This document shows, piece after piece, positions 1 through 33,218 of a stretch of 33,218 bases of DNA. The position numbers and the translations under genes are program-made. Location: contig CM097882.1 in assembly GCA_044892505.1 (NCBI GenBank), positions 309,286,783 to 309,320,000 on the forward strand, given 5' to 3'. How positions within the stretch are numbered: position 1 is the first letter of the stretch; every line of letters begins with the position of its first letter. Source of the DNA: Schmidtea nova (taxonomy: Eukaryota). Below the pieces are notes generated by a model, which was given only the letters and a program-made list of their open reading frames with translations, searched no databases and was not told the DNA's origin.

Positions 1-305
1 GTAGTAATACTGATTATTATTATTATTATTATTATTATTATTGCTATTAATACTATTATTACTACTTGTATTATTATTGTTATTGTTATTATGATAATAA
101 TTATTGCTATAGTGTTGTTATTATCATTATTACTATGGATACTCTTATTACCCATATTATAAATATATCTATCTTGTTTCGGCAGCAATGCTTATGCAGG
201 TCAATCACAGGACTCCACCCCCAGCCAAACCTAAAGAATCATATATATGTATGTATATATGTATATATGAATGTGTGTATGCATGTGTATGTGTGTATGT
301 GTATA
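1..305. repeat. (TAT/TAC)n and (TA/TATG)n microsatellite-like low-complexity DNA
   Basis: Runs of tattat at 1-135 and atatgt/gtgtat at 240-305. ORF 66..362 is an artefact of these. Confidence 0.85.
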
Positions 306-614
306 TATAGGATCAACTCAGGAAAAAATATACAAATTCCAATTATTAACTTGAAAGACTAAAAACTATTACAAATAATTTTTTATAAATTTAGAAAAAA
401 AAATTTTTTTTAACTAACATTAAAATAACAAATCAACAAAATAAAAATAATTTTGAAAAATTTCTAAAAAAATATATGTATATATGTGTATGTATGTATA
501 TATGTATATATTTAAGTTAAAATTCAAAACATAATTAAAAAGTACTTTGTTTAAATTTGCAGAATTAATTAAAAATAACAATGTCGAGAAAATCTTTGGA
601 ATTAAAATATTTGG

Positions 615-665
615 AGAGCTTGGTTGAATTTCTCCACAGTGCCATTCATAGCACTGTGTCAGAAA
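615..665 (-). pseudogene. Degenerate 51-nt 28S rRNA fragment from just upstream of the R2 target
   Basis: Reverse complement TTTCTGACACAGTGCTATGAATGGCACTGTGGAGAAATTCAACCAAGCTCT matches conserved 28S TTTCTGCCCAGTGCTCTGAATGTCAAAGTGAAGAAATTCAA. It shares the GTGCTATG and AAGCTCT variants with the copy at 3464-3539. Confidence 0.75.
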
Positions 666-719
666 AAAACAGGTTAATAGGATACATTACTCTTTTACTT
701 TATTTTAAGGAGGATTAAA

Positions 720-1260
720 ATATTCCCATAAACGATGCCAGGACAGCCTGGACGAAGATCAAAATGAACTGGCGGAACCCGAATAGTGGATCCATAACTA
801 CTATTGAAGCCCTAATGAAACACCCACCAGCGATACAGAGAGATAGCAAGACCTCGGGTTTCGAGTCGAAACGGATATGACGTGCTCTGGAACGGGCTGG
901 TCCATGGTGATGGTGGAGACCATTTAGCAATAGATGGAGGCCTGAAGGATGTGGCCCGAGCTGCTGGAGACAGTCCGGCATATGTCCAGACGAGTGATGG
1001 AACCCGAAGCCCGAGTCTTAGTGTGGGGAGAGAGAATGATTTTCTTCCAGGCGGACATATTCCTACTAATGAAAAGAAAATATTTTGGCGACCTGAGGAG
1101 GGGTGATGATGAGTCCTTTCCGGATCGGCGTGTGATTGGCAGCGTTGGGGGTGCTTTGGATTTGATGGATACAGGGCAGATTCCCATGAATTTCAATGCA
1201 AGGAGGAATACTTACTCATATAATGAGCCCACTTATGTGCTGTGTTTTAATATCTCGTGT
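720..1260 (+). pseudogene. Frameshifted unknown ORF, possibly a distant member of the ORF-X family
   Basis: GC-richer island reading YDVLWNG...(frameshift)WPELLE...RVLVWGERMIFFQAD. This aligns loosely with EIIWHG...WP...RFQIYYKGKNFWARD at 20804-21241. Confidence 0.3.
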
Positions 1261-1289
1261 ATAATCCCAACTCATCTTTAAAATTCCTT

Positions 1290-2360
1290 GCGTTACAGTA
1301 AATATTACCGTTACTAGTATTTATTAGTAATATCCTTATTCTTAATTATATTCTTAATACTATTTGTATTTAGTTATATCTTTATTCCTAACTATATTAT
1401 TAATACTATTTTTCTTACCAATACTATTACTATATACTTTTGATACTTCTATTACTATTAGTATCTCTCTTACTATTATATCTACCACTACACTACTCTT
1501 ATATATAATATTGATACTATTGATACTTCCATTACTATTAGTATCTCTCTTACTATACTGATATTATTACTAGTGTCTCTCATACATAAAACTACTGATA
1601 CCACTATAGTTACTAAATCATACTACCTATCTTCCCATTCAACCTCATATCATATAATAATCTAACTACAAAATCTGAACTACAAATATCATCCCACCTC
1701 ATACCAACTCAACCAAATTCTGTTACTTTCTCTTATAAATATCCTACACGATCACTTATTACTACTATTACTTCTCGCTGTACACATATTACTACTGATA
1801 TTACTATGTCATTATTAGTATCACTATCATCTTATTACTATTTACTATTAATACTGCTATTATTAATATCTCTTTTACTACTCTTATATATACTATTGAT
1901 ATACTATATACTATTGATACTGCTACTATTACTAGTATTCCTCAAACTATTATATCTGCTACTACAAATATAATCCCCGATCTCATTTTAACTCATATTA
2001 AATCACATTCTGCTATATTCCCTTAAGAATACTATTGCACCATTGTCTAATGCACTGGAGATGTCCACTTATTACTACTAGTACTACTGATACCACTATC
2101 ACGCAACAATTACTAAACCATACTTCCTCTTCTCAATTAAACTGTATAAACTTCACCATTGATACTCTTAACTCATACTTGTTCTCTCCTCTCACTTTAT
2201 CGTTAATAATTCCCTAGACTATACCAGCTCTCTTAATCTCATAAACCAGACTCTAATTACCTTAATATACGCTATATACCCATCCAACATCCCCATAACT
2301 ACTAGAGATATATAATTTAAACATATTCACTATAATTTAGATATCAAATGGATGCAATAA
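1290..2360. repeat. Decayed TAC/TAT-rich low-complexity tract
   Basis: Recurrent ctattacta, tattgatac and agtatctctcttacta motifs; no credible protein. Confidence 0.7.
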
Positions 2361-3340
2361 TATAAACAAACAACCCAAGATGCCAACTTGAACCTCAACT
2401 TATTAAAAATACAAATGCTGAAGATGCAATGAAACGAACTCGAGATCCCATCTCGGAACCGAGCTTGATAGAAGATTATGTGAAACCTCGATGGAAGTAA
2501 GCCCATGCTACTCTTACAGCTGGGCTAATCCGAAAGGATTATACCTAGCTCACCAGAGATAGGATTTTTTTTAATAAATCTTATGTTATTAAAAAAAAAC
2601 CGGGAGTAGATTAGCCTCAGAGCTAACCGGCCCTATAAAGGACAGCACCCACCATGTTTCCTCGGCCGGGCGGCACCGAGTTTTTCATTCAAATCAATCT
2701 ACCAGCGACAACCGTACTAATTAAGCGTTCTCCAACATTAGCATGTTGAGTCTTAAATTAGCTTCGTGCACGAACGGATCTTGGATCGTATACTACGGGG
2801 GGCGATCCAATTTCCTATAGAACATAGAAAAAAGGGGCTCATGTCGTAGAAGATCGAGATCACCTCTTAGTTACGGGAACAAATCGAACGCGACAGGGAC
2901 CTGCTCCCCTGTTTTATCCAAGGCCATTGCTGGTCCTCGGGCCTATCCGGTGCCACTTTCGTGGGCTTATCATGTTAATCAAGCTATTTTTGACAGGTTC
3001 TGCGGGCATCTAACAATTTGAAGACATCAAATTGTATACTAGAGAAGCGAACTTATTCACTAACTAGTCAGGCGAAAGTTAAAATTATTTCGGGTTGCCC
3101 CAAAATACCCTTAACCAGCTTTGCAAACAAGCAAACATTGAATGAATTACTGAAATGTATCTTGCCATACCATTAAACAACGTTAAACTACAACCAAGAC
3201 CGTTGGGTCTTATCCCTCTGTAGGAAGGGAAACTGATGAGGAACATAAAATGTATCTAGAGATACCCTTCCATCAGTTCGGCGCCAAACATTAACTATTA
3301 ACATTTTGCAATGTATCTAGATAAACCAGTTAATGAGTGA

Positions 3341-3487
3341 CTCGGGAGTTAGTACAGTTCACCGAAGCAAACCGTTGCAGCTGGACCGTGTGCAGGTCTT
3401 CCTGAAAACGACTTTATCGCTACGCGACAAAATCCCTACAACTCAAGCGCCCCGAAGGGTCTGAAGAGAGTCATAGTTACTCCAGCC
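3341..3487 (-). ncRNA. HDV-like self-cleaving ribozyme at the element 5' junction
   Basis: P1 GGCUGG(A)/(U)CCAGCU with G-U at +1. P3 ACC/GGU. L3 UGCACAC. P1.1 GC/GC. P4 is 9 bp with a C(UUCG)G loop. J4/2 ACUAA, with the catalytic C at 3352. P2 GGAAG/CUCCC has one mismatch. Order and spacing fit the HDV double pseudoknot. Confidence 0.85.
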
Positions 3488-3539
3488 GTTAACCAGAGCT
3501 TAGTTGAATTTCTTCACATTGACATTCATAGCACTGGGC
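3464..3539 (-). pseudogene. 76-nt 28S rRNA fragment ending at the R2-type insertion site
   Basis: Reverse complement GCCCAGTGCTATGAATGTCAATGTGAAGAAATTCAACTAAGCTCTGGTTAACGGCTGGAGTAACTATGACTCTCTT is followed by non-rDNA instead of AAGGTAGCC. Confidence 0.93.
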
Positions 3540-3913
3540 TGTCCCCACAGGGCATTGACACAACATTGAAACCTGACCTGCTGATCAAATCAAGTAGAAC
3601 AATGGATAACATACACATCCTGGATATAAAGGTGCCATATGAAAGTCAGGAGAACTTTGATAATGCTCGCAATAACAACTATGCAAAGTACAAGTCCCTT
3701 GCTATGGATCTAGGAAAAGTGCATAAGAAAAGAGTAACTGTTTCAGCACTTGTTATTGGAACCCTTGGATCCTGGGACAATGCCAACGAACCAGGACTAA
3801 AGAAGATAGGCCTTACTAAAACCGAAATAAAGGCTCTTGCCAGAAAATGCGCCATCAATGCAGTTGTCGCAAGCTACCACATCTACCGAGAACACACGTC
3901 CAGAAGCAAATAA
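3540..3913 (+). pseudogene. C-terminal restriction-like endonuclease domain of a non-LTR retrotransposon (NeSL/R5/Utopia-like)
   Basis: KPDL...ILDIKVPYE...AR...KY...ALVIGTLGSW...IYREH gives the PD-(D/E)xK RLE signature. 5'-truncated at the junction. Confidence 0.85.
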
Positions 3914-4182
3914 TATCAAATGTTAAAAACTAAAGCCATTCTAAGAGTGAGCACGCTCCTCTTTTAGCCTTAATTGGCGCCGATTTCTTTTGAAATCTTT
4001 TGTTATTGAATAAAATTTAATTTTTTTTTATGTCGCGTTAAAGCCGTTTACCAGCCTAAATTATAATTTGTTGAAATAACTTTTCTAGTTTTTAAAAATA
4101 CTGCAACGTAATATATATTTAGTCATAATTCTCTATCATTTTCTTGAACTTGATTTGATGATGTTAATACCTTTACTGCCTC

Positions 4183-4281
4183 TTACTCGATTCTGATTGG
4201 CTAATAAGAATAAATTTCTTACCCCTTACTCGATTTTTATTGGTCAAAGGTTATGTGTGTGTAATAACTTTGATATATAAA
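4183..4281 (+). promoter_or_regulatory. Pol II promoter of the PolB unit: two reverse CCAAT boxes and a TATA box
   Basis: TTACTCGATT(C/T)T(G/T)ATTGG at 4183-4200 and 4226-4243; TATATAAA at 4274-4281; ATG at 4331. Confidence 0.55.
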
Positions 4282-4330
4282 CAATACTTTTTCATTCATT
4301 ATTCACTTTAACAAATAATAAACATTTAAA

Positions 4331-7300
4331 ATGAACATTATAACAAGTTTTATGAACGAAAACCCAAGTGGAAAAGAAAATGGTAAATTTATTTTTTAAT
4401 TTTTTATCATTTAGTATTAATTTAGGTAATATCAATAATTCAATTGGGAAATCGATGCTAGAAAATGCGGAAGAAAATGGTACTTAATTATTACCTTAGT
4501 AAATTATTTAACTTTTACTTTAGGTGATGTAAATATGACTGGACAAACTACCGTACAAGCTGAGATTGTTAATAATGAGAATATTATGAATAATGGAGTT
4601 ATACCTGATATGGTATTGAATGTCCAATGTAAGTATTGATTAATTTTAATTAATTTGATTATATTTTGATAATTAATTTAATCAATTTAGTAAATAACTT
4701 TAGTAAAATATTTGTAAATATATATTTTTGGTAATATTTTGTAATAATTTAAATAATCTTTACCTTACGTAAACAGTTAATTTAAACAAATTCCTTTAAT
4801 ATTATTTTGTAATAAGTTTTATATTAAATTTAAATTTTTTTAGAAATTATTATATTTAAATCATATTTATTTTAAATTTCATATTTATTTTCTAATAATT
4901 CATACTTTTATTAATTTATTTTAATGATTTTTTGATAAATTTAAAGATATTTCATATTAAGGTAAATTTTATGCGAATTATTGTAAGTCGACAAATCATA
5001 ACGACTGCCACAAATTAATGGAGCGATACTATCGTATTATAAATAACCAAGTCACCTTCTATTTATGTCCCACGTGTAAGAGCGCCCAACATATAAATTA
5101 CATTGATTTTTATTTCCAACATTATCTCCATTTAAATCAATTCTTATGTACTAAGAAAAGTCTTTTCACATTAATTAATAAAAGTAAACGACGAAATGTT
5201 ACTGTTTGTCCTAAACCGGCTAAAATAATTGTAATATCCGATGATAAAGATGTCCATTCACCAAATGACGATGTTTTAGTTATTCCTAATTTACATGTTG
5301 TCCAATATGGCGGTTCTGTTGAACCTTTGATTAAATATAATTTGAACAAATCGTATGCCATTGTTAAAATGGATGTGGATTCTTTAAATTTAAATTAATT
5401 AATTATTCCTTCGCCTTTATTAAATAAATTTAATTCAGTTATTTCCAAAATGGGATATGTAAAAGTACAGTTTTGCATTGATGTAGAATTTGAAAAAACT
5501 GGGGAATTTCAATCTTTTATAATATCAAATTCCGCAAAGCCAATGAGTGATACCTTTTTAGATGAAGGTATTGCTCTATTAAGTGAAAAAATGACTAAAG
5601 TCTGTGAAAATGGCAGCAATTGGTCAATTAATAAAATTAAAGAAATAAGCTTTAAACTTACAAAATATTCCCAAATAAGTAGATTGAGTGGTCACGGTTC
5701 TTGTTCAACCCCACCATCATTAAAGGCAAAACATTGCAGTGTCAATGTAAAGAATACAGATAAATTGTGTTTTATATAGTATTTTGGCAATTTTAAAATA
5801 CAAGGATGTGAAATCTAATAGAAGTAAGTTTTATAATTATAATCCCTCAGACCTTGTGTTTGAGCCTTCTGATTTTCCAATGAAATTATGTAATATCCCC
5901 AAATTTGAAGCGAAAACCCTGGACTGGCTATAAATATCCTTTTATATGATGAGTATTATCTAAATAATATTAATGAAGAGGAGGAAGTCATGAAACATCC
6001 ATTTGTAGATATTATTCATAGGTCAAAGGTTGTAGGCGGCACTCCAATTAATTTGATTTTGTTAGAGGAAAATGACTTTTCATTATATTGCAGTTACCAA
6101 TATTAATAGACTTTTGAATTGTGACACTCTTTCTGTTACTGATGTTCAAATAGGGTGCACTTGGTGCGAGCGTTGCTTGAATGGTTTTAGATTGACTGAA
6201 GCTTTTGAGAAACATCATGCTTTATGCATAAAAAACCAGTTAGGTACAACTTTATACACTTTACCTTCAGATAAGAACTTGGAATTAAAGATTGGTCAAA
6301 GATTGTTACCCCTCCTTTTGTTGTATATGCTGATTTTGAGGCTGTTTTACCCAAGGACGATAAGTATTTTCAACGTCACTTGCCTATCTCTGCTGGCTTG
6401 TTGCTTATTAATAACTTTACTGGCGAAAAATCGTGTAAAAGGTTTTATGGTCTTAACTGTGTAGAAGAGTTTTTGACCGAAATCAATGATATAGGAGAAA
6501 AAGTAGTTTTACCTTACTTTATAAATAATTCCAAAAAGAAAATGGAATATCTTTCCCCTGCACAAATAAGATCATTTTGTAGTTCTATAATTTGTTATTT
6601 GTGTAATAAACCTTTGAAAAATCCGGTTAAAGATCATGACCATTATACAGGTAAATACTTGGGTGCGGCTTCCTCTGAATGCAATTTTTCTCGGCAAATA
6701 AGATTCATCATGCCAGTCATATTTCATAATTTACGCGGATATGATTTGCATCATATCCTCAAGTATGGTTTAAATAAATTGGATAAATGGAATATAAGTT
6801 GTATTCCTACTACAAATGAAAAGTTTTTGACTTTATATGCAAGAGTCGATAGTTTAACTATTAAATTTATCGATTCTTGCCAATTTGTAAGCTGTAACTT
6901 AAACGATGCTGTAAAGACTTTAACAGATTTTCCTCTTACTTCATCCGAATTTATAGGGACTATTATTACTTCCAAAGGCATATTCCCATAAAATTTTGCA
7001 ACATCTTTAGAGGTTTTACAAAATACATACGAGTTGCCACCGATTTGGAAGGGAGTTAATATTGACGAATATGAAAAAGCTCAACAGATATGGGATGAAT
7101 TTAATTGTGAAACATTGTTTGATTATATGATGCTATATCTGAAATTGGATGTTTTCTTACTTGCCGACTTTTTTCAGCAATTTAGGGCAAATTCCATTAC
7201 ACATAACCGACTTGAGCCTCTTAATTTCTTGGGAATTCCAGGCATGTCATGGAATTCCGCTTTGATGACTTTGAAATCTCCAATTGAATTGCTTCAAGAT

Positions 7301-8707
7301 ATGGAGATGTATAATTTTTTGAAAGGAGATCCGTGGTAGGTTAACATTTGTTAACAAACACCATGTAGTATCCTCCGACAACACTGAGCTTCTTTATATA
7401 GATATAAATAATTTATATGGGTGGGACTTAAGCCAAAAACTACCTTATAAAGAATTTAAATGGGTAACTGATAGGGAAAAATTAAATAAAATAATTTATT
7501 ACTGTGAATCTGTTGATTTAGAAGTATTAACAATTGGATTTACATTAAAAGTCGATTTAGAAATTCCTGATTCGATTCACGACAAGCTGGATGATTTGCC
7601 AGTTGCCGCTGAAAAGATGTGTCCACCTGGCTCAAAGGTTGAGAAGTTGATGCTTACGCATTATCCCAAGAAGAACTATGTTCTTCATTGGAGACTTCTC
7701 AAACTTTTTCTTTCTCTTGGAGTAAAAATAAATCATGTCCATAGGGCAATTAAATTTAAACAAGCATGTATTTTTAAGGATTACATCGATACCAATACCA
7801 GACTTAGAGCAGAATCAAGTAATGCTCTGGGTAAAAATTATTATAAATTATTAAATAATAGTCTCTACGGTAAAACCGTAGAGAATCTTAAAAAGCGCAT
7901 AAATTTAAGATTATGTAATTCGGCTTCTAGGCTGATTACATATACTTCTAAGCCAAATTTCAAAAGGACTTTCAAAATTGACGATGATTTGGTTGCCGTC
8001 TTACTGAATAAAGATTCGGTGTGTTTGGATAGACCCAGTTACATTGGTCAAACTGTACTGGATCTATCTAAACTTAGAATGTACCAGCTGCAGTATGAAG
8101 AGTTACAAAAATATCGTAACGAATTCAACTGCGAAATCAACATCGTAGCTGGTGACACTGATTCATTTTTTCTTGAGATTAGAAATTGTAAGCTTGATAT
8201 TCTTTTACCGGTCATGATAAGAGATAACTTACTTGACACTTCTAATTATGATCCGAATCACCCATTATATAGTAGGAACCTTGATTCTGTCATTGGCAAA
8301 TTCAAAGACGAGAATAAAGGGCTTAAATACGAGGAGTGGGTGTTTCTTAGACCTAAATGTAATAGTCTTTTAGGTGACGAGGAAACTAATAAAGCTAAAG
8401 GGGCAACATTATCGGATACTGACATAAAGCATCAGTCGTACCTGGACTGTTTTAATAATAACCAAATATTTTCTGTTCCCCAAACGAGAATCACAAGTAA
8501 AAATCACCAACTTTTTACTATTAAAAATGAAAGACTGCACTGACAAATGCAGATGATAAAAGGAAATGGGTTGCGAAAAATAAAAGCTTGGCATATGGCC
8601 ATTATATGGGAGGTGACTTGGTTATATTTCAACATACCGATCCAAGAATCAATCCAGATCAACAATTTCAAGATCAAACTGAAGAAGAAACAGTTTTATT
8701 TAAATAA
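4331..8707 (+). pseudogene. polB: Spliced protein-primed family-B DNA polymerase (Polinton/Maverick type), inactivated by stops and frameshifts
   Basis: Exo motifs YADFE, FHNLRGYD and YLKLDV; Pol motifs DINNLYG, KLLNNSLYGK and GDTDS; KFKDE and KAKG. Predicted introns 4383-4425, 4480-4523 and 4629-4961 keep frame into ORF 5018. In-frame stop at 5396 and several frameshifts downstream. Confidence 0.92.
6593..6685 (+). other. Endonuclease VII (His-Me finger) domain embedded in PolB
   Basis: CYLCNKPL...VKDHDHYTGKYLGAA..ECN pattern between the ExoI and ExoII motifs. Confidence 0.8.
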
Positions 8708-10206
8708 ATTTTGTTGAAAAACTTTGTTTTTTCATTTATTTAGTTATATATTGCACAGATTAGTTTCAGTCTGTTTTTATAATTTGGGTAATAGTTTTTA
8801 GAAACTGTTGTTATGTCATAGAAATAATAGTAATATTAATAATAATAATAATAATTGTAATAAATAATTAGTTTAATATTTATCGTATTTCACCATGTAA
8901 TTTTTTTGTTGTGCAGAATTGTCTCATTTTGTTGTTTGCTTATAATATTTTGAGTAGTGCTTTCATTGAACGTTTATCATTGAAGTATTTCAAAAATTAT
9001 AATATCAATAATAACTTATACTAACAAAAGTAAATTAATAATATATAAAAAAAACTAATTAAAAAAAAATTAATTAATAAAAATTTAATTTAAATTAAAA
9101 AAAAATTAATTAATTAATTAATAAAAAAAAATAATAAAAAATTCCAAACATTTAAACAAAACACACTTTAAAAATGGCGTCAAAAAACGCGCGATAACTC
9201 ATATGGATCCAGACCTGACACTGTCTGCTACTGAAGATAAAGCATTAAATAGGACTTGCGTGTATAGAAACAATAAAAAAACAAAAAAACAAAAAGAATA
9301 AGACTAAAAACAGGGAATAAGTTAAAAATTGGAACTAAAAACGGGGGCGAAAGTAGTTAGGAATAGGAGGTAATACAATCAATAAGTTAAAAACAATAGA
9401 TAGGGACAAACAATTAAAATACAAAGGGATAAATAAAAACAATAATACAAGGGGACGAAAGAAAGCAAAGGGATAAAAGAGACGGGGGTTGGATAATCGC
9501 GACAGATAAACTAATAAAGGGATAGAAAGCAACATCGACAAAAGGGAAATATACGCCTAAAGAAAAAAGATCGGGGGATAAATGTTAACACAGAGAGTAA
9601 ATACGGGAGAAAGGGGTATGATGAGATAATAAAAGATGGAGATTTATTATTAAATGGGATGGAACTACTGACCGGTTTTCGGACATTCACCACTGTCGAG
9701 AGAGAAAAGCGAGATGTGAAAATGTGTGTAAATGACAAAATAATACTTTTGAGATACTTTCAAGTAGTACTTTAGGAATCCCATGGGTAAACTGACAGAT
9801 CAAACTAACCAGGGAAAAATAGGAAGGTGCCCATCGCAGATGTCGGGAAGTCTCTGTGGTATGACTGATCACCATGCTGTGCAGTGATGGACTGACGCGA
9901 TAGTGTTATATCTTTTTGGTTGGGGAGAGAAATAGGAAAACCTAGGGGAATAATAGGCGCGATAAAACAAAACCAAAAGAAGAGAAGTAAATATGTAACA
10001 ACTGGCCAGAGATAGGAAGCGTTATAAAATAAAAGAGATAAGTTAGCATTAAATAGAGGAAAGTAAACGACGTCGTAGTGAATTAATTGGGATATGTAAT
10101 CAGCTCTCGAGAATTTATAAAGTTACTAGTAATATAGACAAGATAATAGTAAGTAGATAGATATTTTTAACCGTAAATTTAAGATGTTTTGAAACATAGA
10201 CCCAAG

Positions 10207-10510
10207 ATGTAATTGTAGCGATCCTGAAATGCCCTGTAATTTTCTGGTCCATATGTAATTGTAGCGATCCTGGAATGCCCTGCAATTTTCGGGTCCAGAT
10301 GGGACATTTTATTGGTCGGTGAGCAAAGAGAGGGATGTCGACTTCAACTCAAACTAGTAGCCGACTCTGACCAGGAAAGAGGGTAGGGAAGCACCCATTT
10401 CCAAACTAGCAGCCAGATTATTTTTCGGCCAGAAGGAGCCAATCATAAATTATTGTAGGCCAGAGGGAGCCAATCATAAATTATTGTAGGCCAGAGGGAG
10501 CCAATCGTGA
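10207..10510 (+). repeat. 46-bp tandem duplication and 31-bp CCAAT-containing tandem repeats
   Basis: atgtaattgtagcgatcctg... occurs twice (10207-10298). ggccaga(a/g)ggagccaatcataaattattgta occurs about 2.7 times (10427-10510). Confidence 0.9.
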
Positions 10511-11339
10511 ATCATAATCCGGATTAAAAAGAGAAACACATGAAGAAAGTATTGAATTGCACACCAGAGAATAGTTAAAAAGAAATTTTAGAGAATCATG
10601 TGATTGAGAGGTAACTGATTACATATCGCCAAAGTAAATTATGGAGAACCGCGGAATAAAGTAAATTGGAGTGAGTGAGTAAATTAATCAAAGATAGGAA
10701 GATAAAGTGAATTAAAACTAGTAAATAGAATAGATTAAAGTAAACGAATAAAGTGAGATAGAGAATAGAGTAGAATAAAATAGGAGAATAAAGTGAATTA
10801 AAGTCCACTGAAGCCAAGTAGATAAAGTAAATTAAAGCAAGACGAATAAAACAGAATGGAATAGAGAAATAAAGTGATTTGAAGCGATTAGACAAATGAG
10901 GAGATTAAGGCTAATAGGCCAATGAGTAAAATAATGTAATAAAACAGAGTTTAAGGAAAATAAGGCGTATTATAAGTAGGAGAGAATCTTGAGTAACTGA
11001 GAGAAAAATGGGAAACCCCAAACGATAATTGGTTAAAAGGGTAAGAAACCCAATAGAGCGGAATTACGCTAAAATAAACGGGGGGTGTGAGGAAAATATT
11101 AATTGGTGTTATCGTATAATTATAGATAATTGATGTGACTATATAGATAATTGTTACTAGTGAATAGATAATTTAAATAGACTAAAAATCAAGTGAAATG
11201 GGATATGGGAAAATTTAAAGGAAACCGTAAAGACCCGTAAAGCTTAAACACGAACGAAAAGAATTGTTGAAGTGATTTAATTGTAATTTAGATTCCAAAG
11301 AAATCCAATCAACAACCAACAAAGAGAAAAAGGACAAAT

Positions 11340-12515
11340 CAGGACAAGAAAGGATTAAGTCATATATAAAACAGGAACCATTGAGAAATCATACTTCCTG
11401 AGACACTGTACAAGGGTTGACATAGATTTAACAGCAGAAAAAGCGGAGAAAATCAAGAGAAATCGATCGTTGTCGTTAAGACAACCGCTAAAACCTATTG
11501 AAAAGCAATTGTCGGATATTAGTGACCGAAATCAAAACCAAAAGAGAGTAAAAGAAGGACCAAAGCAAAAAGAACAAAGACAGAGAACGACGAAATAGAT
11601 TATCACCCCAGTAGAAACAAAATCGGATAACGAAGAAATAGATATCACCCCAGCAGAAAACAAAGAGACAGAAAGAATAGAAAACGTAGAAACCCCGGAA
11701 GTGGATATAGATAATAATAATAAATCAACAAGAGATAGCGGATTTGAAAACATGACGGAAGTAGAAGTTGAAAAGGAAGAATTGAGGGAGAAGTTCAGAG
11801 GCGAACCATTTAGTGGTGACGCTAGTTAATTGGACGCATTTATAAAGGAATTTAGTATATATACATAAGGGTATGCCGATGGACAGATACCACGGTAGTG
11901 GAAAGAATATCGTTGTATTTAAAGGATAGCGCTCTCGACTTATACGAAGAAGCAAGAAGCAGAGAAAAAGCACCCAAGAATTGGGAAGACGTAAAAGTAT
12001 TTTTGCAGGAAACGTTTGGAATGGCTAAGGTACTAGACCAAGCATTCGACGACTTTTCAGAGAGAAAACAGAAGAGAAACGAATCCAACGCGGTATTCGC
12101 CAGTGAATTAAGAAGGTTAGCTAAAATAGCAGAAGGCGGAAGTGTAATAAGTGAAGGATTGTTAACCGCTAAATTCGTACGAGGATTGAGGAGACCAGAT
12201 ATACGAGCACAGGTAGGATGCAAGGGGTGCGTCAACCTAGACAAGGCGTTAGAACTAGCAAACAGATTTGAATTACATATGACAGTCAATGACACCAGAA
12301 TCGCCGTAGCAGCAAGCGAGGTAAAGGAAGACAAACAGGTGGAATACACAACATTGAAACAATCTATACCGAACGCACATTTATTATTCAAAGGAGCACC
12401 AGACGGGAGAAACAATGACAACAATGAGCAAAATAATAACTGGAGGAACAGTGCGAGAAACAATGGGAATAATAATGTAGGATCAAATCGACAATGTCAG
12501 CTATTAATTACATAA
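11340..12515 (+). pseudogene. Retrotransposon Gag (capsid) remnant
   Basis: GEPFSGDAS*LDAFIKEF, then ISLYLKDSALDLYE...WEDVKVFLQETFG...KQKRNES..VFASELRRLA...FVRGL...LDKALELA. Confidence 0.8.
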
Positions 12516-12708
12516 ATCCTTTACTTTTAAAAAAGATCTCTAAATTGCGATATTATAAAGGCAATGATCATAAATACTAATTATTAAATGCAAAATAAGT
12601 TCATTTAATTACTCTCGAGATAATTAACATAAATTTATACTAAAATTAAAATCATATACAAATTATAAACCACAAAAAAGTTAATAATATAATTTCAGAA
12701 ATAAAATA

Positions 12709-12995
12709 TTAAAAAATGTTTCGCTGCTTAAATAAATCATTTATTATATTTTCTAAATATTCGTTGGTTCCTTTTAAACCATCAACAACTTTTTTGGACC
12801 ATCTAAAATATTCAACAACACGATTTTCATCCCAGCCGATAGGTGTATCACGATTTAAGTCTCGAAGATTGTAAATTTTGTCAGCTAATTTCACTAATTT
12901 GGCTTGGTGACTCTTGAAAGGAGAATTTGAAATTTGCGCAGCTTTCCTCTCATCCCGAGATAGACTTTTGTCATCAGTTACTTCTCTAACCATAT
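12709..12995 (-). CDS. HDDC3: Last exon of an HD-domain (p)ppGpp/NADPH phosphatase MESH1
   Basis: [10 protein letters not shown]...[47 protein letters not shown] closely matches the HDDC3 C-terminus. It is preceded by a TTTTAG acceptor; I could not locate upstream exons. Confidence 0.9.
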
Positions 12996-14689
12996 CTAAA
13001 AATTTAATTAAGAATTAATAACTTTTAAAGATCAAAGTATTGTTGGGCTGGTAGAAGTGAAATTAAAATTGTATTTTAAAGTGTCAAAAAATACACACCA
13101 AAATAACATAGTTCAAAATTTATAATACTAAATAAAGCATAGTACAAACATGAAATATTATGCATACGAACCGTATTTCATAAGTCAGGGATAAAACGAT
13201 AAAAAAAGAAACATTTCAAAAGAGAGCACACAATTTGATTGCAAGTCGAATTTACATACGAAGAACTGCATGAGAATTGAATGCGGAAGATAATTGCTAC
13301 TATATTAAACTTAAAAAGGCATTATCGAAGAAAAACTTAGTATCAAAATAAAGAAAATTTTTTAAAAATTATAGTAGAAATCCCCATTGAAATAAAGTAA
13401 AATTCAGAGATAAAAAAGAAGATAGAATTAAATTAAATTTGAGTGTTTTAACCGATCAATAAATGTGCAGTAACAACTAATACGACGCCACGATGGGGAC
13501 ACACATCGTTTTAGCAAATTAAATAGAATTAGTAAGAAAATAAATTAAATGAATTAAAATTTAATCTTATCGAGTAAATTGTAAATAAATCATTTATCAA
13601 GTAACAATGCAGTTAAAATCTAATTATTCATAATTTTGATGAAAGGATACGTATGCGTATCAAAAATTAATATCAATAGACGCTGAAAATCATAACTTAA
13701 CAATCTAAATTTACGTTGCCTAACTAACATTTATAAAAATTTCTAATTACTCACTACCAGCCAGAGTCAGCATCCATTCAGTTCTATGCACTAACGTAAA
13801 ATTAAAGAATTTTAAAGATTGGTCTCTGTTTTTATTTCATTCACCCCAAGTCGGATCGGGTGTTAGTTTAATCGATCAGCGACCTCTAAAACGAATATTA
13901 TCACCAATCGTGGTCATCAAAATATTTGATTTCCAAACAAACAAAATTAATCATTCCATTTGACTATTAGGTGTTACCATGCCAAAACACTAATGGTTTT
14001 TTGTGTGTATATCCCAAACATACTATTGACTTTAATCATGTTACTACGAATCGACCTGACACGTTTATTTATCAATAAAGTTATCCATAATTCAATAGTA
14101 TTTAACTCCTATATTTGCTGGATCTGAGCAGCAATTCATGTCTCTTTGTAATAAGTTTTGAATTTACAGTGTAATTAAATCAAAAAAACATATCAACATT
14201 TATTTAGCGAATTAAGAGGGGGAATCTGTGTAATTTTAATTAAAATTATACAAAATTCTTATTAACTTAAAAAAAATATATTCAAATTTTCGTCGAGGTC
14301 ATAGCAACGGCAATAACATAGTAATTCAAGCAATTTCAGGTCCTCAAGATTCCTTTAGTAAATGAGTATAATCTGTTAACATTTTGTATTTTATATTAAG
14401 GGTTATATTTCTACCTTTCCCTTATTAATTGAATTAAACTAATTATAAATAAAAGAAAATCTATATACACTGTAGTGCCTCGGATAATAAATATTTATTA
14501 TAATATTTAATTATTTATTAAAATAAAATAACTTGTTTTAATAGCAAGTTATTTTGGAGAAGGAGATTTTCAAAATGCAACAAAATGAAGAAGAATTTGT
14601 ATTTTAATAAATATATATTTTACCTAATTATTGTAGCTTTTCCAATAACGCTACATACACAATTTTATAAGCGAGGATCCAAAAATAAG

Positions 14690-16930
14690 GAATGCTGGTG
14701 TATGGCGGAGATGAGTTTATTTGGTCTTACACTAGGGTAAACTCCACCAACATAAAAAATATATCCCCCACAATGATGCCCGTGAGGCGTCCCTAGCTAT
14801 ATCTCACGTTGGTACTGCATCAACCGGTGTATGTCAAGAGGGCAGGTGAGCAATCGAGATGATTACTATTCCCTCTTTCACATACTGGGTTCACTGGTCG
14901 GAAGAATACCTTTATCTGGCGTACACCTTGGCCCTTTAAATAATTTAAATTGAACAACCTTAACAAACAAAACCACTCTGATTCATACTTAATAGTTAAT
15001 TAAAATCAAACACAAAACTCAATTACAAATAATACATTTACAAATAATACATTTATTTATATGAACACAGTCGGATTTATCAGTTCGATCAATTGATTTT
15101 CATTCAACCCACACAGTAGGTCAACTTGAGTGCCTAATTTCTCTGCGAAAGCTCAGTGTTCACGTCTACTCTTTGCTACCATCCTGTTCTTGCGCTTTTA
15201 CTTCTGAATTCCGGTAGGCGACGGATATTTTGCGAGCGCTGGCGTTAACGTTGCAATTTCGACTGCTGTAGAGGAATCCGTCTAAGTTGCCTTTGTAGAG
15301 GGCAGTTGTGCTACCCATTTCTCCAAGGTGATGGGCCGTATTTGGTCTTGTAGATGCCGTGATACAAAATCTGTGGTGGTGGAACTGAGACAACGGTTTA
15401 TCTCGAGCTTGGTAGCTGATAATTCGGTTGTTTGATCGCTCAATGCCTGATTCAATTTGTCAATTCTTCACATTACCATTTTCATGCTGGACAACGTGAA
15501 CCAAATTTGATGCATTTCTTTATTTATACGAGTCTGTTGTGCGATTTTTCTTTTTAACGATTGATTCTCATTCTTTAGCTTACGGATCACCTGATGGGCT
15601 TTATTTATTTCTTTTGTTTCTTTACTCATTAAAAGAAAATTCCTATCATTTACCTCAGAGAAATATGTCTACGCTGGGTTCTGTACTTTTATGATTTTTT
15701 TACCCTCGGGCTTAGCTGTTGACTTTGACTACGTGAAACAACGGGACCTTCTATTTTATCACTGAAAAATTCGAGTTCTACGCTATGTTTTTCATTAGTA
15801 CCAATCGTACCCTAAATCTGTATTCTCAAGTACTAGTACAGTTCGTGAACGGAACTTATATAATCGAGCTATTTTCTCTCTCAATCAAACTCATCATTAC
15901 GTAGTAATAAAATAAAATATCAATAGCACAAACGAAACTAATGCTAATACACTATTAATTTGCCCAAACAACAATAAAAAAACTGTCGTTAGCGAGATTA
16001 TCCTTCCGTGATAAAATTTTGGATGTTGTCACCCGACTGCAGTCGAATTCCTTCAATTGAGTAGACCTTTGGATCATGCCTCCAACACAAGAGGGATTGG
16101 TAGGCAAATATCTCACAAATCTGTATGCTAGAGCTCCATGTGGATTCCTGCCGCCATGTTTCATCAAACCGGAAAGAGGTTTTTGAATTGTAGTCTCTCA
16201 CCGGCGCGGACGTTTCAAGGAGTGTACAATAGGATCATTTTGAGTGCGTTCAATTTTTAGACTGGAATCTCTCGAAAACTCATCATCTAACGTGGTAACT
16301 GATTCTGATCCCGGAACAAAATGAACCGATTTTGGGTGGCTCCTGGATCGTCGAGAATTGAACGTGAATATGGCCAGATGGGACATCCTTCCCACCAGAT
16401 TTCCTCCACCTGTTGTGACTTTCATAGGCCGAAAGGGGCTAGGCGTTTGAATTCCCTGCGACATTTTCACATATGGCTATTTAGTTCTCGGCTAACCGAT
16501 TCGGGGATCGGTTTGAGGCCCACGAGTAAGAGGATTTATTCGACCGTTATGATAGTATTGTATCCTGTCCTCAGTTGAATTTGGCCTTTGCTTTTTTGGG
16601 CTTTTGATCATCTTCATTGACACTAAATTTAATTTTAAACAAACGAAAAATTATATCGAATCACTTCTACTCGTCTCTCAGTTGGAATCTAAATGTATGC
16701 TGGGTTGTTGACCGTGAATATGACCTTGAAGTTGCAGTGCCTCCTATCAACAACTCAACACATAAAACATTAGCTTAACCATCTTGTTGCTCTTCACAAT
16801 GTAACGTTGGTAACGAAACAAATGGGTGGATGCCCGCAAACAGTGAGCGTCGAAAAAATCGAAACTATGATTGACCGAACGTCACAATGGGTTCAATGGC
16901 TACCGGTAGAAGGTCTAATGCCTGTTTGAT
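14690..16930 (-). mobile_element. Unknown-ORF cassette, copy 1 (Z'-X-Y-Z), decayed
   Basis: Z' ~16690-16925, X ~15960-16570, Y ~15110-15520 and Z ~14700-14930, each homologous to a segment of 19430-21241. Confidence 0.6.
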
Positions 16931-17094
16931 TCTTTTATTCAACGATTAATATATAAGCATTCAATAGGATTTTAATCGGCAATTCAGAATAAGCATCCAC
17001 ATTTATTAACATCAAATTAAACTGTCACCCATATATCAGGAGGATTTAAGTGGGTAATACTTTATCTTAACCAAGATTTCAATAGATAATCATA

Positions 17095-17568
17095 AATTAT
17101 GAAGAAAAACAAAACGTTTATCTGGCGCACAATACAAAAAGCAGCGTTTAAATAAACTAAAATCAATGCAGAGTTTGAAGAATTCGCTTTCAAAATATTT
17201 TGAAAATACACCAACAGCGTCGTCAAGCACACCTATAGAAATAGAAAATAATGTTACCATATCTGTTGACGATAAACTAAACACTAAATGACTTTGACAA
17301 CTTGTCAAAGTTATTTAGTGTAATAGTATTTGTCAATGACAAGCCAAGACATATATAAAAATTAATGGAGTGCGTTCAATGATACTACACAAACTGTGTG
17401 CGTTCAGTAACAAAATAGTCGAAACTTTTTTTTTATTTTACAAAATGAAAAAATGAATTTTACAAAATGAAATTGTTGTTTTTGCAAATGCATTTTTTTA
17501 ATTTGCCGCCTTTCAAACGGCCGCCTGCGTGCCACGCACGCGTTGCACGCCCGCTTGGAGCGCCCCTG
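17095..17568 (+). mobile_element. Internally deleted hAT-like DNA transposon remnant with right TIR
   Basis: KRLSGAQYKKQR...SLKNSLSKYF resembles hAT transposase N-termini. The GC-rich end reads CAGGGGCGCTCC... on the - strand. No left TIR found. Confidence 0.55.
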
Positions 17569-17887
17569 TATGGGTGGATGTTGATCTTGTAAGGTTAAGT
17601 TAAGTCTTGACTAGTTTCTTAAATGTAAAAATTTGTATATTGGATGCTAATGAGTGAAGAGATTATAAAGGGGATGTCTAAACAATTTTTCTTAGACGTG
17701 GTAGTTCACGAAGTCGGTGTTATTGATTGTAATCATCAATTCTTCTTCGAGCAGGCATGAATATAAATTTATGTAAGTTTTCTGGATGTACTATGGTGTT
17801 AATGGGCAATACGATGTATCTAATTTGTAACAATAGGTAGATGGATTTTTTAAAATAAATTTTCTAAGTGTTGTATAAAAATACAGG

Positions 17888-18042
17888 GGATGTTATAAGC
17901 TGCAAGGAATTTATGATATAGGATGTTGTAGTCTGCAAGTAGGCTAATCGATGCATTAGGGTATTGTCAGTTGCAAGAAATTTATGTTATTGGATGTTGT
18001 GATGTGCAAGGACTTCTAATATGGGATGTTGCGATTTGCAAG
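17888..18042. repeat. Five imperfect ~33-bp repeats with core GGATGTTG-N5-TGCAAG
   Basis: Cores start at 17888, 17921, 17959, 17992 and 18024. Confidence 0.8.
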
Positions 18043-18899
18043 GTGGTAATTATATATACTTCTATGGATTAAATAATCAGTTTTCAGTGTGATAATTTGA
18101 TGATGTAATGTTGCTGAATGAAACGGTTAACTAAATGATGACTGGTTGCGCCCGCTTAATAAATTACTTAAAAAATAATTAAATAAAAATTAAATAGTTA
18201 AAGGTGGGGCTTGATTTTGTGTAAAAGATTATGGGGCGAGCCTGGAAGTTTGAAGCCGTTAAAATTGTTGTATCGAAATCTGTGTAAATCTTATATACTT
18301 ATATGCTTAAATGTAAATTGCTTTCCAGATGTTGCAATTTTGTCGGGAGAGGGCTTGTTTGCCGAGAGGTAATTCCTCATGAACCGTCGCGAAATTTTCA
18401 TGTGGTCATACCAAAACTACCGAGGAAATCTTCAATGATTATAGAAAAGAGTTCTGAAAAATGGTGGGAAATCTCTATCAATTTTCGAAATTGATACACG
18501 ACTTTGAGACAGATCTGAGCATTCTAATTGATAATTTAAATGAAAGTAACAATAATATAAATTTCGAAAATTCTTTTCTAAAAGTGGAAGATATTATTCG
18601 CGATTGATTTACAATTTAAATCTTTAAAAAATTAATTTTGATTTAGAATTTAAATCTTTAAAAATTATTGTTGGAATTAAGTTTAATTTTTGGTAATAGT
18701 TGTTTTGTAAAATAATAGAAAAAATTAGATTTGGTAATTATTAAAGTAAAATTAAAAAATTTAAGTGTTGTTTAAATAATATTGGAAAATCGGGGAATGT
18801 GTTTTAAATTTTGATTTGTAATTTAGAATGTTTTAAAATTTGATTTGTAGTTTTGGAGGAGAAAATAAATCGATAGAAATTGGAGTTTTGTTAAAACAT

Positions 18900-21241
18900 G
18901 GACAGTTTTGTTTGACTATATTATAATTTTGTTTCGCTTTGTTCTCTTTTTACACACTTGAACTAGTGGTATGCTTTTTTTCTTATCCACTTCTCCCTAC
19001 TTCTTAATCCTCCCCCTGGTTTCACAAAAATGCCGCCCCGCCATTACGATATAGTTGTGATTTCTGTTTTTCTTTTTGACTCCGTCTGTTACCATAGTTT
19101 CCATCTTTTCTCCAATATCATTTTCCTGCTGAGGGTGTACTTCAACACTTTCTCGTTATTGTTTTTACTTTTTTCGATAGAACCACTTAAATCCGAATAG
19201 TTAAAGTAGTATTATGCTTCGTTATTTATCCAAATTCTCTCGGCGGCTTCCAAAAATGTCGCCCCGACATTCCAAATCTCTCCGGTTGATATCATGCGGT
19301 CACTATTAAATGAAATTCATTTTTTCCGAAGTGAGTCAATCTAATCCCGGCTGAGCTCCCAAATTTATGTTAGTATGTGCTGTGAAAACTCAAAACCCAA
19401 ATTTACTTACTGATTTTCTAAGCTCACTGAAATACACTTCCTTGCTCTCTAGGGTCCAACACACACATAAAAGCTTTACTGTGTATACACCCGTGAATTA
19501 CTCTACTCATTCACGTTGGTAATGTGCATAACAGCCGATCGCAAATCAGCAGGTGAGCTCCTACACAAGAACTAATCCTGACTTGTCGCATCGTTCGGGT
19601 TCTAGCTTGACCGATAGAAGGTCTCATTCATACTCTCCCTCGCCCATCGCTAGTCACTCTTTCGGGTGTTCACTGGCCATTTCTTATTTCGTCCCTCCTC
19701 TGCACTGAATTGCAAGTTTATATTTTAATACACCTCTTTTTAACATTTATTGGTTTTTATTCCCTACCTTTTATAGATACTATATATTTATTTATATATT
19801 TATTTATTTATAAGAGAATCTTATTCAGGAAAACAACACGGAATTACAATACATATATTCGTCCTTATCATATTACAATTATAATACACCAAGATTTCTG
19901 AGTCTTTCACGAATTTGGTCAGTTGTCCATCCCGATAGTTTCTTTATTCGCTTCGATTTCCAACTTCAGCTTCATCTGGTGGCGTTGTTGCGCATGCGAT
20001 TTCCGTCTTTTTCTTTTTGCGGCTGGGCTGTCGTCGTTGCCTCGATAACTGTATTCTCCGATTTATCCGGCGTGGAAAACCATTTCTCTAGCGTTATTGG
20101 GCGAATCAAATCCCTCAAATTTTAGGCTCTAAATCTTTTGGTTATGATCGATTGGCAATTCGCCAATTCTATTTTCAACGTGTCCACTTCACTCTTCTGA
20201 TCTTATATCACTTGCGTAGCACTCAGCAACTTATCATTTACCGGCTTCATTTCGGCAGGGGAAAAATAACTGTTGTCGATGTCGATAATTCTACTTTTCA
20301 GCTGTCCTGATGTCTTTTAGTTGATGGCCATAGTTTCCTATGCGAAGAAAGAAATTCTAACGACATGATTCTATTTAACGGTAATAAAAATGATCTTTAG
20401 GCTACTTCTATTCGGCTCTCATAAAAGTTATTCTACTTTTTATCAACCACCTTCCGTGACTTTGCTCGGTCATCCATTCCTTGGGCAGACCCGCATAACC
20501 TGTTTCCGCTTCTTAGATACTACGCTTTACTTTATTTACTATTTTATAAAAACTAAACCTATTCATACTTATTTTATATTACAATCTCTGTTATTTACTG
20601 TTTTTCGAATTAAGTTATTCATGTTTATGGTGTACTACCAATTACTACATTTATTTATGTTACATATCTAGGTTCAATACTCAAATTATCCATAATAACA
20701 AAATAAACAACTAAACATATAATTTGGCGAATTACACAAAATAACATTTGAAATTAGTCATCCTCGATAATTTCCACATCACTGTAGTTTCCATCTGATT
20801 CGCTCAACGTCGAGGGGCTGAACGGAGAGTCGGTAGGGCTTGGCGTTGGTGCGGGAGCGAACACGAATCGTCCCGTGCCCAGAAATTCTTCCCTTTGTAA
20901 TATATTTGGAATCTTCCTTGAATCTCAGTGGGAGTTTCCACAAAATACTTCGCTGGATTGGGCCAGTAAGCGCGATCCACATCGATCGGCGACTCCTTAC
21001 TGCCATGCCAGATAATCTCGGAAGGGCTATCCCTGAATAAACTAAAAGGAGGAACGGCCCCCGTTCTCTCGAATTCCTCTCGATGTTCGGCAAAACTTTC
21101 TCTGGCTAACTCTGTAGGGATCTCTTTGATGGGCATAGATATAATCAGATGATTATCGTGGACACTGGGGTTAGTGGTAGACGTATGGGTGAACGACGAC
21201 TCCACCCTCACTCCTCGGACTTGTAAACCAGTATAGAACAT
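18900..21241 (-). mobile_element. Unknown-ORF cassette, copy 2 (X-Y-Z plus a basic ORF), decayed
   Basis: X 20804-21241, Y ~19900-20340, Z ~19430-19690 and a further broken ORF ~18950-19300 (MISTGEIWNVGATFLEAAERIW...). The ORFs are separated by AT-rich spacers. Confidence 0.6.
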
Positions 21242-24202
21242 TTTAGTGCTGATTCTACATATACAAATATATTTATCATGATGATTTTATATTAAAATCA
21301 AGGGCCCTCACAATTCATTTAGTCTCTTATCGACGCAATCTATTAATAATTAAAAGTATACGTTGTTAATCTATTCTAGGGCTGAAGATTCATTGTCTTA
21401 TCCTAAATGTAAGGACGTCTATTTCTGCTCAAAAATCATTTCCATACGTAGTTCTTACGCATCAATTGTTTGGGGTTTTGCATTTAAATTTCGCTGTTCG
21501 GATTCTATAATTTTCGAGTTTATAATTTAATTTATTTATTTTGAATTAATCAACATGAAACAATCCCGCAGTCGATTTATTTTCAGGATTTTCTATTCTC
21601 TGGCGTAATCATTAAATTTGCTTGTCAACTTCTCCGGTAATTACCGGTCATTCATCCATTCTGCAATTATCATTTCTCACCCTTCCGGTAATTAAACTCA
21701 GTTAATCGAACTCCTCAGTCAGGAACTCAACACTCTCAGTTGTACTCTTGCAATACGCCACTACAATTATCGTTGTTGGCCAACTTTGTATTTGATAATT
21801 ATCTCCGCTCATCGGAAATAATTTTCCAAGAACTTACAGTCTCTCTCGTATGCCAATCAACTGGGTAATCAAATTGAATTATGATAACGCACAGGAAGTT
21901 TAAATGATTTTAAGTAAGTGGGGATAATTCTCTCGGACAAACTCAACGCGACAATTTTGAACGGAAATTGGCATGGATGGTGTTACAATAGAATATTTAG
22001 ATGACGTCCTAAAAATTGTGATAATTTATGTGGATACATCGCGTCTTACTGCGAAATCTTAGTTGTAGGTGGATCGTCAATTCACTAGCATAACTTACAA
22101 AGGCTTCTATGAGGCTAGATACAAAAACTCTGGGGATCTGGATATTGATCCCTATTCTCCGACTTGATGATGTCATGTTATTTCAATATTTCGGCCATTC
22201 TCAACGGTTTTCATGACTTTCCTTTTGAATATCGCTATTTTTAAGGGTTTCAGAATATTACTGCCGTTTTCCGACATTCACCTTATAAAAATTATCTACA
22301 CAATAAAAAGGTCTTCACGAGCAACCTATCTCCGCTCCGTGTCAAAACACGAAACAGGGACAGATCACCCCGGAGAGCCGGCAACCAAAGAGATTGATGC
22401 GACTCTCGCATTATCTATGTAATAAAGGTGACAACAACTTTAAATTTTGAAAAAAATTATTGATATACAACAATGAATTACCAAATTGAACTTCTGCAAG
22501 GCAATATTTATCAATTTCAGATAGCTGTCCTCCGAGTGTTGCTGAAACTCTTTTTGAATGAAAATGCGTGAAAGTGATGAATTTAGTAGAAAACTATGAA
22601 AATTTTCGCAGTGTAAACTGATCTTTAAAGTGTATAAAAATGACATTACATTGCTGTCCTGAGCACTTCCTTATATACTATATTCAGCGCTCAGGCAGCC
22701 AATCAAAATAAAGCTGGCTTTCTTATTGGTCAAATGACCCAATTTGTTATATTATTTATTTAATTTTATTATTTTGTTATTTTCTTTTATTTCTTTTATT
22801 AATTTTATTTAATTTCTTTTATTCTTATTATTTTCCAATTTCTGTTTAATTTCACACTTTTATCACTTTTTAATCGATTTTCCATTTCATTTATTTGTTT
22901 TAATTGCATTGTTTTCTTTGCTGATTATTCCCTAATTGTTTCATTATTACTTTAATGTTTTCCTCTGACTCTTGTCATTTTTTAATTAATTGTTTATTTT
23001 TCCTTTTATTTACTTCTGTGCTAACCCAACATGGGTGTATACAAAATAGTGAAATGAATCCAAAAATGGTAAAATAAAATTAGTGTGGGTCCTTAGAAGA
23101 AAAGAATTAAAAAATTAATAAAAAAATTAAGAATTAATTGGTTAATGGGAAACCCGAGTAAATGGGAAACCCGAGTCAATGGAGAACCCGATTAGCGTGG
23201 GAAGCCCGGATGAGCAGTGAGACAGTTAATTATCCTCGAGAAAATTAATTCCAAAGGAAACCCGAGAGGAGCGATTGGCGGAATGGTAATTGGTCATTTT
23301 AATTTTAATAAAGAACATGTCTAATTTGGAGAAACCGCTTTTAAGGTCTTGTTATTTTTACTGTTATTATTATTAATATTGTTAGCGCATGTATTACGGT
23401 GGGCGTCCTTGCGGACACAGGATAAACCCCTTTTTTTATTTATTAAGTTATAACAGGGAAAATAATTATTATAAAAATATTAAAAATTCAAAGCAAAAAG
23501 AAAATCAATAGAAATAAAAATTTACTATAGGAAACAGACGATTTGAAGTTCAAAAAATTTAAAAAAGCTAGGACAAGAAGAAATTTATTTAAAAAAAAGA
23601 AATTTAGAAAACTTAACAATTGAATTGTGATTAAAGAGAAGCGAACTACCGAAATTAAAGAAGATAAAAAATTGAAATTATTATCTTTCAATATCCCGAA
23701 TTTAGATTAACTGAAATTTTAGATCCGACAAATTGAAAACTCCGGAAACTTTAAAAAAGAAAGAAACAACAAAGAAACAACACAGACCTTTGTTTTGACA
23801 TTCTATTATTTTACGTGAGTACCCGTTTTTAGCGTTCGTTGAATTTTATTGTTATATTTTAAATAAACTAATTGGTTAAAAGTGTTGAGGTTCCGAGAAT
23901 CTCAACTTCATGGTTCGTATATAAATAAAAACAAGACTGGTTCTTCGAAATTTTATTTAATTTATAACAATTTACAAATTTGATAAAAAATAAACAATTA
24001 CCTCAAAGATAATAATTTTTAGTTATTTTGTATGTAAGTGTATGTGTATGTAAGTGCTTGTAGTTTCCTTGGCTCGGATGTAAAAATTTTGTATGCTCGA
24101 TTTTAATTTTCAAATCGTTTACCGAATTTGTAATTCTTCTTACTGTGTAAGATTTTAATAGTGGTTTGACTGAAAAATCAGTCTGATTATATATTAAACC
24201 CC

Positions 24203-24230
24203 TGTTGACACTCCACTTAGAGTGTCAACA
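24203..24230. repeat. Perfect 11-6-11 inverted repeat
   Basis: TGTTGACACTC-CACTTA-GAGTGTCAACA. Confidence 0.9.
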
Positions 24231-24739
24231 TACCCTGTTTATTTTATATTTATTTTTCTATTTTTTAATTGCACAAAATGTGCTTTGTCTGTTTTTTCTT
24301 TGGCACTAAGTGCCCTTTATTTACTTTAAAGTTTTTCGAGCCTTTTAGTGCTCGTTCAAATAAAAATAATAATAATAATTCTGAAAAAATATTTTTTTTC
24401 TTTTCAAATACATGTTAATAATTAACCACAATAATTCCAACCGGGCCCGGCGCCACGGGGGGCATTTGGGGGGAATGCCCCCCTGAAAAGGAAAATGCCC
24501 CCCAAACCGAGATGTCTTAAAAAGTTTAGGTGTCTATTTTTCTACTACGATGGCAAACACTGCTGTTTGCAATAAATTTTCTGTTTTCTAAATAGAGTAT
24601 GCATTGATTGCTCACACTTCTCAGGCTACTGCATTCACCACTCAACGCCTCTATTGTAATACAACCTTTCTTATTTATGAATGTACTCTCATAACACTAT
24701 AGCCATTCTCATACACGCGCAGACTTATAATGTCACTTT

Positions 24740-25126
24740 GAACCGAAAGTTGGTGAACTATGCATGTGTAGGTTGAAGTCAGGGGAAACATTGATGGAGG
24801 ACCGTAGCGGTTCTGACGTGCAAATCGATCGTTGGACATCAGTATAGCTGTGAAAGACTAATCGACCCATCTAGTAGCAGTTTCTTTCCGAGGTTTCCCT
24901 CAGAATAGCTGACATTTGTTGTAGTTTAACCTGGTAAAGCGAATGATTAGAAGTATTGGGGACGAAATGTTCTCAACTTATTCTCAAACTTTAAATGGGT
25001 TTGATGTATGTATTTCTTCATTAAAGATGTACTTTGAATACGAATGTTTAGTGGGCAATTTTTGGTAAGCAGAACAGGCGATGTGGGATGAACCAAACAT
25101 CTGGTTAAGGTGCCTAACAAAACGCT
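24740..25126 (+). pseudogene. ~390-bp decayed 28S rRNA fragment
   Basis: Co-linear matches to CCGAAAGATGGTGAACTATGC, CTGACGTGCAAATCG, GAAAGACTAATCGAACCATCTAGTAGC, GGTAAAGCGAATGATTAG, CTCAAACTTTAAATGG and TTTTGGTAAGCAGAAC, with substitutions at conserved sites. Confidence 0.93.
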
Positions 25127-25127
25127 A

Positions 25128-25447
25128 CAGCGCCATCCATTTTCAGAGCTGGTTGATTCGGAGTATTGGTTGATCCTTGGTTGGAGTATTCGAGCCAATC
25201 AGATAAGTGCTTTTGTTTTACTTGCCCGAAATTTGCACATTGTTCTGATGAAAATGTAGACACTTTTACTGTAACTGGATACTCTAATTGGGAAAGTGCT
25301 ACAGGTCAAAAGAATGGCTTAAGTAAACACGAGAGTTCAGAAGTTAATTTAAATGCGATAAAATGTTGGCAAGAAAAGCAGATGAGAGAAAAGCAAGGCA
25401 AAATTAAAGTAAGCATGTTTAAAAATTTTAAAAAGATTAGTAGTTAA
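25128..25447 (+). pseudogene. TTF-type zinc finger, N-terminus of a hAT transposase
   Basis: FQSW...PWLEYSSQSDKCFCFTC..F.......FTVTGYSNW......LSKHESS..H/N. Confidence 0.85.
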
Positions 25448-25696
25448 TAAAAATAAAATTTACATACCCATAACTATTTAAAAATACATGCATATATCAA
25501 TAATCTTAACATTAATTGTTGTATATTAGTCAATTGAGATAATATAATTGTTCATCAAATAAATCAATTAGCATGATTATTTACCGAATTCCTCTAAACA
25601 AATAATTAATGATAAATCCAAGAAAACAACAGAAAACTTTTTAAACAAATATCAAAAACATTTCAAAATCGATTTTCCAAATATATTCAATATTGT

Positions 25697-26338
25697 CTAG
25701 AAAATAACACCAAGAAAAGTATATATTGAGCATTTATAAATCAATCCGAAGTATTTGTTTTGTCTGTTTTCTTCGACTTTTGAATTTAAATTCAATAATT
25801 TCCCAGTGACATGAATGAGAATTGGCTGGAAAAGAAACCGACAACAAACAATCACCACAATTCCCAATAGAAATCGAGCAATGTGCATAGTTAATGTCGC
25901 TTCTGGTAACACAATTTCTTCATAATTCCGAATGATATAATCAATACGAGAACCAAGCATAACCCCGAAGATGCTACCAAGTATCATGTACGTGTTAGTG
26001 CGACCACTTTTCCAAATTGTTGGATCGGGATAAATTAACGCTATGCAAAGAATAATAATGAAAAGAATTATTATTCCACTTATTTTCGTGACAATCATAT
26101 GGTGAAAATCTTCAATCCATGGACATAAAAATGCAACTAGAACTATTGCAACACCAATACCAACAATTACATCCGCTAAACTATGTACGCCTTTATACAA
26201 ACGACTAACTGATTAAAAGACACCAGAGCACCGACAATAAAATTGCCAGATAGATATAATAAGATATTTTTCTATGAACATTCAAAACTAATCCCACAGG
26301 GACAGCAACCACTACCATTGCATGAGTGGACGGCATTC
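25697..26338 (-). pseudogene. SGPP: Sphingosine-1-phosphate phosphatase (PAP2 family) 3' exon with one frameshift
   Basis: GMPSTHAM (C2 motif) and SRLYKGVHSLAD (C3 motif) plus TM helices. 1-nt frameshift near 26210; possible acceptor CTACAG ending at 26339. Confidence 0.8.
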
Positions 26339-26616
26339 CTGTAGTGGTCTGGAAAGCCGATATCGAAGATTCTCTTAAATGATATTAGATTTTCAACAAG
26401 TCATTTTAATGACGATTTAACTCCAAAAACAATCTTAGTAAAAAATAATATAAAATTTTAAACTGTTATTGAAATTTTTAAACTGTTATTGGATTTTAAA
26501 CTGTTATTAATATCCTGGTGTAAAAACATTTTTGTTTGACTATATTGTATAAACATTTTGATTTAAAAATATATAGTTTTGAGAGTTGATTCAAATTGAT
26601 TCAAATTCTTTGAAAT

Positions 26617-27350
26617 ATGAAACGTTATCTTTTTCTTTTTCTAGCATTTGTGTTTATCGAAATATTATTTGGTCAACATTCGAAGTCCACAAATGATTTT
26701 AAAATAACAAAAAGCGATAAATTTCCACATCATATCGATCAAGACTTTTCCATAAATATTTATTATCCAAATTTAGATTATCATCACATTTTTGCAGTTT
26801 ATGTATTGAAAGTGGATCGTAGTTTAACCAACGAAATACAAACACATTATATCTATCCAGGCTTTCTTCCGAAATTAGATCGAAGATTAAAAGAGAATTT
26901 TTTTCATATTATGAATTTTAACGAGTCTAAATTCAATACAGAAATTATCGTAAGGTTCTATAGAGAAGCTGACAATGCATTGTGGAAAATTGATTATTCA
27001 ACAATGGGCGCCGATAATTTGCACATTCAAATACCACCAAACATGCTGAGGATTTATCAGGAGAGAATTTATCTCTATCGGCCACCGATTTTACAATTGA
27101 TTATTCAATCAAACGATGGTCATAAATGGGGGCTCAGCGAGAATATGAAATCCATTATCACTTGCACATCTCAGGACGGGTTGCCACACCCACTAAAATT
27201 CCGTACTCTAATAAATATTGCTACTCAAGTATCACCACTGGAGGTGAAGAAGGGCGATCTATTCGGACGAGATCTTTCATAGCTTGATCGATATACATGA
27301 CAATACTCCAATACAGCATTACTTGACGACCAATTGTATCGTCGTAACTC
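26617..27350 (+). CDS. Secreted/surface protein with divergent cadherin-like motifs (221-aa ORF plus frameshifted tail)
   Basis: Signal peptide; DQDFSIN, KLDRRLKE and LIIQSNDG; shifted frames give GGEEGRS...FI and IDIHDNTP (DxNDNxP-like). Confidence 0.4.
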
Positions 27351-27699
27351 AATGAAAGCATAGTAAAGAACATAATTAGAAATCCTTCATCTCCAAACAT
27401 TGAACCAAGATTAAAAGATAATAAAAATATTTATTTGTTATGACATAATTTGAACTTTTAGTGCATTACAATAGCCATCTTTTTATTTATTTTTTTTGCT
27501 GTCAAACATCGTTATATATTAATATAAAATATTGCGTCAATGTTTAATTTTAAATATATAACTCACAGCCGCATCATATATATTAATCCCATCACGATAT
27601 ATAATTAATAAAATAAATCCAATTAACTTAATTGATATAATTACAGGGATGTAATTACAATTAATGAATAAGGATATAGTCACACAAATAGAATTTTCA

Positions 27700-28045
27700 A
27701 AAGATAAAGTAGATTGAATGAAGAAAAATGTAACACATTTGTCACATAATCAAATTGTCAAGAGATAAAATAGATTATTGTCTGGGTCACATGGTTGAAT
27801 GGATTTGTCGCATAGTAAGATTTTCGAATGATACAATAGACTGCTATCTGAATTCCATCTTTTCATCAGGGGGATCTTGTTGGTTGATGTGTCTATATGT
27901 ATGTTTAGCCTATATCTATTTGTCCCTATGCTATAGTCTTCGTCTAACTCAAATGTATCAACTATTCTCCCTGTCTCTAACAAAGGTTTGTTGTTGATTA
28001 TCAGATTACACTCACCTGCATACCCACGCACGCAGATAAAGAAAT
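27700..28045 (-). pseudogene. Possible second cadherin-like fragment
   Basis: FELDEDYSIGT...DPDNNLFYL resembles a first cadherin repeat; weak. Confidence 0.25.
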
Positions 28046-28274
28046 ACATAGCACGCACCCCAGCTGTCCCAAGACAGTTTCTTTTACCGGTGACCCGGCT
28101 GGCCTTTACAGTTTCTTTAAAACTAATCAACGAGCTACAAAACTTCAACATAAATAAATTTAAACACACATATGAAATAAAACATTATAATATCACAACA
28201 ACAGCCAAACAGCATGATCATATAGTGAAAATTCATAAAAATGAACAGTACGAAAAGGAGAAGAAAATCCTAAA

Positions 28275-28572
28275 TGTTGCTAGAGTGGTCAAAGATAAAA
28301 AAGTGAGTAAATATTTATCAAACGAGAAGACAAGAGTTCAAGAAGTTAGAAGCAAATTTATTCTTCACAGCGCACTAGAAAGAAAGATCTTTTTTGGGAA
28401 ACTTATCCCTGCGCTCAGTTGGAAAAAGCAGTTTCATAAAGGTTATTGTGAAATATTTCTACAGAGACTTGTTGTTGTCAGAAGTTGTATCAAAGATTGT
28501 GTTAATTGAACCAATCTTAAAAACACCAAGTAGTCAGATAAACAGTACCGACTAATTAATAAATGCACAACA
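28275..28572 (+). mobile_element. Gypsy-type 5' LTR (298 bp) followed by a PBS-like TGG
   Basis: TGTTG...CAACA termini, AATAAA near the 3' end, TTT then TGGTAAGCCAGG at 28576, and gag downstream. Confidence 0.7.
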
Positions 28573-28809
28573 TTTTGGTAAGCCAGGCGTGATCAAAGTC
28601 AGTGAAAAGTTACAGAAAATTAATTGAAAAAGTTGGTAAATTGTGAAATTCAAAAAGTGAAATTTGTGAAAATATATCGTACAAAGCAGCAGAGGAAGTG
28701 TAAAAATTTGTTAAATTAAAGAAAGTTGTAATTAAAAATTAAAGCAAAATGTCGATTTTATTATTGTAATACATTTAGACTACTTGTGCCACCAAATCAT
28801 TTTTTAAAT

Positions 28810-29090
28810 TGAAAAGCAGCAAGCAATCAGAAAATGAAATGAATAATCCAAGTGGTTATGACGATGCACATATGTCCACGAACAACATGTGAAATGGCAA
28901 TGACTATGCAAGTTGTCAGAAACTTCTAGCCAATCATTCTGAAGGAGATCCAATGGAATTCGTTGACTTTGTGGCGGATTACTATATGTACGCCACAGCC
29001 TATGGATGAAGTCAATCAATAATATTACAAAGACTTCCATTATAATTTAAAAGGAACAGTCAGAGGAGCATGGCAGCAGATAGATATTAG
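28810..29090 (+). pseudogene. Gag N-terminal remnant
   Basis: EGDPMEFVDFVADYYMYATAYG*...ILQRLPL...KGTVRGAWQQI across a frameshift; truncated. Confidence 0.7.
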
Positions 29091-30448
29091 AAAGATTTTT
29101 AATATTAAAATGCTTTTAATATTAAACTTTTAATATAAAAAAATAAAATTTTGTAATATAAATGTGTTTTTACTTGCTCAATAGTTGTCGAAATTGTGGT
29201 TTCACGAATAATATTATCAAAAGAAGGGTTCCGACGCCCGCGAAAGATTGAAGACCACGGCAATAATTTATATGAATCCTTCAATCAAACAATTTTTCAG
29301 ATAACATCGAAATAAAATTTTATGATAAAATTTTAATTTAATATATATTGAATCACGAACAGACTCTAAGAATCACAGATCAGTTAATTTCTTATTTATG
29401 TAATACACCAGCTGTCAGCAATTATGTCCAAATGAGACACATTTTAAGTGCAGTTTGCAGTAATTTAGTAATTTTTTGCTATATTTTAAATATTTTAATA
29501 TTGTGATAGTACTTTAATTTTTAAATTAAATATAAATATGCATTTTTATAAAAATTTGAGGATATTTCAAATTCTTTTTGTTAAAGGATAATATTTTATA
29601 AATATTTATTTTAGGATAAATTTTATTTAATTGATAATTTATGTCTTTCAATGAGATTCTTCAACGCAAAAAATCGTTATTAAATACCCAAAGATTTCAA
29701 AAAATCATTTTTTAAATTTAAAATTCCCATAATTAACGAATTTGCATTAAATTTATGTCCATGAGTGTATTTTATTATATTATTCTTGTGTTGCATGTTT
29801 TTTTTAAAATAATTTATTTTTCTGCTCTTCTATAGTATAAACCTGTGATTTATGACTGTACACTTAATTTGTATTCTTATCTGCAGGTATTTATTTTTTC
29901 TATAAATAATTTAAATTGTTATTATAAGTAACCTTAACTGTTGTCTATTACGCACTTAATTTATGCTCTATGGCATGGGTATTCAACTAAATATTATGAA
30001 GGGCCAAATTTATCTTATAACGGCAATCGAGGGCCGTATCAATTAAAAAGTTGTTAGTTTTGTAGCGGATTACACTTTAACAAAATATAAACGTGTTTTA
30101 GTGATTGTTATTCTATTACCAAGTATTATAATGTTTACCATATATTTTTATATTATTATGTAATTTTGCAGACGCATTTTAAATTAATAACTTTATTACC
30201 ATTATTTCATTTATTTTTTTAAATTTTAACGCATTTTCCAAGGAATTTGAATGATCGCAGCCGCTTATACACATATTTAATTTATTAAATATTAAATAAA
30301 CCCCGTTTCCTAAAAAAATACCTGAGCGTTTTTATGCATATATCAGTAGGTAGATGTGTGGAGCCGGGAACAAAGACATTATGACTCATGCGTGGGCGGG
30401 AAAAAAAGAACAAAGACCCCCTCCCCCGGGGGGGTAGAATTTTTTTGT

Positions 30449-30526
30449 TGAGTCATCGATGAGTCATACTTTTTTGATGAGTCATCGATGAGTCATACTT
30501 TTTTTTGATGAGTCATCGATGAGTCA
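30449..30526. promoter_or_regulatory. Array of six AP-1-type TGAGTCA sites (~30-bp unit x3)
   Basis: TGAGTCA at 30449, 30460, 30478, 30489, 30509 and 30520; TGACTCA at 30382. Confidence 0.65.
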
Positions 30527-30539
30527 TAAAATTTTTTTC

Positions 30540-30695
30540 AAATTTTTTTTTCGCGCCAAAATTTTTTTTTCAAATTTTTTTTTTCGCGCCAAAAATTTTT
30601 TTTTCAAATTTTTTTTTGCGCCACAAATTTTTTTTTTCAAATTATTTTTTCGCGCCCAAAAATTTTTTTTTCAAATTTTTTTTTCGCGGCAAAAA
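30540..30695. promoter_or_regulatory. 33-bp tandem array carrying E2F-type TTTCGCGC sites
   Basis: TTTCGCGCC at 30549, 30582 and 30648; variants at 30615 and 30682. Confidence 0.6.
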
Positions 30696-30713
30696 TTTTT
30701 TTCAAATTATTTA

Positions 30714-31330
30714 ACACAAATTTTTTAAGACAAATTTTTTTTTTAAGACAAATTTTTTTTAAGACAAATTTTTTAAGACAAATTTTTTTTAACACAAATT
30801 TTTTAAGACAAATTTTTTTTAACACAAATTTTTTAAGACAATATTTTTTTTTTAAGTCAAATTTTTTTCGACAAATAATTTTTAACACCAATTTTTTATT
30901 TAAGAACATTTTTTATAACAGAAAATTAGAGTCATCAAAAATATTTGCAACAGGTGTGCAAACTAAACAAAGACATTGTTGTATGTGTGCATGTTGAATT
31001 AATTATTATTTGTCAAGTATGAAGCTTTTGCACTTCAAAACCATCACAGAAGAGGTTCTGCTTCCAGGGTTCTGATCGCAATGTTCTGCTACTAATGTTG
31101 TTATTTATTCATTTAATTATTATCTTTCAAACTAAACAAAGACTTTGCAACATGCGTGCAAGTTAACAAAGTCTTTCCAACATGCGTGCAAGTTAACAAA
31201 GACATTGCAACACACGTGCAAGGACTTTGCAACACGCGTGCAACATGAACAAAGACATTGCAATACACATGCAAACTAAACAAAGACACATGCAACACTT
31301 TGCAACACATGTGCAACATAAACAAAGACA
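30714..31330. repeat. T-tract repeats (AA(G/C)ACAAATTTTTTT) and AACAAAGACATTGCAACA-type repeats
   Basis: T-tract units span 30714-30895. AACAAAGAC recurs at 30369, 30409, 30966 and 31135-31330, and inverted near 32527. Confidence 0.8.
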
Positions 31331-31345
31331 TTAAAAAGCCAAAAT

Positions 31346-31927
31346 TTATTTATAAATATATCGTTGTGTACGTGTACAAAATTTCGTTTCAAAATTATTT
31401 ACATCTAAATTATTACTTGGAATATTACTCATAGGAATATTATTCATTGTAATATTATTCATCGGAATACTAGTATTTGTCGGAATATTATTCTTTGGAA
31501 TATTTGAAATCTTCTCCAGCCGTATGGATGCCGATAACATCATTATAATTATTAATATAAATAAACTTATATAATGTAATACAATTGCTGTTTTTTCGTT
31601 TTCAACTGTTTGATTTTGGTATCTGACTTCATATTCTTTTTTAACAAAGGTTTGATTGATACATTTTAATCGTTCAACTATTTTCATCATTATTTTGTTA
31701 ATCATTTTTTCAATATCATTATTAATCACATTATTTTTTGAAGGACATTGATTACATTGTAATTTTATTTGATTGCATTCAATGTTTGAGTAAAGACATA
31801 TATCGTTATAACTCGCGCAAGTACTATCTTGTTTTCGAAACGGATGGGATGATTGACAATCTTCCAAAGCTTGCTCTCCTTCAGTATTGTGAATACATAA
31901 TAATAAAATAAGTATATTTAATTTCAT
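31346..31927 (-). CDS. Intronless type I membrane protein with a BCMA/TACI/Grindelwald-like cysteine-rich domain
   Basis: Signal peptide; C-x12-C-x2-(Y)-x3-C...C-x2-C; TM IVLHYISLFILIIIMMLSASI; tail of 5-aa NIP repeats from a 15-bp minisatellite. Confidence 0.55.
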   Translation of the reverse strand: MKLNILILLLCIHNTEGEQALEDCQSSHPFRKQDSTCASYNDICLYSNIECNQIKLQCNQCPSKNNVINNDIEKMINKIMMKIVERLKCINQTFVKKEYEVRYQNQTVENEKTAIVLHYISLFILIIIMMLSASIRLEKISNIPKNNIPTNTSIPMNNITMNNIPMSNIPSNNLDVNNFETKFCTRTQRYIYK

Positions 31928-31991
31928 TTTAAATACAAAAACTAATATAAAAACTAAATTTGTTCATACTAAAATATTTATTAAAAAACAA

Positions 31992-32412
31992 TTATGCGTA
32001 TCTTGCATTGTCAACTCTCCAAATCGGAGTAACAACATCTTTTTTATCAATCTTGTATCCCTGGATAATAATGGTTACGAACCAGTGTTCTTGATCCACG
32101 AAATCAATAGTTTGAAAAGCATCATGGAACCGAGTTTTTCTGTCTGTTATTGATGTACATGGTTTCTTTACATGTCAAATTAACATTTATCTTTGAAAAT
32201 AATCGATTTAATGCGATAATATCTTCTTTGGCAATAATTACAGCAAGACTGTCATATAAAGACTTTGTTAACTTTACCGGAAATGATAATCGATACGGTA
32301 TTTCATTAACCAAAAAATAAAGTCGGCTGTCATAGTACATCTGAACTGGTTTTACCTCAGTCTGATATATTTTTTCTTCGCTTATATCTAGATTTTGTTT
32401 TCGTGATTGCAT
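31992..32412 (-). pseudogene. Unknown ~140-aa intronless ORF with one frameshift near 32135
   Basis: ORF 32122..32412 continues in another frame as HDAFQTIDFVDQEHWFVTIIIQGYKIDKKDVVTPIWRVDNARYA*. Confidence 0.55.
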
Positions 32413-32675
32413 GTTGTAAATTGTGACAATATTTTATAAAATGTCTTTGTATTTATACTGATGACTGGATGTCTTTGTCCAATCATATTCATGCATTTGT
32501 TTTGCACACACTATGCACATGTATTGCAATGTCTTTGTTGTATGTATGCATGCATGTTTTAATTATTTAGTATGAAGCTTTTGCATATCAAAACCATCAC
32601 AGAAGAGGTTCTGCTTCCAGGGTTCTGTTCGCAATGTTATGCTACTAATGTATTTATTTACTTATTTATTTCACA

Positions 32676-32752
<77 letters not shown>

Positions 32753-32945
32753 CTTTCATAAAACACTTTCTTACTAATTATAATTATNNNNNNNNNNNNN
32801 NNNNNNNNNNNNNNNNNNNNNNNNNNNNNNNNNNNNNNNNNNNNNNNNNNNNNNNNNNNNNNNNNNNNNNNNNNNNNNNNNNNNNNNNNNNNNNNNNNNN
32901 NNNNNNNNNNNNNNNNAAAACTATTACTATTATTATTATTATTAT
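32676..32945. repeat. (TAT)n microsatellite flanking an assembly gap (N 32788-32916)
   Basis: Direct reading. Confidence 0.95.
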
Positions 32946-33067
32946 TTAAATAAAAACTAAAATGAAACAAAAATTAATAATAATAAACTTTTATTAATCT
33001 AAAATGACAAAACTAAAATGACATAACTACAAGAAAAAAAAACTAAGTACATTAAACACACATCAAA

Positions 33068-33217
33068 TTATTGTTCATCGTTTTCTTTTCCTTCTTCTTC
33101 TTCTTCTTCTTCCTCCTCTTCTTCTTCTTCTTCTTCTACTTCTTCTTCTTCCTCAACACCATCAGACTTTCGATGGCATTCTGCACAATCAGGTGATTGT
33201 GGCGAATCCATACAATC
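33068..33217 (-). CDS. 3' end of an ORF with a poly-Glu tail; start lies outside the window
   Basis: DCMDSPQSPDCAECHRKSDGVEEEEE...GKENDEQ*. Confidence 0.4.
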   Translation of the reverse strand, partial: DCMDSPQSPDCAECHRKSDGVEEEEEVEEEEEEEEEEEEEEEGKENDEQ

Positions 33218-33218
33218 A

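What the first reader, a model, noticed from the sequence alone, without database searches (positions are those of the whole stretch)
3341..3487. Complete HDV-like ribozyme whose P1 is supplied by host 28S rRNA
Seen: on the - strand every HDV element occurs in order (P1 with G-U at +1, a J1/2 with two hairpins, P2, P3, a 7-nt L3, P1.1, a UUCG-capped 9-bp P4, and CUAA J4/2). The predicted cut is 5' of G3487, which is 28 nt upstream of the canonical TTAAGG^TAGC site. Known: R2 elements release themselves from 28S co-transcripts with such ribozymes. Inference: this is the 5' end of an rDNA-targeted element, and the only coding remnant beside it looks NeSL/R5-like, a group for which I do not recall a described ribozyme.
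Basis: partly seen in the sequence, partly recalled or inferred. Interest (0 to 1): 0.85.

Follow-up and report, generated by a model that had tools for sequence, protein, structure and literature searches.

The report
Decayed R2-type ribozyme on a non-autonomous element
The stretch is a dead, scattered copy of a short non-coding parasite of the R2 retrotransposon that sits at the classic R2 site of 28S rRNA genes and carries the already-described R2-type HDV-like self-cleaving ribozyme, so it is a real feature of an ordinary, known kind.

Summary
On the - strand, 3487-3344 carries every HDV-like element in the canonical order, and the predicted cut 5' of G3487 is position -28 of the R2 site.

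- **Owner of the ribozyme.** It belongs to a ~985-bp ORF-less element inserted exactly at the R2 site of this genome's rDNA. About 40 junction-bearing copies are assembled.
- **Origin of that element.** Its 3' ~660 nt are 88% identical to the 3' UTR of a bona fide autonomous R2 (1021-aa ORF, E = 2e-132 to Bombyx R2). It is therefore an R2 SIDE-like derivative, not a NeSL/R5 element.
- **The neighbouring endonuclease ORF.** It lies on the opposite strand and is a separate, 5'-truncated insertion into the 28S leader.
- **Prior knowledge.** Cleavage at -28 with P1 supplied by 28S is the commonest R2 configuration (Eickbush 2013) and was predicted for planaria.
- **State of the window copy.** It is a relic. 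It lacks its last ~32 nt and any 3' 28S. It has a mutated conserved L3 G (A3389) and a P2 mismatch. Its perfect P1 comes from a G-to-T change in its own 28S leader; 28 of 29 copies have a G.A mismatch at -25.
- **Covariation.** Among the copies it is uninformative. The parent R2's differently sequenced ribozyme, with the same architecture, gives the comparative support.

The scan noted the same element elsewhere in this genome (s1-385658).

The parts
3461..3539 (-). [quoted passage not shown] It carries the species-specific TTCAG and one private change, U3484, where the native base at -25 is G.
   Evidence: Rfam LSU_rRNA_eukarya 70.3 bits, E = 2.2e-16. Blast to native 28S 98.7%. Native sequence in L032.
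3481..3487 (-). P1 5' strand (GGCUGGA). The predicted scissile bond is 5' of G3487, which is -28.
   Evidence: Pairs o==-== with 3384-3379. The numbering matches the -28 site of Eickbush 2013.
2597..3460 (-). Body of a non-autonomous, ORF-less R2-derived element (SIDE-like). This copy reaches position ~953 of 985, so it lacks the last ~32 nt and any downstream 28S.
   Evidence: Blast to the rDNA-inserted copy L031 675-1659. 3' divergence point from the alignment. No ORF of 100 aa or more in the rDNA copy.
3405..3460 (-). J1/2 region. Contains hairpin CCC-UUCG-GGG (3459-3450), which is conserved in all copies and in the parent R2, and a second hairpin (~3434-3411) found only in this subfamily.
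   Evidence: MFE fold. Alignment of 30 copies. Parent R2 5' end.
3398..3402 (-). P2 5' strand (GGAAG).
   Evidence: Pairs ==x-= with 3348-3344. Relative to the family consensus GGGAA/UUCCC it has one compensatory A-U to G-C change and one A.C mismatch.
3385..3397 (-). P3 (ACC/GGU) enclosing the 7-nt L3 (UGCACAC). A3389 replaces the G that all other copies have at L3 position 6.
   Evidence: L3 is UGCACGC in 15 loci, UGCACGU in 13, and UGCACAC only in this copy. Eickbush 2013 names a conserved C and a conserved G in L3 without giving their positions; that A3389 is that G is inferred from the CG shared by both lineages here.
3377..3384 (-). P1 3' strand (CCAGCU) followed by P1.1 (GC, which pairs with G3393 C3392 of L3).
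3354..3375 (-). P4, a 9-bp stem with a UUCG tetraloop.
   Evidence: Recovered in the MFE folds. Invariant among copies.
3344..3352 (-). J4/2 CUAA (candidate catalytic C3352) followed by the P2 3' strand CUCCC.
   Evidence: Fits the CNRA-type J4/2 directly abutting P2'. The same ACUAA occurs in the parent R2's ribozyme.
3540..4031 (+). Separate, 5'-truncated insertion of an RLE-type non-LTR element (ORF 3566-3913, restriction-like endonuclease C-terminus). It is antisense to the 28S leader that it splits. It is not part of the ribozyme-bearing element.
   Evidence: ORF list. Weak hits to the R2 protein RLE domain (E = 4e-3). 28% identity to this genome's R2. Superfamily of >2000 candidate copies. 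Flanking 28S pieces.
4032..4056 (-). Upstream remainder of the same 28S leader (-114 to -90).
   Evidence: Blast, 96% over 25 nt.

Best explanation
Window 2597-3539 (- strand) is a decayed, off-rDNA copy of a short non-coding derivative of the R2 retrotransposon (a SIDE-like parasite of R2), together with the stretch of 28S rRNA that lay upstream of it.

How the active copies are inferred to work:
1. In rDNA copies the element sits exactly at the R2 site and is co-transcribed with 28S rRNA by RNA polymerase I.
2. Its first ~115 nt plus 28S positions -28 to -22 fold into an HDV-like double-pseudoknot ribozyme.
3. The ribozyme is expected to cut 5' of G(-28). This frees an RNA that keeps a 27-nt 28S leader.
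4. The element's 3' region, copied from the 3' UTR of the autonomous R2 of the same genome, would be bound by that R2's protein, which reverse-transcribes it into a new 28S gene.

Shown here: the insertion site, the lack of coding capacity, the R2 pedigree, the presence and conservation of every ribozyme element, and the same architecture built from different sequence in the parent R2.

Inferred: the self-cleavage itself and mobilisation in trans.

The window copy is almost certainly inert:
- It is outside rDNA.
- It lacks its 3' end.
- Its L3 carries A where all other copies carry the conserved G.
- Its P2 has a mismatch.
- Its textbook-perfect P1 is an accident of a G-to-T change in its own dead leader.
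For: - **Insertion site.** In rDNA (L031) a 985-bp insertion without an ORF lies between ...CTCTTCAG and TAGCCAAATGCC of 28S.
- **Window copy.** It matches this element from the junction to position ~953.
- **Autonomous R2 in the genome.** L075 holds a 1021-aa ORF with E = 2e-132 to R2Bm (8gh6) over residues 25-999.
- **Pedigree.** The SIDE's 3' 666 nt are 88% identical to that R2's 3' UTR, and the first 25 nt are shared.
- **Ribozyme conservation.** All helices are present in 29 copies. A covariance model of the core finds about 33 copies at 75-97 bits.
- **Comparative support.** The parent R2 has, about 150 nt downstream of its own 28S junction, the same architecture with different letters:
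  - P2 GUAGAG/CUCUAC, versus GGGAA/UUCCC in the SIDE
  - P3 ACC/GGU, the same in both
  - L3 UUCUCGA
  - P1' UACUCCU, pairing perfectly with 28S -25..-19 with G.U at +1
  - P4 of 7 bp, with unrelated sequence
  - J4/2 ACUAA
- **Independent pointer to that site.** It is the top hit of the SIDE-trained model in the 9-kb locus (E = 0.46).
- **Literature.** -28 is the most frequent R2 cleavage site and is predicted for planaria (PMC3774820). R2 SIDEs with ribozymes are described in Drosophila (PMC3414825, listed).
- **Copies with processed-looking 5' ends:**
  - L055 is a complete SIDE copy in non-28S DNA whose leader starts at -28..-30.
  - A SIDE contig in three runs starts at -26/-25.
  - The R2 copy in L075 starts at -23.
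Against: - No cleavage assay or RNA 5'-end data exist. The runs that hold the element are contigs of unknown kind.
- With the native 28S, P1 has a central G.A mismatch at -25 in 28 of 29 copies. A P1 mismatch at the same position abolished in vitro cleavage of horseshoe-crab R2.
- rDNA copies have G-C rather than G.U at +1.
- Most off-rDNA copies carry 28S leaders of 106-115 nt rather than 27 nt. Their template RNAs were therefore not cut at -28.
- No Rfam HDV-type family matches, even at E up to 10.
- Covariation within the family is not significant: one double change, reached by 172 of 500 shuffles.
- Thermodynamic z-scores are modest (-2.3 for the full region; -0.3 to -1.8 for the cores).
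Confidence: 0.8

Rival explanations
1. The fold is a genuine descendant of an R2 ribozyme, but it is crippled or dead across the whole SIDE family, not only in this window. Under this reading the element's RNA 5' end is made some other way: uncleaved co-transcripts, another processing site, or a reverse-transcription stop about 106-115 nt upstream.
For: - G.A mismatch at -25 in P1 in 28 of 29 copies.
- The horseshoe-crab precedent for inactivity with a mismatch at the same position.
- At least 10 independent off-rDNA copies with exact 3' ends and no downstream 28S have leaders ending at -106..-115.
- 33 of 40 junction-bearing copies have leaders of at least 40 nt.
Against: - The core is almost invariant over copies that differ by 10-25% elsewhere, which suggests constraint on the source copies.
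- The L3 CG, J4/2 CUAA, P1.1 and P3 are all intact in the rDNA copies.
- A few copies do start at -25..-30.
- Eickbush 2013 notes that about a quarter of R2 ribozymes have P1 mismatches.
- A bulged-A register gives 5-6 uninterrupted pairs (by inspection).
Confidence: 0.3
2. One reading: the ribozyme is the 5' end of a NeSL/R5-like element whose coding remnant is the adjacent endonuclease ORF. That would be the first ribozyme for that clade.
For: - The ORF 3566-3913 is an RLE domain only distantly like R2's.
- It lies 26 nt from the 28S leader.
- Planarian LIN/R5-lineage elements are known to include 28S-specific families (PMC4640811).
Against: - The ORF is on the opposite strand, and its 3' end points away from the ribozyme.
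- It interrupts the 28S leader, with 28S on both sides.
- Insertions of different length lie at that same 28S position in other loci (L002, L003, L006, L014, L024), and RLE ORFs of various subfamilies lie antisense upstream of SIDE copies at several loci, L002 and L006 among them.
- rDNA copies of the ribozyme-bearing element have no such ORF nearby.
- The element's 3' end is R2-derived.
Confidence: 0.02
3. The back-to-back arrangement (antisense RLE piece, then 28S, then the element) is a twin-priming or inversion product of a single uncleaved 28S/element co-transcript. This was another note on the same window.
For: The head-to-head geometry at 2600-4020, and long 28S leaders showing that uncleaved RNAs were reverse-transcribed.
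Against: - The antisense piece is not an inverted copy of the SIDE or of R2. It encodes a different protein family (28% identity to R2), with thousands of copies of its own.
- Other loci have insertions of different length (32-844 bp) at the same 28S position, -88/-86, and RLE pieces 50-89% identical to the window's lie antisense upstream of SIDE copies at several loci. This is the signature of independent site-specific insertions.
Confidence: 0.03

Closest known systems
R2 retrotransposon HDV-like ribozymes that cleave at 28S position -28 (Eickbush, Burke & Eickbush 2013, PLoS One 8:e66441; silkmoth, earwig, zebra finch, flour beetle A; predicted for planaria)
   Same: - Location at the 5' end of an R2-site insertion.
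- P1 5' strand taken from 28S -28..-22.
- P1 of 6-7 bp, P2 of 5 bp, P3 of 3 bp, a 7-nt L3 with conserved C and G, and a C in J4/2.
- A large J1/2 that contains the rest of the 28S leader.
- A uniform 5' junction.
   Different: - It sits on a non-coding derivative rather than on the autonomous element.
- With the native 28S, P1 has a G.A mismatch at -25. The horseshoe-crab R2, which has a mismatch there, was inactive in vitro.
- rDNA copies have G-C, not G.U, at +1.
- Activity is untested.
R2 SIDEs (short internally deleted, non-autonomous R2 elements) of Drosophila (Eickbush & Eickbush 2012, Mob DNA 3:10)
   Same: - ORF-less element at the R2 site.
- Keeps a 5' ribozyme.
- Keeps the 3' UTR needed for recognition by R2 protein.
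- Many copies.
   Different: - Different host: an AT-rich 1.25-Gb invertebrate genome, probably a flatworm (inferred, not shown).
- Cleavage is predicted in 28S (-28) rather than at the element's own 5' end.
- The SIDE's ribozyme core differs in sequence and in cleavage register (-28 versus -25) from that of the R2 that donated its 3' end.
Ribozyme of the autonomous R2 lineage of the same genome (L075, called 'R2-A' here)
   Same: - The first 25 nt after the junction are shared.
- P3 ACC/GGU, L3 of the form U...CG., and J4/2 ACUAA.
- The overall order of helices.
   Different: - P1' pairs with 28S -25..-19 (perfect, with G.U at +1) instead of -28..-22.
- P2 and P4 have unrelated sequences.
- J1/2 is about 100 nt longer.
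R5/LIN lineage (NeSL clade) 28S-specific elements of planarians (Burke et al. 2003; Kojima & Jurka 2015, PMC4640811)
   Same: This concerns only the neighbouring + strand ORF: an RLE-type endonuclease, a very abundant family, and insertion into 28S sequence.
   Different: - It is not connected with the ribozyme.
- It is inserted antisense to the rRNA, about 87 nt upstream of the R2 site.
- Clade membership was not tested here.

Membership tests
HDV-like / R2-type self-cleaving ribozyme | Nested double-pseudoknot order: P1, (J1/2), P2, P3, L3, P3', P1', P1.1, P4, J4/2, P2' | tested here: met
   All segments are found in order in the window and in 29 copies. 98% of cells pair in the register given, against 21-47% when the partners are slid.
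HDV-like / R2-type self-cleaving ribozyme | P1 of 6-7 bp that starts at the cleavage site, usually with G.U at +1 | tested here: inconclusive
   - Window: 6-7 perfect pairs with G.U at +1, but only because of U3484.
- With native 28S: one G.A mismatch at -25 in 28 of 29 copies.
- +1 pair: G-C in the 12 rDNA-type loci, G.U in all the others.
HDV-like / R2-type self-cleaving ribozyme | Catalytic C in a CNRA-type J4/2 directly 5' of P2' | tested here: met
   CUAA at 3352-3349 is invariant in all copies and present in the parent R2. The catalytic role itself is not testable here.
HDV-like / R2-type self-cleaving ribozyme | Conserved L3 nucleotides (U at the first position; the conserved C and G named by Eickbush 2013) | tested here: not met
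   The window copy has A3389 where all other copies have G (UGCACAC versus UGCACGC/U). The family consensus and the parent R2 do meet the feature. One search does not give the positions of the conserved C and G; their identity with L3 positions 5-6 is inferred.
HDV-like / R2-type self-cleaving ribozyme | Covariation supporting the helices | tested here: inconclusive
   - Within the family: one double change in P2, not above the shuffles.
- Between the SIDE and the parent R2: three of five P2 pairs are changed on both sides and P4 is replaced entirely. That is only two lineages, aligned by hand.
HDV-like / R2-type self-cleaving ribozyme | Mg2+-dependent self-cleavage | not testable with these tools
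   No RNA runs with raw reads were available.
Rfam HDV-type families (HDV_ribozyme, CPEB3, drz-Agam and others) | A covariance-model hit | tested here: not met
   No such hit at the gathering threshold or at E up to 10. From my own knowledge, these models were not built from R2 ribozymes.
R2 SIDE (non-autonomous R2 derivative) | Inserted at the exact R2 site of 28S | tested here: met
   Junctions in L031 compared with the uninserted L032. 40 junction matches in the genome.
R2 SIDE (non-autonomous R2 derivative) | No protein-coding capacity, with ends derived from an autonomous R2 of the same genome | tested here: met
   - No ORF of 100 aa or more within the 985 bp.
- 88% identity over 666 nt to the R2 3' UTR.
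- The 5' 25 nt are shared.
- The R2 identity of the donor is confirmed.
NeSL/R5-lineage element carrying the ribozyme | Ribozyme and the RLE/RT ORF on the same strand of one element | tested here: not met
   The ORF is on the + strand and the ribozyme on the - strand. The ORF-bearing piece is flanked on both sides by 28S leader.

The most novel reading that the evidence does not exclude
The non-autonomous element carries a ribozyme module different from that of the R2 lineage that supplied its 3' end. Cleavage is at -28 rather than -25, and P1', P2 and P4 are unrelated in sequence. This would be a chimeric SIDE, or a cleavage-site shift caught within one genome.

Its P1 is mismatched, and most of its off-target retrocopies start 106-115 nt upstream in 28S. 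That would mean uncleaved or alternatively processed co-transcripts are the main transposition templates.

The 28S leaders these retrocopies carry are then repeatedly hit, at position -88/-86 and in antisense orientation, by a 28S-specific LIN/R5-like element.
Probability: 0.3. Interest if true: 0.45.

Novelty: new member of a known kind. Interest (0 to 1): 0.25.

Why it matters
It adds a probable flatworm example of two things already described. One is the R2 ribozyme that borrows its P1 from 28S rRNA at -28. The other is a non-autonomous R2 derivative that keeps only the ribozyme and the 3' UTR.

Its modest value is comparative:
- One genome holds two ribozymes of the same architecture with different cleavage registers (-28 and -25).
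- It holds a natural P1 mismatch at the position known to kill the horseshoe-crab ribozyme.
- It holds dozens of dated retrocopies whose leader lengths report on how often the RNA was actually cut.

It does not extend ribozymes to the NeSL/R5 clade, which was the feature that earned the high first-stage score.

Tried and rejected
- **Rfam.** Scans at the gathering threshold and at E up to 10 gave only LSU rRNA hits and no HDV-type family.
- **Hand-written HDV descriptor.** A loose version gave hundreds of chance hits in 650 kb and was abandoned. A stricter one (L3 U...CG., CNRA, five perfect P2 pairs) left 18 distinct instances. Only the SIDE and parent-R2 sites lie downstream of a 28S junction with a compact P4.
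- **MAFFT.** It could not align the SIDE and parent-R2 cores, so that comparison was made by hand.
- **SIDE-only covariance model.** With default filters it missed the parent R2. With filters off it ranked that site first, but only at E = 0.46.
- **Covariation within copies.** Not informative.
- **Thermodynamic folds.** They recover P2 and P4 in the rDNA-type and parent-R2 cores; in the window core they recover P4 and P3 but not P2. The z-scores are weak.
- **Pfam.** Nothing found in the 115-aa ORF.
- **Sequencing runs.** Only four contig-type runs of unknown kind hold the element, so RNA ends could not be read.
- **Literature.** The R5 paper (Burke 2003) is not held. The OCR of Kojima & Jurka's S6 Fig was too garbled to compare target sites.
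- **Genome-letter allowance.** The following could therefore not be read, and I did not try to get them by another route:
  - the second R2 lineage (54% aa identity, on rDNA contigs)
  - the weaker model hits (26-40 bits)
  - the eight junction copies lacking the SIDE-type core
- **Organism.** Not identified. "Flatworm" is an inference from the LIN-like superfamily and the genome's composition.

Full report
**1. The observation**

Reading the - strand from 3700 to 3200 shows a 28S rRNA segment at 3539-3461. Rfam's eukaryotic LSU model aligns it at 70 bits, E = 2e-16. It stops matching 28S at the R2 insertion site.

The native 28S of this genome (L032) reads ...AACGGCGGGAGTAAC...CTCTTCAGG^TAGCCAAATGCC. 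The site is therefore the classic R2 site with a species-specific C (TTCAGG for TTAAGG). G3487 lies 27 nt before the junction, which is -28 in the convention of Eickbush et al. 2013.

- P1: 3487-3482(81) pairs with 3384-3379, with G.U at +1.
- P2: 3402-3398 pairs with 3348-3344.
- P3: ACC/GGU.
- L3: 7 nt, 3394-3388.
- P1.1: GC/GC.
- P4: 9 bp with a UUCG cap, 3375-3354.
- J4/2: CUAA, with C3352.

**2. What the element is**

The region occurs in at least 40 places in the 1.25-Gb assembly. In rDNA contigs (L031 = C128) the same sequence begins a 985-bp insertion. It lies between ...CTCTTCAG and TAGCCAAATGCC of an otherwise intact 28S gene and has no ORF of 100 aa or more.

The genome also holds an autonomous R2. 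In L075 a 1021-aa ORF matches Bombyx R2 (8gh6) at E = 2e-132 over nearly its whole length, and its 3' junction is with TAGCCAAATGCC.

The short element's 3' 666 nt are 88% identical to this R2's 3' UTR. Its first 25 nt equal the R2's first 25 nt. It is thus an internally deleted, non-autonomous R2 derivative, the kind described as SIDEs in Drosophila (PMC3414825). A second R2 lineage (54% aa identity) also populates the rDNA contigs.

**3. The window copy is a relic**

- It lies on chromosome-scale contig C1, not in an rDNA array.
- It matches the element only to position ~953 of 985. It is followed by A/T-rich unrelated DNA instead of 28S.
- Its L3 reads UGCACAC, where all 28 other copies read UGCACG(C/U). 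Eickbush 2013 names a conserved C and a conserved G in L3 and reports that the inactive sow-bug ribozyme has changes at those sites, one of them G to A. The paper text gives no positions, so equating A3389 with that G is my inference from the CG shared by the SIDE and the parent R2.
- Its P2 has an A.C mismatch, alongside one genuine compensatory A-U to G-C change shared with L002.
- Its flawless P1 results from U3484. The native base at -25 is G, and 28 of 29 copies therefore have a G.A (or worse) mismatch in the middle of P1.

**4. Is the fold real?**

Within the family the core is nearly invariant, so covariation is not informative. There is one double change, equalled by 172 of 500 shuffles. 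The register is nevertheless sharply defined: 98% of cells pair, against 21-47% when the partners are slid.

The useful comparison is the parent R2. About 150 nt downstream of its own 28S junction, on the sense strand, it has:
- P2 GUAGAG/CUCUAC
- P3 ACC/GGU
- L3 UUCUCGA
- P1' UACUCCU
- a 7-bp P4 of unrelated sequence
- J4/2 ACUAA

Its P1' pairs perfectly with 28S -25..-19, with G.U at +1. That predicts cleavage at -25, a site Eickbush 2013 also reports for sea anemone B.

The SIDE-trained covariance model, run without filters, ranks this site first in the 9-kb locus, though only at E = 0.46. A stricter descriptor leaves 18 distinct instances in 650 kb. Only these two sites sit just downstream of a 28S junction with a compact P4.

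MFE folding recovers P2 and P4 in the rDNA-type and parent-R2 cores. In the window core it recovers P4 and P3 but not P2. Rfam has no matching family.

**5. Evidence on activity in vivo**

Evidence consistent with cleavage:
- L055 is a complete SIDE copy in non-28S DNA whose leader begins at -28..-30 and whose 3' end abuts non-28S DNA. This is what retrotransposition of a cleaved RNA would give.
- A contig present in three runs carries the SIDE core with a leader starting at -26/-25, next to unrelated DNA. Other flanks also abut at -25.
- The R2 copy in L075 starts at -23.
- Five further junction copies have leaders shorter than about 27 nt and lack the SIDE core.

Evidence against efficient cleavage:
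- 33 of 40 junction-bearing copies have leaders of at least 40 nt.
- At least ten independent off-rDNA copies have exact element 3' ends and no downstream 28S, yet their leaders end at -106..-115.
- Together with the P1 mismatch and the horseshoe-crab precedent, this leaves a real possibility that the SIDE ribozyme is inefficient.

**6. The neighbouring ORF**

ORF 3566-3913 (+) encodes the KPDL...D...K-type C-terminus of a restriction-like endonuclease. Its best solved relatives are R2 proteins, at E = 4e-3. It is only 28% identical over 90 aa to this genome's R2. It belongs to a superfamily with more than 2000 candidate copies and ORFs of up to 1115 aa. This fits the planarian LIN/R5 lineage of the NeSL clade (PMC4640811), but I did not test clade membership.

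It is antisense to the ribozyme. It lies inside the 28S leader: 28S -114..-90 is at 4056-4032 and -80..-2 at 3539-3461. Insertions of different length (32-844 bp) lie at that same point, -88/-86, in L002, L003, L006, L014 and L024, and RLE pieces 50-89% identical to the window's lie antisense upstream of SIDE copies at several loci, L002 and L006 among them. It is therefore a separate, apparently site-specific insertion, and neither the ribozyme's owner nor a twin-priming product.

**7. Comparison with what is known, and verdict**

R2 ribozymes that take P1 from 28S and cut at -28 are the most common R2 configuration and were predicted for planaria (PMC3774820). Non-autonomous R2 derivatives with ribozymes are also known (PMC3414825).

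This is a new member of a known kind, seen here as a dead copy. The high first-stage interest rested on the supposed NeSL/R5 link, which the anatomy contradicts.

What remains mildly interesting:
- the -28/-25 pair of ribozymes in one genome
- the natural -25 mismatch
- the long-leader retrocopies
- the antisense 28S-specific insertions

The scan had already noted the same element on another piece of this genome (s1-385658).

Noticed in passing
window 3540-4056; also L002, L003, L006, L014, L024, and loci paired (e.g. G000:C2:411641428-411645930): An RLE-type non-LTR element family (LIN/R5-like?) is repeatedly found inserted ANTISENSE into 28S sequence at about -88/-86 relative to the R2 site. 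The insertions vary in length (32-844 bp; variable 5' truncation inferred) and remove a few bp of target. RLE pieces of different subfamilies (50-89% aa identity to the window's) lie antisense upstream of SIDE copies at several loci. This looks like strand- and site-specific targeting of the 28S leader carried by dispersed SIDE retrocopies.
   Followed up: partly
L017, L019, L022, L026, and across the antisense insertion in window, L002, L003, L006, L014, L024: Off-rDNA SIDE copies with exact 3' ends and no downstream 28S have upstream 28S leaders that all stop between -106 and -115. This suggests a recurrent RNA 5' end or reverse-transcription stop about 110 nt upstream of the R2 site. It is unexplained.
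   Followed up: partly
L075 8666-8602 (- strand) = G000:C39: The autonomous R2 lineage has its own well-formed HDV-like ribozyme, predicted to cut at 28S -25. P1 is perfect with native 28S and has G.U at +1. This particular copy carries only 22 nt of 28S leader (-23 to -2), next to non-28S DNA, and has an (AAT)n/poly-T-filled 3-kb 5' UTR.
   Followed up: partly
G000:C39, C55, C10: A second R2 lineage (1015-aa ORF, 54% identical to the first) is present as identical copies on the rDNA contigs and as dozens of dispersed copies. Its 5' junction differs from the SIDE/R2-A junction. Its ribozyme could not be read.
   Followed up: no
L021, L023, L033 (G000:C10): On contig C10 the 28S sequence upstream of the SIDE is only about 89.6% identical to the main 28S over 1 kb. 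This is a divergent rDNA family that also carries the insertion.
   Followed up: no
G000:C1:193121710-193121743: A second copy carries the same -25 G-to-T change as the window's leader. It has a junction match but no SIDE-type core hit and no match to the 49-nt leader pattern at up to 3 mismatches. Its relationship to the window copy is unknown.
   Followed up: no
window 615-665 (-) and 24740-25165 (+): Further degenerate 28S fragments lie in the same window: 88% identity over 51 nt at 28S -85..-36, and two LSU hits covering Rfam model positions 813-1383 at 137 and 184 bits. rDNA debris is scattered through this region.
   Followed up: no
window ~5000-8550 (+): A run of + strand ORFs, including a 315-aa ORF at 7596-8543. 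By eye this looked like a family-B DNA polymerase of a Polinton/Maverick-like element. No search was run on it.
   Followed up: no
L031 890-1180: The rDNA copies on contig C128 (L031, L011, L012) contain an internal tandem duplication of ~145 bp. The window copy and the other copies examined lack it.
   Followed up: no

Follow-up and report, generated by a model that had tools for sequence, protein, structure and literature searches.

The repeated cassette in the stretch of DNA analysed here (33,218 nucleotides, hereafter the window) is the long terminal repeat (LTR) of two families of giant gypsy retrotransposons of the Burro type, present in the window as decayed copies. In young copies elsewhere in the genome, two of its components, X and Y, are intact ORFs within both LTRs of 25–28 kb elements. 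X and Y are protein genes kept by purifying selection and, judging from their sequences, are genes of no recognised family; the third component, Z, does not code for protein and is predicted to be a structured RNA. The LTR location, the purifying selection on X and Y and the covariation in Z are taken as shown, with high to very high confidence.

The preliminary description of this DNA reported two co-linear blocks on the minus strand in the order X, Y, Z, and both alignments and profile searches bear this out. Between the blocks, the two Y copies are 38% identical over 65 aligned amino acids (E = 3.9e-8) and the two X copies 27% identical over 86 aligned columns (E = 1.8e-5). Profiles built from other genome copies match the window at 21241–20757 and 16529–16019 for X and at 20331–19901 and 15557–15075 for Y, with best E-values of 1e-31 to 1e-45 and no match in a shuffled control. 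The spacers between the parts are indeed AT-rich (GC 0.22–0.35 vs. 0.41–0.49 in X, Y, and Z). The repeated unit proved larger than described, however: block 2 continues to 23031, and there is a third copy of Z type at 16711–16940.

Block 2 is the 3′ half of a complete decayed 5′ LTR of a family-A Burro-type element (19368..23031, minus strand like all features given here; 3,664 bp, TGTTGG...ACA), which shares 65–68% nucleotide identity with the paired LTRs of the element G000:C2:64519870-64544968. Six nucleotides past its end lies a primer-binding site for tRNA-Pro with one mismatch (19344..19361), followed by a remnant of the 5′ leader (18941..19343, 74–84% identity to the family-A leader), at which the element is truncated. 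Block 1 comes from a decayed family-B LTR, of which it makes up the 3′ part (14693..16690, 70–79% identity to other copies); it ends in CCAGCA with no primer site after it, and the 5′ part of this LTR was not found. Between the two, at 16698..17002, an LTR-like repeat from another family, D, is represented by its 3′ end, which contains the third Z-type element. The family-A X (20757..21241, 63–66% identical to the intact protein P0001, profile E = 8e-37) has one frameshift near 20890 and no internal stop, and the family-A Y (19901..20331, 57% identical to the intact P0002, E = 1e-45) has stops at 20319, 20205, and 20124 and a frameshift near 20010. In block 1, X (16019..16598, E = 2e-31) has six stops in the scanned frame and a frameshift near 16180, and Y (15057..15629, E = 1.5e-39) has four internal stops. 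Both cassettes are broken in X and in Y by stops and/or frameshifts, and from their sequences the two copies are dead remnants.

The assignment to LTRs comes from better preserved copies. Paired LTRs bearing X, Y, and Z are 99.2–100% identical, lie 21–25 kb apart and flank gag-pol; they have TG...CA ends, and the full elements are bordered by 4-bp target-site duplications (ATAG, CTAA, TATA, and GGAT). The primer site is complementary to the host tRNA-Pro(TGG) genes, 497 exact junctions of LTR end and tRNA-Pro site were counted, and a short purine run (polypurine tract) precedes the 3′ LTR. When six sites were picked solely by LTR end and primer site, four had intact X and Y and the other two had Z with X and Y undetectable. 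Solo LTRs with 4-bp duplications also occur (e.g., L281, L285, L197, L086, and L129; of 62 sites, 9 had matching duplications, part of them through chance). The B-type cassettes are either such solo LTRs or 5′ LTRs accompanied by a primer site and a RING ORF. Some B-type copies sit in 5.5-kb tandem arrays, and two B-type X copies 29.8 kb apart, considered as an LTR pair, turned out to be a segmental duplication.

The interior of the elements encodes gag, fusion glycoprotein, protease, RT, RNase H, integrase, ankyrin, TRAF, and RING domains. Family C (28.4 kb) has the gypsy order PR-RT-RH-IN after a Gag with CCHC knuckles, and thus carries RT, RNase H, and integrase along with the cassette. No RT, RNase H, or integrase match was obtained in family A (25.1 kb), which reads as non-autonomous. 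An env-like fusion glycoprotein lies between gag and protease in the polyprotein (PF24664, E = 7e-70 and 2e-76). Gag knuckles, PR-RT-RH-IN order, position of the glycoprotein and ankyrin, MATH/TRAF, and RING cargo are all shared with Burro/GYPSM1, the giant gypsy LTR elements known from planarians (PMC6431247), and it is on domain order and cargo that the elements are assigned to the Burro type. They measure 25–28 kb, the published size being >30 kb (PMC6431247). They differ from the published elements in that TRAF/MATH is a separate downstream ORF and in the family-A lack of RT, RNase H, and integrase; BIR, BCL2-like, and SMC motifs gave no Pfam match at E 0.1, the published calls having come from other methods. 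The portions of the Burro/GYPSM1 account consulted, text only, mention neither LTR-internal ORFs nor RNA structures (PMC6431247), and no description of X or Y was found in the literature searched, which left out key Burro accounts. In plants, Ogre/Tat elements likewise combine LTRs of great length with additional ORFs to which no function is assigned, but those of Ogre are described in the internal region (PMC6431247).

That X and Y are genes is supported by their intact length in young copies (158–211 amino acids for X, about 140–200 for Y), by the 146 of 150 scored copies in which family-C X is free of stops, and by dN/dS ratios of 0.11–0.27 in eight sets of X and Y, against 0.94–2.24 in shifted sense frames. 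The predicted fold of X is confident (pLDDT 80) and matches nothing known by Foldseek (best E = 0.67 in the PDB and 0.13 in the viral library; best VIA Z 2.8). This does not imply that the fold is new; X may have a fold so far absent from structure libraries. In family A, X ends in an acidic Ser/Pro-rich tail (net charge −2 to −10 over the last 35 residues) that is missing in B- and C-type X. Y is predicted to form a coiled coil and an arginine-rich helix, with a long helix at residues 4–93; 29 of 33 Y proteins contain at least eight K/R within a 15-residue window, nearly always in the C-terminal half, and this basic helix is retained across families at just 20–30% identity. B- and C-type Y have a leucine-rich C-terminal helix, whereas the family-A C-terminus, judged by eye, differs; no clear leucine-rich export signal was seen by eye in Y, and its arginine-rich stretch may perhaps be merely a nuclear localisation signal. 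In one recent family-C element Y is frameshifted in both LTRs, so Y is not required in cis.

The preliminary description had called these genes unrecognised, and Pfam, fold, and profile searches yielded no known family. Pfam gave no match for X or Y of several families, PHROGs none for 35 X proteins, and the viral structure library none for the Y fold. Word-indexed searches with P0001, with the Y alignment and with the X alignment at longer lengths were blank, as was a search of metagenome contigs for X/Y homologues; PDB sequences held no X/Y homologue (only weak designed-coil matches for Y), and the ESM Atlas no usable match for X (best for Y, 0.84). The single match of the X profile among 1.84 billion representatives, a repetitive protein (E = 2.6e-4), was rejected as an artefact. 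Flatworm repeats are sparsely represented in these libraries, so that blank searches are weak evidence of novelty.

Z was first described as a third intronless gene, a reading which holds for X and Y but not for Z. Its alignments match in three frames simultaneously, and the spacing of its conserved motifs is spread 9/11/9 over the three frames (29 sequences with all motifs, of 42). We rejected Z as protein coding because the motif spacing breaks the frame and what is conserved is base pairs. The predicted structure has 33 pairs and a pseudoknot, with 90% of cells paired; two-sided changes affect 22 of the 33 pairs, and the covariation score was reached by 0 of 500 shuffles, the structure having been derived from the alignment used for scoring and the sequences being related. 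In the elements scanned, the Z model matches solely at LTR ends, 50–150 nt upstream of the primer site, and a search of one family-A LTR against Rfam, with hits allowed up to E = 5, matched no family for Z or W. In the window, Z lies near the 3′ end of the family-A LTR (19429..19652; 134 bits, from a model whose training set included this copy) and, as a predicted structured RNA, in block 1 (14712..14941). The family-D repeat (16698..17002) has 40 scored matches at 84–88%, the window and its duplicate left out; 28 copies share a common end with no primer site after it, and Z is present with X and Y undetectable. We did not take a look-alike ORF in 3 of 20 family-D loci for a Y homologue (probability 1.7% vs. 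the Y profile). Family D and the two unbiased 5′ LTR sites with Z alone indicate that Z does not always accompany Y.

Several motifs suggest how the LTR may be expressed. A CCAAT box and a TATA box (22660..22704) would place the transcription start near 22660; such motifs recur at +325 to +395 in the LTRs of families A, B, and C. A splice-donor-like site follows (22476..22481), similarly placed in A and B and weaker in C; boxes and donor-like site lie about 0.4–0.55 kb into the LTR. Downstream of it is W, a conserved GC-rich block of two hairpins (22284..22437; consensus energy −24.6 kcal/mol and two-sided change in 11 of 34 pairs in 17 family-A copies). In diverged family-A copies similarity spans promoter/W, X, Y, and Z, and falls to 0–8 matches per bin at LTR nucleotides 800–1500. 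By eye, pyrimidine-AG sites immediately precede the X and Y start codons in families A and C, in which AATAAA occurs downstream of each gene; AATAAA is frequent in general in this AT-rich DNA. These motifs make it fairly probable that start site, splicing, and poly(A) use are as proposed, X and Y thus likely being made from spliced, LTR-driven mRNAs. The term intronless fits the coding parts of X and Y, but the upstream donor-like site suggests a 5′-UTR intron. None of the loci examined had an internal deletion resembling splicing. Four contig sets, of unknown kind, spanned the whole LTR with its spacers and had no GT-AG joint among the 15 joints listed; they are uninformative on expression.

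On balance, the LTR carrying X, Y, and Z seems likely to serve the element as an integral regulatory module. With the layout above, transcription would start ~0.39 kb into the LTR, and splicing would join a short first exon to either X or Y. As each gene would have poly(A) signals of its own downstream, X and Y could be made from 5′, 3′, and solo LTRs alike. Lying past these signals and before the primer site, Z would be confined to read-through, genome-length RNA. A tentative proposal is that Y, as a predicted arginine-rich coiled-coil oligomer, would bind Z as Rev and Rex bind their response elements and move output from short LTR mRNAs towards genome-length RNA, with X as a small folded cofactor; the LTR might then be a self-contained two-gene operon in which a Rev/Rex-like Y and a new-fold X license genome-length RNA via a pseudoknotted RNA switch, Z, a scheme we put forward equally tentatively. 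Y resembles Rev, Rex, Rem, and Rec (PMC2661877) as a small accessory protein that has an arginine-rich motif and is encoded next to a predicted structured RNA element; its mRNA, too, is probably spliced. Y differs from them in having no sequence or fold match and no evident export signal, in being a predicted regulator encoded, with X, entirely within an LTR, and in being carried by a gypsy retrotransposon rather than a retrovirus.

Other readings must be weighed against this regulatory one. X and Y could be LTR-borne effectors acting on the host, in silencing or stem-cell survival, with Z a separate cis element that Gag reads in packaging, dimerisation, or placement of the primer. We consider this a real possibility, short of probable: the elements bear several other host-directed ORFs (RING/IAP, TRAF cargo), the Burro1 IAP region is reported, second-hand, to protect stem cells (PMC13465017), and Z lies close to the primer site and occurs also in families without detectable X and Y, yet neither X nor Y has a detectable host-like domain or fold, and the Y basic helix is preserved between strongly diverged families. 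It is less likely that X and/or Y activate the LTR promoter in the manner of Tat or Tas, with the W hairpins as RNA target. The acidic tail of family-A X, the basic helical Y and the hairpin pair close to the putative start would fit this, but B- and C-type X lack the tail, and W, analysed in family A only, lies downstream of the donor-like site.

Coding sequence within an LTR is also seen in MMTV sag and HIV nef, each a single U3 ORF upstream of the promoter. The present LTRs have two ORFs, downstream of the putative promoter, which is why solo LTRs could express them. Were the promoter misassigned, X and Y would lie in a long U3 and be read from the 3′ LTR or from small promoters of their own, as sag and nef are. 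This would remove the need for a ~3 kb minus-strand strong-stop DNA, and TATA-like AT-rich runs also occur within the spacers; we nevertheless think it rather improbable, given the CCAAT, TATA, and donor-like sites fixed near the 5′ end in three families within a conserved block. The preliminary description had also offered an undescribed virus-like module or an accessory region of giant LTR elements. The latter named the right kind of element, although the cassette is the LTR itself and not an internal region. An independent module or separate mobile cassette might be suggested by blocks devoid of RT, integrase, and capsid and by the 5.5-kb arrays, but it is contradicted by the paired units flanking gag-pol, with LTR ends, 4-bp duplications, and primer site, and we give it almost no credence.

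LTRs are usually regarded as non-coding control DNA. Those described here carry two selected genes, across families at just 20–30% identity, so that a repeat of very high abundance in this genome disseminates protein genes of its own, solo LTRs included, together with a predicted RNA structure, Z, that had no Rfam match in the one family-A LTR searched. Burro1 is reported, second-hand, to help planarian stem cells (PMC13465017), which makes the LTR-encoded proteins direct candidates for element regulation or host effects. X, Y, and Z likely control the element's own RNA. If the proposed scheme is true, regulation in the style of complex retroviruses would have arisen independently in a gypsy element, and each intact solo LTR would be a working copy of the regulator genes.

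The preliminary description had reported two diverged copies of a minus-strand cassette of three genes, X, Y, and Z, in the window, and both blocks were recovered by pairwise alignment and by profile matches. The similarity between blocks is significant for Y1 and Y2 (E-value 3.9e-8; 38% across 65 aa) and for X1 and X2 (E-value 1.8e-5; 27% across 86 columns), and profiles built from intact genome copies found X and Y exactly twice each in the window and not at all in its shuffled control. Stops or frameshifts interrupt all four of these genes in the window. Block 2 belongs to a whole family-A 5' long terminal repeat (LTR; 23031-19368), followed by a primer site and 0.4 kb of leader; block 1 (14693-16690) represents the 3' part of an LTR of family B, whose closest copies, a local duplicate aside, are 70-79% identical, and the 300 bp at 16698-17002 are the end of a family-D repeat with a Z-type element. 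Unrelated repeats occupy 17.0-18.9 kb; two interspersed repeats of unassigned type lie between the blocks (18140-18856 and 17570-18009). Positions 5084-18602, which include block 1 and lack block 2, are an inverted segmental duplicate (98-100% identity) of G000:C1:309235-309251 kb in the host assembly.

Elsewhere in the window, a further Burro element of family-A type contributes its leader and gag (Retrotrans_gag, E-value 2e-6) at 9247-12504 (+), with 78-83% identity to a young copy. Broken protein-primed DNA polymerase B ORFs at 6275-8543 (+; PF03175, E-value 3e-14) are probably a Polinton-like remnant. A putative non-LTR element tail of restriction-like endonuclease type (3353-3913, +) and a putative HD-domain-like exon (12709-13014, -) had no Pfam match. 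A PAP2-like exon (25697-26212, -; E-value 4.5e-4) and a 205-aa ORF with further copies in the genome (31346-31963, -) were also observed.

X is a high-copy repeat in the host genome, with 1,689 first-look candidates, which are not copy numbers, and of which 150 were scored. Several matches are paired at a spacing of about 21.6 kb, and the paired loci are direct repeats of 3.6-3.7 kb at 99.2-99.9% identity. They have TGTTGG...CCAACA ends and 4-bp target duplications, and their primer site is complementary to host tRNA-Pro(TGG) genes. Family A has intact copies of X (167 aa) and of Y (144 aa) in both LTRs, on the same strand as gag. The suggestion that the cassette is the accessory region of giant LTR elements thus holds as to the carrier, the location being the LTRs themselves. 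Family A codes for Gag, a fusion glycoprotein, a protease, ankyrin repeats, and a TRAF ORF; Pfam gave no match for reverse transcriptase, RNase H, or integrase. One such family-A element (G000:C2:64519870-64544968), 25 kb long with near-identical LTRs, keeps these domains and is likely mobilized in trans. In family C, an element hosting one nested family-A copy has reverse transcriptase, RNase H, and integrase, and its own LTRs hold X, Y, and Z. A 28.4-kb family-C copy (G000:C1:163648337-163676729) has identical LTRs of 3,239 bp and encodes X (158 aa), Y (194 aa), and RING and TRAF ORFs; X is stop-free in 146 of the 150 scored family-C copies, many of them paired at 25 kb. Some B-type cassettes are solo LTRs, about 3.05 kb in length and bounded by 4-bp duplications. 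The domain set agrees with that of planarian Burro elements, already known, as described in part of PMC6431247, and on this basis the host would be a planarian-type flatworm.

Several features of these repeats are recorded in passing. In families A and C (L069:3736-3765 and the LTR ends of locus L268), the gap between LTR end and primer site is six bases, and that between purine run and 3' LTR about 11; both are longer than the usual two. B-type X copies form tandem arrays of 5.5-kb period (G000:C1:460.76-460.81 Mb and C1:52.57-52.72 Mb), and tRNA-Pro(TGG) genes, with 899 exact pattern matches genome-wide, a long tandem array of 308-bp period (G000:C1:459.61-459.66 Mb).

Because other loci had been chosen via X or Y, their counts of X-Y-Z co-occurrence are not independent evidence, and we sampled six of 497 exact junctions of LTR end and primer site, picked to avoid such selection. 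Four (three B-type, one of a further type) have intact X and Y upstream and a RING ORF downstream. The other two, L356 and L357, have Z and the primer site, with no X or Y match and no ORF of at least 110 aa in the 3.5 kb upstream; they apparently represent a Burro-type family without X and Y genes.

X and Y are genes under selection, and neither had a family or fold match in the sequence and fold libraries searched. Eight sets of natural copies gave pairwise dN/dS of 0.11-0.27, sets to which only open-frame copies were admitted and from which saturated or near-identical pairs were left out (pairs kept: 178/276 and 120/276 for diverged A, 28/153 and 7/66 for B, 272/276 and 267/276 for C, 288/325 and 368/378 for young A). 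The two shifted sense frames gave 0.94-2.24; the antisense frame sharing third positions is low too (0.18-0.38) but contains stops. Ratios are lower for changes common to several copies (0.14-0.31) than for singletons (0.24-0.79), a pattern expected if active lineages are under selection and copies decay once inserted. X is predicted to fold into a small alpha/beta domain (pLDDT 80, pTM 0.70, from a 35-sequence alignment) and has one invariant tryptophan. In the prediction for Y, a helix of 90 residues is followed by a short conserved one (I-R-x-x-T-x-x-x-W), then by a disordered linker and a basic helix. Family-D repeats (L325:2416-2988, L340, L347) contain an ORF of 177-190 aa laid out similarly, with a helical part, a linker, and, in two of the three, a basic tail; it has no significant similarity to Y.

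Z, in contrast to its description as a third gene, matches in three frames simultaneously, and the spacing of its conserved motifs is spread over all three; it is a predicted RNA structure. Across 42 diverged copies, 33 predicted pairs form six stems, one a pseudoknot, with 90% of cells paired and two-sided changes in 22 pairs. In 500 shuffles the covariation score of this structure was never reached; this control overstates certainty because the structure was derived from the alignment on which it was scored and the copies are related. Covariation is weakest in the pseudoknot, and a second possible partner for one strand, itself without covariation, hints at a switch. An excess of G-U over A-C, mainly in one stem, favors the sense strand, and Rfam gave no match to one family-A LTR. 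Our literature search (PMC6431247 section 7, PMC8532177, PMC13465017, PMC11410931, and PMC2661877, each in part) found no account that places ORFs or RNA structures inside Burro LTRs; Grohme et al. 2018, Lee et al. 2026, supplements, and Repbase lay outside it and may annotate these ORFs.

By analogy, Y might act on Z: its arginine-rich helix adjoining a structured RNA element recalls the retroviral RNA regulators Rev, Rex, and Rem, as covered in part of PMC2661877. This is our best guess, though less likely than not; against it, two families have Z without detectable X or Y, one recent copy has Y broken in both LTRs, and Y has no evident export signal. In families A, B, and C, the LTR carries CCAAT and TATA boxes at +325 to +395, and downstream of these a donor-like site and then a GC-rich hairpin block. 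Diverged A copies lose their similarity across the following 0.8 kb, and it reappears at X, Y, and Z. Pyrimidine-AG sites were seen by eye just 5' of the X and Y start codons in families A and C, and AATAAA lies downstream of each ORF. The simplest reading, which we regard as fairly probable, is that a transcript from the LTR promoter would be alternatively spliced to X or to Y, with Z carried only by read-through RNA. Under this splicing scheme, the minus-strand strong-stop DNA of these elements would be about 3 kb long.
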